DNA of 64,000 nt, from the NCBI GenBank assembly GCA_963702435.1, contig CAVPCR010000002.1, forward strand, positions 20,999 through 84,998, written 5' to 3'. The DNA comes from Candidatus Eiseniibacteriota bacterium. Its GTDB lineage: Bacteria; Eisenbacteria; RBG-16-71-46; CAVPCR01. A program made the translations under genes and the position numbers. The notes below the pieces were generated by a model. That model searched no databases. It was not told the origin of the DNA and saw nothing but the letters and a program-made list of their open reading frames with translations. Of the stretch, positions 1-64,000 are shown in pieces. Every line of letters starts with the position of its first letter. The stretch's first letter is position 1.

Positions 1-1
1 C

Positions 2-259
2 GGCGGCATCCGCGATGTGCTCGGAGCAGGGGAGGGGGAGGGCATGCCGGTGGCGCTCACCGCCCCGCCGGGCGATGCGCCGGCGCTGGCCGGCGCGGTC
101 GCCCGTCTCCTCGCCGATCCGGAGCTCCGCCGGCGCCTCGGCCGCGCCGGGCGCGAGCGCGTCGCCGCCCACTTCTCGCGGGCGGCCATGGCGCGCGCCA
201 CTGCCTCCCTCTACGATGACCTTCGCAGCCGCGGCAACCGCCCGGGAGCCCACGCATGA
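2..259 (+). CDS. Glycosyltransferase family 4, C-terminal part (5' truncated by window)
   Basis: GGIRDVL...PPGDAPALAGAVARLLADPELRRRLGRAGRERVAAHFS is a typical GT4 C-terminus; stop overlaps the next ATG (ATGA). Confidence 0.85.
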   Translation, partial: GGIRDVLGAGEGEGMPVALTAPPGDAPALAGAVARLLADPELRRRLGRAGRERVAAHFSRAAMARATASLYDDLRSRGNRPGAHA

Positions 260-1185
260 GCGGACCTCGAGACCCCCAGGACAGCCTGCTCAACGCCTTC
301 ACGGTGGACGTGGAGGACTACTTCCAGGTCGAGAACTTCGCGCACGCCATCCCCCGGCGCGACTGGGAGCGGTTCGCGAGCCGCATCGTGCCGAACACGC
401 GCCGCGTCCTCGAGCTCCTTGCCCGGCACGGCGTGCGCGGGACCTTCTTCATCCTGACCTGGAACGCGGAGCGGATCCCCGATCTCGTGCGCGAGATCCA
501 GGCCGCGGGGCACGAGATCGCCGCCCACGGACACGAGCATCGTCTGGTCTACGAGCAGACGCCGGCCGAGTTCACGGCCGACATCGAGAAGGCTCGGGCA
601 TTGCTCGTGGCGCTGACCGGCGCGCCGGTACTCGGGTACCGGGCGCCGTCCTACTCGATCACGGCGGCGAGCCGCTGGGCCTTCGCCCGGCTCAAGGCCG
701 CCGGTTTCGCTTACGACTCGAGCGTCTACCCGATCCGGCGCCGGCGCTATGGCATCCCGGCGGCCCCCCGCCATCCGCATCCGATCGACGGGCTCATCGA
801 GTTCCCGATGACAACGCTGCGCATCGGCCGCCTGAACATCCCGGCGGCTTCCGGGGGCTATCTCCGCCTGTTCCCGCTCGCGGTCTCGCGCGCCGCGATC
901 GCACAGCAGAACCGGGCCGGCCACCCGGCCGTGGTCAACGTGCACCCCTGGGAGCTCGACCCCGAGCAGCCGCGGATCGGCGGCGGGCGCCTCGGCGGCT
1001 TCACGCACTACGCCAACCTGACCCGGACCGCTCCGCGGCTTTCTGCGCTCCTCCGCGAATTTCGGTTCGGCACCATGCGGGAGTCCCTCCACCAGGCCGG
1101 GTACGCGCTCGCGGCGAGCCCGCCGCCGGCGGCCGGGCCCGCCGCCGGCGCGAGATCCCTTGACGATCCCCCGAGCTTGCCCTAG
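256..1185 (+). CDS. Polysaccharide deacetylase (XrtA/PEP-CTERM-EPS associated type, DUF3473)
   Basis: NAFTVDVEDYFQV, GTFFIL, HEIAAHGHEH, GYRAPSYSI, GGYLRLFP and HPWELDPEQPR motifs. Confidence 0.9.
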   Translation: MSGPRDPQDSLLNAFTVDVEDYFQVENFAHAIPRRDWERFASRIVPNTRRVLELLARHGVRGTFFILTWNAERIPDLVREIQAAGHEIAAHGHEHRLVYEQTPAEFTADIEKARALLVALTGAPVLGYRAPSYSITAASRWAFARLKAAGFAYDSSVYPIRRRRYGIPAAPRHPHPIDGLIEFPMTTLRIGRLNIPAASGGYLRLFPLAVSRAAIAQQNRAGHPAVVNVHPWELDPEQPRIGGGRLGGFTHYANLTRTAPRLSALLREFRFGTMRESLHQAGYALAASPPPAAGPAAGARSLDDPPSLP

Positions 1186-1299
1186 CTTCCCGTCGCCCGT
1201 GCACCTCGCGGCGCGCGGCGCGCATCGTGCCGCCGGGGCCGGGTTCTCCCGATCGACCGATTCGATTTCGCGACCAGCGCACGAGGCCAAGAGCTCGCA

Positions 1300-2565
1300 G
1301 TGGAAGGAGAGGGCTTGCTTGCACTCGCGCCCGCCCGCCGTCGGCGAGCGGCATCCCGCCGCCCCGGCCCGCAGGTGGTCATCCTCGCCCTTCCCACCGC
1401 CCTCGCCGCGTCCCTCGCCATCTCCCCGCCGTCGGGCGCGCAGCCGAGCCCGAGCGATCCCACCGCGCCCGACGCGGACGCCGGCGCCTACTACGTGATC
1501 GACGCGGAGCCCGTGCGCGCCGCCGCGGAGCTCGGTGGTCCCGGCCGGTTCTCGGGCGTCGTGCCGCTCGCGATCCCCGGCGACATCACGGGTTCCTTCC
1601 AGCTCGACGTCACGGCCCCCGGCTACGAGGAGCAGCGCGTCCTCATCGACTTCCCGGGCGGGGGCGGACCGCTGAGCCTCGACTCGCCGCGCCCGACGCA
1701 CGGGGCGGGAGTGGCCAAGGCCCTCGTCTGGCCCGGACTGGCCGAGATCGCGAGCGAAACCGGTGATGGCTACCGCGGATTCGGTTTCGCCACCGCCGGC
1801 GGCATCGGTGTCATCGGCCTCCTCGCCGCCTGGATCCGCGAGGGCAACGCCGAGGACGACCTCGCCGCCGACCTCCAGCGCGAGGGCGACACGCCCGAGG
1901 AGCGCGCCGACCTCGACCTGGCGGCGGCCGCCCACGGCGCCGAGGCGGAGTCGGCCAACGAGGCCGTGCACGACTGGATCTACATGTGCGTGGCGGCCTG
2001 GGGGACCTCCCTCATCGACACGTACATGCTCGCGCCGGGCCCGGGCCAGGTCACGGAGGACCTGACCGAGGTGCGCTTCAAGATGCAGCCCCTCAGTCGC
2101 AACGAGGCGGCCCTGCGTTCGCTCGTACCGGGCCTCGGGCAGTTCTATGCGGGACGCCGCACCGCCGGCCAGATCGCTTTCTACTCCGGCCTCCTCGCCG
2201 TGACCGGGCTGCTCATGGCCGAGCATTCCTACGATGAGGCCGTGCACACGGCTGCTGCCTATGAAGAGCTGTACCGCGATCCGCTCGCGGATCCCGAGCA
2301 GGTGGCCATCTACCGGGACGCGCTCGCGTCGGCGAGCGATGACGCGGAGAGCCGGCAGACGATCCGCAACATCACGGCCGGCATCACGGCCGGCGTGTGG
2401 ATCGCGAACCTGGCCGACGCCTACTTCGGCGTGCCGGACCGCGAAGCGAGCACGGCGACCCGGCCCGGCGACAGCGATCCGCCTCCCGGAGTGCGCCTCG
2501 CCATCCGCCCCCATGTCTCCTGGTCGGAGCCGGCCGCCGGCGCGGCCATCGCCCTCCAATTCTGA
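1300..2565 (+). CDS. Hypothetical exported/membrane protein with two DUF5683-like repeats
   Basis: Signal-like N-terminus; repeated AL(V/R)xxPGL(A/G)x plus hydrophobic hairpin modules; C-terminal Phe; start uncertain. Confidence 0.6.
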   Translation: MEGEGLLALAPARRRRAASRRPGPQVVILALPTALAASLAISPPSGAQPSPSDPTAPDADAGAYYVIDAEPVRAAAELGGPGRFSGVVPLAIPGDITGSFQLDVTAPGYEEQRVLIDFPGGGGPLSLDSPRPTHGAGVAKALVWPGLAEIASETGDGYRGFGFATAGGIGVIGLLAAWIREGNAEDDLAADLQREGDTPEERADLDLAAAAHGAEAESANEAVHDWIYMCVAAWGTSLIDTYMLAPGPGQVTEDLTEVRFKMQPLSRNEAALRSLVPGLGQFYAGRRTAGQIAFYSGLLAVTGLLMAEHSYDEAVHTAAAYEELYRDPLADPEQVAIYRDALASASDDAESRQTIRNITAGITAGVWIANLADAYFGVPDREASTATRPGDSDPPPGVRLAIRPHVSWSEPAAGAAIALQF

Positions 2566-2693
2566 CCCCGGGATGTGCTTCCCGCAGGGTCGCGCCGCCG
2601 CCGCTTGCCCTGCACCGGCGGCTTCGTGTAGAATCAGGACTGTGCCCCGGAGGAACTGCGTGGACTCGGACGTAGTGCTCTAGACACCTGATC

Positions 2694-2709
2694 TGGCGTG
2701 CCTGTTGTA
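2694..2709 (+). promoter_or_regulatory. Possible sigma-54 (-24/-12) promoter, variant
   Basis: TGGCGT-GCCTG-TTGTA upstream of the first sugar transferase; -12 element is TTGT rather than TTGC. Confidence 0.4.
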
Positions 2710-2886
2710 TCGAGCGCGGGCGCGCGTTCCCGGTCCGACCTTCCGGGTCGTGGCAGCGACCCGGACTGGAGCGCTCGACCGTCATCATCCGCGAGCGGGA
2801 GAGAGCCGCATCCATCCCCGATCCCGCCCAGCGGCCAGTTGTGGGCGCAGCATCTCCGTGCATCAGCTTGAGAGGTTCAGACAACC

Positions 2887-3636
2887 GTGATCTCGCTCTC
2901 CCCCGAGAAGGAGCCCATACCGACCGGCTCCCCGCGGGCCGGCGCCGGGCGCCGCTTGCCCTTCAACACCCTGCTCCTCAAGCGTCTCTTCGATATCCTG
3001 GCATCGAGCGTCTTCCTCCTGATCACTATGCCCGCGTTCGGGCTGGTCGCGCTGGCCGTCGCCATCGACTCCCCGGGCCCCATCTTCTACAGCCAGATCC
3101 GCGTGGGCATGAATCGCCGCTATCGCGACCGGCGTCGCGACCGGATCCCGGTGCAGCGCGATTCGCGGATGATCGAGCGGCGGCGGATCCTGTCGGAAGG
3201 CCGCCTGTTCCGCATCCACAAGTTCCGGACCATGGTCGTCGGCGCCGAGGACGGCGTGGGCCCGGTGTGGGCGCTCGCGGACGATCCGCGGGTGACCCGC
3301 GTGGGGAAGTGGCTCCGCCTCCTCCGCCTGGATGAGCTGCCACAGCTGTGGAATGTCCTGAAGGGCGAGATGAGCCTGGTCGGGCCGCGGCCCGAGCGCC
3401 CGCACTTCGTCGGCCGCTTCGCTCAGCGCATTCCGGGCTACACGGAGCGGCTCCGCGCGCTGCCCGGGATCACCGGACTCGCCCAGGTCGAGCGCAGCTA
3501 CGACGCGTGCGAGGAGGACGTCAAGGACAAGCTGGGCTTCGATCTCCGCTACATCGAGGACTGCAGGCTGACGACCGACGTCCAGATCCTCTTCAAGACC
3601 GTGCACGTCGTCTTCGCCCGCAAGGGCGCCCGCTGA
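2887..3636 (+). CDS. Bacterial sugar transferase (priming phosphoglycosyl transferase, WcaJ/EpsL catalytic-domain type), copy 1
   Basis: [66 protein letters not shown]. Confidence 0.92.
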
Positions 3637-3660
3637 CAGGATCTCGAGCTTCGCAGGGGT

Positions 3661-3699
3661 AGGGGGGCGGCTCCATCAGGGCCGCCCCCCTCTTCTTCC
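3661..3699 (+). terminator. Rho-independent terminator-like hairpin
   Basis: 11-bp stem AGGGGGGCGGC / GCCGCCCCCCT with 9-nt loop, followed by a pyrimidine run, 25 nt after the stop. Confidence 0.65.
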
Positions 3700-3889
3700 G
3701 TCCTTCGCGCTTCCTACCCCAGAGCAGCGGGTGCGCCGACCCGCACCGCCACGCATGCCGCCGCCGATGGCGCGGCAACCTTCCTCCGCCATCCAGGCTA
3801 CTCCCCGGTCACCCCCTCAAGACCCTGTCCCCTCGGTAGTTCCGGCATCGTCTCAGGCTGACACGACCCACCGCCGACGAGGCCCGGCA

Positions 3890-3905
3890 TGGCACTTCCA
3901 TTGCT
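3890..3905 (+). promoter_or_regulatory. Sigma-54 (-24/-12) promoter
   Basis: TGGCAC-TTCCA-TTGCT, near-consensus with correct spacing, about 90 nt before ATG 3996. Confidence 0.75.
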
Positions 3906-3995
3906 TGACCTTCCCGGAACGTACCGGCGCGACTTGCTGCGCCCCTTCATGTCCCCCTCATGTCATGCCGGGAGAGCGCACCGCAGACCCCACCG

Positions 3996-4808
3996 ATGTC
4001 GGAAACCGCCGAGAGAGACCTCATCCTCCAGGGCCCTGGCGCTTCGCGCGACCGGCAGGAGCCGGCGGCGCAACCGCATCCGAGTCGGCGGGTCCCGATC
4101 CCCGTCGGCCGGAGCGAGGCGGACCTCCGCGCATTCAGCCCGCCCCGGGCCAAGCGACTCCTCGACATTCTCGGCGCCACCGCGCTGATCGTCCTCTTCG
4201 CCCCGCTCGGCGTCCTCATCGCCCTGGCCATCAGGCTCGATACTCCCGGCCCGATCATCTACCGCCAGGAGCGGGTGGGGCTCAATCGCCGGCGCCAGGC
4301 TCGCCGGGGGAGGAGTGCCGGAGTCGCTCCGAACCAGCGACGCGCCGACCGCCGCGTGCTCTCGGCCGAGGGGCGGCCCTTCGTCATCTACAAGTTCCGC
4401 ACGATGGTGACCCACGCGGAGCGGGAGGCAGGTCCGGTGTGGGCCCTCAGGGACGACCCCCGGATCACGCGCGTCGGGCGCATCCTGCGCGCCACCCGCC
4501 TCGATGAGACCCCTCAGCTCTGGAACGTCCTCCAGGGCAACATGAGCCTGGTCGGTCCCCGTCCGGAGCGTCCCTTCTTCGTTCATCGCTTCGCCCGGCA
4601 CATTCCGGGGTACCCCGCGCGGCTCTACGCCCATCCCGGGATCACCGGGCTCGCCCAGATCGAGCACAGCTACGACACGTCCGAGGACGACGTCCGCCTC
4701 AAGCTCGACTACGACCTGACCTACATCGAGCGGTACAGCCTCCTGTCCGACATCCGCATCCTCCTCAAGACGGTCGTCGTGATGATCACGCGCAAGGGCG
4801 CCCACTGA
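3996..4808 (+). CDS. Bacterial sugar transferase (priming phosphoglycosyl transferase), copy 2
   Basis: [63 protein letters not shown]. Confidence 0.92.
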   Translation: MSETAERDLILQGPGASRDRQEPAAQPHPSRRVPIPVGRSEADLRAFSPPRAKRLLDILGATALIVLFAPLGVLIALAIRLDTPGPIIYRQERVGLNRRRQARRGRSAGVAPNQRRADRRVLSAEGRPFVIYKFRTMVTHAEREAGPVWALRDDPRITRVGRILRATRLDETPQLWNVLQGNMSLVGPRPERPFFVHRFARHIPGYPARLYAHPGITGLAQIEHSYDTSEDDVRLKLDYDLTYIERYSLLSDIRILLKTVVVMITRKGAH

Positions 4809-5507
4809 GCCCGATCTCCGCGCAAAGCACGTACTTTCAATCTACTAGCCGATTAGGACGACCGCCGCGAGTCGCCCCCTCCTGCTCAGCGCTCGATTCC
4901 ACAATGAGATAGGGCGACGGAACGCCTTCGACGCCGGAGATGCGGCCCGTCATGACCTCCGGTCATATCTGAGTATCGAGCTGCAAAGTGCTTTCATCAC
5001 GTGCATTGCGCCATGTGCACAAATTTCCTGTTGGGGCCTCGCGCCGTCGCCCGCACTGTCGCCCACGTCTGGATCGGGTGCGGCGATCGACCGCCGCGGA
5101 TGCGCGATGCCAGGCGGCGCGGATGGACGGTGCATCGAGATCTTCGCGATCCCGGGGCCGGGCCAGGGAAGCGCTGGGAGACGGGCGACGGCCCCGAGTC
5201 CCGAAGATCCGGTGAGTGCCCCAGGCGGTGGACGCGCCGCGCAGTGCCCCTTACATGTGCCCCTGAGGCGGAAGCGACCCGGATGGGCCGCCCGCCCTTC
5301 GCGGCCCGGGCGGCCTGTCCGGACGGGCCGCTCGAGAAGCATCGTTCGCCGGAGCAGTGGCCGTGCAGGTGCCCGAGTCGGGGCGCGAGTGCGGCGGTGG
5401 TGCGGCCTGGGTGGCCGCGATTCGGGCACGTTTCGGAGGAGAGGCGAGCACACGCGGTCGCGCGGCGCTCGGATCTCCCGGAGTCGGGCCGGCGGGGAGC
5501 AGTCGTG

Positions 5508-6905
5508 ATGGAGCCCAGGGCCAGGGATGGAAGAGCTCTAGATCGGCTCGGAGCCGAGAGCGAGAGGCTCGGCTCCCCCCGCCTGTCCGCTGCTCCAGGC
5601 GAAGGCCGGGCGCGGATGCCCGGGCCGGCGACCCGGCCGGGCCTGCGGCTCGTGGAGGTGCCGGGCGAGATTTTCGGTCCCCTCTTCCCGACCCACGCCC
5701 GGATCGGACCCGCAGCCGAATCGGCGCCGCTCCGCATCGCCATCATCGATCCCGATGACGCCTGCCGGGCCCGCGCCCGCGAGGCGCTCACCGGCATGGA
5801 CGGCATCGGCCCCATCCACGAGGCCGCGCGCATCGAGGATGGCCTGCAAGAGGTCCTCACGACCCGACCCGACCTCATCCTCGTGGGTCTGGACGAACCC
5901 CGCGATGCGCTGGCGCTCGCGGCCAAGCTCCTCGCCCTCTACCCGGACACGATGATCCTCATTGCGACCGACGCGACCTCCTCCGATCACGTGAAACAGG
6001 CGATGCGGATCGGTGCCCGCGAGTACCTGACCCGCCGTCCGGAGCCCGAGGAGATCGCGGCAGCCATCCGGCGCCTCCAGCGACAGAGGGAGCAGGCGAC
6101 GACGGCCCACCATCGGGGCGGCACGATCATCGCGGTCTTCTCCGCCAAGGGCGGCCTCGGCGCCACCTTCGTGGCCACCAACCTGGCGATCCTCCTCGCC
6201 GAGGGCGGTCAGCACCAGGCGGCGATCGTGGACCTGAACACGGAGCTCGGCGATGTGGACACCTTCCTCAATCTGAAGGCGGCCCGCTCGATCCACGCGC
6301 TGGCGAGCGCGGACGAGGACCCGGCCGATCCGGAGCAGCTCCTCGACGCGGGTCTCTCGCGGCATCGCTCGGGTCTCCGCATGCTGGCCCAGCCGGCGGA
6401 CGCCGGGGAGGAGGGGATCGACCCGGGTGACATCGGGCGCGTGCTCGGCCGGCTCCGGGCGCGGTTCGACTTCGTCGTGGTCGACGTGGCCCGCCGCTTC
6501 GACGAACGAACGCTCGAGGCCCTCGATCTCGCGAATCACATTCTGCTGCTCACGACGCTCGACCTGCCCACGATCCGCAACACGCGCCGGGCGATCGAGA
6601 TTTTCACCCGGCTCGGGCACCTGACGAAGCTCAAGCTCGTGCTCAACCGCTACCGGCCCGCGCTGGCGGCTACCCGTCTCGAGAGCGCGTTCGGCATCCC
6701 CGTCTTCTGGCACCTGCCGGAGGACGCGGCGACCGCGGTCTCCGCCGTCAACGCCGGCGTCCCGGCGACCGAGGCGGGACCGGACACCGATCTCGCGGCC
6801 GGCCTGCGCGGCCTGGCGACGGCCATCGAAACGGCCGACACGACGCCGCCGGCCGCGGCCGGCGCGCGTAGCGGACTGCTCAAGCGGCTGCTCAGGTCGA
6901 GCTGA
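5508..6905 (+). CDS. CpaE/TadZ-like protein: receiver-like domain plus MinD/ParA-type ATPase
   Basis: REC-like segment (AMRIGAREYL), deviant Walker A FSAKGGLGATF, VDLN, FDFVVVD, LVLNR; start uncertain (5508 or 5616). Confidence 0.8.
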   Translation: MEPRARDGRALDRLGAESERLGSPRLSAAPGEGRARMPGPATRPGLRLVEVPGEIFGPLFPTHARIGPAAESAPLRIAIIDPDDACRARAREALTGMDGIGPIHEAARIEDGLQEVLTTRPDLILVGLDEPRDALALAAKLLALYPDTMILIATDATSSDHVKQAMRIGAREYLTRRPEPEEIAAAIRRLQRQREQATTAHHRGGTIIAVFSAKGGLGATFVATNLAILLAEGGQHQAAIVDLNTELGDVDTFLNLKAARSIHALASADEDPADPEQLLDAGLSRHRSGLRMLAQPADAGEEGIDPGDIGRVLGRLRARFDFVVVDVARRFDERTLEALDLANHILLLTTLDLPTIRNTRRAIEIFTRLGHLTKLKLVLNRYRPALAATRLESAFGIPVFWHLPEDAATAVSAVNAGVPATEAGPDTDLAAGLRGLATAIETADTTPPAAAGARSGLLKRLLRSS

Positions 6906-7440
6906 CCATGCAGGCGATGACGAAACCGAGAATCCATCGATTTGATCTCCGGAGCGCACTCAGCGGGGGCTCCGGAGTCGAGGGTGCGGCAGTGGCGCAG
7001 GCGCCGACGGGGGAGACGGAGGTCACTGCGCCCGCCGCACCCGCTTCTTCTTGCTGTTCTGCAATTCGCTTCCCAAGCCCCGTGTCCGCCAACCCGTGAC
7101 CCGGCGCTAGTCAGAGCGCCATAACCGTGGGGCCCGGCGCGCAACGCCGGGCCCCGCATCCTTTCCGCCTCCGCCGCTCCGCCCCCCACCTCTCCGCGCC
7201 CGCGCGCTCTGCCTCATCCCGAGACCCCGGCGCCGCCCGCGGGCTCCCCGCGATGGCCGCCCGCTCGCCCTGCGCCGAATTCCCCGCCGTCCCTTCAGCT
7301 GTCCTCCCGGCCGGCCGATAACCCGGTTGATTTGAACAACGTGACCCGGTCTCCGGCCCGCCCCCGCAACGGGCCGGAACGGGTCGGCTGCCCAAGGGAT
7401 CCAGAGCTCAGAGAGCCCAAGCCGGGAGGAGTCCGCATCC

Positions 7441-8919
<1,479 letters not shown>

Positions 8920-9058
8920 CGCCACACGAACCGGGACGTGACGCGGCGGGGCGGCCACGAGCTGTCCCGCCGCTTGCGTTGTGCCGCCCGGGCCCGCGTT
9001 GACGCCCTCCGATCCCGGTGGTAGCGTGTCCGCCCCATCTTTGACGGAGGTGAAGCGC

Positions 9059-10150
9059 GTGCAGCAGAGCGAGTCCAAGCCGGCTCCTGGATCGGCCCCC
9101 GCCACCGGTGAGCGCGTCCGCCTCGGCGCCATCGGCACCGGCGACTGGGGCCGGAACCTGATCAGGAACCTCGCGCGGGTCGGCGATCTGCGCGCTCTCG
9201 CCGACCGCCGCCCGGAGGCCCTCGCCCCGCTCCGGAGCCAGTACCCCGCGGCCCGCTTCTCGACCGACGTCGAGGAGCTCCTCCGCGACCCCGAGATCCA
9301 GGCGGTGGCCGTCGCCACCAACTCGTCGAGCCACTACGCGGTGGCGCGCGCGGCGCTCGAGGCAGGCAAGCACGTCCTCGTCGAGAAGCCGCTCGCCCAG
9401 TCGGCGCGCGACGCCGCCGAGCTCGTCCGCCTGGCGGCCGAGCGCGACCGCGTGCTCATGGTCGGGCACCTCCTCATCTACCATCCGGCGGTCGAGAAGC
9501 TCCGCCAGCTTCTCGCGGCCGGCGACCTCGGCGACATCCACTATCTCTATGCGCAACGCGTGAATCTCGGCAAGATCCGCCAGGATGAGAACGCGCTGTG
9601 GAGCTTCGGGCCGCACGACGTCGCGGTGATCCTCGATCTCCTCGGCCGGACGCCGGTCTCGGTGTCGGCGGTCGGCCACGCCTACCTGCAGCAGGGGATC
9701 GAGGACGTCGTCTTCCTCCACCTCGAGTTCGCAACCGGACAGATCGCGCACGTGCACCTGAGCTGGCTCGATCCGCACAAGCTCCGCCGCCTGACCCTGG
9801 TCGGCTCGCGCAAGATGGCCGTTTTCGACGACATGGATTCGGCCGAGAAGATCCGCATCTACGACAAGGGGGTGGGGAGCGCCGCCGGCGGCGTCCTCGA
9901 GTACAAGGACGCCCTCACGCTCCGCTCCGGCGACATCCTGATCCCACAGATCACCATGCGCGAGCCGCTCGAGCTCGAGTGCCAGGACTTCATTCGCGCG
10001 ATCACGACCGGCGGGGCGCCGCGGGCGAGCGGGCTGGACGGCCTCCATGTGGTGCAGGTGCTCGAAGCCGCCGCTCACTCGCTGGCCGCGGGCGGAGTGC
10101 CGGTCCGCCTCGCCGCGACGGCGGAGCCTCCCGGAGAACGCGACCGATGA
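9059..10150 (+). CDS. Gfo/Idh/MocA oxidoreductase (WbpB/WlbA-like UDP-sugar 3-dehydrogenase)
   Basis: GTGDWG Rossmann motif, GKHVLVEKPL, MVGH, GPHDV; adjacent to acetyl- and aminotransferase genes. Confidence 0.85.
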   Translation: MQQSESKPAPGSAPATGERVRLGAIGTGDWGRNLIRNLARVGDLRALADRRPEALAPLRSQYPAARFSTDVEELLRDPEIQAVAVATNSSSHYAVARAALEAGKHVLVEKPLAQSARDAAELVRLAAERDRVLMVGHLLIYHPAVEKLRQLLAAGDLGDIHYLYAQRVNLGKIRQDENALWSFGPHDVAVILDLLGRTPVSVSAVGHAYLQQGIEDVVFLHLEFATGQIAHVHLSWLDPHKLRRLTLVGSRKMAVFDDMDSAEKIRIYDKGVGSAAGGVLEYKDALTLRSGDILIPQITMREPLELECQDFIRAITTGGAPRASGLDGLHVVQVLEAAAHSLAAGGVPVRLAATAEPPGERDR

Positions 10151-10917
10151 ACACGATCGATCCGACCGCCCGCATCGCTCCCGATGTGCGCCTCGGCGAC
10201 CATGTCGTCGTCGGCCCCGGCGCCGAGATCGGTGCCGGCTCGGTCGTCGGCCACGGCGTCGTGATCCACCGCGACACCCGGATCGGCGCCGGCGTGCGTA
10301 TCGACGACCATGCGGTCCTCGGCAAGGAGCCGATGCGTGCCGCCAACACCGCGGTGACAAGCGCCGCCGAGCTCCCGCCGCTCGCGGTCGGCGCGGGCGC
10401 GATCATCGGCAGCGCTGCGGTGCTCTACCGGGGCGCGACCCTCGGCGACCGCGTTCTCGTCGCTGACGGCGCCGCGGTCCGCGAGCGGGTGACGATCGGC
10501 GAGCGCACGATCGTCGGGCGCTCGGTCACGGTCGAGAACGACTCGACGATCGGCCAGTACGTGAAGCTCGAGACGGCCTGCTACATCACGGCCTACTCGG
10601 TGATCGAGAACCGCGTCTTCGTGGCGCCGATGGTCGCCACCTCGAACGACCGCTTCATGGGTCGCACCGAGGAGCGACTCAAGCTGTTCAAGGGCGTCAC
10701 CGTGCGCCGCGGCGCCCGCATCGGGCTCGCCGCCGTCATCCTGCCGGGCATCACGATCGAGGCCGACGGGGTGGTGGCCGCGGGCTCCGTCGTCACGCGC
10801 GACGTGCCGGCGGGCAAGCTCGTCATGGGGAGTCCGGCCCGCGTCGTGCGCGACGTGGCCGCGGCCGAGCTTCTCGACAACCAGATCTGGGAAGACGTGA
10901 AGAAGGGGTGGAGCTAG
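10147..10917 (+). CDS. Hexapeptide-repeat N-acetyltransferase (WbpD/WlbB-like)
   Basis: Left-handed beta-helix repeats, FVAPMVATSND, AAGSVVTRDVP...GSPARVVR; ATGA overlap with the upstream gene. Confidence 0.88.
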   Translation: MNTIDPTARIAPDVRLGDHVVVGPGAEIGAGSVVGHGVVIHRDTRIGAGVRIDDHAVLGKEPMRAANTAVTSAAELPPLAVGAGAIIGSAAVLYRGATLGDRVLVADGAAVRERVTIGERTIVGRSVTVENDSTIGQYVKLETACYITAYSVIENRVFVAPMVATSNDRFMGRTEERLKLFKGVTVRRGARIGLAAVILPGITIEADGVVAAGSVVTRDVPAGKLVMGSPARVVRDVAAAELLDNQIWEDVKKGWS

Positions 10918-10919
10918 TC

Positions 10920-12053
10920 ATGCAAGCGAGCGGCGGAGCGCCGGCCCGCAAGGTGCCGGCCATGGACGTCAAGGCGCAGCACGCGGCCTTGCAGGGGGAG
11001 CTCGAGGCGGCGGTGCGCGAGGTCATCACCTCCGGCGCATTCATCCTGGGACCCAAGGTCGTGGCTCTGGAAGGCGAGGTGGCCCGCCTGTGCGGGGTCG
11101 CCCATGCGGTGGGCGTGGCCTCGGGGACCGATGCCCTGATCGTCGCGCTCCGCGCTCTCGACATCGGCCCGGGCGACGAGGTCGTCACCTCCGCCTACAG
11201 CTTCTTCGCCTCGGCCGGCGCCATCCTCCTCGTCGGCGCGAAACCCGTCTTCGTGGACATCGAGGCGGCGACCTGGAACATGGATCCGGCGCGTCTCGAG
11301 GCGGCGATCACCCCGCGCACCCGCGCCATCATGCCGGTGCACCTCTTCGGGCAGTGTGCGAACATGGACCCGATCCTCGCCATCGCCCGCGCCCGCGGGA
11401 TCGCGGTGGTCGAGGACGCGGCGCAGGCGCTCGGAGCCAAGGACCGCGGCCGCCCGGCAGGAAGCATGGGCGAGTTCGGCTGCTTCAGCTTCTATCCGAC
11501 CAAGAACCTGGGCGGACTCGGCGACGGCGGGATGATCGCGACGAACGACGCCGCGCTCGCCGACAAGGCGCGCCTGGTCCGCATCCACGGCTCGCGGCCC
11601 AAGTACGTGACCCGCGTCCTCGGCATGAACAGCCGCCTCGACTCCCTGCAGGCGGCCCTCCTCCTCGTCAAGCTGCCGCACCTCGCGCGCTACACCGAGG
11701 AGCGCCGCCGCCACGCGCGGGCCTATGACGCGCGATTCGCCGGCTCCGCGATCGCGCCGCCCCCCGTGCGCGCCGAGGCCTATCACATCTACAACCAGTA
11801 TGCGCTGCGCGTGCCCGATCGCGACCGCACGGAGAAGGCGCTCGCCGAGCGGGGCGTGGGCACCGCCGTCTACTACCCCGGCATCCTGCCCCTGCAGGAG
11901 GCGGTCAAGCACCTCGGGCACAAGCCCGGGGACTTCCCGGTCGCCGAGCGCGCCGCCGCGGAGAATCTGTGTCTACCGATCTTCCCCGAGCTCAAGGACG
12001 AGGACCGCGAGTACGTGGCCGACCAGGTGCTCGCGCTCGCCGGCGCCAGGTAG
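10920..12053 (+). CDS. DegT/DnrJ/EryC1/StrS aminotransferase (WbpE/WlbC-like)
   Basis: ASGTDAL, MPVHLFGQ, VEDAAQALG, FSFYPTKNLGGLGDGG, NSRLDSLQAA. Confidence 0.93.
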   Translation: MQASGGAPARKVPAMDVKAQHAALQGELEAAVREVITSGAFILGPKVVALEGEVARLCGVAHAVGVASGTDALIVALRALDIGPGDEVVTSAYSFFASAGAILLVGAKPVFVDIEAATWNMDPARLEAAITPRTRAIMPVHLFGQCANMDPILAIARARGIAVVEDAAQALGAKDRGRPAGSMGEFGCFSFYPTKNLGGLGDGGMIATNDAALADKARLVRIHGSRPKYVTRVLGMNSRLDSLQAALLLVKLPHLARYTEERRRHARAYDARFAGSAIAPPPVRAEAYHIYNQYALRVPDRDRTEKALAERGVGTAVYYPGILPLQEAVKHLGHKPGDFPVAERAAAENLCLPIFPELKDEDREYVADQVLALAGAR

Positions 12054-12613
12054 GCAGCGCCCGCGCCGGGGAGGCCCGGGCCGCTCTCGGAGCGGGGCAC
12101 GCCGTCGCGCTCGCGGCCGTCGCGCTCGCGGTTGGCGCGCTCGCGGCCGGCGGCTGCAGCTATTCCTTCACGCCGAGCAAGCTCCCGTCGCACATCAAGA
12201 CGGTGGCCATCCCGGTCTTCGAGAATGGGACCAGCGAGCCCGGTATCGAGCAGGAGATCACGCAGCAGATCACGCGCGAGTTCGTCGCCGACAACACCCT
12301 CCAGGTGGTGCCGGAAGGGCGCGCCGACGCGGGTATCTACGGGCGCATCCTCCGCTACGAGAATCGGGTCTTCGGCTACGACGCCAAGGGCGAGACGCAG
12401 CAGTACGAGGTGATCGTCGTGGTCGCGATCGAGTTCAAGGATCTGGTCAAGCGCAAGACCCTGTGGCAGGAGGGGGAGATGGTCGGCCGCTCGACCTACT
12501 ACGTCGTGGCCACCAGCGGGCAGCCGCCGCAGGACGAGGTGAGCGGACGCACCGAGGCGATCCGGCTCCTCGCCTCCGACATCCTGAATCGCACCGTGCG
12601 GAGCTGGAGCTAG
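11969..12613 (+). CDS. lptE: LptE family LPS-assembly lipoprotein
   Basis: Lipobox LAAGGC followed by SYSF, LPSHIKTVAIPVFEN; lies next to holA; start uncertain. Confidence 0.75.
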   Translation: MSTDLPRAQGRGPRVRGRPGARARRRQVGSARAGEARAALGAGHAVALAAVALAVGALAAGGCSYSFTPSKLPSHIKTVAIPVFENGTSEPGIEQEITQQITREFVADNTLQVVPEGRADAGIYGRILRYENRVFGYDAKGETQQYEVIVVVAIEFKDLVKRKTLWQEGEMVGRSTYYVVATSGQPPQDEVSGRTEAIRLLASDILNRTVRSWS

Positions 12614-13725
12614 TGGCGGCGCGGGCGGGCAGCGGCGCGGGCCGGAGCGGCAGCGGGGCCCGCCGGAGCGCCGCCGGAGCGCGCGCCGCCGGCGGCGGCG
12701 AGCTCACGCTCGCGACCCTCGGCAAGGAGCTCACGGCGGGGACGCTCCGGCGCGTCTACCTCCTCGAGGGCGAGGAGCTGCTCCTTCGACGCGAGGTGCT
12801 GCAGGCGATCGAGAATGCCGCGCTCGGTCCCGATCCCGCGACCCGCGCCTTCGGGCGCCAGGTCTTTCCAGGGGCCGAGACCCGGATCGAGGACGTCCTC
12901 GCCGCGACGGCCGGCATGCCGATGTTCGGAGAGCGCCGCCTCGTCATCGTGGACGGCGTGGATCGCCTGCGCAAGAACGACCGCGAAGCGCTGGCGCCGG
13001 CGCTCGCGACCGTGCCCGACACGACCGTGCTCGTCCTCACCGCCGACAAGCTCGACGGGCGGCTGACCACGACGCGCGACTTGCGGGCCCGGGCCGCCGT
13101 GATCCCGGTGAGCGAGCTCCCCGCCGCCGTCGTGCCCCGGTGGATCGAGTCGCGCTTCCGGGCGCTCGGCCACACGGTCGCCCCCGCGGCTGCCCAGCAG
13201 CTCCTCGCCCTGGCGGGTCCCGCCTTGTCCTCTCTGGCCGGAGAGATCGAGAAGGTGTCGCTCTACGTCGGCGCCGAGAAGGCGGTCACGATCGAGGACG
13301 TGAACCACGTGGTGGCCGGCGGCCTCGGTTCGACGCTCGACGAGCTCGTGAACGCCGTGGGCGAACGCGACCTCCCGCGCGCCCTCCGCTCGCTCTCGCG
13401 GGTGCTCGAAGCCGGGGAGGAGCCGCTCCGCGTGCTCGGGTTCCTGAACTACCGCATGACCGACCTCTGGCGACTGGCCCATGGGCATCGCGGATGGGTG
13501 CGCGAGGAGGTGCGCGCCGCGGCGCGCCGCTGGAGCGCCCCCGAGCTCGCGCGCGCGATCGCGCTCCTCTACGCCGCCGATCGCCTCCTCAAGGGTGGAG
13601 AGGGCGGCGAGGGCGGGATGCCGCTCCCGCGCCACCGCCACGGCGACGCGCTCGTGATCGAGACGCTCCTCGTGCGGATACTCCCTGCGGCGGCGCGGTC
13701 CGCCGCCGCGCCCGCACGGCGCTGA
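12613..13725 (+). CDS. holA: DNA polymerase III delta subunit
   Basis: VYLLEGEE, MPMFGERRLVIV, EIEKVSLY, GEEPLRVLG; GTG overlaps the lptE stop. Confidence 0.85.
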   Translation: MAARAGSGAGRSGSGARRSAAGARAAGGGELTLATLGKELTAGTLRRVYLLEGEELLLRREVLQAIENAALGPDPATRAFGRQVFPGAETRIEDVLAATAGMPMFGERRLVIVDGVDRLRKNDREALAPALATVPDTTVLVLTADKLDGRLTTTRDLRARAAVIPVSELPAAVVPRWIESRFRALGHTVAPAAAQQLLALAGPALSSLAGEIEKVSLYVGAEKAVTIEDVNHVVAGGLGSTLDELVNAVGERDLPRALRSLSRVLEAGEEPLRVLGFLNYRMTDLWRLAHGHRGWVREEVRAAARRWSAPELARAIALLYAADRLLKGGEGGEGGMPLPRHRHGDALVIETLLVRILPAAARSAAAPARR

Positions 13726-13960
13726 GCGGCCGCGCCGCCCCGGCTCGACGCAGGAGCGCCTCCTCGCGGCCCTGGACTGGCGCCCACTCCGGCCTTAGAA
13801 TGCCGGCGCCATGAGCCCGGAAGGGGAGGGGCGCGCCGCGCCGCCAGCTAGGCGCACCGCCTGGCCCACTGCCGCATCCAAACAGACGATTCCCGCCCCG
13901 GCGAGCCGCCCGGGAGCGGCCCAGCGGAAGGTGCGAGAGCAAAAGAGGAGATGAAGGCGC

Positions 13961-14287
13961 ATGAAGGGGATGATGGAGCTCAACGACACGAACTTCGAGG
14001 TCGAGGTGATCCAGTCGAAGGAGCCGGTGCTCGTCGACTTCTGGGCCGAGTGGTGCGGCCCCTGCCGGACGATCACGCCGATCGTCGAGGAGATCGCCCA
14101 GCAGTATGAGGGGCGTCTCAAGGTGGGGAAGGTGAACGTGGACATCGCCAACATGACCGCCTCGCGCTTCGGAATCCGCTCGATCCCCTCCCTCCTCTTC
14201 TTCAAAGGCGGCGAGGTCGCCGAGACCATCGTCGGCGCCGTGCCCAAGGGCGAGATCCTGAAGCGCGTCGAGAGGGTGCTCGGCTAG
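13961..14287 (+). CDS. trxA: Thioredoxin
   Basis: VLVDFWAEWCGPC, GIRSIPSLLFFKGG; RBS AGGAG. Confidence 0.97.
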   Translation: MKGMMELNDTNFEVEVIQSKEPVLVDFWAEWCGPCRTITPIVEEIAQQYEGRLKVGKVNVDIANMTASRFGIRSIPSLLFFKGGEVAETIVGAVPKGEILKRVERVLG

Positions 14288-14442
14288 GCTTGCGCCGGTC
14301 CGACCACGCGTAACGGCATTCATGGCGGTCGGTTGCCTGCAACCGACCGCCGCGCATATGGGGACGCATCTCTGCGGGGAACGAGCATGAGCCGAGTCCG
14401 GGGAGCCGGAAGGTGGTGGAGGCCGGCCGCCGTGGCGGGCGA

Positions 14443-14478
14443 GGCCGTCCTGGCCGTCCTGGCCGTCCTGGCCGCCCT
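14443..14478. repeat. 9-nt tandem repeat (GGCCGTCCT x3 plus a variant)
   Basis: Direct inspection; lies in the trxA-leuS spacer. Confidence 0.7.
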
Positions 14479-14613
14479 GCCCGGCGCCATGCCCGCCTCG
14501 TCGCCGGCGCCCGCGGCTTTAGCCGGCCCCGCGGCCACCGCGCGGGAGCCGGGACGTGGCGGCCGCGAGCGGGAGCCGCTAGGCGCCCGGGGCCTCGCGA
14601 AGGGGATGAGGAC

Positions 14614-17381
<2,768 letters not shown>

Positions 17382-17480
17382 TGATATCATCCGCGGCCGC
17401 AGTCCACGGCCCTCGCCGTGGGTTCCCGGCGGCGCCCACCGCCCCCCCCGGGCCCGCTTCACCATGAGCGATCCGAAACG

Positions 17481-18836
17481 ATGTTGATAGAAAGAGCATT
17501 CCTGTCCCCGTCCGCATGCCGCGTCCGGCCGGCCGGTGCGTTCCGCGCGACCCTGATCGTCCCGGCGATCCTCGCCGCCCTGTCGCTGCCCGCCCCGAGC
17601 CAGGGCGCGCCGAAACAGATCAAGATCCAGCTCGCACCGAAGACCGGGGTGCTCCCTCTCGTGCAGATCCCGGCCGTACTCCCGATCCCGCTCGGTACCG
17701 AGCCGGGGGAGGTCCTCGCGGCCAGGCCGCAGGATCCGGGCCTAGGCGTGCTCTACGGCGTGCTCCAGAACGCCAGTCCGGACGGAGCCTTGACGGTCGC
17801 CGTTCTCAAGCAGCCCGACGGCAGCGAGCAGGTCATCCTCGATCTCAACGACAACGAGGATCTGACGGACGACCAGCGACATACCTGGACCGGATCCTAC
17901 GGCCCTGTCGTCAAGGGCGTGCCCACGCTCCCGATGTTCGAGGTGCAGATCCGGCGCACTTGCCCCTCCGCCAGCGCGCCCGTCGACATCGCCGTCACTT
18001 TCCGGCGCTACGACAAGAACAAGGCGGCGGGCCGCGCCGCCGTGGGCCTCACCAACGGCATCCTGGCCAATCTCGACAGCTATACCGAGGGCACGGTCCG
18101 CCTCGGCGCAAAGTCCTACAAGGTCGCGCTCATGCCGGTCCAGTTCGCCGGCGCCGAGAGCCCGTTCAGCCATCCGGGCACGGCGATCATCTTCGACGTG
18201 AACGGCGACGGACAGCTCGACGGCCATCCGTTCCGTGGCGGCGAGCGATTCTACCTGGGAGCGCCCTTCATGATCGACGGCCAGGGCTACAAGGTGGTCG
18301 ATGCGAGCTGCGACGGCCGGAGCGTGATCCTCGAGCCCGTGGATGCAGCCACCGTGGCCGCCAGCCAGCAGCCGCCGGCGGCCGCCCCGAGCACGCCGAC
18401 TGCTGCGCTCGCTCCCGGCCAGCGCGCCCCGGACTTCGCCCTCGCCACGATCGAGGGGGACTCGATCCGCCTGAGCGACTACCGGGGCAAGGTGGTGCTC
18501 CTCGACTTCTGGGCGACCTGGTGCGGTCCCTGCCGCATGGAGATGCCCTACGTGAAGAGCGCCTTCGAGCGCTACAACAAGCGCGGGCTCGAGGTGATCG
18601 GCGTGAGCCTCGACAACACGCCGACCGAGGTGCGCGCCTACACCAAGATGGGCGGCATGCCATGGCCCCAGATCCTGCAGGGCCGCGGCACGATGACCCA
18701 GCTCAAGAAGGACTACGGCATTCGCTCCATCCCCGCAGCCTTTCTGATCGACCAGAAGGGGAACATCGCCGCGACGCATCCGCGGGGCGAGGGTCTGCTC
18801 ACGGCGATCGAAAATCTGCTCGGCGACGGCAGCTAG
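17481..18836 (+). CDS. Secreted protein with unknown N-terminal domain and C-terminal TlpA/ResA-like thioredoxin domain
   Basis: Signal peptide; Pro/Ala linker; APDFAL...GKVVLLDFWATWCGPCRMEMP...IPAAFLIDQKG. Confidence 0.88.
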   Translation: MLIERAFLSPSACRVRPAGAFRATLIVPAILAALSLPAPSQGAPKQIKIQLAPKTGVLPLVQIPAVLPIPLGTEPGEVLAARPQDPGLGVLYGVLQNASPDGALTVAVLKQPDGSEQVILDLNDNEDLTDDQRHTWTGSYGPVVKGVPTLPMFEVQIRRTCPSASAPVDIAVTFRRYDKNKAAGRAAVGLTNGILANLDSYTEGTVRLGAKSYKVALMPVQFAGAESPFSHPGTAIIFDVNGDGQLDGHPFRGGERFYLGAPFMIDGQGYKVVDASCDGRSVILEPVDAATVAASQQPPAAAPSTPTAALAPGQRAPDFALATIEGDSIRLSDYRGKVVLLDFWATWCGPCRMEMPYVKSAFERYNKRGLEVIGVSLDNTPTEVRAYTKMGGMPWPQILQGRGTMTQLKKDYGIRSIPAAFLIDQKGNIAATHPRGEGLLTAIENLLGDGS

Positions 18837-18902
18837 TCTGCCGCCGGCGGCGGGACCCTTCCCCGGCAGATGGCTCCCGCGCGCCGCGGAGCCGGAAAGG
18901 TG

Positions 18903-21900
18903 ATGCACGGCATGCGCTGCCCGGAGCGAGATCACGGCAAGGGGGCCGGGACTGGCCGGCGGCGGGCCACGCTCGCCGCCTTTGCGGCGCTCTCGACGCT
19001 CGCCGTTCTCGTCGCGATCCCGCTCTGCGCCGGGGCGGCCGCCGCCGCGCCCGGCGCGGAGCTCACGATCGCCGCCGCTCCCACCGCCCGGCAGCTCACC
19101 CTCCGTTTTTCACGCGATGCCGTCGTTTTCGACGGCGCGCCGGCGGGGGAGAGCGTAGCGCTCGCGACCGGCGGCGCGGGAGCTGTCGACGGCGCCCTGC
19201 TCCGTCTCGTCCTCCGCGTGGACGACGATTTCCGCGCCGACTCGTGCCGGGTCGTCGCGAGGACCGCGGCGGATATCGGCCGCGAGGCCGCGGACCTCGC
19301 CCCCGCGGCGCTCGCCGGGCTCGCCGGGCCCGCCGCCACGGTGGACGGGGAGTCCTGGCTGCGCGGGCGCCGGCTCGTGCATCTCACCGTCCGCCCTCTC
19401 GCTCTCGACGCGCCGAACGGCCGGCTCGAGCTCGCGACCGAGCTCGTGCTCGAGCTCGCCGGCCGGAGCGATCCGGCGCGCGGCCTGGCCCCGCGGGCTG
19501 CGCCCTGGGAGGCGAAGGTCGAGGCGATGCTCGCCGCGGCCGCGATTGACCTGCGCCGGGAGGCCGCGGCGCCGAGCGACGCCCTGCTCGGCCCGGTCGT
19601 CCCGCCGGCCACGAGCGCCCTCTGGAGCCCAACCTTCCGCCCGACCGCCGACGGTAGCGCCGTCGAATGCGTCATCGTGACACCGCAGGCCCTGGCCGGG
19701 CCCTTCCAGGAACTCGCCGCGTGGAAGACCGCGAAGGGCGTGCAGACCACCGTGCGCACGCTCGAGTGGATCCGGGCCACCTACCCGAACGGGATCGACC
19801 AGGCCGAGCAGCTCCGTTTCTTCCTCGCCGACGCCTACGAGCACTGGGGCACGCTCTGGGTGCTCCTCGGCGGCGACTCGGACCAGGTCCCCGTGCGTTA
19901 CGCGACGCATGCGCTCAACATCCCGCCCTCCCTCGTCCCCACCGACCTCTACTACAGCTGTCTCGACGGGAACTGGAACCTCGACGGCGATGCGGCCTTC
20001 GGCGAGGGGCGGCCGCCCGGGCAGACCACGGGCGGGGACGAGGCCGATCTCGCTCCCGACGTCTTCGTCGGACGCGCTCCGGTCTCGACGGCGGGGGCCG
20101 CCCAGATCCTCGTCGACAAGCTGATCGCCTACGAGCGGGGCGCCGCCACCGATGCGCGCTACCCGGCCTCGGTGCTCCTCCTCGGCGAGCGGCTCTCGCC
20201 CACGCTCGACGGCGCGGCCTACTGCGAGCAGGTGCGCGCGCGCCTCCCCGCCGGCCTCCGCACGGCGCGCCTCTACGAGAACCACGCCGCGTATCCGGGA
20301 GCGCTGCCCGAGACGCGCCGCGTGGTCATCGACTCGATGAACGCCGGCTTCGGCATCGTCCATCACGTGGGCCACGGATTCCGGAACACGATGTCGGTGG
20401 GGGACGAGAGCCTGCAGAACGCGGACATCGACGCGCTCGTGAACGGAGCGCGGCAATCGGTCGTCTATGCGGTCAACTGCGCCTCCACGGCCTTCGACTA
20501 CAACGCGATCGGCGAGCGCTTCCTGAAGAACGCGGCCGGCGGCGGGGTCGCCTACATCGGGAGCTCCCGCGTCGCGTATACGGGGGAGTCCCTCCCGCTC
20601 CAGAATGCGTTCTACGACGTCGTCTTCGCCGACAGCGTGACCGCAGTGGGCGCGGCGCACGCGCTCGCCAAGGTTCCGTTCATCGGGGCGGCGGTGAGCG
20701 AGACGCCGGCGCGCTGGCTCCAGTTCTCGCTCGTGCTCCTCGGCGATCCCGAGACGCCGATCTGGCGGCGGGGACCGGTCCCCATCGCCGCCGTCCACGC
20801 CGGCTCCTTCCAGCTCGGGACGAACGCCTTCACGGTCACGGCCAGCGCGGGCGGGGCGCCGCTCGCGGGAGCACGCGTGGCGCTCGTCAAGTCGGGCGAG
20901 CCGTACACGGTGGGGACGACGGGAGCGAACGGGGTCGCGAGCCTGCCGTACAATCCATCCACCACCGGCCCCTTCACGGTGACCGTAACCCGGCCGGATC
21001 TCCGGCCCTACTCCGGGACGTCCACGGTGACCGCGGCGACGAGTCCGTTCCTGCACTTCGTGCAGGTGACGATCAACGATGACTCGACCCCGCCCTCGAT
21101 CGGCAACGGGAACGGCGCGCCCGAGGCGGGGGAGACGCTCGAGCTCCGCATCATGCTCAAGAACGCAGGCCCCACGGCAGCCACCGGCGTGAGCGGCACG
21201 CTGAGCGTGGTCGGGGACGGGAGCCCGGTCGCGATCACGACCCCCACCGTGAGCTACGGGACCCTGGCCGCCCAGGGGCAGTCCTTCGGCGCGGGACGCT
21301 TTGTCGCCCGCATCCTGCCCTCCGCGCCCGATGCGTATGCGCCGGTCTTCCGGATCGCGATCGCCAGCGGGCAGGGGAGCTTCACCGACACCTTCGTCCT
21401 GCCCGTGCGCCGGAGCCTGGTCGAGCACGCGAGCCATGTCCTCGCCGACCCGCCGCCTTTGGGCAACGGAAACGGCGCCGCCGAGGCCGGCGAGGCGGTC
21501 ACCTACACGATCACGGCGATCAATCGCGGACCTGGCCGCGCCGACCAGGTGCGGGTGACGCTCCGCGTCCTCGACCGCACGACCGGCGCGCCGCATCCGG
21601 GGGTCACCGTCACCGATGCCGCGGCAGACTTCGGCGATCTCACGGCCGGCTCGACCCGCGCTGCGGATCCGCTCGCCTTCACGCTCGGCGGCGGCGTCGC
21701 CCCGGGCGCCCTCCGCCTCGAGCTCACCTGGCGCGACCGCTACGGCGTGATCGAGATCGCCCGCTCGGATCTCGAGCCGCCGCCGCCGGTCGCCGGTCTC
21801 CACGGGCATGGCACCGCGCGGAGTATCACGCTCGCGTGGGCGGCGCCCGCAGCGCCGAGCGATGTGCGCGGGTACGACGTGCTCCGCGCGACGAGCGCCG

Positions 21901-23717
21901 CCGGGCCGTTCTCCCGCGTCAACATCTATCCGGCCGCGGGGGCGACGACGTACGAGGATGCGGGGCTCCCGTCCCTCATGCGCTTCTACTACGCGGTGGT
22001 CGCCCGCGACTCCTCGCACAACGCGAGCGTTGCGTCGGCCGTCATCTCGGCGACGACGACTCCCCCCCTCGCCACCGGCTGGCCGATCGAGATGGGTCAG
22101 GAGACATCGGCCGGCATCGCGTGCGACGACCTCGACGGCGACGGCGATCTCGAGATCGTGACCGGCGCCGATGCCGTCTACGCCTGGCATGCCGACGGCA
22201 CCGAGTTGCGGGACGGCGACGACCTCCCGAACACGAGCGGCGTCTTCACCACGGACGGCCAGAGCGCGGACTTCGGCTTCCACGCCACGCCGGCGCTCGC
22301 CGATCTGACCGGAGACGGGGACGTCGAGATCATCGCGGTGGCCTGGACCGAAGCCCAGGTCTTCGTGTGGAACGCCGACGGCTCGCGCGAGCCGGGATGG
22401 CCGCAGCCGATCGGGGGCGACTACAACTGGGCCTCGCCGGCCGTCGGCGATCTCGACCTCGACGGACGGCTCGAGATCGTGGTCGCCTCCGGCTACCAGG
22501 GGAAGGTGTTCGCCTGGCACCACGACGGGACCGAGGTCGCCGACGGCGACGGGAATCCCGCTACACACGGCGTCCTCTTCGCGACGGGCAGCGCGTACCT
22601 GTACTCGTCGCCGGGGATCGCCAACATCGACGCGGAGTCACGACCCGAGATCGTCATCGGCAGTCAGAGCGCGGACGGCAAGGTCCATGCGATCAAGGTG
22701 AACGGGCTGCCGGCCGTGGGCTGGCCGGTCGCGACGCACGGTCCGGTGACTGCGAGCCCGACGTTCGCCGATCTGGACGGCGACGGGCGGCACGAGGTGC
22801 TCTTCGCCTCGGAGTCGGATTCGGTCTTCATCATGCGCGGCGACGGCTCGCGCTACCCGGGCTGGCCGCGGCCGGCCTTCACCAACGCGGCGTTCGGCCA
22901 CACGAGCTCGCCGGTGCCCGCCGATCTGGATCAGGACGGACAGCTCGACATCGTGTACGCCGCCAACGACGGGCGGCTCCACGCCTGGCGGCGCACGGGT
23001 GATCCGCTCCCCGGGTTCGCCGACGTGCGCTTCGCCACGGAAGCGCTCGGCCAGGACGCGACGCAGGCCACCCCCGCGATCGCCGACGTGGACGGCGACG
23101 GCCGGCTCGAGGTCCTCCTCGGCGCCGAGAACGGGCACATCTACGGCTGGAACCACGACGGGAGCGAGCTCGAGGGCTTTCCGATCGCGATCGACGGCGA
23201 GGTGCGGGCCGGGGTCTCGGTATGGGATATCGATCGGGACGGCCTCGTCGAACTGGCGGCGGCGTCCTACGACCGCCGGGTCTATGTCTGGGACCTCCCC
23301 GGCCCGGTCCGCGGCGATCGGATGCCCTGGCCCTTCTTCCGGCACGACATGCGGAACTCCGGCCGCTACGGCGCCGACGTGAACTCGATCGGCGTGGGGG
23401 AGGAGGAAGCCCCGACGGCAGGCGCCGCGGCGCTCGTCCTCTATCCCGCCGTGCCGAACCCGTTCAATCCGGAGACGACGATTCGTTTCCTCGTGCCCGG
23501 GGAGACCAGGGGAGCGCGGCCGGTCCGGCTCCGTATCCTCGACCCCGCGGGGCGCGTCATCCGCACCCTGGCCGACGGATCCTTCGGCACCGGGGAGCAG
23601 GCCGTGCGCTGGGACGGGCGCACCGCGCGGGGGGATCGCGCCGCGAGTGGGGCCTACTTCCTCGACCTCGAGGCGGGAGGGGAGCGCCGGACCGGTAAGG
23701 TCATCCTCCTCAAGTAG
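18903..23717 (+). CDS. C25 (gingipain-family) cysteine peptidase with Ig-like, FN3, FG-GAP repeat and FlgD/T9SS-like C-terminal domains
   Basis: WVLLGGDSDQVP, TDLYYSCLDG, VFVGRAP, putative catalytic HVGHG and VNCAS, LLGDPE; many DLDGDGxxEIV repeats; PNPFNPETTIRF...WDG...SGAYF...KVILLK. Confidence 0.9.
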   Translation: MHGMRCPERDHGKGAGTGRRRATLAAFAALSTLAVLVAIPLCAGAAAAAPGAELTIAAAPTARQLTLRFSRDAVVFDGAPAGESVALATGGAGAVDGALLRLVLRVDDDFRADSCRVVARTAADIGREAADLAPAALAGLAGPAATVDGESWLRGRRLVHLTVRPLALDAPNGRLELATELVLELAGRSDPARGLAPRAAPWEAKVEAMLAAAAIDLRREAAAPSDALLGPVVPPATSALWSPTFRPTADGSAVECVIVTPQALAGPFQELAAWKTAKGVQTTVRTLEWIRATYPNGIDQAEQLRFFLADAYEHWGTLWVLLGGDSDQVPVRYATHALNIPPSLVPTDLYYSCLDGNWNLDGDAAFGEGRPPGQTTGGDEADLAPDVFVGRAPVSTAGAAQILVDKLIAYERGAATDARYPASVLLLGERLSPTLDGAAYCEQVRARLPAGLRTARLYENHAAYPGALPETRRVVIDSMNAGFGIVHHVGHGFRNTMSVGDESLQNADIDALVNGARQSVVYAVNCASTAFDYNAIGERFLKNAAGGGVAYIGSSRVAYTGESLPLQNAFYDVVFADSVTAVGAAHALAKVPFIGAAVSETPARWLQFSLVLLGDPETPIWRRGPVPIAAVHAGSFQLGTNAFTVTASAGGAPLAGARVALVKSGEPYTVGTTGANGVASLPYNPSTTGPFTVTVTRPDLRPYSGTSTVTAATSPFLHFVQVTINDDSTPPSIGNGNGAPEAGETLELRIMLKNAGPTAATGVSGTLSVVGDGSPVAITTPTVSYGTLAAQGQSFGAGRFVARILPSAPDAYAPVFRIAIASGQGSFTDTFVLPVRRSLVEHASHVLADPPPLGNGNGAAEAGEAVTYTITAINRGPGRADQVRVTLRVLDRTTGAPHPGVTVTDAAADFGDLTAGSTRAADPLAFTLGGGVAPGALRLELTWRDRYGVIEIARSDLEPPPPVAGLHGHGTARSITLAWAAPAAPSDVRGYDVLRATSAAGPFSRVNIYPAAGATTYEDAGLPSLMRFYYAVVARDSSHNASVASAVISATTTPPLATGWPIEMGQETSAGIACDDLDGDGDLEIVTGADAVYAWHADGTELRDGDDLPNTSGVFTTDGQSADFGFHATPALADLTGDGDVEIIAVAWTEAQVFVWNADGSREPGWPQPIGGDYNWASPAVGDLDLDGRLEIVVASGYQGKVFAWHHDGTEVADGDGNPATHGVLFATGSAYLYSSPGIANIDAESRPEIVIGSQSADGKVHAIKVNGLPAVGWPVATHGPVTASPTFADLDGDGRHEVLFASESDSVFIMRGDGSRYPGWPRPAFTNAAFGHTSSPVPADLDQDGQLDIVYAANDGRLHAWRRTGDPLPGFADVRFATEALGQDATQATPAIADVDGDGRLEVLLGAENGHIYGWNHDGSELEGFPIAIDGEVRAGVSVWDIDRDGLVELAAASYDRRVYVWDLPGPVRGDRMPWPFFRHDMRNSGRYGADVNSIGVGEEEAPTAGAAALVLYPAVPNPFNPETTIRFLVPGETRGARPVRLRILDPAGRVIRTLADGSFGTGEQAVRWDGRTARGDRAASGAYFLDLEAGGERRTGKVILLK

Positions 23718-23842
23718 CGCCGAGGGCGCGCGGAATCCCCCTGGAAGCGATTGCGATAGATAGAATTGAATGCCTTGTTTAGACTGCTTTCGAGAGTCCG
23801 GCGACCATCCCGGGCCGGCCGCCGCCTCGACCAGGTAAGGGG

Positions 23843-23871
23843 TTGACCGGCCATCGGATGACGTCTAGCAT
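23843..23871 (+). promoter_or_regulatory. Sigma-70-type promoter of the TWGxIK paralog array
   Basis: TTGACC-17 nt-TAGCAT, preceded by an AT-rich tract at about 23745-23790. Confidence 0.6.
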
Positions 23872-24050
23872 TAACCGGGGGCGAGGACGTGCCCCACGGA
23901 CGGGCGAAGGGTATCGTCCGCCGCTCTTCCGTCTGACCGCCAGGCGAGAGGGGTGTTCGAGGCGCGGGTCGAAGCCGGACTCCAAGGCCGCGTGGTCCCC
24001 GCGACCGGCGAGGATTTGGCAATCCACATTTGAGGAGGAGGTCGTTCGAA

Positions 24051-24674
24051 ATGCGCGTTGCGTCTGTGTTCATGGCCATCCTCGCGCTCGTCGCGAGCAG
24101 CACCGCTTTCGCGGGCAACAACCCGCAGGTCACCCTTCCGTTGCACGCCAAGGCCTCGAGCTTCGAGGCGTGTACCGGGCTCGCCCCGGTGGACTGCCTG
24201 TCGAACCGGCCCACGGTGGACGTGAGCGCCGGCACCGTGGCCGTCTTCCTGACCATGATGAACTACGTCGGGGTCGCTGGCGTCCAGACGGCCTTCGACA
24301 ATCCGAACAACTGGACCTTCACCTTCGGTCTCTGGGACTGCCAGGTCGGGCAGCTCAATGCGGTGACCCCGGTAGCGCCCTTCGGCGCGACGTCAGGCTC
24401 GATCACGACCGCGTTCAACTGCGTGAGCAGCGGAGCCCTCATTCCAGTCGGGCGTATGTTCTTCATCGCGACGACCGGATGCCTCTCGCAGATCCAGTCG
24501 AGCTATCCGTTCGGCATTCACGCCCTCGACTGCGCGGGCGGCATCGACCAGATCACCGACAACGAGCAGGGGCGGCTCGGGAAGATCTGCGTCGGCTCGG
24601 GCGGCGTCGACGCGTGCGACCCGATCTCGCCGGTCAACCCGGCGACCTGGGGGCAGATCAAGGCGGCGTACTAG
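24051..24674 (+). CDS. Secreted 8-Cys protein with C-terminal TWGQIKAAY motif, paralog 1
   Basis: Strong RBS GAGGAGGAGG; Sec signal ending TAFA; clear homology to 25357 and 26057. Confidence 0.9.
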   Translation: MRVASVFMAILALVASSTAFAGNNPQVTLPLHAKASSFEACTGLAPVDCLSNRPTVDVSAGTVAVFLTMMNYVGVAGVQTAFDNPNNWTFTFGLWDCQVGQLNAVTPVAPFGATSGSITTAFNCVSSGALIPVGRMFFIATTGCLSQIQSSYPFGIHALDCAGGIDQITDNEQGRLGKICVGSGGVDACDPISPVNPATWGQIKAAY

Positions 24675-24745
24675 CTCGTCGCGTACAGATCGAGTTTATA
24701 CAGCCTGAGCGCGAGGGTTCGCCCTCGCCGGGGCTGCAGGTGGAT

Positions 24746-24782
24746 CGGGCGGCTCCCGCAAGGAGCCGCCCGGTCTTGTTTC
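24746..24782 (+). terminator. Rho-independent terminator
   Basis: 11-bp stem CGGGCGGCTCC / GGAGCCGCCCG followed by GTCTTGTTTC; a second UUCG-loop hairpin lies at 24711-24728. Confidence 0.8.
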
Positions 24783-24911
24783 GAGGCGGGTACGGCTGCC
24801 GGGCGAAAGGTGCCCGCGGCGCGACCCGTGTCGCGGGAGCCGGGGCCGCGCTATACTGGCGGCGTACCCGCCCGGCGTGTTCGGTCCGCAGGGCGTACAA
24901 GGAGGCCGCCC

Positions 24912-25282
24912 GTGAACTCCGTGCGTTCATGGAGAGCGTCGATCGCGGCTGTCCTGCCCGTCGACTGCCGGAACGTCTACCCGACGGTTGACGTGAATCC
25001 CGGCCCGACGGTCATCTTCCTCTTCGTCATGAACCACGGCGGGGTTGCGGGCGTGCAGACCGCCTTCGAACCCGCCCCGAGCTGGACCTTCGCGTTCGGA
25101 CTCTGGGACTGCCAGCTCGGCCCGCTCTCGATCGTGGTCCCCGCTCCGCCGTTCGGGCCCGGACCGGGAACGAGTATCGCCTGGGGCGGATCTGCGTGGG
25201 TCAGGGCGGCTACGCTTCCTGCTTCGTGATGCCGGCGGTCGAGGCGGCGACCTGGGGGAGCATCAAGGCGCAGTACGACTGA
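24912..25282 (+). pseudogene. Internally deleted, frameshifted paralog 2 of the TWGxIK family
   Basis: RBS GGAGG plus GTG; LPVDC..GVQTAF..GLWDCQ..PPFGP in one frame and EYRLGRICVG..ATWGSIKAQYD in another; signal core and central ~55 codons are missing. Confidence 0.85.
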
Positions 25283-26027
25283 GCAGGGGAGGGCGAGCCG
25301 GCGAACCAGCGATCCCGCCGGATCGTGGGGGAGCCGGACAACCGGAGGGTTCTTCCATGAACTCAGTACTCCAACCGAGGACGGCCCTCGTGGCCGGCCT
25401 CCTTGCGACATGCGTGGCGACGGCGGCATCGGCCGGTCTGAACCCGAACTTCACGCTGCCTCTTCATGCCAAGGCGTCGAGCTTCGAGCCGTGCGACGGC
25501 TACCTGCCAGTCGACTGCGTGAACCATCTGCCGGTCGTCAACATCGCGCCCGGGCCGACCGCGGTGTTCCTCTTCGTCATGAACTACGCCGAGGTGGCCG
25601 GGGTGCAGACCGCTTTCCAGCCGGACGGGAGCTGGATCTTCCTCTTCGGCCTCTGGGATTGCCAGCCCGGGCAGCTGAACGCGGTGATGCCGGCTCCACC
25701 GTTCGGCCCGACCGCCGGTTCGATCGCGACCGCCTTCAACTGCCTGGCCGGTCCGCAGCTCGCCGTGGTCGGGCGGATGTTCTTCTTCCTGAACACGAAC
25801 GCCAACGGCTGTCTCGAGCAAGTCCAGTCGAGCTATCCGTTCGGTATCTGCGTCATCGACTGCCAGCTCGCGGTGGATCGGATCCTGTCCGGCCAGGAGG
25901 CTCGACTCGGCAAGGTCTGCATCGGCCCGGGCGGCAACGCCCCCTGCGTGCAGACGACCGCAGTCGAGTCGGCGACCTGGGGGCAGATCAAGGCGCAGTA
26001 CCGGTAGCAGGGGAGGGCGAGCCGGCG
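25282..26027 (+). repeat. 22-nt direct repeat AGCAGGGGAGGGCGAGCCGGCG (25282-25303 and 26006-26027)
   Basis: Identical copies at the stop codons of paralogs 2 and 3. Confidence 0.85.
25357..26007 (+). CDS. Secreted Cys-rich protein with C-terminal TWGQIKAQYR motif, paralog 3
   Basis: Signal peptide ending AASA; LPLHAKASSFE, GVQTAF, GLWDCQ, SSYPFG, RLGKVC. Confidence 0.9.
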   Translation: MNSVLQPRTALVAGLLATCVATAASAGLNPNFTLPLHAKASSFEPCDGYLPVDCVNHLPVVNIAPGPTAVFLFVMNYAEVAGVQTAFQPDGSWIFLFGLWDCQPGQLNAVMPAPPFGPTAGSIATAFNCLAGPQLAVVGRMFFFLNTNANGCLEQVQSSYPFGICVIDCQLAVDRILSGQEARLGKVCIGPGGNAPCVQTTAVESATWGQIKAQYR

Positions 26028-26056
26028 GGATCGCTCCGTCTGGCGGGAGGACCGGC

Positions 26057-26698
26057 ATGAGAGCAGGAACTGCGATGCAGGCGATGTCCCTCGCGGTGCT
26101 CGTCTCCACGGCAGCCGCCGCCACCGCCGGCGCCGGTCAGAATGCGTCCTTCCTGCTTCCGCTCCACGCCACGGCGATGACGCAGGGGCCGTGCAGCGCC
26201 TACCAGCCGGTCGATTGCCTCGGCGTGCAGCCGACCGTGGACGTGAGCCCCGGCACCATCGCCGTCTACCTTCTCGCGTTCAATCACAGCCAGCTCGGCG
26301 GCGTGCAGACAGCCTTCGAGCCCGACCCGAGCTGGACCTTCATCTACGGACTCTGGGACTGCCAGCCCGGCCAGCTGACGGCGGTCGCCCCGGCGCCTCC
26401 GTTCGGGCCCCTCGCGGGATCGATCACGACCGCGTTCAACTGCGTCTACGGCCCGTCCATCGCGCCGATCGGTCGCATGATCTTCTCGGCCACGAGCGGC
26501 TGCTTGACGCAGGTCGCCTCGAGCTACCCCTTCGGGACCCATGTCATCGATTGCGGCTTCGAGGTGGACCAGGCGCAACCCGGCGAGGACTACCGGCTCG
26601 GGAAGATCTGCGTCGGGGGCGGCGGCTATGCGGCGTGCACCGGCGGCGGGCAGATCGACCGGGCGACCTGGGGCGGGATCAAGAGCCAGTACCAGTAG
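26057..26698 (+). CDS. Secreted 8-Cys protein with C-terminal TWGGIKSQYQ motif, paralog 4
   Basis: RBS GGAGGA; signal peptide; same conserved blocks as paralogs 1 and 3. Confidence 0.9.
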   Translation: MRAGTAMQAMSLAVLVSTAAAATAGAGQNASFLLPLHATAMTQGPCSAYQPVDCLGVQPTVDVSPGTIAVYLLAFNHSQLGGVQTAFEPDPSWTFIYGLWDCQPGQLTAVAPAPPFGPLAGSITTAFNCVYGPSIAPIGRMIFSATSGCLTQVASSYPFGTHVIDCGFEVDQAQPGEDYRLGKICVGGGGYAACTGGGQIDRATWGGIKSQYQ

Positions 26699-26752
26699 GC
26701 GCCAGGCGCCCTGGAAAGGCGCCGCCGGCCGGGGGAGCCGCTAGCCTACACA

Positions 26753-26780
26753 ACTTGACATAAGATATATTATGCGCCAT
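26753..26780 (-). other. dif: dif site (XerC/XerD chromosome dimer resolution site)
   Basis: Minus strand reads ATGGCGCATAA-TATATC-TTATGTCAAGT, against E. coli dif GGTGCGCATAA-TGTATA-TTATGTTAAAT; intergenic between convergent genes; coding strand bias flips here. Confidence 0.88.
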
Positions 26781-26794
26781 TGAGCCGAGGCCGC

Positions 26795-27373
26795 TCAGGG
26801 GCGGCGGCGGGCCGCCCGGGCGGCGTTGCCGGCCGCAGCAGGCTTCCGGGTTGCGGCTCGGCGTGGCGGCTGCGGGCGCGGGCGCTCGGCCACGACATCC
26901 GGGCGCTGCTCCTCGACCCGCACCTGCTCGATCGCCCCGGCCAGCTCGCGCGCCGCGGCCACGAAGCGCTTGCGGCTTCCGGGGCCGGCGCCCGCAGTCA
27001 CCCGGGCGTAGGCCAGGTCGAGGGCGGACTCGACCCGCTCGACCGCGTGCCGGCCGGCGGCGGTCAAGGCGACGACGACGACCCGGCGGTCGTCCGGCGA
27101 GCTCTCCCGCTTCAGGAGCCCGCCCCGGACCAGCGGATCGAGGGCCCGGGTAACGGTGCTCGGAGCGAGCCCGAGCTCCCGCGCCATCATGGTCATCGCC
27201 GGCCGCCCCATGGCCGCCACGGCGAGCAGCGCGTGCGCCTGCGCGCGCGGCAGTCCGGCCTTGGCGGTGGCCGCGGCCTCGAGCTGACCCACGGCCCGCA
27301 CCAGGCGCCGGAACGCGCGGACGAGATCATCGGCCGGCCGCTCGGTCGCGCCGGCTCTCCCGCTGGTACTCAT
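26795..27373 (-). CDS. MarR family transcriptional regulator
   Basis: ARELGLAPSTVTRALDPLVRGGLLKR...DDRRVVVVALTAAG. Confidence 0.9.
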   Translation of the reverse strand: MSTSGRAGATERPADDLVRAFRRLVRAVGQLEAAATAKAGLPRAQAHALLAVAAMGRPAMTMMARELGLAPSTVTRALDPLVRGGLLKRESSPDDRRVVVVALTAAGRHAVERVESALDLAYARVTAGAGPGSRKRFVAAARELAGAIEQVRVEEQRPDVVAERPRPQPPRRAATRKPAAAGNAARAARRRP

Positions 27374-27520
27374 GTCCGGGACAATAATTGTACTAGACAA
27401 GCATTGCAATGGGGAATCGATGCCGGCTGGGCCCGGCGCGGCGAGCGCTGAATCCGTTCGATCCGCCGCGCCGCGCTGACCGGACAGGCGGCGAGCGCAC
27501 GGGGCGGCCGCACATGGCAG

Positions 27521-27550
27521 AGCGGGGGCCGGTGGTCACCGGCCCCCGCT
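27521..27550. terminator. Perfect 14-bp inverted repeat (terminator-like hairpin) downstream of the CHRD gene
   Basis: AGCGGGGGCCGGTG-gt-CACCGGCCCCCGCT; no clear U-tract. Confidence 0.55.
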
Positions 27551-27577
27551 CCCCAGCGGAACCTCGCCACTCCCCCG

Positions 27578-28057
27578 CTAGTCGAACAGGGTCTTGATCT
27601 GGCCCCAGGTGCCCGGGTCCACGGCGACCGCGTCCAGGCGGATCTGACCGCGGATCTCCCCGCCCGGGAACTGGCTCGTGTGGATGTTGATGTAGGACAG
27701 CCCGTTAATGAGGTCGGCCGCCTGCGCTGCGGTCAGCGGGCCGACCGTCAGGTTGATGGGACTGACCGGAGGCGCCGGCGGGATCAGAGAGAAGCGCACT
27801 CCCGCGTTGACCCCCGGCGGGGCCGGGGCATGGATGTGAGACGCCACGACCGGGGCAAGCAGGCCGCTGAAGGTGCAGCTCACATTGAGCATCATCGCGA
27901 CGTCCAGCACCAGGGTGGCGGAACCCGTGGCGGGCGAGGCATTGGGAGGAACCTCCTGCAACCCATCGAGTGTCGCCGTGAAGGTCTGCGCGGACGCGAC
28001 GCCCGCCCCCAGCACCAAGGCCAGAGCAGCGATCGAGATTCTACCAATGGCGTGCAT
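27578..28057 (-). CDS. Secreted CHRD-domain protein with C-terminal TWGQIKTLFD motif
   Basis: Signal ending ASA; LDGLQEVPPNASPATG, SHIH, YINIHTSQFPGGEIRGQI; RBS AAGGAG. Confidence 0.9.
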   Translation of the reverse strand: MHAIGRISIAALALVLGAGVASAQTFTATLDGLQEVPPNASPATGSATLVLDVAMMLNVSCTFSGLLAPVVASHIHAPAPPGVNAGVRFSLIPPAPPVSPINLTVGPLTAAQAADLINGLSYINIHTSQFPGGEIRGQIRLDAVAVDPGTWGQIKTLFD

Positions 28058-28453
28058 TGAATGGACTCCTTGCGTGACGTGCGGCACTCTCCAGGGGGGC
28101 AGCGGAGAATGCGCACCGGGACTTGCGACAATGCCAGGCTTGCACGCTAGTATGTCATGTCATTGTCCCACGTCAACCGCAAACAGGCATGGGCGGGGGA
28201 CGCCCTCCGGGAAAGCGGGAAGCAAATGCGGGCTCTCCCCTCTCCCTCCTCTTTCTGCTCCTCCTCATCGCATCGCCGGCAGCGATATCGACAGCTCCGA
28301 GGCTCTCGCTCGCTCTTCTCGCTCGAGCAACGAGAGCCCCACCGGCGCCGCGGCCAGCTCGTTGTACTTAACAATCATTGTGGTTACAAAGCGCTAGCGA
28401 GAGATGGCGGCCGCCAACGCCGCGCCGTGACGCGCTGCCGCCGGTGCCCGCGA

Positions 28454-30514
28454 CTACGCGGCCTTGCGGGCCGCGACCGGCAGCGCCGGCGGCGAAGCCG
28501 GTTCCCGATAGAACGCGATCGGTGCGATCGCGAGGCAGTGGGTGGCCACCGCCGCCAGCATCACATCCCAGATCCCCGGAACCGTCGGCCAAGTTGAGAG
28601 CCCGCAGACGAAGCCGACGCCGACCGACATGAGGATCTGGACGATCCAGGTGAGCGTAAGCGCCGGGGCGTGCAGGATGGCGCGCGGCGAGGTGCTCGTG
28701 ACGTCCATCGTCGGCGGCGGGCCGAGGTTCGCCATCACGTCCGGGGTTGCGGCCTTCACCGTGCTCTCGCGCCACGTGCTGAGGCTCGCGCGCAGCCGCC
28801 TCGCCGCGGTCTGGGCGGCGATCGCGTTCCCGGCGCCGAGGGGGATGAGACCGAACACCCCCGAGGAGCCGTCGGCACGCTCCCAGCGCAGTCGCACGGC
28901 CCGCACGCGGATCCACCCCGGGAGGCCGCGATCGAGCCACACCTCCCGGACCTCGGCCGGTGTCAGCGAGAAGCGTGACTCCTCGCCCGCGTAGTCGATG
29001 CGGAGGGGGGTGATGGCAAGGAAGCCGGCGTCCCATTCGGCGAAACCTTCGTAGAGGCGCGGCGCGGCGTGGGGTGCGAGGCCAACGAAGGACTCGCGGC
29101 CACGGCCTGCCTCCCGGACCTCCGGCCACCGTCTGGCCTCCAGCGCCCGGCGCAGCGCCAGCAGCGAGCGCGGCGCAAGCAAAAGCCACGTCAGTTGCCA
29201 GGCCAGGAAGGTGACGAGGATGGCGAGGGCGAGCCCGGCGAGGCGCGACAGCAGCAGGAACTTGAGGATCCAGATCGTGGCGGCGGGGACGAAGACCGAA
29301 ACGGCGAGCAGAGACCACGCCACCTGGTTCTGGGCGCGGCGGCGGAAATCGCTGCCGAAGGCGCGCGGCGCGACCACCGCCTCGGGCATCGCCCACCGCT
29401 CCCCCGCCGCCGGGGTGTGGTCCATGAGATCGATGAGGAGCGCCGGATCGAGCCCGGCGCGGGCCGCCAGGCGCATAGCGCGGCGCTCGAGGGAAGGGTG
29501 CGTGAGCAGGCACTCGCGAGCCCGCGACCAGCGGAGAGGCACCTGGGAGAGGCGAGACAGCCGGGCCAGGCCGGTGACGAGCGCCTCCGGTCTGGCCCCG
29601 AGATCGATGGCCCGAGCATCGGTGGCGAACTCGATGCGGCGCGCAAACGCCAGGTAACCGAGGAGACCCGCGGCCGGCGCGAACACCAGGACCCAGAGGC
29701 CCCCCCAGAAACTCGCCGCGACGGCCAGGGTCAGGAGGAAGAGCCCGCGCGCGAGCTTGTCTGGATCCTTGCGTGCGAGGTGCGCCATCTCATGCGCGAG
29801 CACGGCGTCCACCTCATCGCGATCGAGGTGGTCGAGCAGGACGTCCGTGAGCAGGACCACATTGTTGGTTACCGCGAAGGCATTGGCGAGGCGTACCCGT
29901 CTGAGCGGCACGACGTAGAGCTGCGTTAGCTTCACCCCAGCGCGCGCGGCGATGGCGAAGACCCGATCGCGGAGCTCGCCGCTGGTTACGGCATGAAAGG
30001 TGAGCCCGGCGTTGCGCTGGCGGCGGCCGAGGAGCGTGATCGCGAGGGCGACGGCGACGGCGACGGCGAGCGCTCCGCCGCCGCGCCCCCCGGTCGCGAG
30101 CGCCCCGATGGCCGCGGCGCCTATCGTGAGCGGGAGCAGCGTGCCGGCGAGAAGGAGCAGGGCATCGCGGCGCGCCTCGCTCCAGGTCCAATCAGTGAGC
30201 CCCGCCCGGCGTGCGACATCGAAGCCGAGAGTGGCGAGCGTGGCGAGGGAAACGAGGAGCGGCCCCGCCAGGACTCCCATGGCCACCCCCCACCTGAGCC
30301 AGGGGGCGTTCTCGCTCAGCCCCGCGTGAACTGCCGGCAAGAGGACCCGCAGCGCCGGCGGGAGCCAGAGGAGAGCGGAGACCAGACCCACCCACTGGCT
30401 GCGCTGCATGAAGGCGAAGTACGAGGGGGGCCGCTCGCGCAGGGCGACGCGGTGCGACCACAGAGCAAGCCCCAGGGGAAGGACGAAGGCAGCTACCAGA
30501 ACGACGCCGGCCAT
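28454..30514 (-). CDS. M48 family (HtpX/Ste24-like) membrane zinc metalloprotease with extra TM segments and C-terminal extension
   Basis: ANAFA, EVDAVLAHEMAH, EFATD, THPSLERR. Confidence 0.85.
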   Translation of the reverse strand: MAGVVLVAAFVLPLGLALWSHRVALRERPPSYFAFMQRSQWVGLVSALLWLPPALRVLLPAVHAGLSENAPWLRWGVAMGVLAGPLLVSLATLATLGFDVARRAGLTDWTWSEARRDALLLLAGTLLPLTIGAAAIGALATGGRGGGALAVAVAVALAITLLGRRQRNAGLTFHAVTSGELRDRVFAIAARAGVKLTQLYVVPLRRVRLANAFAVTNNVVLLTDVLLDHLDRDEVDAVLAHEMAHLARKDPDKLARGLFLLTLAVAASFWGGLWVLVFAPAAGLLGYLAFARRIEFATDARAIDLGARPEALVTGLARLSRLSQVPLRWSRARECLLTHPSLERRAMRLAARAGLDPALLIDLMDHTPAAGERWAMPEAVVAPRAFGSDFRRRAQNQVAWSLLAVSVFVPAATIWILKFLLLSRLAGLALAILVTFLAWQLTWLLLAPRSLLALRRALEARRWPEVREAGRGRESFVGLAPHAAPRLYEGFAEWDAGFLAITPLRIDYAGEESRFSLTPAEVREVWLDRGLPGWIRVRAVRLRWERADGSSGVFGLIPLGAGNAIAAQTAARRLRASLSTWRESTVKAATPDVMANLGPPPTMDVTSTSPRAILHAPALTLTWIVQILMSVGVGFVCGLSTWPTVPGIWDVMLAAVATHCLAIAPIAFYREPASPPALPVAARKAA

Positions 30515-30642
30515 GAGGACGTTATCGGCAACCGGCGTCCTGGTCTGGAGGAGGCGCCGCCCACCCCAGGCCGCGACAGATGTCGTCGAGTCGACTAGCC
30601 CGGATCAACTGGATCGCCGAACCCACCGGACCTGCTTCGCGG

Positions 30643-31602
30643 CTACTTGATGGCTATCGGATTGACGATCGCCTGCACGCCGCCGGTTATCCGCGGTGTT
30701 CCAAGCGTGAAGAAGAACTCCCACGCCTTGTCGCGTGCAAGCTCGGCTGTATTCATGCTCTCGAGCAGGTAGACGCCGTTCATCGCCAGCAGGATCTGGT
30801 GGACCTCGTATACGCCGGCGCCGTTTTCGAAGGGGATCACCTCGAAGCTCGGCGTGTCGATGCCGACCGCCGCCACCTCCAGAGAGGCGAGGTATCGTGA
30901 GCCATCGCGGCCGAGGCCTGGGCCAACGGAGATGAAGCGCTTGTTGTCCTTTCCGAGGAGCTGCATCCATCCCGTGTGAAAGAGCACGACATCACCTTTC
31001 TCGATTGCCTTGATGCTCTGCCGCTTCATCGCCCCCTCGATCTCAGCCCGGTTGATCGCGGTGCCCTCCTTCACGATGTCGGTGCCAAGATACCCGGCGA
31101 TGTCGAGAAGGACGCCTCGGGTCGCAATCGCCGGAATGTTCTCGACACCGAGCTTGGTCAGGCCGTCCGGGCGCACGAAGTCGGCCGCCCTGTTGCAGTT
31201 GAAATAGACATTGTCGATGCCGACATGCCCGAACCCGTCGATCTGCGAACCGATGCCGACCCAGCCCGTGATGATGTCGTCGTTGTAGGTGGTCTTGGTC
31301 GGCCCCATACCGACGCCGCCGGCCTGGTCCGGCTGCAGCACGGTAATGCTGAATCTCCGCGTGCCGTACGCGGGCGTGTCCTTGTTGGTCTCGATGCCGA
31401 GCCGGTAGGACTTTCCCGCGGTGATCAGTTTCGACGCGGAGAGCGTCTTGGCCGGCGTAACGTGCCTGACGTTCCCGATCTGATCATCGGGGCCGAACCT
31501 GGACGCGGTTTGCCAGGGGCCATCCTGCGCGTGGGCCGCGGCAGCCAGCAGCAAGCCGGCGGCGAGCATCGACAGGAACTGAGATTCGAGCAGAGCCCGC
31601 AT
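30643..31602 (-). CDS. Secreted cyclase family (kynurenine formamidase-like) metal hydrolase
   Basis: Signal ending AHA; SRFGPDDQIG, GSQIDGFGH, TRGVLLD, GDVVLFHTGW, VHQILL..NGVYLLE. Confidence 0.85.
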   Translation of the reverse strand: MRALLESQFLSMLAAGLLLAAAAHAQDGPWQTASRFGPDDQIGNVRHVTPAKTLSASKLITAGKSYRLGIETNKDTPAYGTRRFSITVLQPDQAGGVGMGPTKTTYNDDIITGWVGIGSQIDGFGHVGIDNVYFNCNRAADFVRPDGLTKLGVENIPAIATRGVLLDIAGYLGTDIVKEGTAINRAEIEGAMKRQSIKAIEKGDVVLFHTGWMQLLGKDNKRFISVGPGLGRDGSRYLASLEVAAVGIDTPSFEVIPFENGAGVYEVHQILLAMNGVYLLESMNTAELARDKAWEFFFTLGTPRITGGVQAIVNPIAIK

Positions 31603-32056
31603 CTTCACATTGACCACCTTTCCGTGGGGTTGACGCTGGAGCGCTTCTCGGGCGCCCGCCGTCAGGGGCCCGTCAGCGTCCATGAACGGACCGGGATAGG
31701 GCACACCTTGAGCATTCCGTCCCGAGTATCGCCCCGGCGGGGGCTGCGTCAAGGCGGTGTCGACTTCGGCGGAGCCTCAGGACCGCGCCACTCAGGTCGA
31801 GCGCGCCTGCGCAAACCGGGATGCCACTGGTCAGGGGCCGCAGCTCCATGTCGCCGGCGTCATCCACCTCGTCAGCGGACAGGATGGGCATCCCGGCGGG
31901 CGACGGCGCCCGCGGCGAGCGCGGGCGCCGGGACACGGCGGACGACCGCCCGCGCTGCCGTGAGCAGGCAGTTTCGGGAAAGTCCATCACATCAACAGGT
32001 TCGACGGCCTGAACCCCTGCGCCGCGCTTCCCAGTGACCAGCGCACCGGTCGCGCG

Positions 32057-34366
32057 CTACGCCCTCGCCGGCACCGCGGGCACGGCCTTCGTGCTCCCGG
32101 CGCGCCAGGCCGCGACGATGAAGCCGGCCTCGAGCAGCGCGACGACTATCATAGTGTTGAGGAGGTTGCCGCTGCCGGAGCCGTAGGCATGCAGGCCCGA
32201 GCCGAGGACGTAGTTCACGCCCACGTAGGTCATCAGGATCGTCCAGAACGCGACGATGGACCACGCAGCTACGCCGAACGGGCCGATCTGGCCGTCGCTG
32301 CGCGCGTGCAGGATGGCCATGTAGGCGAGGAACGCGACCAGCGACCAGACCTCCTTCGAGTCCCAGCCCCAGTAGCGGCCCCACGACGACGCGGCCCAGA
32401 TCGAGCCGGTCAGGATGCCGGCGATGAGCAGGATCGAGCCCACGAGCAGGTACCAGTAGAGGAGCGAGTTCCACTTCGTCGCCAGCTCGGCCGCCCGCCG
32501 GGGCGCGAACAGCCGCGCGCCCAGGACGAGGTGGCCGAGGAACGTGGCGATCGCGAACGTCGAGTAGCTCACCATGATGATCGGCACGTGGATCGCGAGC
32601 CACGCGGTGTTGGCGAGCACGGGCGCCATGGGCCGGATGAACGGGTCGATCGACAGGCGGTCGAGCAGCAGCATGACGAGCGCCGACATGGCGGCGGCAT
32701 TGTAGACGAGCATGCGGTTGCGCACGAGCAGCGAGATCACGCCGAAGAGCCCGACGCCCCAGCCGAGGAACAGCAACGACTCGTACATGTTCGAGGCCGG
32801 GATGCGTTCACCGACCTGCCAGCGCGTCGCGATGCCCCAGGTCATCACCGCGAAGCCAAGCACCATGCCGGCGGCGACCAGCCAGCGCAGCCGCCAGCGG
32901 TCGCGCTCGAGCGTCATGCCGGCGGCGATGGCGGCGGGCAGCAGCAGCCACCAGGCGATGCGCGGAAAGTCCACCGCGTTGTAGAGCAGCTCACGCTGGA
33001 TCGCGGCCGGGGTGGGGTAGAACGCGGGCGCGCCCGAGCGCGCCTGCGCCTCCATCTTCGTCCACGTCTCGAGCGCGTTCGGGAGCGGCGGCGCGCGCCA
33101 GAGGTCCACGCGGTTCTCGCCCGGGATGGTGCGGATGGCCTCGCCGTTCAGGAACACGTGCAGGACCGTGAGGCGCTCGTTGAACTCGAGCAGGTCCTTG
33201 TCCCCGGGCTCGGGGTCGTGGCGGTGGCTGGCACGCTCGAGCGCCGGACCCATGAGCGCGAGCAGCCGCTGACTGGAGAGCAGCTTCTGGTAGCTCGTGT
33301 GCCGCGTGTTCGCGGGCAGGCCGACGGTGGTCGCGATGAGCGGGTTGATCTTCACGATCGGTTCGCGCATCCAGCCCTCCGGGTCGAGCGACCAGCCCAT
33401 CACCATCGCCACGGGGTCCATGCCCTTCCAGCGCCGCTGGCCGGTCACCTGCAGCACGGCCTCGCGCGCCTGCGTGTCGAACGGCATCTCGCGGCCGTCG
33501 TACTGGACGGGCAACTGCCTGAGCGCCGGCAGAGCGTCGGCGGGTGGCAGCTTCGCCGCCCCGGCGGCCGGCGGGCCGCCGGCCAGAGCCGCCGCACCGA
33601 GCGCGGCGGCGAGCGCCACGATGTGCAGCCGCGCAACCGGCGCGCCGGCCGGCGCGGTGCGCAGCTTCACGGCGGCGCGGTGCTGGAAGATGCGCGTGAC
33701 CATCACCACGAGCATGCCGCCGACGAGCAAGTAGTACCCCCAGAAGACGATGTCCTGCCCCGGGTCCCTCGCGACCGAGAGCACGGACATCGCGCGGCCC
33801 TCGCTGAACTGGTAGCTGGACTGGAAGAAGCGGTAGCCGCCGTGCGTGAACGGCTTGTTCATCTCGATCACGGCCGGGATCTCGCGCCCGCCGTCGAGCA
33901 CCGTGATGCGGCTCCGGTACATCGAGGCGCGCTGCGTGCCGGGATAGACGTCCATCTGGAAGTCGTCGAGGCGGACGGTGAACGGAATCGGAGTGGCCGA
34001 CTCGTGGCCGTCCACAAGGCGCAGGAACTGATTCGAGCTCTCGCCCTCCCACAAGCCGAGCTGTCCGTCTACGCCCTTCCACGCGGTCACGACGGCGCCC
34101 GCGAGGATGAGCAGCATCGAGGTGTGCGTGATCAGGAATCCGATGCGCCAGCGGTTGCGCGGCCAGCGTGCCCAGAGCGCGGCCGTGACGTTGAGCGCGA
34201 ACACGCCCTGCAGCGCGAAGAACCACGGCGCGTAGTAGACGGCCCGGGCGGCTGCAGTGCCACGCAGCGACTCGAGGATGGTGCCGACCGACAGGACGAT
34301 GGCGAGCAGGATCAGCAGCGCGGTCGTCAGCTTGAGCGAGGCGAGCACGCGAACGAATGGAGGCAT
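32057..34366 (-). CDS. ccsBA: Fused ResB/CcsB-CcsA cytochrome c biogenesis protein (system II)
   Basis: ITHTSMLLIL, MNKPFTHGGYRFFQSSY, WLAIHV, WWD motif WAASSWGRYWGWDSKEVW, GLHAY. Confidence 0.9.
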   Translation of the reverse strand: MPPFVRVLASLKLTTALLILLAIVLSVGTILESLRGTAAARAVYYAPWFFALQGVFALNVTAALWARWPRNRWRIGFLITHTSMLLILAGAVVTAWKGVDGQLGLWEGESSNQFLRLVDGHESATPIPFTVRLDDFQMDVYPGTQRASMYRSRITVLDGGREIPAVIEMNKPFTHGGYRFFQSSYQFSEGRAMSVLSVARDPGQDIVFWGYYLLVGGMLVVMVTRIFQHRAAVKLRTAPAGAPVARLHIVALAAALGAAALAGGPPAAGAAKLPPADALPALRQLPVQYDGREMPFDTQAREAVLQVTGQRRWKGMDPVAMVMGWSLDPEGWMREPIVKINPLIATTVGLPANTRHTSYQKLLSSQRLLALMGPALERASHRHDPEPGDKDLLEFNERLTVLHVFLNGEAIRTIPGENRVDLWRAPPLPNALETWTKMEAQARSGAPAFYPTPAAIQRELLYNAVDFPRIAWWLLLPAAIAAGMTLERDRWRLRWLVAAGMVLGFAVMTWGIATRWQVGERIPASNMYESLLFLGWGVGLFGVISLLVRNRMLVYNAAAMSALVMLLLDRLSIDPFIRPMAPVLANTAWLAIHVPIIMVSYSTFAIATFLGHLVLGARLFAPRRAAELATKWNSLLYWYLLVGSILLIAGILTGSIWAASSWGRYWGWDSKEVWSLVAFLAYMAILHARSDGQIGPFGVAAWSIVAFWTILMTYVGVNYVLGSGLHAYGSGSGNLLNTMIVVALLEAGFIVAAWRAGSTKAVPAVPARA

Positions 34367-34626
34367 GATCAGTTCCTTCCGACGGGTGGGGGCGGAATGC
34401 AGGAGCGAGGATAGGCGCTGCTGGCCCCGGCCGCGATGGGCCGTTGGGCTACCGGCCGGGGGGCCCGGGGCCCCTCCGGGGCGGGCGGCCGGACCCCCGG
34501 CTCCGGGACGGGCCCCCGCCCCAGCTGTCACGCAACGCCGTTTCGACCTTTCTGCCCTCCGCAGTTGGAGCCGCCGCTCGTCGTCCGGACGATCTCCGAG
34601 CTCGCCAGGTCTACGGCGCCGGACGC

Positions 34627-36156
34627 CTAGCGCACCTTGACCGAGAGCACCGCCGCCCACACCTTGTCGGCAGCCAAGTCGAGCGTGGCGTTGGGGCGGT
34701 CCTGGTCCCCGAAATCGATCGTGTCGGTCGCGGCGTCGAAGCTGGCGACGTCGCCGTCGACCGCATCGGTCAGCGTCCCGGCGCCATCGACCGCGGCGAA
34801 GATGGCGGCTTCTTCCGCGGCGGTGCAGTCCGGATCGGCGCAGACGTCGACCGAGGAGTCGACCTTGATCGTCCCCGGCAGGTACTGGAACGCGGCGGGA
34901 TCGAGCACGTCCCGGGCGCTGACGTCGAGGATCGCGTCCCCCGGGTTGTTGATGTAGAGGAGGAACTTCACGGTTGCGCCGGCCGGGACCTCGGCGCCCG
35001 AGGGGATCGGCGTTCCGTCAGCCTGGAAGGCCCGTTTGATGAGGCGGGGTTCGATCTTCTCGCTCCCGAGAGCCTGGTAGGTCCCCGGGTCTCCCTGGTT
35101 GCGGAAGCAGGCCCGGAGCCAATCCGTGGATCTCGGCACGGAGGAGATCCGTACCTCGTCGATCTTCCCGTCCCACGCGCCGAAGGATCCCACATTGCCG
35201 TAGTTGTTGCCGATCGCGATCTGCCAGGAGTTGACCCGCATGCTCCCGGTCTTGCTCAGGCTGCCCGCCGCGAGGCCGTCCCGCAGGAGCCGCATGGTCG
35301 CTCCGTCGTAGGTCGCCGCAGCCAGATACCAGAGGTTCCCGTCGGGTAGGTACCCATTGGGGGAGGAACCGAAGAGCACGGAGGTCCCGATGGCATCGTC
35401 CGTTCCGGTCTTGAGCCGGAACCTCAGCCGGTTCTCGCCCGAGGTGCCATCGAAGAGGCTCAGCATGAAGACGTGATCCTCGTTCGCCGTCCCCTGAGCC
35501 TTCGAGACGACCCGAGGGTCGTCCTCCGCGAACGCGTCATCGCTCCTGATCCAGGCCGAGAGCGTGAGGCCCGTGCCCGCCACGCTCCAGGCTCCGATAC
35601 GCACCTCGTCGTTGCCGTCCGCGGGGAGGAAGTCCTGACCATCGGCGATCTGCGCCGGAACGTCCGTGGAACCCACATTCGTGCCGTGGTGGCCTCCGAT
35701 GGAGTCGTCGAAGTCGTCGTGGAGGTGGTACACGGCTTCGTAGCCGTTGCTCCAGACTCCCGGAACGTCCTCCTGGCTCCCCGTGGTTCCATTTCCGTAG
35801 TAGAGATAGAGCGTGGTCGCGTTCGCGGAGGAGAGGAGCGGCACCTTGACCCAGGCGAAGAGCTCGCCCCCAATGGGGTCGTACTCCTCGATCTCGTGAT
35901 CCAGCTGGGTCGATCCGTCGGCCGCCGTGAAAAGCAGGTCGTCGCCGTCCGCCTGGGCCCGGGTGAAAACCGGGTTCCCGGCGTCCACGATCCGGATGAG
36001 ACAGGGGAAGTCGGTGAGATCGGAGTTGGTCACGGTCGCGGAGATCGTGATCTCCTGGCGGTAGGGCCAGGCCGAACCGTACCAGGCGGCCCGGGCCGTG
36101 GTCGCAAGGGCCAGCCCGACGATCGAGATCGCTGCAGCGACTCGTAGGGGCCCCAA
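34627..36156 (-). CDS. Secreted DUF2341 plus LamG-like protein with C-terminal DUF11-like domain
   Basis: AWY..WPYRQEITI, DGDDLLFT, WVKVP, LYLYYGN; WDGKIDEVRIS; IKRAF...VKFLLYINN...DVLD. Confidence 0.8.
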   Translation of the reverse strand: MGPLRVAAAISIVGLALATTARAAWYGSAWPYRQEITISATVTNSDLTDFPCLIRIVDAGNPVFTRAQADGDDLLFTAADGSTQLDHEIEEYDPIGGELFAWVKVPLLSSANATTLYLYYGNGTTGSQEDVPGVWSNGYEAVYHLHDDFDDSIGGHHGTNVGSTDVPAQIADGQDFLPADGNDEVRIGAWSVAGTGLTLSAWIRSDDAFAEDDPRVVSKAQGTANEDHVFMLSLFDGTSGENRLRFRLKTGTDDAIGTSVLFGSSPNGYLPDGNLWYLAAATYDGATMRLLRDGLAAGSLSKTGSMRVNSWQIAIGNNYGNVGSFGAWDGKIDEVRISSVPRSTDWLRACFRNQGDPGTYQALGSEKIEPRLIKRAFQADGTPIPSGAEVPAGATVKFLLYINNPGDAILDVSARDVLDPAAFQYLPGTIKVDSSVDVCADPDCTAAEEAAIFAAVDGAGTLTDAVDGDVASFDAATDTIDFGDQDRPNATLDLAADKVWAAVLSVKVR

Positions 36157-36358
36157 TGTCCCTTCCAGAAGCGCCTCCAGGTTGCGTCCTCTGCAATTGG
36201 TGGAACGGCCGTGGATGAGTTACCCTAACACAGAATCCCACCCGCGGCCGATCCTCACCATCGCGAAGGCACAGGTGATTGCATCGCGTGCCACTTGTCC
36301 GATGCAGCCTCTTCGTCTCACCACGGCCTGCACTGACCCCTGAACTCGTGCCTGCGGG

Positions 36359-36625
36359 TTGGCCGCGGCGGGGCGCTTCCTCGGCGACCGCGAGAAGAAC
36401 CGCGTCGACGCGGTGTCCGGCACCGTCTTCGTGAGCCCGATCTTCGTCTGGTACAGCGACGACTTCGGGGGCTCGAACGAGGCCCTGGGCCGCTACCTGG
36501 CCCGCTTCTGGCCGCAGGGCCCGGAGCGGGATCTCCTCCTGTCCGGCCGCTTCCGCCTCCGCGAGACCGAGTACGACTGGAGACTGAACGGCTTGGCGCA
36601 GGGATCTCCTCAACGTCGACCTTGA
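36359..36625 (+). pseudogene. C-terminal fragment of a DUF547-type protein
   Basis: RFL..KNRVD..VSPIFVWYSDDFG..YDWRLN; no N-terminal part or RBS upstream. Confidence 0.65.
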
Positions 36626-36699
36626 CGTGGCGAGGCCTCGTTTGCGCGCGGTGTCAGCAGTGGTCGCTCGGAGCCACAGCGCTGAGTGCCGCGCCGCGC

Positions 36700-37614
36700 T
36701 CACGCTGCGGCGGCCGGGCGCGGCTTGACGAGCACCGATCTCCGCTCGCGCTCGCGGAGGAAGGCGATCTCCACCTCCGGCCGCCCCGCGAGCACCAGGA
36801 CCCGCTGCAGGTCATCCACGCTCGCGAGCGGTGTGCCGTTGGCGGCGACGAGGAGATCACCATCGCGGAGCCCGGCCGCGGCCGCCGGTGACTCCGCGCC
36901 CACATCGAAGACGCGGAGCGCGCGCGCCTGGCCGAGTTCCGCGGCGAGGCGCGGCGCGAGGCGCACCCCGCGCGCGGCGACCCCGAGGAGCGGGCGCCGG
37001 ATCTCGCCCTTCTCGACGAGCACCGCCGCGACCCAGCTCGCGGTCGCCGCGGGCACCGCGAAGCCGATCCCCTGCGCGTACGGGATGATCGCGGTGTTGA
37101 TGCCGACGACCGCCCCCTCGGCGTTCACGAGCGGCCCGCCCGAGTTCCCCGGGTTGATCGCGGCATCGGTCTGGATCAGCCCTTCGACGAGGCTGCCGTC
37201 CGCTCCGCCGAGGCTCCGGTCGAGCGCGCTCACGACACCGAGGCTCACCGAGCGCTCGAAGCGGAGCGGATTCCCGATGGCGACGACGAGCTGGCCCACG
37301 CGCACGCTGTCGCGCGCCGCGAGCGCGAGATGCGGGAGCTCCTCTCCCGCCGCCGGCTTGACGCGGACGACGGCGAGATCGGTGCGCCGATCGACGCCCG
37401 CGATCTCCCCGGCGAGCGCGCTTCCGTCCTGGAAGCCGATCCGGAGCGCGCCCCGCCCCCGCGCGACGACGTGCGCGTTGGTGAGGACGAGCCCGTCCCC
37501 GCGGAGGACGAGCCCGCTCCCCTCCCCCAGGTGGTGCTCGACGCTGACCACGGCGGGCGCGGTGCGGGCAACGAGCGTTTCGAGCTCGGACGAGAAGAGG
37601 CGGAGGAAGTCCAT
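36700..37614 (-). CDS. Trypsin-like serine protease with PDZ domain (S1C/HtrA family, no signal peptide)
   Basis: LTNAHVV, TDLAVV, IQTDAAINPGNSGGPL, SPAAAAGLRDGD. Confidence 0.92.
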   Translation of the reverse strand: MDFLRLFSSELETLVARTAPAVVSVEHHLGEGSGLVLRGDGLVLTNAHVVARGRGALRIGFQDGSALAGEIAGVDRRTDLAVVRVKPAAGEELPHLALAARDSVRVGQLVVAIGNPLRFERSVSLGVVSALDRSLGGADGSLVEGLIQTDAAINPGNSGGPLVNAEGAVVGINTAIIPYAQGIGFAVPAATASWVAAVLVEKGEIRRPLLGVAARGVRLAPRLAAELGQARALRVFDVGAESPAAAAGLRDGDLLVAANGTPLASVDDLQRVLVLAGRPEVEIAFLRERERRSVLVKPRPAAAA

Positions 37615-37685
37615 GCGACCATTCTCGCCCGCCGTGCGGCGGTGGCGCATCGCGCGAAAGGCCAGGCCCGACCCTGATCCTTCGG

Positions 37686-38081
37686 CTAGAGCGGAACCCG
37701 CTCGGCCACGTGCCCGAGCCCGGGCAGGTGGAAGCGCTCGCCGGAGAGCGCCTTGAGCGCCCCGGCGAGGCCGAGCCCGAGGAGAGCGAGACCGAAGCTC
37801 AGGCGGGAGAGCGTGATGATGATGACGCCGAGGACCGGGAGCCCCGTGAGCGCCCACTCGATCACGCGGAGGGCGAGGCCGAGCACGACGAGGAGGACGA
37901 GGAGGACGAAGCCCTGGCGGGCGTGGTGGCGCGCGAACTCGTCGCGAGGCGCGAAGAAGTACGGGAGGAAGCAGAGGAAGGGGACATACGAGAGCGCGGC
38001 GAGGACCCGGCTCTCGTCCGTGTCCTCTTCCCCGGGCGCGGCGCCGCGGGGCATCTCCGGTCCGCTATGCGACTCGTTCAC
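37686..38081 (-). CDS. DUF4870-like small membrane protein
   Basis: LAALSY..F..DEFARHHARQG..GERFHLPGLG. Confidence 0.75.
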   Translation of the reverse strand: MNESHSGPEMPRGAAPGEEDTDESRVLAALSYVPFLCFLPYFFAPRDEFARHHARQGFVLLVLLVVLGLALRVIEWALTGLPVLGVIIITLSRLSFGLALLGLGLAGALKALSGERFHLPGLGHVAERVPL

Positions 38082-38124
38082 GGCCTTTCGGGCGCACCCG
38101 CCAGAAGAGCGGGCGCGGCCGCCC

Positions 38125-40308
38125 TCATGAAGCCGACCACATCATGGCCTCGAAATCGGTCCCCGGCGCCCGGAAGACGACCGGCGAGCGCGCCGGCAGC
38201 GCCTCCACCGTGCGCCCGTTCGCCACCCGGAGGATCGCGATCTCGACCATATCCCCGTCCCGGATCATGAGCTCGGTGAAGGGTATCTGCAACTCGATCA
38301 CCTGATCCACGGCGCAGGTCGCCCGCGACGGCTCCTCGTGGAAGCCCCCGTCCGCGTAGCGCCAGAGCCGCGCCGGGCGGGCCCGTCCGTTCCGCGGATC
38401 GAGCGGGACCTCGACCCGCACCCGATGCGGCTGCGTGATCTCGAGCACGAGCATCTCATCGTGCGCCGGAGTCGCAATGAACCGCGCCGTCCCGTCCACG
38501 CGCACGAACAGGTGCTCGAGATCGAAGCCGTAGTGGAGCGCGCGCAGCTGGCCGTCGGTCTGGTGCATGGCGCCCCCGCCCTGCGCTGCCTCGACCCGGC
38601 CGGCGAGCTTCCACTCGTAGAAGTGGGTGACCCGCCCGTCGACGGTCGGCGTGATGAAGCGCACCGGCACCTGCTCGTCCGTGCGCGGCCGCCCGAAGCG
38701 ACCCTTGATCACGCCGCGGAGCTCGGGCGGCGGCACGAGCCCCACCGCCTCGTGGGCCGCGGTCAGGTGCGCGCGAAAGAGCTGATCGAACACGTCGACA
38801 TGCGCGCACCAGTGGTCGTCGCCGTACCACCAGAACCAGTCCGACCCTTCCGCGATCGCGACATGCCGCCGCGCCGTCGTGACCCCCGGATCATCGGGCG
38901 GGCGCGTCGCCGCCGCCGCCTCGACCGCGGCGCGCGTCCGCGCGAGGAGGTCCCACGCCGCGTTGTCCTCCGGATGCCCGATCCAGATCGCGAAGTTGTG
39001 GTTGATCCATGACCCGGCGAAGAGCCGCTCGATGCGCCGAGACGGCGGATAGCGCGCGATGTAGTCGCTCACCGTCACCATCTCGATCACCGGATGCCGA
39101 TCGAGGAGCCCGTAGAGCTCGCGCAGGAAGAAGAGCCCGTCCTCCGGGTAGTACTCCCAGCAGTTCTCCCCGTCGAGAATCACCGGCACGAGCGGCACGT
39201 CGCCGTTCGGCTCGCCCGCCGCGCGCATCACCTGCTCCGCGAAGTCGCGCGCCGCCTCCTTCGGATCCCAGTTCATGTAGCTGAAGCCGACCAGGTCCGA
39301 GAGCCGCTTGTGCCGAAAGATGAGAGCGAGGTCCTCGCCGTCTCCGTTCCCGAGGAGGTAGGCGTAGCGCGGATCGGGGTCGCGCCCGTCGAGCTGCGAG
39401 CGATAGAGGATCTCCTCGTCCGAGGCGAGCCAGGTGAGCCCGCGCCCGAGGAGACGCCGGACCGCGGCATCCGACACCGAGCCCTCGGAGGGCCACATGC
39501 CGCGCGGCCGCCGGCCGAAGGCCGCCGTGAAGCGCGCGAAGGCGCTCTCGACCTGCGCATCGAAATCGCCGGGGTACTGGATGTGCGCTCGCGGAAGGCG
39601 CACGTCGGGCATCGCCTCGCGCGCCGCGTCGGAGTCGAGGAGCAACGGCAATATGGGGTGGTAGTACGGGCTCATCGCGAGCTCGACGCGGCCCTCCGCG
39701 GCGAGGCGGCGGTAGAGCGGCACGATCGAGCCCAGGATCTCGATCTGGCGATCGAGGACGAAGTGCTTCTCCTCCTCGCTGAAGCTCCGCCCCTTGTCGG
39801 CGAGGCGCTTGAGCTCGTGATCCACGAAGAAGGTCGGGTCGATCCAGGCCAGGTTGAAGAGCACGATCAGATCGCGGAGCTCGAGGTCGGTGAACAGCGG
39901 CGCCTGGCGGCCGGGGATGCGGTTCTTGAAGCGGCGATGGAGCTCGGCGAGGCGCGGATAGCGCGCGATCATCGTCGCCTCGTTGGCCGAGAAGAAGTTC
40001 TCCTCGACGAAGCGGCGCTCGGCGGGGTCGAGCTCGGCCGGGCCGCGACGGGAGAGATCGAGGAAGCGGTCGGTGCGCCGCCCGCTCACGTAATCGTCGA
40101 TCTGCTCGAGCAGGCTCGGAACGACGTTGATCGTGAACTTGACGCGCGGGTAGGACTCGGCGAGCGCGGCCATGTCGTAGTAGTCCTTGGTGCCGTGGAG
40201 ACGCACCCAGGGCAGCTCGAACTGGCCGGTGAACGGGTTCTCGTAGTGTGGCTGATGCATGTGCCACACCAGGGCGAGGCAGACCTTCTCGTGGCGCACG
40301 TCCGCCAT
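38125..40308 (-). CDS. Glycoside hydrolase family 57 (amylopullulanase/alpha-amylase type)
   Basis: WHMHQPHY, PWVRLH, YHPILPLL, GMWPSEGSVS, ILDGENCWEYY, AEGSDWFWWYG. Confidence 0.93.
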   Translation of the reverse strand: MADVRHEKVCLALVWHMHQPHYENPFTGQFELPWVRLHGTKDYYDMAALAESYPRVKFTINVVPSLLEQIDDYVSGRRTDRFLDLSRRGPAELDPAERRFVEENFFSANEATMIARYPRLAELHRRFKNRIPGRQAPLFTDLELRDLIVLFNLAWIDPTFFVDHELKRLADKGRSFSEEEKHFVLDRQIEILGSIVPLYRRLAAEGRVELAMSPYYHPILPLLLDSDAAREAMPDVRLPRAHIQYPGDFDAQVESAFARFTAAFGRRPRGMWPSEGSVSDAAVRRLLGRGLTWLASDEEILYRSQLDGRDPDPRYAYLLGNGDGEDLALIFRHKRLSDLVGFSYMNWDPKEAARDFAEQVMRAAGEPNGDVPLVPVILDGENCWEYYPEDGLFFLRELYGLLDRHPVIEMVTVSDYIARYPPSRRIERLFAGSWINHNFAIWIGHPEDNAAWDLLARTRAAVEAAAATRPPDDPGVTTARRHVAIAEGSDWFWWYGDDHWCAHVDVFDQLFRAHLTAAHEAVGLVPPPELRGVIKGRFGRPRTDEQVPVRFITPTVDGRVTHFYEWKLAGRVEAAQGGGAMHQTDGQLRALHYGFDLEHLFVRVDGTARFIATPAHDEMLVLEITQPHRVRVEVPLDPRNGRARPARLWRYADGGFHEEPSRATCAVDQVIELQIPFTELMIRDGDMVEIAILRVANGRTVEALPARSPVVFRAPGTDFEAMMWSAS

Positions 40309-40402
40309 CGGCTTACGCGGACCTTTTCACGGGGATACCGTTCCTCGCGGGACCTGGCCGGCGCGGCGACTGCTACGGCGACGACGGCGACAACGGCGAC
40401 GA

Positions 40403-41143
40403 CTACGGAGCTGGGGCCGCCGCGTGCGCGGCGAGCTCGGCCAGACGGAGCTTGGCATCGGCGGCCTGCGGTTCGGCGCCGTACCTGGCGGTGATCTCCT
40501 CGTAGAGTGCCGTGGCCTTGGCCGCCTCCCCCGCTTGCGCCTGGCAGCGGGCCGCCGCGAGCAGATCCTGGATGATCATGGCCTCCGGCTTGACCACCGT
40601 CGTGGTCTGCGGGGCCTTCTTGCGCTCGGGGAGCAGGCGTTCCTCCTCCCGCGCCAGTTCCTCGTAGGCCGCGGCCGCCTCGGCATACTGCTTCGCGTCC
40701 TCGGCGGCCACCCCGAGCCCCCGCCGGCCCAGGCGGCTCAGGTCCCGATCCCCGCGCACGTGCTCGAGGTAGGACCTGTACTCGGCCATCGCGCCCTGGG
40801 GATCGCCGGTCGCGAGGAGCGCATCCCCGCGCACGAGATGCGCGTGACGGCCGCTCCGCGTGCCGCCGTGCTGGTCGATCACCTGCTTGGCGGTCTCGAC
40901 CGCCTGGGTCGGGTTGCCCGACCAGAGCTGGAACTGGGCCTCGGCGAGCTTCGCGGACGCATCCCCCTCGGCGTCGCGGCGGGCGCCGCGCCACACGAAG
41001 ATGAGGGCGACGGCGACGGCGATCGCCCCGACGACGATGGCGATCCGCTTCAGGTTCTCTTCGAGGTACGTCTCGATGCGGACGGTCCAGGTGAGGAGGG
41101 GATCCTCCTTGATCTGGCGCTTCGTCAGCCGCTTCTGAACCAC
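40403..41143 (-). CDS. Membrane-anchored tetratricopeptide repeat protein (YfgM-like)
   Basis: KRQIKEDP, single TM segment, TPR-like helices. Confidence 0.75.
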   Translation of the reverse strand: MVQKRLTKRQIKEDPLLTWTVRIETYLEENLKRIAIVVGAIAVAVALIFVWRGARRDAEGDASAKLAEAQFQLWSGNPTQAVETAKQVIDQHGGTRSGRHAHLVRGDALLATGDPQGAMAEYRSYLEHVRGDRDLSRLGRRGLGVAAEDAKQYAEAAAAYEELAREEERLLPERKKAPQTTTVVKPEAMIIQDLLAAARCQAQAGEAAKATALYEEITARYGAEPQAADAKLRLAELAAHAAAPAP

Positions 41144-41180
41144 GCTAACTCCTTGCCTTGCAGCTCTTTCCAGCGCTCAC

Positions 41181-42392
41181 TCAGGCGCAGGCCGGGCATG
41201 GCGCCGGCCCCTCCGATACCGAGGACGTGGCATCGTACCACACGCCTCCGGCCCCGACAACGGCCTGGGCGCACGCCCGGCAGGTCGTGCGGCCGCAGCG
41301 CTCGCATCGGGCGCGGCAGCCGGCGCAGAGGAGATGCCCGCCGCTGCAGATCACGGTCTCGGCGGGAGGCGTGCCGCAGGCGGCGCAGCGCACGGCGACG
41401 AGCGATCCGGTCGCCAAGTCGAGCTCGCCCTGCACCTCCTCCTCCCCGCCCTCACCGGGAGCGAGGAGGGGGCGGATCGGCACCCAGACCTCCTCGAGGC
41501 CGAGGAGACTCACCCGCACCTCGGGCGCGTACAGGCGCATCTCGCGCTGCGCGCGCGCGAGCCACTCGAGCTTCCGCGGGCGGGCGGCGAGCGCCGCCTT
41601 GCCCCCCCGCTTCTGCGCGCGAACCTTCTCCTCCTCGATGAGCGCCACGTAGAAGATCTGCAGCCGCTCGTCCTCCTTGGCGAGGAGCGCCTCGGCGCGT
41701 TCAGCGAACCGGGTAACCTCCGGCCCGATCCGGCGCTCGAGCTCGGCATGGGCGATGCGAAGGAGCCCCGGCCCGTCCACCGGAGCCGGGATCTCGATCC
41801 CCGCTTCCGGCTCGTCACCCAGGTTCAGGTTCCGGAAGAAGTCGCGCCCGTCGGCCGCGCGCGCGCCTTCCATGAGGCCGGCCGGGGCCTCGGCCATCAC
41901 CGAGCGGATCTCGTCGAACCCGTCGAAGGCGCGATAGGCGACGCGGAACGTGAAGAGGATGCGCGGCCGGTAGAGGGGCGCGCCGAGACGGACGCCGCGG
42001 CCGGCGGCGGGCGGCCGGTTCGCGCCGTCCCCGGCGTTCGCCTCCCCCGCCGCGACCTCCGGCCCCGGCGGCATGAGGGCCAGGAGCGCCTGCTCCGGAT
42101 CGAGGCGGCGATCCGCGCGCAGATAGCGGCGGCTCACCGTGCCGCCGGCGCGGGCCAGGCGGAGCATGCGATCGAAGACCTCGTTCCCCGGAACCATGAG
42201 GAAGGCATCGGGATGCTCGGCCCGGTCGGCGGCACGGAACGCGAACGTGGGATTCGCGACCTTGAGCGCGCGCGCGAGCGCCGGAGTGAGCTCCGCCGCG
42301 AACGGGCCGCGCGGCGCGCCGAGGAGCTTCGCCCCGTGGTGGCGGAGGAAGTCGCGCACAAAGCGCTCGCGGTCGGCCCCGCTCCCGCTCAC
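41181..42392 (-). CDS. YqhG-like hypothetical protein with C-terminal Cys-rich zinc-finger region
   Basis: GTGA coupling to the SNF2 gene; coiled coil; multiple CxxC motifs (CAAC, CSGGHLLCAGC, CERC, CRAC, CPAC). Confidence 0.7.
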   Translation of the reverse strand: MSGSGADRERFVRDFLRHHGAKLLGAPRGPFAAELTPALARALKVANPTFAFRAADRAEHPDAFLMVPGNEVFDRMLRLARAGGTVSRRYLRADRRLDPEQALLALMPPGPEVAAGEANAGDGANRPPAAGRGVRLGAPLYRPRILFTFRVAYRAFDGFDEIRSVMAEAPAGLMEGARAADGRDFFRNLNLGDEPEAGIEIPAPVDGPGLLRIAHAELERRIGPEVTRFAERAEALLAKEDERLQIFYVALIEEEKVRAQKRGGKAALAARPRKLEWLARAQREMRLYAPEVRVSLLGLEEVWVPIRPLLAPGEGGEEEVQGELDLATGSLVAVRCAACGTPPAETVICSGGHLLCAGCRARCERCGRTTCRACAQAVVGAGGVWYDATSSVSEGPAPCPACA

Positions 42393-44596
42393 TCCGTGAT
42401 CTCCGCGCGCAGGAGGTCGAAGATCTCGCGATCCAGCTCGCGGATCCGCTCGTAGCGGTGGCGGGCCACCTCGAGCTCCTCGCCGAGCTTCTTGAAGCCG
42501 CGGTCGATCTCGCGCTCGTCCTCCGACGAGGACCAGATGCGGAAGACCGTCTCCTCGATCGCCGGTGCCTCCGGGTAATTGCCCAGGATCAGATCGATCT
42601 CGCCGACCACCAGCTCGAACATGTTGAGCTTCAGGTGCAGGATGTCGAGCACGCGCGACTCGAGGGTCGCCTGCGCTGAGAAGTTGTGGACGAAGACCTC
42701 CTGCTCCTGCCCCAGGCGATGAACGCGTCCGATCCGCTGCTCGACCTTCATCGGGTTCCAGGGGAGGTCGAAGTTGATCACGCGCCGGCAGAACTGGAGG
42801 TTCCCGCCCTCGCCGCCGGCGTCGGTCGAGACCAGGATGCGCGCCGACTGCCGGAAGCGGCGGATCGCATCCTCGCGCTGGGCGTCGCTCATCCCGCCGT
42901 AGAAGGTGGCCACCTCGAGCCCGGCGGCGCGGAGCGCTTCCTCCAGGTAGCGGAGCGTGCCGCGGAACTGCGTGAAGATGATCGCCTTCTCGTCGTTCGC
43001 CGCGAGGAGCGCGGTGAGATGCTCGAGCTTGCTCGCCCCGTCGATCGTACGGGCGCGGGCGGCCAGCGACTCGGCCTCGGCGCGCACGGCGGGAACGGGC
43101 GCCCGGTCCTTGAGCTTCTCGAGCGTGTGCACCGCGGCGCGCGTCGAGCTCCCGATCTCCTTCTGCAAGACGAGGAGCGTCAGGTGCCAGCCGGCAGCGG
43201 CCTTCCGGAGGTCCTGATCCCGGCAGGTGTGGCGCACGAAGCGGGTCACATCGTCGTAGAGCGCGCGCTCGGCCGGGTTCAAGGCGACGAACACGGTCTC
43301 CGCCGTCCGCCGCGGGAAGGGGATCGCCGTGTCCTCGCGCCGCGTGCGCACCATGACCTGGCGCAGGCGGCGCCCGAGGCCCTGCGGATTCCGCGGCATG
43401 CGCTTGTCGCCGCGGGCGACGTGGGTGCGGCGGAACTCGCCCGCGGTGCCGAGGGTGCCGGGCCGGAGGAGCGTGACCAGGTTGTACAGCTCGCGCAGGT
43501 CGTTGTGCACCGGGGTCGCGGTCAGGAGCAGGAGGCGGCGGCTGGCGAGCGCCGAGGCGAAACCGTAGCTCAGGGTGCGATGGTTCTTGAGCCGATGCGC
43601 CTCGTCGACGATGACGATGTCGAAGTGCTCGGCGAGGATCTCCTCCTGATTGCGGCCGACGCGAGCGGTGTCGAGCGTCGTGATGAGGAGGGGATGCCCG
43701 CGGAAACGTTCGCCGCGGCGCCGGATGTGGAAGTTGAGCCCGAACTTGATCCGGAGCTCGTCCCGCCACTGGCGCTGGAGGGCGGCCGGCACCAGGATGA
43801 GCGCGCGGCGCACGAGCCCGCGCAGCACGTACTCGGAGAGGATGAGCCCGGCCTCGATCGTCTTGCCGAGACCCACCTCGTCGGCGAGGAGGGCGCGCCC
43901 GCGCATCTCCTCGACCACCTGGCGCACCGCGCGCTCCTGGTGCTGATAGCGGATGACGTCGCGCACCGTGTCGAAGGCGAGGATCTCGGTCGCCGCGCGG
44001 CGCGCGTTGAGCTCCTCGGCCATGAGCTTCAGGCGCACCTCGCGATACGAGTCGAGCTGCCCGCGCCGGTAGCGCGCGAGGATCGCCTGGTGCGAGCGAT
44101 CGGCGAGGAGCACCGGACTCCGGAAGGGGCTCTCCTTGCGGCGGGTGCGCAGCGGCCTGGCGGCGGCGGCCGCCTCGGCGGCCGCCACGGCGGCAGCGGC
44201 GCGGCGCCGGGCGGCCTCGTGGGCCGCGGCGCGGGCCGCCGCGTCGGGCGCGGACTCCTCCGGCGACGAGCCCCCCGGGTCGAACGCCGCCTCGCGATCG
44301 ACGAGAGCGAGATCGGATGCCGGCGGCGCGGGCGTGCGGTGCGCGAGCTCGCTTCGACGCTCGTCGCGGCGATCCCCCCGTCCTTCCCCGTGCCGCTCGC
44401 CGCGCCGCTCCTCCCCCGGCGCCGGATCGCGGCCGACGATGTCCGGGTGGATGGACGTCAGGCGGCGGAGCTCATCGGCGAAGGCCACCTCGAGGATGTC
44501 GTAGAAGCCCCGCTCCCGGACCTCGACGACGAGCCCCGTGCCGAAGCGCGCATGCACGAGCCGATCCCCGACGCGATAGTGAGGGCGCCCGTTCAT
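42389..44596 (-). CDS. SNF2-family helicase (YqhH/RapA-like)
   Basis: LLADEVGLGKTIEAG, VDEAHRL, LLTATPVHN, STDAGGEGGNLQF, DLPWNPMKVEQRIGRVHRLGQ. Confidence 0.92.
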   Translation of the reverse strand: MNGRPHYRVGDRLVHARFGTGLVVEVRERGFYDILEVAFADELRRLTSIHPDIVGRDPAPGEERRGERHGEGRGDRRDERRSELAHRTPAPPASDLALVDREAAFDPGGSSPEESAPDAAARAAAHEAARRRAAAAVAAAEAAAAARPLRTRRKESPFRSPVLLADRSHQAILARYRRGQLDSYREVRLKLMAEELNARRAATEILAFDTVRDVIRYQHQERAVRQVVEEMRGRALLADEVGLGKTIEAGLILSEYVLRGLVRRALILVPAALQRQWRDELRIKFGLNFHIRRRGERFRGHPLLITTLDTARVGRNQEEILAEHFDIVIVDEAHRLKNHRTLSYGFASALASRRLLLLTATPVHNDLRELYNLVTLLRPGTLGTAGEFRRTHVARGDKRMPRNPQGLGRRLRQVMVRTRREDTAIPFPRRTAETVFVALNPAERALYDDVTRFVRHTCRDQDLRKAAAGWHLTLLVLQKEIGSSTRAAVHTLEKLKDRAPVPAVRAEAESLAARARTIDGASKLEHLTALLAANDEKAIIFTQFRGTLRYLEEALRAAGLEVATFYGGMSDAQREDAIRRFRQSARILVSTDAGGEGGNLQFCRRVINFDLPWNPMKVEQRIGRVHRLGQEQEVFVHNFSAQATLESRVLDILHLKLNMFELVVGEIDLILGNYPEAPAIEETVFRIWSSSEDEREIDRGFKKLGEELEVARHRYERIRELDREIFDLLRAEITE

Positions 44597-44695
44597 CGGA
44601 TGGGTGGGACCTCTTGCTGCATGGTGCCGGACCGTCTCTGCGCGAGCGCGCCACGCGGGGTGGCTCGCGGCCGATGGTGGAATCCGCCTCGCGTC

Positions 44696-45283
44696 TTACT
44701 TGATGAGATAGAAGTGGAACCCGGCGGCGGCCTCGACCGTGGCCGAGAACGCGTCCCCGCCGAGGAGACCGTTCAGGCGCACCGAGAGATCCACCGAGGT
44801 CGCGCGGCGGACGAAGATCTCGGCGCCGCCGCCCGCGACGAGGATGAGTCCGTCGGAGGCCGGAGCGAGCTGCCCGTTTTCGCGCACATCGGAGGGGTGG
44901 TAGAGCCCGCCCCCGAAGACCGCGTACTGCGAGCGGCCCTCCCCGCGGTTGAAGTACCGGAGGTACTCGACGGTGACATTGGCGAGCTTCAGCTTGTCGG
45001 GCCCGACCGTCTCGCCCTGATCGGCCCCCGGCCCGAAGGTCTGGCTCTCGAAGGAGATCCCCAGGGCCTGCGGTCCGCCGAGGGCATAGCGGATGCGAAC
45101 CCCGAACCCCGCCCCGTGGTCGTACTCCTCGGCGAAGTCCGAAGCGCCGAAGATGAGCCCGTACTGCCCCTGGATCCCGAGGCTCAGGGTGCCGGGCCGC
45201 TCCTGGGCCGCCGCGGGACTGACCACGACCACAGCCAGGGCCATGACGATCGTCCCGGCAACCGCCGCCAGTCTGGCGTTCAC
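44696..45283 (-). CDS. Outer membrane beta-barrel protein (8-strand type)
   Basis: Signal ending AAA; alternating aromatic strands; terminal AGFHFY; RBS GAGGAGG. Confidence 0.75.
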   Translation of the reverse strand: MNARLAAVAGTIVMALAVVVVSPAAAQERPGTLSLGIQGQYGLIFGASDFAEEYDHGAGFGVRIRYALGGPQALGISFESQTFGPGADQGETVGPDKLKLANVTVEYLRYFNRGEGRSQYAVFGGGLYHPSDVRENGQLAPASDGLILVAGGGAEIFVRRATSVDLSVRLNGLLGGDAFSATVEAAAGFHFYLIK

Positions 45284-45435
45284 GATGGCGTTCCTCCTCG
45301 CACGGGGGAGAGAAGACCGCTGGTCCTCGATCCGCCTCCGGGGGATGGCGGGCGCCTGGCGAGCCTCGAGGCTCGCAGCCGGGGGGTGGCCATGGTCGCC
45401 CGCGAACCGGAGCGAATCCGAGACAAAAGAGTGTA

Positions 45436-46371
45436 TCAGCCCCGGGGATGGAATCGGGAATGAACCTCGCGGAGGGCGTCCCGCTCGACGTGGGTGTAGA
45501 TCTGGGTGGTCGTGATCGAGGCATGGCCGAGGAGGTCCTGAACGACCCGGAGATCCGCCCCCCCCATGAGCAGATGGGTCGCGCAGGCGTGTCGCAGGAG
45601 ATGCGGCCCGATCGGCCGCCCGGGCCGGAGGAGGCCGCTCGCGCGGGCGTGGCGCTTGAGGATGTCGAACACGCCGGCCCGGGTCAGAGCCCCGCCCCGG
45701 TGGTTGAGAAAGACCGGCGGCTCGCCCCGGCTGCTCCGGCGGCGCGCGAGGAGCGCCGGCCGGCTCGCATCCAGGTAGCGCGTGAGAGCGGCGATGGCCG
45801 GGCGGCCGAGGGGGACAGCGCGCTCCTTCCCCCCCTTCCCGAAGCAGACGAGGTAGCCCTGGTCCACGTGCAATGACCCGGCGATGAGACCGGTCACCTC
45901 GGAGACGCGCATGCCCGTTGCATAGAGCACCTCGAGGAGAGCGCGGTCCCGCACCCCGAGGATGGAGTCCGCATCCGGAGTGGCGAGGAGCGCGTCGATC
46001 TCCTCGATCGAAATCGTGCGCGGCAGTCGCCGCCTGACGCGGGGCCGGCCGAGATCGAGGGCCGGGTTCCGCGCGATGAAACCGCTGCTCGTGAGGTAGG
46101 CGAGAAAGCCGCGGAGCGCCGACTGGTGCCGGGCGACCGAGGTGGCCTTGAGCCCGGCGTCGGCCAGGAAGCGCATGTGCGCGGCCAGCCGGCTGTACGA
46201 AACCCCCCTCAGCTCATCCTCGTTCTCGATCCGCGCCGCATCGAGAAAGCACATCAGATCGCGCCCGTAAGCTTCCACGGAGCGAGGAGATAGACGGCGC
46301 TCGAGGGCCAGGTGATCGAGATAGGCCGCGAGCCGGCGACGGGCGGACCCCGCGGTAACCGTGCCGCTCAT
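45436..46371 (-). CDS. xerD: Tyrosine recombinase XerD
   Basis: RDRALLEVLYATGMRVSE, GKGGKER, PHLLRHACATHLL.GGADLRVVQDLLGHASITTTQIYTHV, HPRG terminus. Confidence 0.88.
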   Translation of the reverse strand: MSGTVTAGSARRRLAAYLDHLALERRLSPRSVEAYGRDLMCFLDAARIENEDELRGVSYSRLAAHMRFLADAGLKATSVARHQSALRGFLAYLTSSGFIARNPALDLGRPRVRRRLPRTISIEEIDALLATPDADSILGVRDRALLEVLYATGMRVSEVTGLIAGSLHVDQGYLVCFGKGGKERAVPLGRPAIAALTRYLDASRPALLARRRSSRGEPPVFLNHRGGALTRAGVFDILKRHARASGLLRPGRPIGPHLLRHACATHLLMGGADLRVVQDLLGHASITTTQIYTHVERDALREVHSRFHPRG

Positions 46372-46805
46372 GCGCTGGGGTCCTTCTCATCTAGAGGCCC
46401 CGGGGCCGCGAGCGACGCGCGCACGGCGGCAGGCATGGCCACGGGCCGCCGGTCGCGATCCACGCAGATGTGGGTCGTCGACCCGGTGGCGAGCAGACGG
46501 CCGTCACGGCGGAGCTCGTACGCGAAGTCCACCTGCCGGGAGCGGACGCGGCTCACGCGGGTGTGGATCTCGAACTCGTCGTCGTAGGCCAGGGGCTCGC
46601 GGAGCTCGCCGGAGAAGGTCGCTACCGGCATGAAGTAGCCGGCAGCCTCGAGCTCGCGGTAGGGAAGGCCGGCCGCGCGCATGTAGGACGTGCGGCCGAT
46701 CTCGAACCAGACGAGGAAGTTGGCGTTGTAGGCGATGCCCATGCCGTCGGTCTCCGCATAGCGGACGCGCTCGCGCACGACGACCGTGGGAGGAGCCATG
46801 CCCAT
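46368..46805 (-). CDS. Acyl-CoA thioesterase (YbgC/4HBT family)
   Basis: RVRYAETDGMGIAYNANFLVWFEIGR. Confidence 0.9.
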   Translation of the reverse strand: MGMAPPTVVVRERVRYAETDGMGIAYNANFLVWFEIGRTSYMRAAGLPYRELEAAGYFMPVATFSGELREPLAYDDEFEIHTRVSRVRSRQVDFAYELRRDGRLLATGSTTHICVDRDRRPVAMPAAVRASLAAPGPLDEKDPSA

Positions 46806-47077
46806 GGCGGCACGCTATCATCCCCGCTCCGACCCGGGCAAGCCGGGCGGCCGGAGCCCGGCCGGGGCCCGGCCGGAGCACGGGTCTTACCGGGGCCCGA
46901 CCCGGCCCGGCGGGGGCCGGCTTCCGCGCCGTCCGCCCGGGTTGACGGCCCCCGGCCTCCCCTGCTAGTCTCGCGGGTCCTTGTCCGGTACCTGCCGCGA
47001 ACGCGGCAGGCAACGATCGGCTCACGGCCCCCGGCCGCGGCCGGCAGCCACCATACAGCGGAAGGAACGAGAGACCG

Positions 47078-47332
47078 ATGCCGCATCACAAGTCAGCGGC
47101 CAAGCGCATGAAGACGAGCGAGAAGGCCCGGCTCAAGAACCGCGCCGTCAAGTCCCGCCTCAAGGGCGTGGTCAAGACGGCGGAGGACGCGCCGGCTCCC
47201 GAGGCGGCGACCGCGTTCAACGACGCCATGTCGGCGCTCGACCGGGCTGCGGCGAAGGGCATCATTCCGAAGCGCCGCGCCGACCGGAAGAAGTCCCGTC
47301 TCGCCAAGCGCCTCGTCAAGACGACGAGCTAG
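47078..47332 (+). CDS. rpsT: 30S ribosomal protein S20
   Basis: MPHHKSAAKRMK...LDRAAAKGIIPKRRADRKKSRL. Confidence 0.95.
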   Translation: MPHHKSAAKRMKTSEKARLKNRAVKSRLKGVVKTAEDAPAPEAATAFNDAMSALDRAAAKGIIPKRRADRKKSRLAKRLVKTTS

Positions 47333-47340
47333 GACGCGCC

Positions 47341-47778
47341 ATGGGGCCCAGGTCCCGGGCCCGTAACCTCCTCATCCTCCTCCTCGCGCTCGCCCTCGTG
47401 ACGCCGCGGCAGGATGCCGCGGCGGATACCGGCGAGGGCGCTTCCGACGCGCCTCCGTCCGCACCCTCGTTCCTGTCGCGCCACCGCCGGTCGCTCCTCA
47501 TCGCGACCGGCGCCGGGGCAGCCGCGGCGGGCATCGCGGCCATCGCATTCCGGCAGCGGGCCAACACGACGTACGACGAGTACCGGACCGCGGCCGACCC
47601 CGAGGAGATCGCCGCGCTCTACGACGAGACCGAGAGTCTCGACAACCGCGCTGCCGCCTGCTTCATCGCGAGCGAGGCCCTCTTCGTGGCCGCGCTCTAC
47701 CTCGGCTTCTTCGTTGAACCGGCACCGGTTCGCCTCGCCCCGGCGCCCGGGGGGCTCGCGCTGGCATGGCGCTTCTGA
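47341..47778 (+). CDS. Hypothetical exported/membrane protein
   Basis: Signal peptide, two hydrophobic helices, terminal LAWRF. Confidence 0.65.
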   Translation: MGPRSRARNLLILLLALALVTPRQDAAADTGEGASDAPPSAPSFLSRHRRSLLIATGAGAAAAGIAAIAFRQRANTTYDEYRTAADPEEIAALYDETESLDNRAAACFIASEALFVAALYLGFFVEPAPVRLAPAPGGLALAWRF

Positions 47779-49076
47779 GCCCGCCACCCGCCGGGGCGCG
47801 CCTCGCTCTCCCCGTCTCCCTCCTTCTCACCGGCGTCCTCGCTCTCGCCGCCGCCTCCTGCAGCAACCGCGAGCACCTGAATCCCCTCGATCCTGCCAAC
47901 CCGGAGACCGGCGGCGTCCCCTGGCGGTTCGCCGCGGTGGCCGCCGATCGTGCCGTGGATCTTCGCTGGGAGACGCAGGAATTGACAGACCTCGGCGGCT
48001 TCCACATCGTGCGCGCGGCGGGCGACAGCGCCGACTCGACCATCGCCACCGTCCCCTCCCGCACCGCCGCCTATCGCGACACGACCGTCGCCAACGGCGT
48101 CGACTACAGCTACCGCCTCGTGCCCTTCCTCGCGGACGGTCGCCCGGTCGCCCCCGACGGCCCCGTCTCCGCGACCCCCGGTCCGGCCGAGGTCTGGGTG
48201 GCCGACACCGGCGGCTTCGAGGTCGTGCGCATCGCTCCCGACGCCCGCGCGATCGCCCTCCGGGTCCGCGGCTTCCGCGCGCCCAACTCGGTCGCCGTCA
48301 GCGCGCGGGACGGCCTCGTCTGGGTGGCCGACTCCTTCGGCGGGCGCGTGGTGGCGCTCGCGCGCGACGGGACGCTCGTGCGCGCCGTCGAGGGCTTCGT
48401 CGTGCCGAAGGCGCTGTCGGTATCGCCCGCCGACGGGAGCGTATGGGTGGCCGACGAGCGCGCGGGCACGATCACCCACCTCACCGCCGGCGGGTCAGAG
48501 CTCGCCGCGATCGGCGGGCTCATCGAGCCCGCCGACGTGGCGGCGAATCCGCTCGACGGCTCCTGCTGGGCGGCCGATGCCGCGGCGGGCGAGGTGTGGC
48601 TCATCGCCGCCGACGGTGCGGTCCGCGCGCGCGTCGGCGGCTTCGGCGAGCCGACCCAGCTCGCCGCCGTCCATGCCGACGGCTCCTGCTGGGTGGCCGA
48701 CGACGATGCCGACCACGTCCTCCGCATCGCTCCCGACGGCGGCGCCACCCAGATCGTCTCGCCCGTGCCGCGCCCGTTCGGCCTCGCCGTGAACCAGGAG
48801 AACGAGGACCTGTGGGTCGGGAGCTTCGGCGCCGGCACGATCGAGCGGTACACGACGCGCGGCGGGCGGATCGATCTCATCGTGCGGGTGAGCGGCTTCG
48901 AGCGCCCGCTCGGGATCGCCGTGGATCCGATCGACGCGGGGTTGTGGGTCGTGGATTCCGGTCCCGGCGCGGTCGTGAAGCTCACGACCGCCGGGGTCGA
49001 GAGAGGTCGCGTGGGCGGCCTCTCCGTGCCCTTCGATGTGGACGTCGGGCCCGGGAGCGCCGGCCCCGTCAGATAG
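47766..49076 (+). CDS. Lipoprotein with FN3-like domain and NHL/beta-propeller repeats
   Basis: Lipobox LAAASC, NPLDP; repeated P..(V/L)AV...DG.(V/C)WVAD units. Confidence 0.82.
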   Translation: MALLSPPPAGARLALPVSLLLTGVLALAAASCSNREHLNPLDPANPETGGVPWRFAAVAADRAVDLRWETQELTDLGGFHIVRAAGDSADSTIATVPSRTAAYRDTTVANGVDYSYRLVPFLADGRPVAPDGPVSATPGPAEVWVADTGGFEVVRIAPDARAIALRVRGFRAPNSVAVSARDGLVWVADSFGGRVVALARDGTLVRAVEGFVVPKALSVSPADGSVWVADERAGTITHLTAGGSELAAIGGLIEPADVAANPLDGSCWAADAAAGEVWLIAADGAVRARVGGFGEPTQLAAVHADGSCWVADDDADHVLRIAPDGGATQIVSPVPRPFGLAVNQENEDLWVGSFGAGTIERYTTRGGRIDLIVRVSGFERPLGIAVDPIDAGLWVVDSGPGAVVKLTTAGVERGRVGGLSVPFDVDVGPGSAGPVR

Positions 49077-49083
49077 CTACCGC

Positions 49084-50292
49084 CTACTTCGCGCCGCGCT
49101 CGACCGCCGCCACAAGGCGGGCCCCGGCGTCGGGAATCCCGGCCCACACGCGCACCCAGTTGGGCACGAGCGGCGGCCCGAGCGGATCGGCCCGCACCTC
49201 GTCGATCGAGGTCCGCACCGCGCGCAGGAAGACGTGCACCGTCTCCTCCTCGCTGTGCCGGTCGTACTTGAGGCCGTTGATCGCGGCCATGGCGTAGCTG
49301 TCAGCCACCGCATCCTCGGCCTCGCGCTGGTAGGCGGCGAGGAGACTCCGGAGGACGCCCTCGGAGAGGTTCACCCCCGCTGCGGCCAGGGTGCGCAGGA
49401 GATGCTTGGTCACATCCCGCGCCATGCGATGGAGGCCGCGGCCCGGATCGCGGGCCGAGAGCTCCTGGTGCTTGTGCTCGTAGCGCTCGGCGATCTCGAC
49501 CTGTCCGATGCGGGCCGGCGCCCGATGGCGGAGAGCCTCGAAGAGGGTCACGATCTCGAGCCCCCAGTCGCAGGGCAGGCGCATGCGCTGCGCGAGGTCG
49601 CACTTGACGACGAACTCCCCGGCCAGCGCATAGCGGAAGGAGGCCAGGTAGCGCACGTAGGGATCGGCGCCGACGAGCCGCGTGAAGGCGGCGAGGAGCG
49701 GCGCCAGGAGGAGGCGGGTCACCCGCCCGTGCAGGCGATCGGTCACCCGCGCGTAATAGGCCTTGACGAAATCGAAGTCGATCGTCGGATCGATGGTCGG
49801 GAGCACGAGCCGGGCGAGCATCTCGCGGTTGTAGTTGACGACGTCGGCATCCTGGAAGGCGATGTACTCGACGCGCTCCTCGGCCAGGATGTAGCCGATG
49901 GCGAGCCACACGGCGCGGCCCTTCCCGGGCTCCCCCGTGTAGAGGTTCGCCGCGCGCATCTGGGCCAGGAACCGGCGCACGGCCGGCGACTCGTTCCACA
50001 GGATGACCAGGCGGCCCGGATAGCGGGCGAAGAAGGCGACGGCCCGCGCATGATCGCTCGCCGTGGCTCGATTGAGCGATACGACCAGCGTGTCGAGATA
50101 GCCCACCGCGGAGAGCTCGCCGATGATGCGGCGGAGCGCCGGCCGCTCCATCTCGCCGGGGATCATGGGGATGACGAGCGCCACCGGAAAGCGCACGGCG
50201 AGCTTCTCGACGTGCGCCTCGATGTCGGCGAGCGGACGCTCGACCAGGCGCGGGAGCGCGGTGACCGGCCCGTGCTGATGGAAGTCGCTCAT
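49084..50292 (-). CDS. Glucosyl-3-phosphoglycerate synthase-like glycosyltransferase
   Basis: MSDFHQHG, GKGRAVW, DAD, FVKAYYAR...LHGRVTRL, FRYALAGEF, DWGLEI, YEHKHQ. Confidence 0.8.
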   Translation of the reverse strand: MSDFHQHGPVTALPRLVERPLADIEAHVEKLAVRFPVALVIPMIPGEMERPALRRIIGELSAVGYLDTLVVSLNRATASDHARAVAFFARYPGRLVILWNESPAVRRFLAQMRAANLYTGEPGKGRAVWLAIGYILAEERVEYIAFQDADVVNYNREMLARLVLPTIDPTIDFDFVKAYYARVTDRLHGRVTRLLLAPLLAAFTRLVGADPYVRYLASFRYALAGEFVVKCDLAQRMRLPCDWGLEIVTLFEALRHRAPARIGQVEIAERYEHKHQELSARDPGRGLHRMARDVTKHLLRTLAAAGVNLSEGVLRSLLAAYQREAEDAVADSYAMAAINGLKYDRHSEEETVHVFLRAVRTSIDEVRADPLGPPLVPNWVRVWAGIPDAGARLVAAVERGAK

Positions 50293-50415
50293 GGTCCCTC
50301 CTTCTCCAACCGGCGGACGCGGGCGGGAGAGATCCGGGGGAGTCGCCGGAGATGAGCCTAGCGGCAGGCGGGCGATGGAACAAGGTGAATGAGGCGCCGG
50401 GATGAGGCGCTGCTT

Positions 50416-53400
50416 CTAGTACCCGAACCCGATCGAGAACTCGGTGTTGGCCTGGTCGGCGATCGTGTGGAAATCGGTGGGCCAGGCGATGTCGACGCGG
50501 AGCCGCGGGTACGGCCCGCCGCCCACGAAGAAGCCGACGCCGACGCTCCCGTAGAGCGCTTCGCCCCGGACATCGTCGCCGACCCAGGCCGCATCGGCGA
50601 AGCAGGAACCGTAGAAGACCGGGAGGTCCATGGCCCCGGTGGGCATGGCGACGACCATCCGCTGGACGAGCGGGAAGCGGATCTCCTGGTTGAGGAGGAG
50701 GAGCCGCTGTCCCGCCACCGAGCGATGCGGATATCCGCGCAGGCTGAAGGCTCCGCCCACGTAGTAGCGCTGCCCCTCGTCGCCGAAGCTCACCCGGGCC
50801 TGGCCGCGGACGGCGTAAGTCATGTCGCCCGCGATCCGGCGATACCAGCGGTAGTCCCCGAGCACGCTCACGTAGTCGCCGATCCCGGCGCCGAGGTCGG
50901 TGGTGAGCCCGAGCGTGACGCCGTAGCGGACGCCGTCGAAGGGGCCGATCCGCGACCACAAGGTCGAGTCGTGCACGTAGGAAAAGAGGTTCGAGACGAA
51001 GTAGGTGTCGCCCTGCACGCCGGAGCGATAGAGATGGTTCGTGATGCGGCGGGCGACGAGCGAGGTTTCGATGCGATTGAACCGGCTCAGCGGATAGCTC
51101 GCGAGGAAGAGTCCGCCCAGGCGGCTCTCCTGCAGGAAGAGATCGAGGTCCGCGTTGTAGGTGCGCGCGAGGCGGAAGGCGCCGAGCGCCCAGTTGATGC
51201 GGCGCTTCGAGTTGTAGTAGGTGACGCCGACGTCGAAGGCGTCGAGGAAGCTCCCGCCGTCCCCACCCTCGTTGGCGATGAAGAGGAGGATCTGCTCGTT
51301 GTTGAGGAGATCCGAGAAGGCGATCTGGCCGCCGCCCCCGCCGCCGAAGTCAGGATCGAAGGCCACTCCTCCCTGGATGAGATCGAGCGCGAAGCGGCGC
51401 TGGTAGCCGCTCACCGGATAGGTCGTGTCGGGGGTCGCCGGCTCCCAGCGCGCGTTCGCCTCCCGGTCGGGACCGTCGAGATCAGTGAGCGCATCCGGCG
51501 GCCAGCTCGGGACCGGATCGACGAGGCCCATCTCCTCGCGGCCGAAGAGCATGGCGAGAGCGGGTGCGACGGAGGCCGGCTCCGGTGCCGCCGGCGGGGG
51601 CTCCTCCGCCGCGGGGAGTTCCACGACGGGGGTGGCGTAGATGGCGAAGGTCTGCTCGACGAAGGTCGTGAAGAGGAGGCTCTTCCCGTCGGGCGTCCAC
51701 TCCGGATCGAGGGCCGCGGTCTGGAAGCGCCGGAGCGGGGTGACCCGCCCACCGAGATCGGCGACGTAGAGATCGAAGGTCCCCTCCTGCCGGTCGGAGC
51801 GGAACGCGATCCGCTCGCCGTCGGGCGCGAAGGAGGGCTCGGAGTCCTCGTGGGAACCGCTCGTGAGCGCCGTGATCGCGCCGCTCTCGAGATCGAGGAG
51901 ATAGAGGTTCGTCGCACCGCTCGGCCCCTCGGAGCAGCGATCGGACGCGAAGACGATCGTCCTCCCGTCCGGCGACCAGTCGGGGTCCCGATCGTCGTAG
52001 AGATCGCTCGTGAGCGCGGCGAGGCCCGTCCCGTCGCGAGCGACCCGGTAGAGATCGCGGTGCCCCGCGACATCGACACCGCTCATCACGATGGATCGTC
52101 CGTCGGGCGACCACGCCGGCGAGCCGAGGGCGACGAGCGACGGGAAGTCGAGGGTCGTTAGGCGCCGGCGCCGGTCCACGTCCACGATGTGCAGCACGTC
52201 GCGGGCGCCGGAGCGGGCCACGAACACGACCTCGCGCGCCGCATTCACGTCGAGCGCGCTCTCGAAGAAGTGGAGGCTCTCGAACTCCTCGCTCGAGCCG
52301 CCCTTGGCGAGGAGGATGGGCGGCGGCGCCTTCTCCGGCGGCACGCCGGCCTCGTAGCGGCCATGGCGAAGGCCCGCGTATCCGCCGTGGCTCGAGAGGA
52401 ATACGAGCTCGAGATCGCCTTCCGCGGCGTCCGCCGTGTTCCCTGCCGTCGCCGTGTCCGCCGGCGACGGCACCGGACATGCCGCCACGTTGAAGTCCCC
52501 GTGCCCGACCACCCGCCGGGCGGCAACGTCCACCGCCTCCCGCTCCCTGACCTGCGGGTAGTAGCACCGCCGGAGCTCCGCGGTCCACGCCGTGTTGAGC
52601 TCGGCGGTCGTGACGCCGAGGATCTCGTTCGTCAGCACGTCGAACTTGTCGCTCTTCCACCATCGCTTCAGGTACTCGAGCACCTTGTCGCGCCCGTGCT
52701 TCTCGGCGATGAAGAGGAGGATCGACTGGCCTTCCTTGTACATCTGGAAAGTGCCGTCGATCGTCCACAGGTCCTCGATCGGGACCAGGCGGTCGTGGAT
52801 CACGCAATCGCGGAGGACCATGTCGGCCCGTGCGTCCCAGTCGGTGGCCAGGAACTCGGCGAGCCCCTCCACGTACCAGAGCGGAGGATAGGAGTAGCGG
52901 GTCTTCTTGTGCGCGCGCATGTCCTGGGCGAGCTTCTCGAGCATGAGGGCATGCACGAGCTCGTGGCGCACGACCCAGCGGAGCCGATGGTAGGAGCCCG
53001 TGTGCGGGACGAGGACCCGGCCCTTGATGAGATCGGTGAGCCCGCCCACCTCCTCGGGCACGATCGAGGGCGTCACGTTCGTCTGCTCGAAGTCGCGATG
53101 CGTCGAGTAGAGGAGGAACGGGATCCGCCCCGCGCGGAGCGAGTCGAGCTCCATCTCGGCCATGAGCTCGATGCACGCTTCTTCGGCCATCGCCGCCACC
53201 CAGTGCGCGAGCTCCCGCTCCTCCGGGTAGAAGTGGAGCGAGAGATGCGGAGTCTCCATCACCTGCCAGGTCAAGTCGGTGTACTGGACCTTGTTCTTCC
53301 CGAAGAAGAGCTGCGCGCGGGCCGGGGCGGCGGCGGCCAGGAGGAAGAGCGCGGCGGCGAGAGCCGGAACGGCGGGCGCGCGAAGGAGCCGGGCGAGACG

Positions 53401-53454
53401 GGACCGACGAGATCGACGAGCTCTGTGAGCAGGATGCGTCGGATGCCGGAACAT
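50416..53454 (-). CDS. Fusion of peptidase MA-like domain, TolB-like (PD40) propeller and Omp85/BamA-type barrel
   Basis: FGKNKVQY, HELVH...WYVEGLAE, P.WSPDG repeats, GGAFSLRGY, EIRFPL, terminal FSIGFGY. Confidence 0.85.
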   Translation of the reverse strand: MFRHPTHPAHRARRSRRSRLARLLRAPAVPALAAALFLLAAAAPARAQLFFGKNKVQYTDLTWQVMETPHLSLHFYPEERELAHWVAAMAEEACIELMAEMELDSLRAGRIPFLLYSTHRDFEQTNVTPSIVPEEVGGLTDLIKGRVLVPHTGSYHRLRWVVRHELVHALMLEKLAQDMRAHKKTRYSYPPLWYVEGLAEFLATDWDARADMVLRDCVIHDRLVPIEDLWTIDGTFQMYKEGQSILLFIAEKHGRDKVLEYLKRWWKSDKFDVLTNEILGVTTAELNTAWTAELRRCYYPQVREREAVDVAARRVVGHGDFNVAACPVPSPADTATAGNTADAAEGDLELVFLSSHGGYAGLRHGRYEAGVPPEKAPPPILLAKGGSSEEFESLHFFESALDVNAAREVVFVARSGARDVLHIVDVDRRRRLTTLDFPSLVALGSPAWSPDGRSIVMSGVDVAGHRDLYRVARDGTGLAALTSDLYDDRDPDWSPDGRTIVFASDRCSEGPSGATNLYLLDLESGAITALTSGSHEDSEPSFAPDGERIAFRSDRQEGTFDLYVADLGGRVTPLRRFQTAALDPEWTPDGKSLLFTTFVEQTFAIYATPVVELPAAEEPPPAAPEPASVAPALAMLFGREEMGLVDPVPSWPPDALTDLDGPDREANARWEPATPDTTYPVSGYQRRFALDLIQGGVAFDPDFGGGGGGQIAFSDLLNNEQILLFIANEGGDGGSFLDAFDVGVTYYNSKRRINWALGAFRLARTYNADLDLFLQESRLGGLFLASYPLSRFNRIETSLVARRITNHLYRSGVQGDTYFVSNLFSYVHDSTLWSRIGPFDGVRYGVTLGLTTDLGAGIGDYVSVLGDYRWYRRIAGDMTYAVRGQARVSFGDEGQRYYVGGAFSLRGYPHRSVAGQRLLLLNQEIRFPLVQRMVVAMPTGAMDLPVFYGSCFADAAWVGDDVRGEALYGSVGVGFFVGGGPYPRLRVDIAWPTDFHTIADQANTEFSIGFGY

Positions 53455-53553
53455 GCTCGAGTCTCTCCGCCGCTCTTCTGGCCGGGGGCGGCGAGTCGCC
53501 TCTCGGGCGCTGAAGCCAGGGAGGCCGCAGGCTCTGCCGCCTACCCTACAATC

Positions 53554-54414
53554 TTACGACATCGGCCGCCCCGCTTGGCGGCGCGGCGGCACGGGGGCGG
53601 CCGGGGCCGCAGCTCGGAGCACCTCGGCCATGCCATAGCGGCCGGGCGGGGCCGCCGCCGCGAAGGCAGCGGCCGCGAGGGCGCCACTCACAAAGGCGGT
53701 GCGGGTCTCGGCCCGATGGCGGAGCTCGATCGTCTCGCCGGGGCCGGCCAGGTAGATCGTGTGTTCCCCCACCCAGTCGCCGCCGCGCAGCGCGTGGATG
53801 CCGATCTCCTCGCGCGTTCTGAGCCCGCGCCCCGAGCGGCCGTGGCGGTAGGCCTCCTCCCCGGCGCCGCGGGCCGCCGCGAGGACGCGGGCCAGCGCGA
53901 GCGCCGTGCCGCTTGGCGCGTCGGCCTTCAGCCGGTGATGCCGCTCCTCGATCTCGAGATCGAAGTCGGGCAGCGCGGCCGCCGCCCGTGCTGCCAGGTC
54001 CGCGAGCAGCGCTACCCCGCGGCTCATGTTCGGCGAGTGCACGACAGCGACGAGGCGGGACGCCGCCTCGAGCGCACCCTCGGCGTCGGCGCCGAGCGCC
54101 GTCGTCCCGGAGACGAGCGCCACGCCGGCACCCGCCGCGGCGCGGGCCAGGGCAGCCGTTGCCTCCGCGGTCGTGAACTCGATCATCACCTGCCCGCGGG
54201 CGAGGAGGCGCGCCGGATCGGTCTCGAAACGCGGTCCGCCGGGAAAGGGCGTCGTCCCGAGCGCCGGGTCGTCGGCACGGGTCAGGAGCCCGGCGAGCGC
54301 GAAGCGTGGATCGGCGCAGACGGCGCGCGTCACGAGCTCCCCCATCCGCCCGCCGGCACCGGCGACGACCACCGGGATCGGCGCCGCCGCGGACCCCGGG
54401 CGGGTGGCGGTCAC
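53554..54414 (-). CDS. dapB: 4-hydroxy-tetrahydrodipicolinate reductase
   Basis: GAGGRMG, VSGTT, SPNMSRGV, ERHHRLKADAPSGTA, GEHTI. Confidence 0.95.
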   Translation of the reverse strand: MTATRPGSAAAPIPVVVAGAGGRMGELVTRAVCADPRFALAGLLTRADDPALGTTPFPGGPRFETDPARLLARGQVMIEFTTAEATAALARAAAGAGVALVSGTTALGADAEGALEAASRLVAVVHSPNMSRGVALLADLAARAAAALPDFDLEIEERHHRLKADAPSGTALALARVLAAARGAGEEAYRHGRSGRGLRTREEIGIHALRGGDWVGEHTIYLAGPGETIELRHRAETRTAFVSGALAAAAFAAAAPPGRYGMAEVLRAAAPAAPVPPRRQAGRPMS

Positions 54415-55304
54415 GAGCGCGCCCCCGCTCCGGCGCCCACCTCGAGCCCGAACGCGCGGAGCGCTGCCTCGATCTTCTGCCCGTTCTCCGCGCCCACCGG
54501 CACGAGCGGGAGCCGGAGCTCGTCGGCGATGAAGCCGAGGCGATGGAGCGCATGCTTCACGGGACCGGGGTTCGTCTCGATGAACATGGCCTTGGTCAGC
54601 GGATAGAGGCGCGCATGGAGCGCGCGCGCCGCTGCGAGGTCGCTCCGCGCCGCGGCATCCACCATGGCCTTCACCTCGCGCGGCGCCACGTTGGCGACGA
54701 CCGACACGATGCCCCTGGCCCCCACGGCCATCATCGGGAGCGTGAGCGAGTCGTCGCCCGCGAGGACGGTCAGGTTCGTCTGCGCCACGAGCTCGCTCGC
54801 CTGGTCCACCGAACCCGCCGCCTCCTTGATGGCGACCACGTGCTCGATCGCGGCGAGGCGGGCGGCGGTCGCCGGAGCCAGGTTGAGCCCCGTGCGTCCG
54901 GGCACGTTGTAGACGACGATCGGGAGCGCGGCCGCGCGCGCCACCGCCTCGTAGTGGCGGACGAGCCCGTCGGGTGTGGGCTTGTTGTAGTACGGGGTGA
55001 CGACCATGACGCCGTCGGCCCCGGCCTCGCGTGCGGCGCGCGAGAGCTCGATCGTCTGGGCGGTCGAGTTGGTGCCGGTGCCGGCGACCACGAAGGCGCG
55101 CCCCTTCGCCGCGGCGAGCACGACCTCGAGCGCGCGTCGCTTCTCCTCCGAGGTAAGGGTGGCTCCCTCCCCCGTCGATCCGATGACGACGAGGCCGTCG
55201 AGCCCGCCGGCCACGAGGTGGCGCGCGAGGGCGCCGAGCGCCTCGAAGTCGACCGCTCCGTTCCTGAAGGGCGTGACGATGGCACAGCTGGCGCCTTCGA
55301 ACAT
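54411..55304 (-). CDS. dapA: 4-hydroxy-tetrahydrodipicolinate synthase
   Basis: AIVTPF, GSTGE, PYYNKP, YNVPGRTG, IKEA, ETNPGPVK. Confidence 0.96.
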   Translation of the reverse strand: MFEGASCAIVTPFRNGAVDFEALGALARHLVAGGLDGLVVIGSTGEGATLTSEEKRRALEVVLAAAKGRAFVVAGTGTNSTAQTIELSRAAREAGADGVMVVTPYYNKPTPDGLVRHYEAVARAAALPIVVYNVPGRTGLNLAPATAARLAAIEHVVAIKEAAGSVDQASELVAQTNLTVLAGDDSLTLPMMAVGARGIVSVVANVAPREVKAMVDAAARSDLAAARALHARLYPLTKAMFIETNPGPVKHALHRLGFIADELRLPLVPVGAENGQKIEAALRAFGLEVGAGAGARS

Positions 55305-55333
55305 GGCTCCCTCCTCGGTGTCACGCCCGCGCT

Positions 55334-56569
55334 CTAGCGCGGGCGCGGGCGGACGGTGAAGTCGATTCCCGTCGTCTCCTCGAGCGGATCCACGCGCACC
55401 GAGTCGATCGGGCTCGCTGCCGGCTCGCTCGGATCATAGCGCCGATTCCCGTCCCGATCGAGGTACGCCTCGACCCGGTACCAGCCGGGCGGGAGGTTCT
55501 TGAGCGCGTAACGCCCGAGGCTGTCGGCCACCGCGGTCGCGAGCGCCGCCGTGTCGGCCGGCGCGTTGCGCGGATCGAGCGGCGGGAGAGCGAGAGCGCG
55601 GAGCCACGCCTCGACGACGAAGGGCGGTCCCGCGGCGCGCGCGGTGTCGGCGGCGGCGGCCTCCCCGGCGAGCACCGCGGCGGCCTCCTCGCCGGCGACC
55701 ACCGAGTCGGGAGCCGCAGCGAGCACCGTATCCGGCACCGCCGCCGGGGGCGGCGACATGGCCGTGCGCTCGCCCGTCGAGTCGATGACGGCGCCCGCGA
55801 TGGTGCCGGGCGCCCGCGGGTCGCGGAAGTCGATCACCACCCCGGTCGCCACCGGGCGAGCGGGATCGAGCCACAGCGTGTCGGGGTAGGCGGCGAGGAA
55901 CTCCGAGTCGCGATCGAACTCGCGATCCCGGTTGGCGTCGAAGTGCGCCATCACCACGTAGCGCCGGTCGGCCCTGAGACCGATCAGAGCGAAGGTCGAG
56001 TCCTGCGCGGCCTGGGTCACGTAGTCCGGGAGCATGGTGTCGGGACGCGCCGCCGCGCGCTCGACGTCCACCGCCCACACCATGGTGCCGTGGGGACGCT
56101 GGCCCTTGGCGACGAGCCGGCCCTCGATCCGTCCCTGATCGACCGAGTCTCCGGTCGAGAAGATGAAGACGTACGGGGCGACCATCGTGTTCCCCTCGCG
56201 CTCGTCCTTGGCCCCGGTCCCGACGATGACCGTCGTCGTCACGTCGGGCACGAAGTCCTCGCCGCCGGAGAGGCGGAGCGTCGAGCCGTCCCAGCGCCGC
56301 TCGCCGAAGTCGCGCGGCGGCGAGAGGAGCACCCAGTCGAGCACGGTGCCCCGGTTCATGGACTCGGAGAAGGTGATCGCGACGTCGGCATCGGGTGGGA
56401 CGCGGGTCGCGCCCGAATCGGGCTCGGTGGCGACGACGAAGGGCGGCGAGAGGTCGCGCGGGCCGCCGGGCGGCATGCCCTGGCGCGCGCAGGCGGCGGC
56501 GGTCGCCACGGCGGCGGCGGCCGCGGCCATGGCGAGGAAACGTCGCGACTCCGCGCGCGGGCGGCGCAT
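55334..56569 (-). CDS. Ig-like (Big_5) domain lipoprotein
   Basis: CARQGMPPGGPRD..PP, ITFSESM, FSTGDSVD. Confidence 0.8.
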   Translation of the reverse strand: MRRPRAESRRFLAMAAAAAAVATAAACARQGMPPGGPRDLSPPFVVATEPDSGATRVPPDADVAITFSESMNRGTVLDWVLLSPPRDFGERRWDGSTLRLSGGEDFVPDVTTTVIVGTGAKDEREGNTMVAPYVFIFSTGDSVDQGRIEGRLVAKGQRPHGTMVWAVDVERAAARPDTMLPDYVTQAAQDSTFALIGLRADRRYVVMAHFDANRDREFDRDSEFLAAYPDTLWLDPARPVATGVVIDFRDPRAPGTIAGAVIDSTGERTAMSPPPAAVPDTVLAAAPDSVVAGEEAAAVLAGEAAAADTARAAGPPFVVEAWLRALALPPLDPRNAPADTAALATAVADSLGRYALKNLPPGWYRVEAYLDRDGNRRYDPSEPAASPIDSVRVDPLEETTGIDFTVRPRPR

Positions 56570-56575
56570 CGGACC

Positions 56576-57520
56576 TCAGGCGATGAGGCTCGCGAGGAGC
56601 CCCTTCTGCGCGTGCATGCGGTTCTCGGCCTCGTGGAAGACGACCGACTGCGGCCCCTCGATGACGTCGGCCGTGATCTCGTCGCCGCGGTGCGCCGGGA
56701 GGCAGTGCATGACGACGGCGCGCGGATCGGCCTCCTTGAGGAGCGCCGCGTTCAGCTGGAAAGGCCGGAACACCTCGCGCCGCGCCGCCGCCTCGCTCTC
56801 CTGCCCCATCGAGGCCCAGACGTCGGTGTAGAGCATGCGGGCCCCGGCGGCCGCGGCGCGCGCGTCGTGGGTGACCGTGATCTTCGCCCCGCCCTTCCGG
56901 GCGCGCGCGAGGATCTCCGCGTTCGGCTCGTAGCCCTTCGGCACGGCGAGACGGAGATCGAGACCGAAGATCTCGGCGGCGTCGATCCAGGAGTGGGCCA
57001 CGTTGTTCCCGTCGCCGAGCCAGGCCACGGGGAGCCCGTCGAACTCGAGGCCCAGCTCGCGGAGCGTCATCAGATCGGCGAGGATCTGGCAGGGATGCAC
57101 CAGGTCATCGAGCCCGTTGATCACCGGCACGCTCGCGTGCCGGGCGAGCCCGCGGACGAGATCGTGCTTGAAGGTGCGGATCATGATGGCGTCCACGTAG
57201 CCGGAGAGAACGCGCGCCACGTCCTCGACCGGCTCGCGGGAATCGATCCCGATCTCCTTCTCCGTGACGTAGAGCGCCGCGCCGCCGAGCTGCGCCATGC
57301 CCACCTCGAAGCTCACGCGCGTGCGGAGCGAGGGCTTGTGGAAGATCATGGCGAGCGTGCGGCCGCGGAGCCGCTCCGAGGCCCCGCGTTCGCGGAACTC
57401 GCGTTTCACGCGGGCGGCCTCGGCGAGGACCGCCTCGAGGCCCGGGCGGTCCCAGTCGGACAGGGTGACGAAATCGCGCTTCTTCAGAGCCGGCTTCTGG
57501 GCGGACACGGTCGTGGTCAT
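56576..57520 (-). CDS. argF: Ornithine carbamoyltransferase
   Basis: FHKPSLRTRVSF, HPCQILAD, GDGNNV, YTDVWASMGQE, HCLP, AENRMH. Confidence 0.95.
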   Translation of the reverse strand: MTTTVSAQKPALKKRDFVTLSDWDRPGLEAVLAEAARVKREFRERGASERLRGRTLAMIFHKPSLRTRVSFEVGMAQLGGAALYVTEKEIGIDSREPVEDVARVLSGYVDAIMIRTFKHDLVRGLARHASVPVINGLDDLVHPCQILADLMTLRELGLEFDGLPVAWLGDGNNVAHSWIDAAEIFGLDLRLAVPKGYEPNAEILARARKGGAKITVTHDARAAAAGARMLYTDVWASMGQESEAAARREVFRPFQLNAALLKEADPRAVVMHCLPAHRGDEITADVIEGPQSVVFHEAENRMHAQKGLLASLIA

Positions 57521-57998
57521 GGATCCTCTCGATTCCGGGATGGCGCGGGGCCGCGGGGGCCCGGTGGCTGCGCTGACCCGCGGAGTGTAGGAAGCCCCCG
57601 CGCGCGTGGCAAGGGCGCCGCGGAGCCCCGTCCCCCCGGCTGCCGCGCGCTTGCCCGGCGCGCCGCACCCGGCGGGTGACCGCCGTGCCTGAACCCGTGG
57701 CTGTGTGCACCGCATGCGGTCTCCTGCAGTGCCCCCCTTCTGGAGATGTCCGGAGGCAACCGGCAGGACTTGTCGCGGGAACTGCGGGCTGGTAGTCTGC
57801 AGGAGCATGATGGAACGAGCGCCCGATGCGTGGGCATCGTGCCTGCCGGACATGCGCGCGGTTTCGCGACGAGGGAGGACCACGATGAGCGTCTTCGACA
57901 ACCGCAAGAGCACTCTGCCTCGTCCAGCCCCGGGATCGTCTGCGAGTTCGAGCGGTGACCAGGGGTCACCGGCGACTACATGCAGAAGGGGAAGAGAC

Positions 57999-58727
57999 AT
58001 GAACGACTATGCCAGGGCTTCGCTCTTGTCACTGGTGACGTTGCTGTGTGCGACTGGCTATCCAGTCGCTGGCGAGTGCGCGCAGGACGATCGAGACAGC
58101 ACTCACACGACGTTGGATCTAGTCGACATGCCGGACATGAAGCCCCTCCTGGCCGAGGGGACTGAGATCACGCCGGCAACGCTGTCCAAGCTGGGGTACG
58201 AGGCTATCTCCAAGGATGAATACGAGAAACGCTTCGCTGCCCCCAGGGATGTCCCCAGTCTCAATTTCGCCAGCACGGTAGTCGATTCTCTTGAGGGCAC
58301 GAACATGTTCATCGCTGTGTTCTTGCTTTACATCGTGCAGACGGGCGATGAGCAACCGCCCGGATCCGTTGCGGTCATAGCCATAGACGGCGAGCGCTTT
58401 TCCACAACCACGACTCCGAGTGTCGCCGCCGCGCCATCGCTGTGGACTGTCGGTGACCATGGCATGATCAATGAGGTCGCACCTTCCCGGGGCGTTGCTG
58501 GCGCCTTGACGCAGCTCAAGTACCGCTCCGCCGATCTGGACTACGACGTGTGCTACTACGACGACGCAGCCAAGACACGCTTCGAGCGTGTCATGCGCAA
58601 AGCCACCGCGGGTGGACAGAGGACCTGGGTCATGGCGGTGCAGCAGGATGGAGCGTACTACTCGAAGTCCGCAGTCGTGGATCCGGGGGCGGCAGAGAAG
58701 GCCGAGACTCACCACAACCAGAACTAG
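57999..58727 (+). CDS. Hypothetical exported protein of visibly lower GC
   Basis: 242-aa ORF with signal-like N-terminus and atypical codon usage; no motif recognised. Confidence 0.6.
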   Translation: MNDYARASLLSLVTLLCATGYPVAGECAQDDRDSTHTTLDLVDMPDMKPLLAEGTEITPATLSKLGYEAISKDEYEKRFAAPRDVPSLNFASTVVDSLEGTNMFIAVFLLYIVQTGDEQPPGSVAVIAIDGERFSTTTTPSVAAAPSLWTVGDHGMINEVAPSRGVAGALTQLKYRSADLDYDVCYYDDAAKTRFERVMRKATAGGQRTWVMAVQQDGAYYSKSAVVDPGAAEKAETHHNQN

Positions 58728-59127
58728 GCGCCTCGCCCCCGCCGGGCCACCCCTCCCCTGGCGGGGGCTCGCACTCGCGGCAGCGGATCCCGAGACCCGA
58801 GCCCCCTGGGCGCGGGTTGCCGCATTCTCCCGCCATGCCGCCCACGATGCCATGCGTCCTTCCCGGACTGGCCGGGTGCGACAAACGGTGGTAGCTTCGC
58901 GCGGCGCGAGCCGGTCCATCCTGCAGGTCACAAGCCACCGCAGGATGACCAGACGGCCTCGAGCGATCGCGAGTCCCTCGAAGTCGGACCGGAGCGGACC
59001 ACCCGTCCAGACCTCCGCGGGGGACCAGTTCTCGTGAACGGGGGTGCGCCAGCGGCGCCGGTGGTCTATCCTCCCCCGCGCTCGCGCTCCCACGAGCGCG
59101 CGAGCCGGCGAAAGGAGTGCTAGGCGT

Positions 59128-59484
59128 ATGCAAGAGACGGGATTCAGCAGCAACTTCTATGTCTTCCTCCTGGCCGCCTTCCTCGGCCTCGAGGTGATCC
59201 GGCGGGTGTCGCCGCTTCTCCACACCCCGCTCATGTCGCTCACCAACGCGATCTCGGCGATCGCCATCGTCGGCTCGATCGCCATCACCGGACAGGAGCG
59301 GAGCCAGCTCTCGATCATCCTCGGCTCGATCGCGGTCGTCGCCTCGACCATCAACGTGGTCGGCGGCTTCCTGATCACCGATCGCATGCTCAAGATGTTC
59401 CGCTCGCGGGAGGGTGACAAGGCCAAGCCGGGCACGAAGGCCGACGGCGGGAAGCCGGCCGCCGGCGGGGAGGGCGGGCGATGA
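59128..59484 (+). CDS. pntAB: NAD(P) transhydrogenase alpha subunit part 2 (membrane)
   Basis: LHTPLMSLTNAISAI, INVVGGFLITDRMLKMF; RBS AAGGAG. Confidence 0.93.
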   Translation: MQETGFSSNFYVFLLAAFLGLEVIRRVSPLLHTPLMSLTNAISAIAIVGSIAITGQERSQLSIILGSIAVVASTINVVGGFLITDRMLKMFRSREGDKAKPGTKADGGKPAAGGEGGR

Positions 59485-60863
59485 ACGACGTCTTCGTCCA
59501 GATCGCCTACCTCGCGGCCTCCGCCTTCTTCATCCTCGCGCTCAAGTGGCTGAGCGCCCCGAGCACCGCGCGGCGCGGAGTCAAGGTCGGCATGCTCGGC
59601 ATGCTCCTCGCCGTGATCGGCACCCTGCTCCTGCCGGACATCGTCTCCTACAAGTGGATCGCCATCGCGCTCGTGATCGGCACGGCGATCGGCATCCCCA
59701 TGGCGATGGTGCCGATGACCGCCGTGCCGCAGCGAACCGCCCTCTCCCACGCCTTCGGCGCCCTCGCCGCGGCGCTCGTCGGCACCGCCGAGTACTACCT
59801 CCACACCGAGCATCTCTCCCGCTTCACGATGGGCGCCCTCGTGCTCGAGGTGCTCCTCGGCTCGCTCACCTTCACCGGCAGCCTGATGGCCTTCGGAAAG
59901 CTCCAGGAGATCCTCCCGCAGCGACCGATCGTGTACAAGGGCCAGAACCTCGTGAACCTGGGCCTCCTCGCCCTCGCCGTCGCCGTCGGCATCTACCTGG
60001 TCCTGAATCCCTGGCACACGGCGCTCTTCCCGGCGCTCATCGTTCTCGCCCTCATCTTCGGCGTCCTCCTCATCATCCCGATCGGCGGCGCCGACATGCC
60101 GACCGTGATCTCGCTCCTCAACTCCTATGCCGGGCTAGCCGCCTCGGCGATGGGCTTCGTCCTCAACAACAAGCTCCTCATCATCGCCGGCGCCCTCGAC
60201 GGCGCCTCGGGCTTCATCCTCTCGGTGATCATGTGCAAGGCCATGAACCGCTCGTTCACGAACGTGCTGTTCGGCGCCTTCGGCCAGCTGCAGGTCGCCG
60301 CCGGCAAGGCCGAGGAGCGGACGGCACGGAGCGCGACCCCGGAGGAAGCGGCCTCGGTGCTCGAGGCCGCGCGCTCGGTCTTCATCGTGCCGGGCTACGG
60401 CATGGCGGTGGCGCAGGCCCAGTACAAGGTACGCGAGCTCTACGACGCGCTCTCCAAGCGCGGCGTCGAGGTCAAGTTCGCCATCCACCCGGTCGCCGGG
60501 CGCATGCCGGGGCACATGAACGTCCTCCTCGCCGAGGCCGACATCCCGTACGAGAAGCTCCTCGAGATGGACGAGATCAACTCCGAGTTCCCGCAGTGCG
60601 ACGTCGCCCTCGTCATCGGCGCCAACGACGTCACCAACCCGGCCGCCCGCCACGACAAGACGAGCCCGATCTACGGCATGCCGATCCTCGACGTGGACAA
60701 GGCGCACACCGTGATGGTCATCAAGCGGAGCCTGAATCCCGGCTTCGCCGGCATCGACAACGAGCTCTACTACATGCCGAAGACCCTCATGCTGTTCGGG
60801 GACGCCAAGGGTTTCGTGGCGAGCATGGTGAAGGAGTTCTCCGGGTCGGGCATGCACGGATGA
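59481..60863 (+). CDS. pntB: NAD(P) transhydrogenase beta subunit
   Basis: IGGADMPTVISLLNSY, MCKAMNRS, VPGYGMAVAQAQ, HPVAGRMPGHMNVLLAEA, GANDVTNP. Confidence 0.96.
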   Translation: MNDVFVQIAYLAASAFFILALKWLSAPSTARRGVKVGMLGMLLAVIGTLLLPDIVSYKWIAIALVIGTAIGIPMAMVPMTAVPQRTALSHAFGALAAALVGTAEYYLHTEHLSRFTMGALVLEVLLGSLTFTGSLMAFGKLQEILPQRPIVYKGQNLVNLGLLALAVAVGIYLVLNPWHTALFPALIVLALIFGVLLIIPIGGADMPTVISLLNSYAGLAASAMGFVLNNKLLIIAGALDGASGFILSVIMCKAMNRSFTNVLFGAFGQLQVAAGKAEERTARSATPEEAASVLEAARSVFIVPGYGMAVAQAQYKVRELYDALSKRGVEVKFAIHPVAGRMPGHMNVLLAEADIPYEKLLEMDEINSEFPQCDVALVIGANDVTNPAARHDKTSPIYGMPILDVDKAHTVMVIKRSLNPGFAGIDNELYYMPKTLMLFGDAKGFVASMVKEFSGSGMHG

Positions 60864-61112
60864 CGCCCGAGCGACGGACCGGTCGCGGCACGAAAGCTGT
60901 CACCCACGGGGCAGGATCCCCCGCCCTGCGCGCGGACCGCGCGGAAGCGGGCCGTGAATCGGCCGTTCGGCGGCGGGATCGGCTGCCATTTTGTCTGGCG
61001 GCGGCGGTGCGGCCGGGACATACTCGGCTCCGGCCTGGCCGCCATCCGCGATCCGACAGGCGCCCGGGGCCTCGATCCGGCCGCCGACGGCCCGGGCTCA
61101 TGGAGGCGACCA

Positions 61113-61691
61113 TTGACGATCAGCGCCCCGGTCCACGATGAAGCACGGCTCCGCGACCAGGTCCTCGCGCTCTGGCCCGAACTTGCCTGGATCCAGTCCG
61201 CCGACCTCCGCGAGAAGGTCACCGCAACCTGGATCAAGGCTTTCGCCCTGAGCCCGCTCACGCCCAAGGATCTGACCGAGATCCCCTTCACGCTCCTCGT
61301 CCCCAACTGCCCGATCACCTTCATGGAGCACAAGCGCTGCGTCGTCCACATCGCGCGGCGAGCAGCCGAATCGATGCAGGAGTTCCTCGGGCGCGCGCTC
61401 CCGATCGACATGGACACGGTGATCGCCGGCGCCATCCTCGCGGATGTCGGGAAGCTCCTCGAGTACGAGAAGGTCGACGGGAAGGCGAAGCAGTCGAAGC
61501 GGGGCGAGGCGCTCCGCCACCCCTTCACCGGGGTCGCGCTCGCCATGGCCTGCGGGGTGCCGGATCAAGTGTGTCACGTGATCGCGACGCACGCCGGCGA
61601 GGGCGACATGGTCAAGCGCACGACCGAGGCGTTCATCGTCCATCACGCCGACTTCATGAGCTTCGAACCATTCAAGAACCTACCCCGCTAG
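61113..61691 (+). CDS. HD/HDIG-domain-like protein (HD motif reads AD)
   Basis: EHKRCV, GAILADVGKLLEY, RHPFTG, HVIATH, VHHADF; GGAGG plus TTG start. Confidence 0.8.
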   Translation: MTISAPVHDEARLRDQVLALWPELAWIQSADLREKVTATWIKAFALSPLTPKDLTEIPFTLLVPNCPITFMEHKRCVVHIARRAAESMQEFLGRALPIDMDTVIAGAILADVGKLLEYEKVDGKAKQSKRGEALRHPFTGVALAMACGVPDQVCHVIATHAGEGDMVKRTTEAFIVHHADFMSFEPFKNLPR

Positions 61692-61727
61692 GCCGCGGGC
61701 CGCGGGCGCCCAGGGAGGCTTTCAGGC

Positions 61728-63140
61728 ATGGTAGACACGACGACGACCCAGGCCGCCGCCAGGAAGACGGAGACCGTCACCGCCGCGATGGCGCGTTTCG
61801 CCGCCGGGCTACGCTACGAGGACCTCTCGCCCGAGGCGATCCGCGAGGCCAAGCGCTATCTCCTCGATTCGTTCGGCTGCGCCCTCGGCGGCTACGGCCA
61901 GCACGACGTGAAGATCGCCCTCCAGGTGCTCGACGAGATCGCGGGCGAAGGCCCGGCGACCGTGATCGGCACCGGCCGGAAGATCGACCCCGTATCGGCC
62001 GCCCTCGCCAACGCGCTCATGGTCCGCGTCATGGACTACAACGACATCTACTGGCAGGCAGATCCGTCGCACCCGTCCGACTTGATCCCGGCGGCGATCG
62101 CGTGCGCCGAGCGCACGCACCGGGACGGGAAGGAGCTCCTCGTCGGCATCCTCCTCGCCTACGAGTTCGAGATGCGGCTCTGCGAGATCGGCGTGCCGGG
62201 GATCCGCGAGCGCGGCTGGCACCACGCGACCCTGACCGCGCTCGCCGCCCCGATCGCCGCCGGGCGCATGCTCGGGCTCGACGCCGAGCAGATCCAGCAT
62301 GCGATCGGCATCTCCGGGAGCCGGCACGCGACCCTCGGCGCCGTCACCGCCGGGAAGCTCACCATGATGAAGAACACGGTCGATCCGCTCGCCACCCAGA
62401 GCGGCGTCCTCGCGGCGCTCCTCGCCGAGAAGGGTTACTCGGGGCCCGAGCACGTGATCGACGGCAAGGAAGGGCTCGCCCACTGCCTCAAGCCCGAGTG
62501 GAAGCTCAACCTCCTCACCGACGGGCTCGGCGAGTCCTGGCGCATCCTCCGCTGCGGGATGAAGGCCTTCCCCACCGAGGCGCTGACGCATGCGCCCATC
62601 TCGGCGGTGCTCGAGATCGTGAAGGGGAACGATCTCAAGCCCGACGACGTGACCGAGATCCACATCCGGTCGCTGGCGCGCGCCGCCGACATCCTCGCCG
62701 ATCCGTCGAAGTACGATCCGCGCACCAAGGAGACGGCCGACCACTCGCTTCCGTACTGCATCGCCGCGGCGCTCGTCGACCGGCAGATGACCCCGGTCCA
62801 GTTCACGATGGAGCGGATCATGGATCCGACCATCCGGGCGCAGCTCACCAAGGTGAAGGTGGTGGCCGATCCCGAGATCGAGGCCGTCTTCCCGAAGCTC
62901 CAGCGGGTGAAGGTCAAGATCACGACGCGCTCCGGCCGCACCTTCGAGAAGGAGCTCGACTACCCGAAGGGCGATCCGCGCCACCCGCTCACCGACCAGG
63001 AGGTCGAGGAGAAGTTCGACGCACTCGCCGCGGACGTGCTCTCGGCCAAGGGCCGGCAGGCGCTCAAGGACGCGGTCTGGAATCTCGAGAAGCAGCACTC
63101 GGTGAGCGCGCTCATGGACCTGACCGCGGCCGGGCGCTAG
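61728..63140 (+). CDS. prpD: MmgE/PrpD family protein (2-methylcitrate dehydratase-like)
   Basis: LLDSFGCALG, RVMDYND, HPSD, GWHHAT, KAFPTE, PRTKETADHSLPY, PKGDPR. Confidence 0.88.
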   Translation: MVDTTTTQAAARKTETVTAAMARFAAGLRYEDLSPEAIREAKRYLLDSFGCALGGYGQHDVKIALQVLDEIAGEGPATVIGTGRKIDPVSAALANALMVRVMDYNDIYWQADPSHPSDLIPAAIACAERTHRDGKELLVGILLAYEFEMRLCEIGVPGIRERGWHHATLTALAAPIAAGRMLGLDAEQIQHAIGISGSRHATLGAVTAGKLTMMKNTVDPLATQSGVLAALLAEKGYSGPEHVIDGKEGLAHCLKPEWKLNLLTDGLGESWRILRCGMKAFPTEALTHAPISAVLEIVKGNDLKPDDVTEIHIRSLARAADILADPSKYDPRTKETADHSLPYCIAAALVDRQMTPVQFTMERIMDPTIRAQLTKVKVVADPEIEAVFPKLQRVKVKITTRSGRTFEKELDYPKGDPRHPLTDQEVEEKFDALAADVLSAKGRQALKDAVWNLEKQHSVSALMDLTAAGR

Positions 63141-63164
63141 CCGGGCGCAAGGAGGAAGCGCGCG

Positions 63165-64000
63165 ATGGGACAGACCGTCGTCGAGAAGATCGCGGAGGCG
63201 CACATGGCGGAAGGGCCCTCGCGCCCGCTCCGCACCGGGGACTTCCTCTCCATCCGGCCCCGGCACGTCATGACCCACGACAACACGTCCGCGGTCATGA
63301 AGAAGTGGAAGACGATCGGGGCGAAGAAGGTGAAGGATCCACGGCAGCCGGTCTTCGCCCTCGATCACGACATCCAGAACCGGGAGCCGGATAACCTCGC
63401 CAAGTACGCGGCGATCGAGGCCTTCGCGAAGGAGCACGGGATCGACTTCTACGCCGCGGGGACCGGGATCGGGCACCAGATCGTGGTCGAGCGCGGGTAC
63501 GCGCTCCCCGCGAGCTTCGTCGTCGCCTCCGATTCGCACTCGAACATGTACGGGGCGCTCGGCGCCGTGGGCACACCGGTGGTCCGCACCGACGCCGCTG
63601 CGATCTGGGCTACCGGCGAGTTCTGGTGGATGATACCGCCCACGGTTCAAGTGATGCTGGAAGGACAGCTCGCCCCCGGCGTGACCGGCAAGGACGTGAT
63701 CGTCACGCTCTGCGGGCTCTACAACCAGGAGGAGGTCTTGAACGCCGCGGTCGAGTTCGCCGGCCCCGGGGTGGCGGGCCTCTCCATGGACGCGCGGCTG
63801 ACGATCGCCAACATGACGACCGAGTGGGGGGCGCTCGTCGGCTGGTTCCCGGTCGACCGGGTCACGCTCGACTACCTCGCCGCGCAGCGCGCGAAGCTCG
63901 GCGCCGCCGGCGGCGACCGCATCCGCGCCGCCGATCTCGAGGCCTGGGCGACCAGACCGCCCGCCCCCGACCGCGACGCGATGCTACGCCGCTCGCATCA
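63165..64000 (+). CDS. lysF: Fungal-type homoaconitase (Lys4/LysF-like aconitase family), 3' truncated by window
   Basis: Manual translation: [82 protein letters not shown]; RBS AGGAGG; possible indel near 63983. Confidence 0.82.

What the first reader, a model, noticed from the sequence alone, without database searches (positions are those of the whole stretch)
17481..28057. Candidate undescribed protein-sorting system: TWGxIKxx(Y/F) C-terminal tag array beside a gingipain/PorU-like C25 protease
Seen: five genes within 4 kb end in the same short tail after a small linker: VNPATWGQIKAAY, VEAATWGSIKAQYD, VESATWGQIKAQYR, IDRATWGGIKSQYQ and VDPGTWGQIKTLFD. The fifth tail is on an unrelated CHRD-domain protein on the opposite strand, so the tag is modular. 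All intact carriers have N-terminal signal peptides, and the tail has no transmembrane segment. Directly upstream on the same strand are a C25 peptidase with apparent His/Cys catalytic residues and a secreted CxxC thioredoxin. Established: a signal peptide plus a conserved domain-independent C-terminal tag is the hallmark of sorting systems (LPXTG, PEP-CTERM, T9SS CTD), and the T9SS sortase PorU is a C25-family enzyme. Inference: TWGxIK is a minimal, amphipathic export or anchoring signal, and this C25 protein is a candidate processing enzyme. I know of no characterisation of this tag but could not check.
Basis: partly seen in the sequence, partly recalled or inferred. Interest (0 to 1): 0.88.

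Follow-up and report, generated by a model that had tools for sequence, protein, structure and literature searches.

The report
Undescribed short C-terminal protein-sorting tag
A short tail ending in TWGxIKxxY-R sits on dozens of unrelated exported proteins in this uncultured bacterium and its relatives, and looks like an undescribed address label, but the protease gene next to it is probably not its processing enzyme.

Summary
All five tails are in the window, each 3-4 residues before a stop codon. In the whole genome, 82 of 94 six-frame matches to [STA]WG.[ILVM]K lie within 8 residues of a stop; permuted motifs give 1-7 matches. About 86 ORFs in 43 sequence clusters carry the tail. The consensus is G-[AP]-[TV]-[AP]-V-E-P-x-T-W-G-x-[IV]-K-x-x-[YF]-[RK].

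The tail sits exactly where paralogues in the same genome carry a T9SS-type C-terminal domain (CTD). Four CHRD homologues from the public protein collection carry PEP-CTERM at that junction. AlphaFold predicts a loose linker and a two-turn helix, not part of either folded domain. The tag recurs in MAGs titled Eisenbacteria, Latescibacterota, Krumholzibacteriota, Fermentibacteria and UBP1, and every tag-bearing genome tested for SprA has it. No Pfam or NCBIfam model or paper describes it.

The C25 link is not supported. The window's C25 is one of 16-24 paralogues, carries its own CTD, and is not PorU, which lies elsewhere. An exosortase was not found.

Best reading: a new modular export or anchoring signal, possibly a minimal T9SS signal. 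The receptor is unknown.

The parts
24030..24674 (+). Family-1 tag protein (214 aa): signal peptide, cohesin-like beta-sandwich core, linker, tail ...VNPATWGQIKAAY (tail 24624-24674)
   Evidence: ORF. No Pfam or NCBIfam family. AlphaFold core residues 31-200 have block-mean pLDDT 91-99, linker 202-204 is below 50, tail helix 207-213 has block means 56-66. Foldseek top hits are cohesin modules, E 2.7e-4. 112 of 118 homologues carry the strict tag.
24954..25282 (+). Degraded copy of the same family, read in two frames. It has no N-terminus and an internal gap of about 65 aa, but keeps the tail ...VEAATWGSIKAQYD (25229-25282).
   Evidence: Three-frame translation; tail coordinates.
25357..26007 (+). 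Family-1 tag protein (216 aa), tail ...VESATWGQIKAQYR (25954-26007)
26057..26698 (+). Family-1 tag protein (213 aa), tail ...IDRATWGGIKSQYQ (26645-26698)
27578..28087 (-). CHRD-domain tag protein (169 aa ORF; the public protein collection records a 159-aa form, which corresponds to a start at 28057), tail ...VDPGTWGQIKTLFD (27578-27631)
   Evidence: Pfam CHRD, E 2.3e-28, residues 36-149. AlphaFold domain blocks have pLDDT 90-98, the linker block 78, tail helix 161-168 about 86. Of the 120 best homologues, 77 carry the tag and 4 carry PEP-CTERM at the same junction.
18870..23717 (+). Neighbour, not shown to belong to the tag: C25 peptidase (1615 aa) with FG-GAP repeats and its own T9SS-type C-terminal domain (about 23427-23717)
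   Evidence: Pfam C25 E 2.6e-64, FG-GAP_3 E 2.3e-31, FlgD_ig residues 1547-1602. PorU model 89 bits against a cut-off of 420. His and Cys align to gingipain R2. It is among the 206 proteins with this CTD.
17481..18836 (+). Neighbour, not shown to belong to the tag: exported TlpA/ResA-like thiol-disulfide oxidoreductase (CxxC domain at residues 333-452 of the 472-aa ORF that starts at 17418)
   Evidence: Pfam AhpC-TSA E 4.5e-26 and Redoxin E 2e-22; NCBIfam ResA-like below cut-off.

Best explanation
The tail is a real, modular C-terminal sorting signal of about 18-20 residues. It consists of a flexible Pro/Ala/Thr linker, often starting just after a domain-closing Cys, then V-E-P-x-T, then a two-turn helix W-G-x-[IV]-K-x-x-[YF]-[RK] that ends the protein. 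It is carried by about 86 mostly small ORFs with signal-peptide-like N-termini (median 231 aa among the 76 in my gene set). The organism most likely belongs to Candidatus Eisenbacteria. This placement is an inference from the titles of public MAG records that hold the closest tagged homologues. The same tag occurs in genomes of other uncultured phyla, and all of those tested carry the T9SS translocon SprA.

Shown: the tag is genome-wide and confined to C-termini. It sits on many unrelated domains. It occupies the junction where paralogues have a T9SS-type CTD and four CHRD homologues have PEP-CTERM. It is predicted to lie outside the folded domain. In one lineage all inspected copies changed together.

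Inferred: after Sec export the tail is read by one shared trans-acting receptor. That receptor directs the protein across, or fixes it at, the outer membrane, as an alternative to the 90-residue CTD. My preferred sub-hypothesis (about 0.3) is that the tail is a natural minimal T9SS signal. Its invariant Lys, 4-5 residues from the end, and its terminal basic residue echo the end of the type A CTD. The receptor might be a periplasmic T9SS part. The rest of the probability goes to an unknown receptor. The adjacent C25 peptidase and thioredoxin are ordinary neighbours.
For: Tag statistics: 82 of 94 six-frame motif matches lie within 8 aa of a stop, against 1-7 matches for five permuted motifs. 86 ORFs fall into 43 clusters. 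26 Pfam families are found among the 82 members scanned.

Export: signal-peptide-like N-termini in 50 of 76 tagged genes, 109 of 206 CTD genes and 451 of 3543 other genes, using my heuristic with fixed gene-caller starts.

Choice of anchor: 20 tag proteins have CTD-bearing paralogues. T60 and the adjacent g2767 are 80% identical over 169 aa and diverge right after WDDARL, one into the tag and one into a CTD. After the CHRD motif FPGGEIRGQI, 77 of the 120 best homologues carry the tag and 4 carry PEP-CTERM.

Structure: low-confidence linker plus short helix in both models.

Spread: the DNA pattern gives 1-88 matches per genome in 41 of 41 class relatives, against 0-2 per strand for the reversed control; about 9 of these genomes have 5 or fewer. 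65 of 80 loci from a scan of all species genomes hold tags next to stops. The tail HMM gives 17, 47, 69, 4 and 19 hits in five genomes of other phyla and 0 in five control genomes.

T9SS: SprA is present in 41 of 41, 5 of 5 and 41 of 41 genomes searched. PorU and PorV are present in this genome.

Concerted change: 13 of 20 G019 tails read TWGxLKxxYR.

Literature, passages read: the last 22 residues of the HBP35 CTD suffice to secrete GFP, and the last 13 residues with the conserved lysines of motif E are required (PMC10202324). A near-invariant Lys near the CTD end is functionally important (PMC10994853). The CTDs of this genome end in [KR], four hydrophobic residues, then [RK].
Against: No receptor or processing enzyme was identified. 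No conserved untagged neighbour was found in 65 foreign loci beyond CTD proteins and TPR proteins.

The tag shows no profile similarity to the CTD (hhalign probability 0.1%). It is far too small to fill the roughly 1,850 square-angstrom SprA/PorV pocket described for CTDs (PMC10994853).

T9SS is not sufficient for the tag. Two Bacteroidota genomes have none. Two further SprA-bearing genomes in the phylum of G042 have 0 and 1.

Every genome sampled in these phyla has SprA, so the co-occurrence does not discriminate between T9SS and another route. Localisation, cleavage and modification are untested. All signal-peptide calls rest on my own crude heuristic and my own gene caller.
Confidence: 0.6

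Rival explanations
1. One reading: the neighbouring C25 peptidase, or the expanded C25 family, is a PorU-like sortase that recognises the tail, cuts it off and attaches the protein.
For: The catalytic His and Cys are conserved. PorU itself is a C25-type enzyme. Tag-rich genomes tend to have many C25 copies: G000 77 tags and 24 copies, G001 88 and 21, G004 53 and 32, while family f9 has 1-5 tags and 2-4 copies. The closest paralogue of the window's C25, g0373 (58% identity), is also followed by a family-1 tag gene.
Against: The window's C25 scores 89 bits against a cut-off of 420 on the PorU model and matches only the catalytic core. The real PorU and PorV lie elsewhere. 4 of 16 C25 genes are within 5 kb of a tag gene, against 12.5% of all genes and 18% of other CTD genes. 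1 of 65 foreign tag loci has a C25 gene. The seven other close paralogues for which a distance was measured lie 20-76 kb from any tag gene. The copy-number trend is confounded by secretome size and by kinship.
Confidence: 0.06
2. Receptor-independent anchor: the tail is a short interfacial amphipathic helix (Trp, Ile, Tyr/Phe on one face, with Lys and Arg) that tethers exported proteins to a membrane leaflet or to LPS. This would resemble the C-terminal amphipathic helices of some penicillin-binding proteins (recalled).
For: Both models predict a helix. The residues are typical of membrane interfaces. No dedicated machinery was found.
Against: The helix has only about 8 residues. W, G and K are invariant in 87 of 87 ORFs and the preceding residue is always T or S, which is stricter than a generic lipid-binding helix needs. 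V-E-P upstream is conserved as well. One lineage changed Ile/Val to Leu in all 13 tails that could be read, which points to a common reader.
Confidence: 0.12
3. Docking tag: the tail binds non-covalently to a surface scaffold, working like a miniature dockerin. The cohesin-like family-1 proteins could be adaptors.
For: The family-1 core resembles cohesin modules (Foldseek E 2.7e-4 to 1e-3, query-normalised TM 0.32-0.44 among the five hits at E <= 0.001). Family 1 belongs to the largest tag cluster, which has 23 members. Tag proteins are mostly small single-domain versions of multi-domain CTD proteins.
Against: The fold match is weak and the beta-sandwich is generic. Family 1 has only 118 homologues in 5.8 billion proteins, whereas the tag spans several phyla, so family 1 cannot be the general receptor. 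No binding test was made.
Confidence: 0.1
4. Modification sequon: the invariant Thr/Ser before W-G is O-glycosylated by membrane GT-C enzymes that carry a periplasmic TPR domain (PMT_2 plus TPR). The TPR domain would bind the tail.
For: G000 has 7 close PMT_2+TPR paralogues. Four of them lie 7-1964 bp from a tag gene. In 20 loci of plus or minus 5 kb around homologues in relatives I found 7 tags against 2.4 expected (Poisson P 0.012).
Against: The association was found post hoc among many neighbour clusters. 4 of the 7 observed tags are SWG forms, which the expectation does not count, and 5 of the 7 lie in a same-genus relative. Only 2 of 65 foreign loci hold the GT-C domain. 0 of 26 loci with 1.5-kb flanks held a tag, but the own-genome positive control also failed there because the flanks were too short. 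The family was not found at E <= 1e-30 in G005, G006, G007 and G012, which carry tags.
Confidence: 0.07
5. A degenerate PEP-CTERM signal handled by an exosortase. V-E-P-x-T-W resembles the start of PEP-CTERM.
For: VEP[AST]TW resembles the PEP-CTERM start. Four CHRD homologues carry a true PEP-CTERM at the same junction.
Against: The tail has no transmembrane helix and no Arg cluster. The Pfam exosortase model PF09721 gave 0 matches in G000-G004, which are among the tag-richest genomes, yet it matched three of the six tag-poor f9 genomes.
Confidence: 0.02

Closest known systems
T9SS type A C-terminal domain (CTD), including the 22-residue minimal signal of HBP35
   Same: It lies at the C-terminus of Sec-exported proteins of many unrelated families. 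It is interchangeable with the tag on paralogous passengers in this genome. Every tag-bearing genome tested for SprA has it. Both have a basic residue a few positions before the end and usually a basic last residue. Published work shows that a short C-terminal piece with conserved lysines can suffice (PMC10202324, passage read).
   Different: The CTD is a beta-sandwich of roughly 80-100 residues. The tag is about 18 residues, predicted as a linker plus a helix. There is no profile similarity. No CTD model hits the tag. The tag was absent from the two Bacteroidota genomes tested.
PEP-CTERM / exosortase
   Same: A modular C-terminal signal on exported proteins. It begins with a similar [VP]-E-P-[AST]-[ST] motif and occupies the same junction in four CHRD homologues.
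   Different: The tag has no transmembrane helix and no Arg-rich end. No exosortase was found in G000-G004.
LPXTG / sortase and other tripartite signals (MYXO-CTERM, GlyGly-CTERM; recalled)
   Same: A short conserved motif near the C-terminus of diverse exported proteins. P-x-T-(W)-G resembles P-x-T-G superficially.
   Different: Tripartite signals need a membrane-spanning helix and a charged tail. The tag ends 4-5 residues after its Lys in 65 of 87 ORFs.
T9SS type B CTD with PorP/SprF-like carriers
   Same: An alternative signal class in the same secretion system, bound by dedicated PorV-family carriers (review PMC12398890, passages read). G000 gives seven matches to a PorV-family model, including PorV itself and two pieces of one gene.
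   Different: Type B cargo genes sit next to their carrier genes. Tag genes have no conserved neighbour. The PorV-like paralogues I looked at sit in modules of a TonB-dependent receptor and a CTD protein.

Membership tests
T9SS type A CTD (the tag) | Folded Ig-like beta-sandwich of about 80-100 residues matching CTD profiles | tested here: not met
   The tag is about 18 aa. hhalign of the tag profile against this genome's CTD profile gives probability 0.1%, E 0.48. AlphaFold predicts linker plus helix. No NCBIfam model matched any tail, and no Pfam model covers the motif at E <= 10.
T9SS type A CTD (the tag) | Near-invariant, functionally important Lys close to the C-terminus | tested here: met
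   Lys is present in 87 of 87 ORFs, with 4-5 residues after it in 65 of 87. The feature itself is taken from PMC10994853 and PMC10202324 (passages read).
T9SS type A CTD (the tag) | The genome encodes the T9SS translocon and attachment parts | tested here: met
   SprA over cut-off in G000. PorU 471.5 bits against a cut-off of 420, with a PorV-family protein beside it.
T9SS type A CTD (the tag) | Export depends on the T9SS | not testable with these tools
   This needs genetics or proteomics in a tag-bearing organism.
PEP-CTERM / exosortase (the tag) | PEP motif, then a transmembrane helix, then an Arg-rich end | tested here: not met
   V-E-P is common (V 67, E 56, P 48 of 87), but no hydrophobic span follows and the protein ends 3-12 residues after the Lys.
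PEP-CTERM / exosortase (the tag) | An exosortase gene in the genome | tested here: not met
   PF09721 gave 0 matches in G000 (85% complete), G001, G002, G003 and G004.
PorU, the T9SS sortase (the window's C25 protein) | Full-length match over the curated cut-off of NF033707 | tested here: not met
   89 bits against a cut-off of 420, matching model positions 365-728 only. Another gene of the genome scores 471.5 bits over positions 3-1087.
Peptidase family C25 (the window's C25 protein) | C25 domain with the catalytic His and Cys | tested here: met
   PF01364 at 218 bits. GHG and C align to positions 211 and 244 of gingipain R2 chain 4ief_B. That these are the catalytic residues is recalled.
Cohesin (family-1 core) | Cohesin fold that binds a dockerin | tested here: inconclusive
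   Foldseek top hits are cohesins, but E is only 2.7e-4 and the query-normalised TM is 0.32-0.44 among the five hits at E <= 0.001. No sequence family hit. Binding was not tested.
CHRD domain (27578-28087) | Pfam PF07452 over cut-off | tested here: met
   99.8 bits against a cut-off of 24.1.

The most novel reading that the evidence does not exclude
The tail is a new class of bacterial export address: a domain-less, membrane-anchor-less peptide of about 18 residues, read by a still unidentified machine. That machine could be a new entry route into the T9SS or a separate outer-membrane sorting pathway. The tag would be shared by at least five uncultured phyla of the FCB group and would govern a sizeable share of their secretomes (tens of proteins per genome). 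Its receptor could be found by phylogenetic profiling and co-variation with the lineage-specific tag dialects (Ile to Leu, WG to WS/MS/IS).
Probability: 0.35. Interest if true: 0.9.

Novelty: new variant of a known kind. Interest (0 to 1): 0.78.

Why it matters
C-terminal sorting signals (LPXTG, PEP-CTERM, the T9SS CTD) have each led to a dedicated machine and to tools for surface display.

This tag marks tens of proteins per genome in phyla known almost only from metagenomes. In those phyla it would sharpen secretome prediction. Tagged families here include beta-helix proteins, PKD/PD40 proteins, multihaem cytochromes and CHRD proteins.

If the T9SS reads it, it is a natural minimal signal. 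It would then give a handle on the open question of what the T9SS actually recognises beyond the fold of the CTD. If another machine reads it, that machine is unknown.

A compact 18-residue signal would also be a practical export tag.

Tried and rejected
Exosortase/PEP-CTERM origin. Rejected as a mechanism: PF09721 gave 0 matches in G000-G004.

C25 neighbour as sortase. Not supported.

PorU2/PorV2 models (NF052324, NF052325). Nothing reached the cut-off in G000, G001, G003, G042 or G043.

PorV-family paralogues as dedicated carriers. Two of the modules examined by Pfam sit with TonB-dependent receptors and one includes a CTD protein. They show no special link to tag genes.

Conserved neighbours. 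Clustering ORFs of 65 foreign tag loci gave only CTD-linked and TPR-linked clusters plus regulators. In G000 the recurrent neighbours looked from their sequences like ABC ATPases, efflux parts and TldD/PmbA; this was not checked with a family search. The PMT_2+TPR family was also among them.

PMT_2+TPR lead. Followed through. The enrichment is weak and mostly within one genus. The 1.5-kb flank test (0 of 26) was invalid, because the own-genome control failed for lack of flank.

Phylogenetic profiling inside the class. The genomes that looked tag-poor by DNA pattern either use a Leu dialect (G019: 41 HMM hits) or still hold 1-4 tags (f9). No clean negative set exists there.

Phylum of G042. My first threshold (E <= 1e-7) undercounts heavily: G042 gives 2 hits there against 47 at 1e-3. 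The 23 zeros are therefore not absences. Five of them retested at 1e-3 gave 11, 0, 1, 5 and 4.

Tag as a truncated CTD. hhalign found nothing.

Co-folding of PorV (residues 118-422) with the CHRD tail (residues 136-169). The job returned no verdict (score 0.00). I do not count it for or against binding.

Papers. Six searches found nothing on the tag: motif strings, Eisenbacteria with sorting, candidate phyla with T9SS, sorting signal with Gemmatimonadota, PorU2/PorV2/type C, Eisenbacteria with secreted.

Full report
WHAT IS IN THE WINDOW. The region holds, on the + strand, three genes and one remnant of interest, preceded by two larger genes.

- An exported thioredoxin-fold protein (17481-18836; AhpC-TSA E 4.5e-26).
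- A 1615-aa C25 peptidase (18870-23717; Peptidase_C25 E 2.6e-64, FG-GAP repeats, FlgD_ig-type C-terminal domain).
- Three paralogous genes of about 210 aa with no Pfam or NCBIfam family (24030-24674, 25357-26007, 26057-26698).
- A degraded fourth copy between the first two.

On the - strand lie a MarR-type regulator (26795-27409), a CHRD-domain protein (27578-28087) and an M48 membrane peptidase (28454-30514).

The motif [STA]WG.[ILVM]K occurs exactly five times in the six frames of the window. The C25 domain aligns to gingipain R2 with GHG and C at chain positions 211 and 244. That these are the catalytic pair is recalled.

THE TAG IS GENOME-WIDE AND NOT CHANCE. The window lies in a 4.98-Mb, 70% G+C assembly of 6 contigs.

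- In its six-frame translation the motif occurs 94 times, 82 of them within 8 residues of a stop. Five reversed or permuted motifs occur 1-7 times, 0-3 of them near a stop.
- 87 ORFs end with the motif within 12 residues, and 86 of them have a start codon.
- The 86 fall into 43 sequence clusters. The largest has 23 members and includes the window's family. The second has 11 members.
- Of 82 members scanned, 26 Pfam families were hit: Beta_helix 8, NosD 6, PD40 3, PKD 3, multihaem cytochrome families 2, and CHRD, DUF4397, LTD and others once.
- Aligned on the Trp, the profile is G-[AP]-[TV]-[AP]-V-E-P-[AST]-T-W-G-x-[IV]-K-[ASN]-x-[YF]-[RK]. W, G and K are present in 87 of 87, and T or S before W in 87 of 87.
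- 4-5 residues follow the Lys in 65 of 87.
- A Cys lies 3-18 residues upstream in 57 of 87.
- Codons differ between copies (listing), so the conservation is at the protein level.

THE CARRIERS ARE EXPORTED. I built a crude GC3-based gene caller (3825 genes) and a simple signal-peptide heuristic with fixed starts. Signal-peptide-like N-termini occur in 50 of 76 tagged genes, 109 of 206 CTD genes and 451 of 3543 other genes. When any in-frame start is allowed, the figures are 75 of 87 tagged ORFs against 260 of 600 sampled background genes. This is my own heuristic, not a trained predictor.

THE TAG IS MODULAR AND TAKES THE PLACE OF KNOWN SORTING SIGNALS. The same genome has 206 proteins with a C-terminal FlgD_ig/T9SS-type domain, found by an iterated HMM seeded with the tail of the C25 protein. 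None of them carries the tag. Median lengths are 686 aa for the CTD set and 231 aa for the tag set.

- 25 tag proteins have untagged paralogues, and 20 of these paralogues bear the CTD.
- T60 and g2767 are adjacent genes, 80% identical over 169 aa. They part right after WDDARL. One ends in ...VESSSWGQIKNLFQ, the other continues into a 90-residue CTD.
- For the CHRD protein, 2006 homologues were found. Among the best 120, the sequence after the domain's end (FPGGEIRGQI) is the strict tag in 77, a PEP-CTERM-like signal in 4, and something else in 39. The last group includes many dialect forms (TWS, TMS, TIS, TFS, SWS; K to R).
- The window's own family has 118 homologues, and 112 carry the strict tag.

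THE TAIL IS NOT PART OF THE FOLD. AlphaFold2 with deep alignments gave the following.

- CHRD protein: domain blocks pLDDT 90-98, the block holding most of the linker 78, helix 161-168 about 86.
- Family-1 protein: core pLDDT 91-99, residues 202-204 below 50, helix 207-213 with block means 56-66.

In family 1 the invariant Cys196, 11 residues before the Trp, is one of six invariant cysteines. I infer that it closes the domain with a disulfide.

The family-1 core resembles cohesin modules, but only weakly (Foldseek E 2.7e-4).

SPREAD. A DNA pattern for T-W-G-x-[IVM]-K gave 1-88 matches per genome in 41 of 41 genomes of the same class. The reversed control gave 0-2 per strand. About 9 of the 41 genomes had 5 or fewer matches.

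I read all 84 matches in these 80 loci.

- In 65 loci the motif lies 2-10 residues before a stop at the end of an ORF. Their records are titled Candidatus Eisenbacteria or Eiseniibacteriota, Latescibacterota, Krumholzibacteriota/-ia, Fermentibacteria, Aegiribacteria, Sabulitectum, uncultured Gemmatimonadota, UBP1, or just 'bacterium'.
- I set 15 loci aside as chance. Their records are Alphaproteobacteria, Rhizobium, Tenacibaculum, Saccharomonospora, two Clostridia, two Cyanobacteriota, Dormibacteraeota, Planctomycetota, Verrucomicrobiota, Thiotrichales, Salinisphaeraceae and Deltaproteobacteria. There the match was in a short ORF or far from a stop.
- The fifteenth is a Bacteroidales locus (L097). 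Its match is 3 residues before a stop in a 332-aa ORF. I dropped it as ambiguous. The whole-genome HMM search found nothing in that genome.

An HMM of the 86 tails (A3) gave these counts.

- At E <= 1e-3: 17 and 47 hits in two Latescibacterota genomes, 69 in the 'Gemmatimonadota' MAG, 4 in an Aegiribacteria MAG and 19 in UBP1.
- At E <= 1e-3: 0 hits in five control genomes.
- At E <= 1: 41 hits in G019, which the DNA pattern had scored as 1.

13 of 20 retrieved G019 tails read TWGxLKxxYR, with PT/PV in place of VEP. The other 7 were not read in a frame that showed a tag. In G000 Leu at that position occurs in 5 of 87 ORFs. Such a concerted shift over unrelated proteins is what a shared reader would produce (inference).

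NOT DESCRIBED IN WHAT I COULD SEARCH. NCBIfam (June 2026) gave no hit for 8 tails of 34 aa, even at E <= 10. Pfam gave only the end of the CHRD model and two chance hits at E 0.15 and 0.32. Source names for homologues are 'hypothetical protein' or 'CHRD domain-containing protein'. Six full-text searches found no paper on the motif or on a sorting tag in these phyla. Subscription-only papers and supplements were not searchable.

WHAT READS IT?

- Exosortase. Not found in G000-G004, yet present in three of the six tag-poor f9 genomes.
- The window's C25. It is not PorU (89 bits against a cut-off of 420). The true PorU (471.5 bits) and a PorV-family gene lie together at G000:C2 670.8-676.2 kb. 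C25 copies number 16 by my local HMM and 24 by Pfam matches. 4 of the 16 lie within 5 kb of a tag gene, against 12.5% of all genes and 35 of 194 other CTD genes. 1 of 65 foreign tag loci has a C25 gene. One point in its favour: its closest paralogue (58% identity) is also followed by a family-1 tag gene.
- T9SS. SprA is present in 41 of 41 class relatives, in 5 of 5 tag-bearing genomes of other phyla, and in 41 of 41 genomes of the phylum of G042. The tag was therefore seen only with a T9SS. But no T9SS-free genome was available in these phyla, so the test does not discriminate. T9SS-bearing genomes with no tag or almost none also exist: two Bacteroidota (I did not test them for SprA, and their T9SS is assumed from their phylum), and G055 with 0 and G065 with 1.
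- Published passages I read. The last 22 residues of the HBP35 CTD suffice to secrete GFP, and the last 13 residues with the motif-E lysines are required (PMC10202324). A near-invariant Lys near the CTD end is functionally important, and its main role is thought to lie elsewhere in transport than the PorV contact (PMC10994853). The CTDs of this genome end in [KR] (171 of 206), four hydrophobic residues, then [RK] (156 of 206). The tag ends K-x-x-[YF]-[RK]. This is a loose parallel, not homology (hhalign probability 0.1%).
- PMT_2+TPR glycosyltransferase family. Four of its 7 close paralogues lie within 2 kb of tag genes in G000. Support elsewhere is weak.

VERDICT. The reading as a modular sorting or anchoring tag is well supported by the position at the stop codon, the diversity of passengers, the signal peptides, the swap with the CTD and with PEP-CTERM, the predicted structure, and the concerted dialects.

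The link to the neighbouring C25 peptidase and thioredoxin is not supported.

The machinery is unknown. I put about 0.3 on a minimal T9SS signal and about 0.3 on another shared receptor. Smaller odds go to a receptor-free anchor, a docking tag, a glycosylation sequon and the C25 model.

Noticed in passing
window 14413-17384 (+): The leucyl-tRNA synthetase gene is spread over at least four reading frames. The ORFs at 14413-15771, 15342-15896, 15911-16753, 16278-17384 and 16642-17223 each carry consecutive LeuRS-like sequence, including HIGH- and KMSKS-type motifs. In an essential gene this suggests insertion/deletion errors of the assembly rather than decay. Single frameshifts elsewhere in this genome should therefore be read with care.
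   Followed up: partly
G000:C5:50998-52700 (loci L033, L174): Tandem paralogues T60 and g2767 are 80% identical over 169 aa. One ends in the tag and the other in a T9SS-type CTD. This is a natural signal-swap pair and a good subject for experiments.
   Followed up: yes
G000:C4:1-45000 (loci L023-L025): An island with 13 tag genes lies among what look, from their sequences only, like transposase-like and toxin-antitoxin-like genes. My GC3-based gene caller misses several genes there, which suggests atypical composition. The tag-gene repertoire may be mobile or fast-evolving.
   Followed up: no
G000:C1:261838-290769: A tandem array of C25 peptidase genes and close paralogues, about 800-1600 aa, most with a CTD (g0229, g0230, g0231, g0235, g0236, g0237). 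They lie 52-76 kb from any tag gene.
   Followed up: partly
G000:C2:424304-430940 and C6:423527-430158 (loci L175, L177); similar layouts at C1:627719-636285 and C5:130603-137641: Repeated modules of a TonB-dependent receptor with a CarboxypepD_reg domain, a large protein that bears or appears to bear a CTD, and a PorV/FadL-like barrel. They look like uptake loci whose surface component is delivered by the T9SS.
   Followed up: partly
G000:C5:716992-718872, C4:63154-65040, C5:506626-507996, C3:164439-166571 (loci L178-L180): PMT_2 (GT-C glycosyltransferase) proteins, two of the three scanned with C-terminal TPR repeats, lie 7-1964 bp from tag genes. The tag's invariant Thr/Ser makes O-glycosylation worth testing, although support in other genomes is weak.
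   Followed up: yes
window 28454-30514 (-): A 686-aa membrane protein with an M48 (HtpX-like) peptidase domain lies directly upstream of the CHRD tag gene on the same strand, with a gap of 366 bp. It did not recur next to other tag genes in G000. I did not test it in other genomes.
   Followed up: no
proteins P0010-P0119: CHRD homologues show tag dialects in which W-G becomes W-S, M-S, I-S or F-S, and K sometimes becomes R. I did not check whether each dialect is confined to one lineage. If it is, the dialects could be used to find a co-varying receptor.
   Followed up: no
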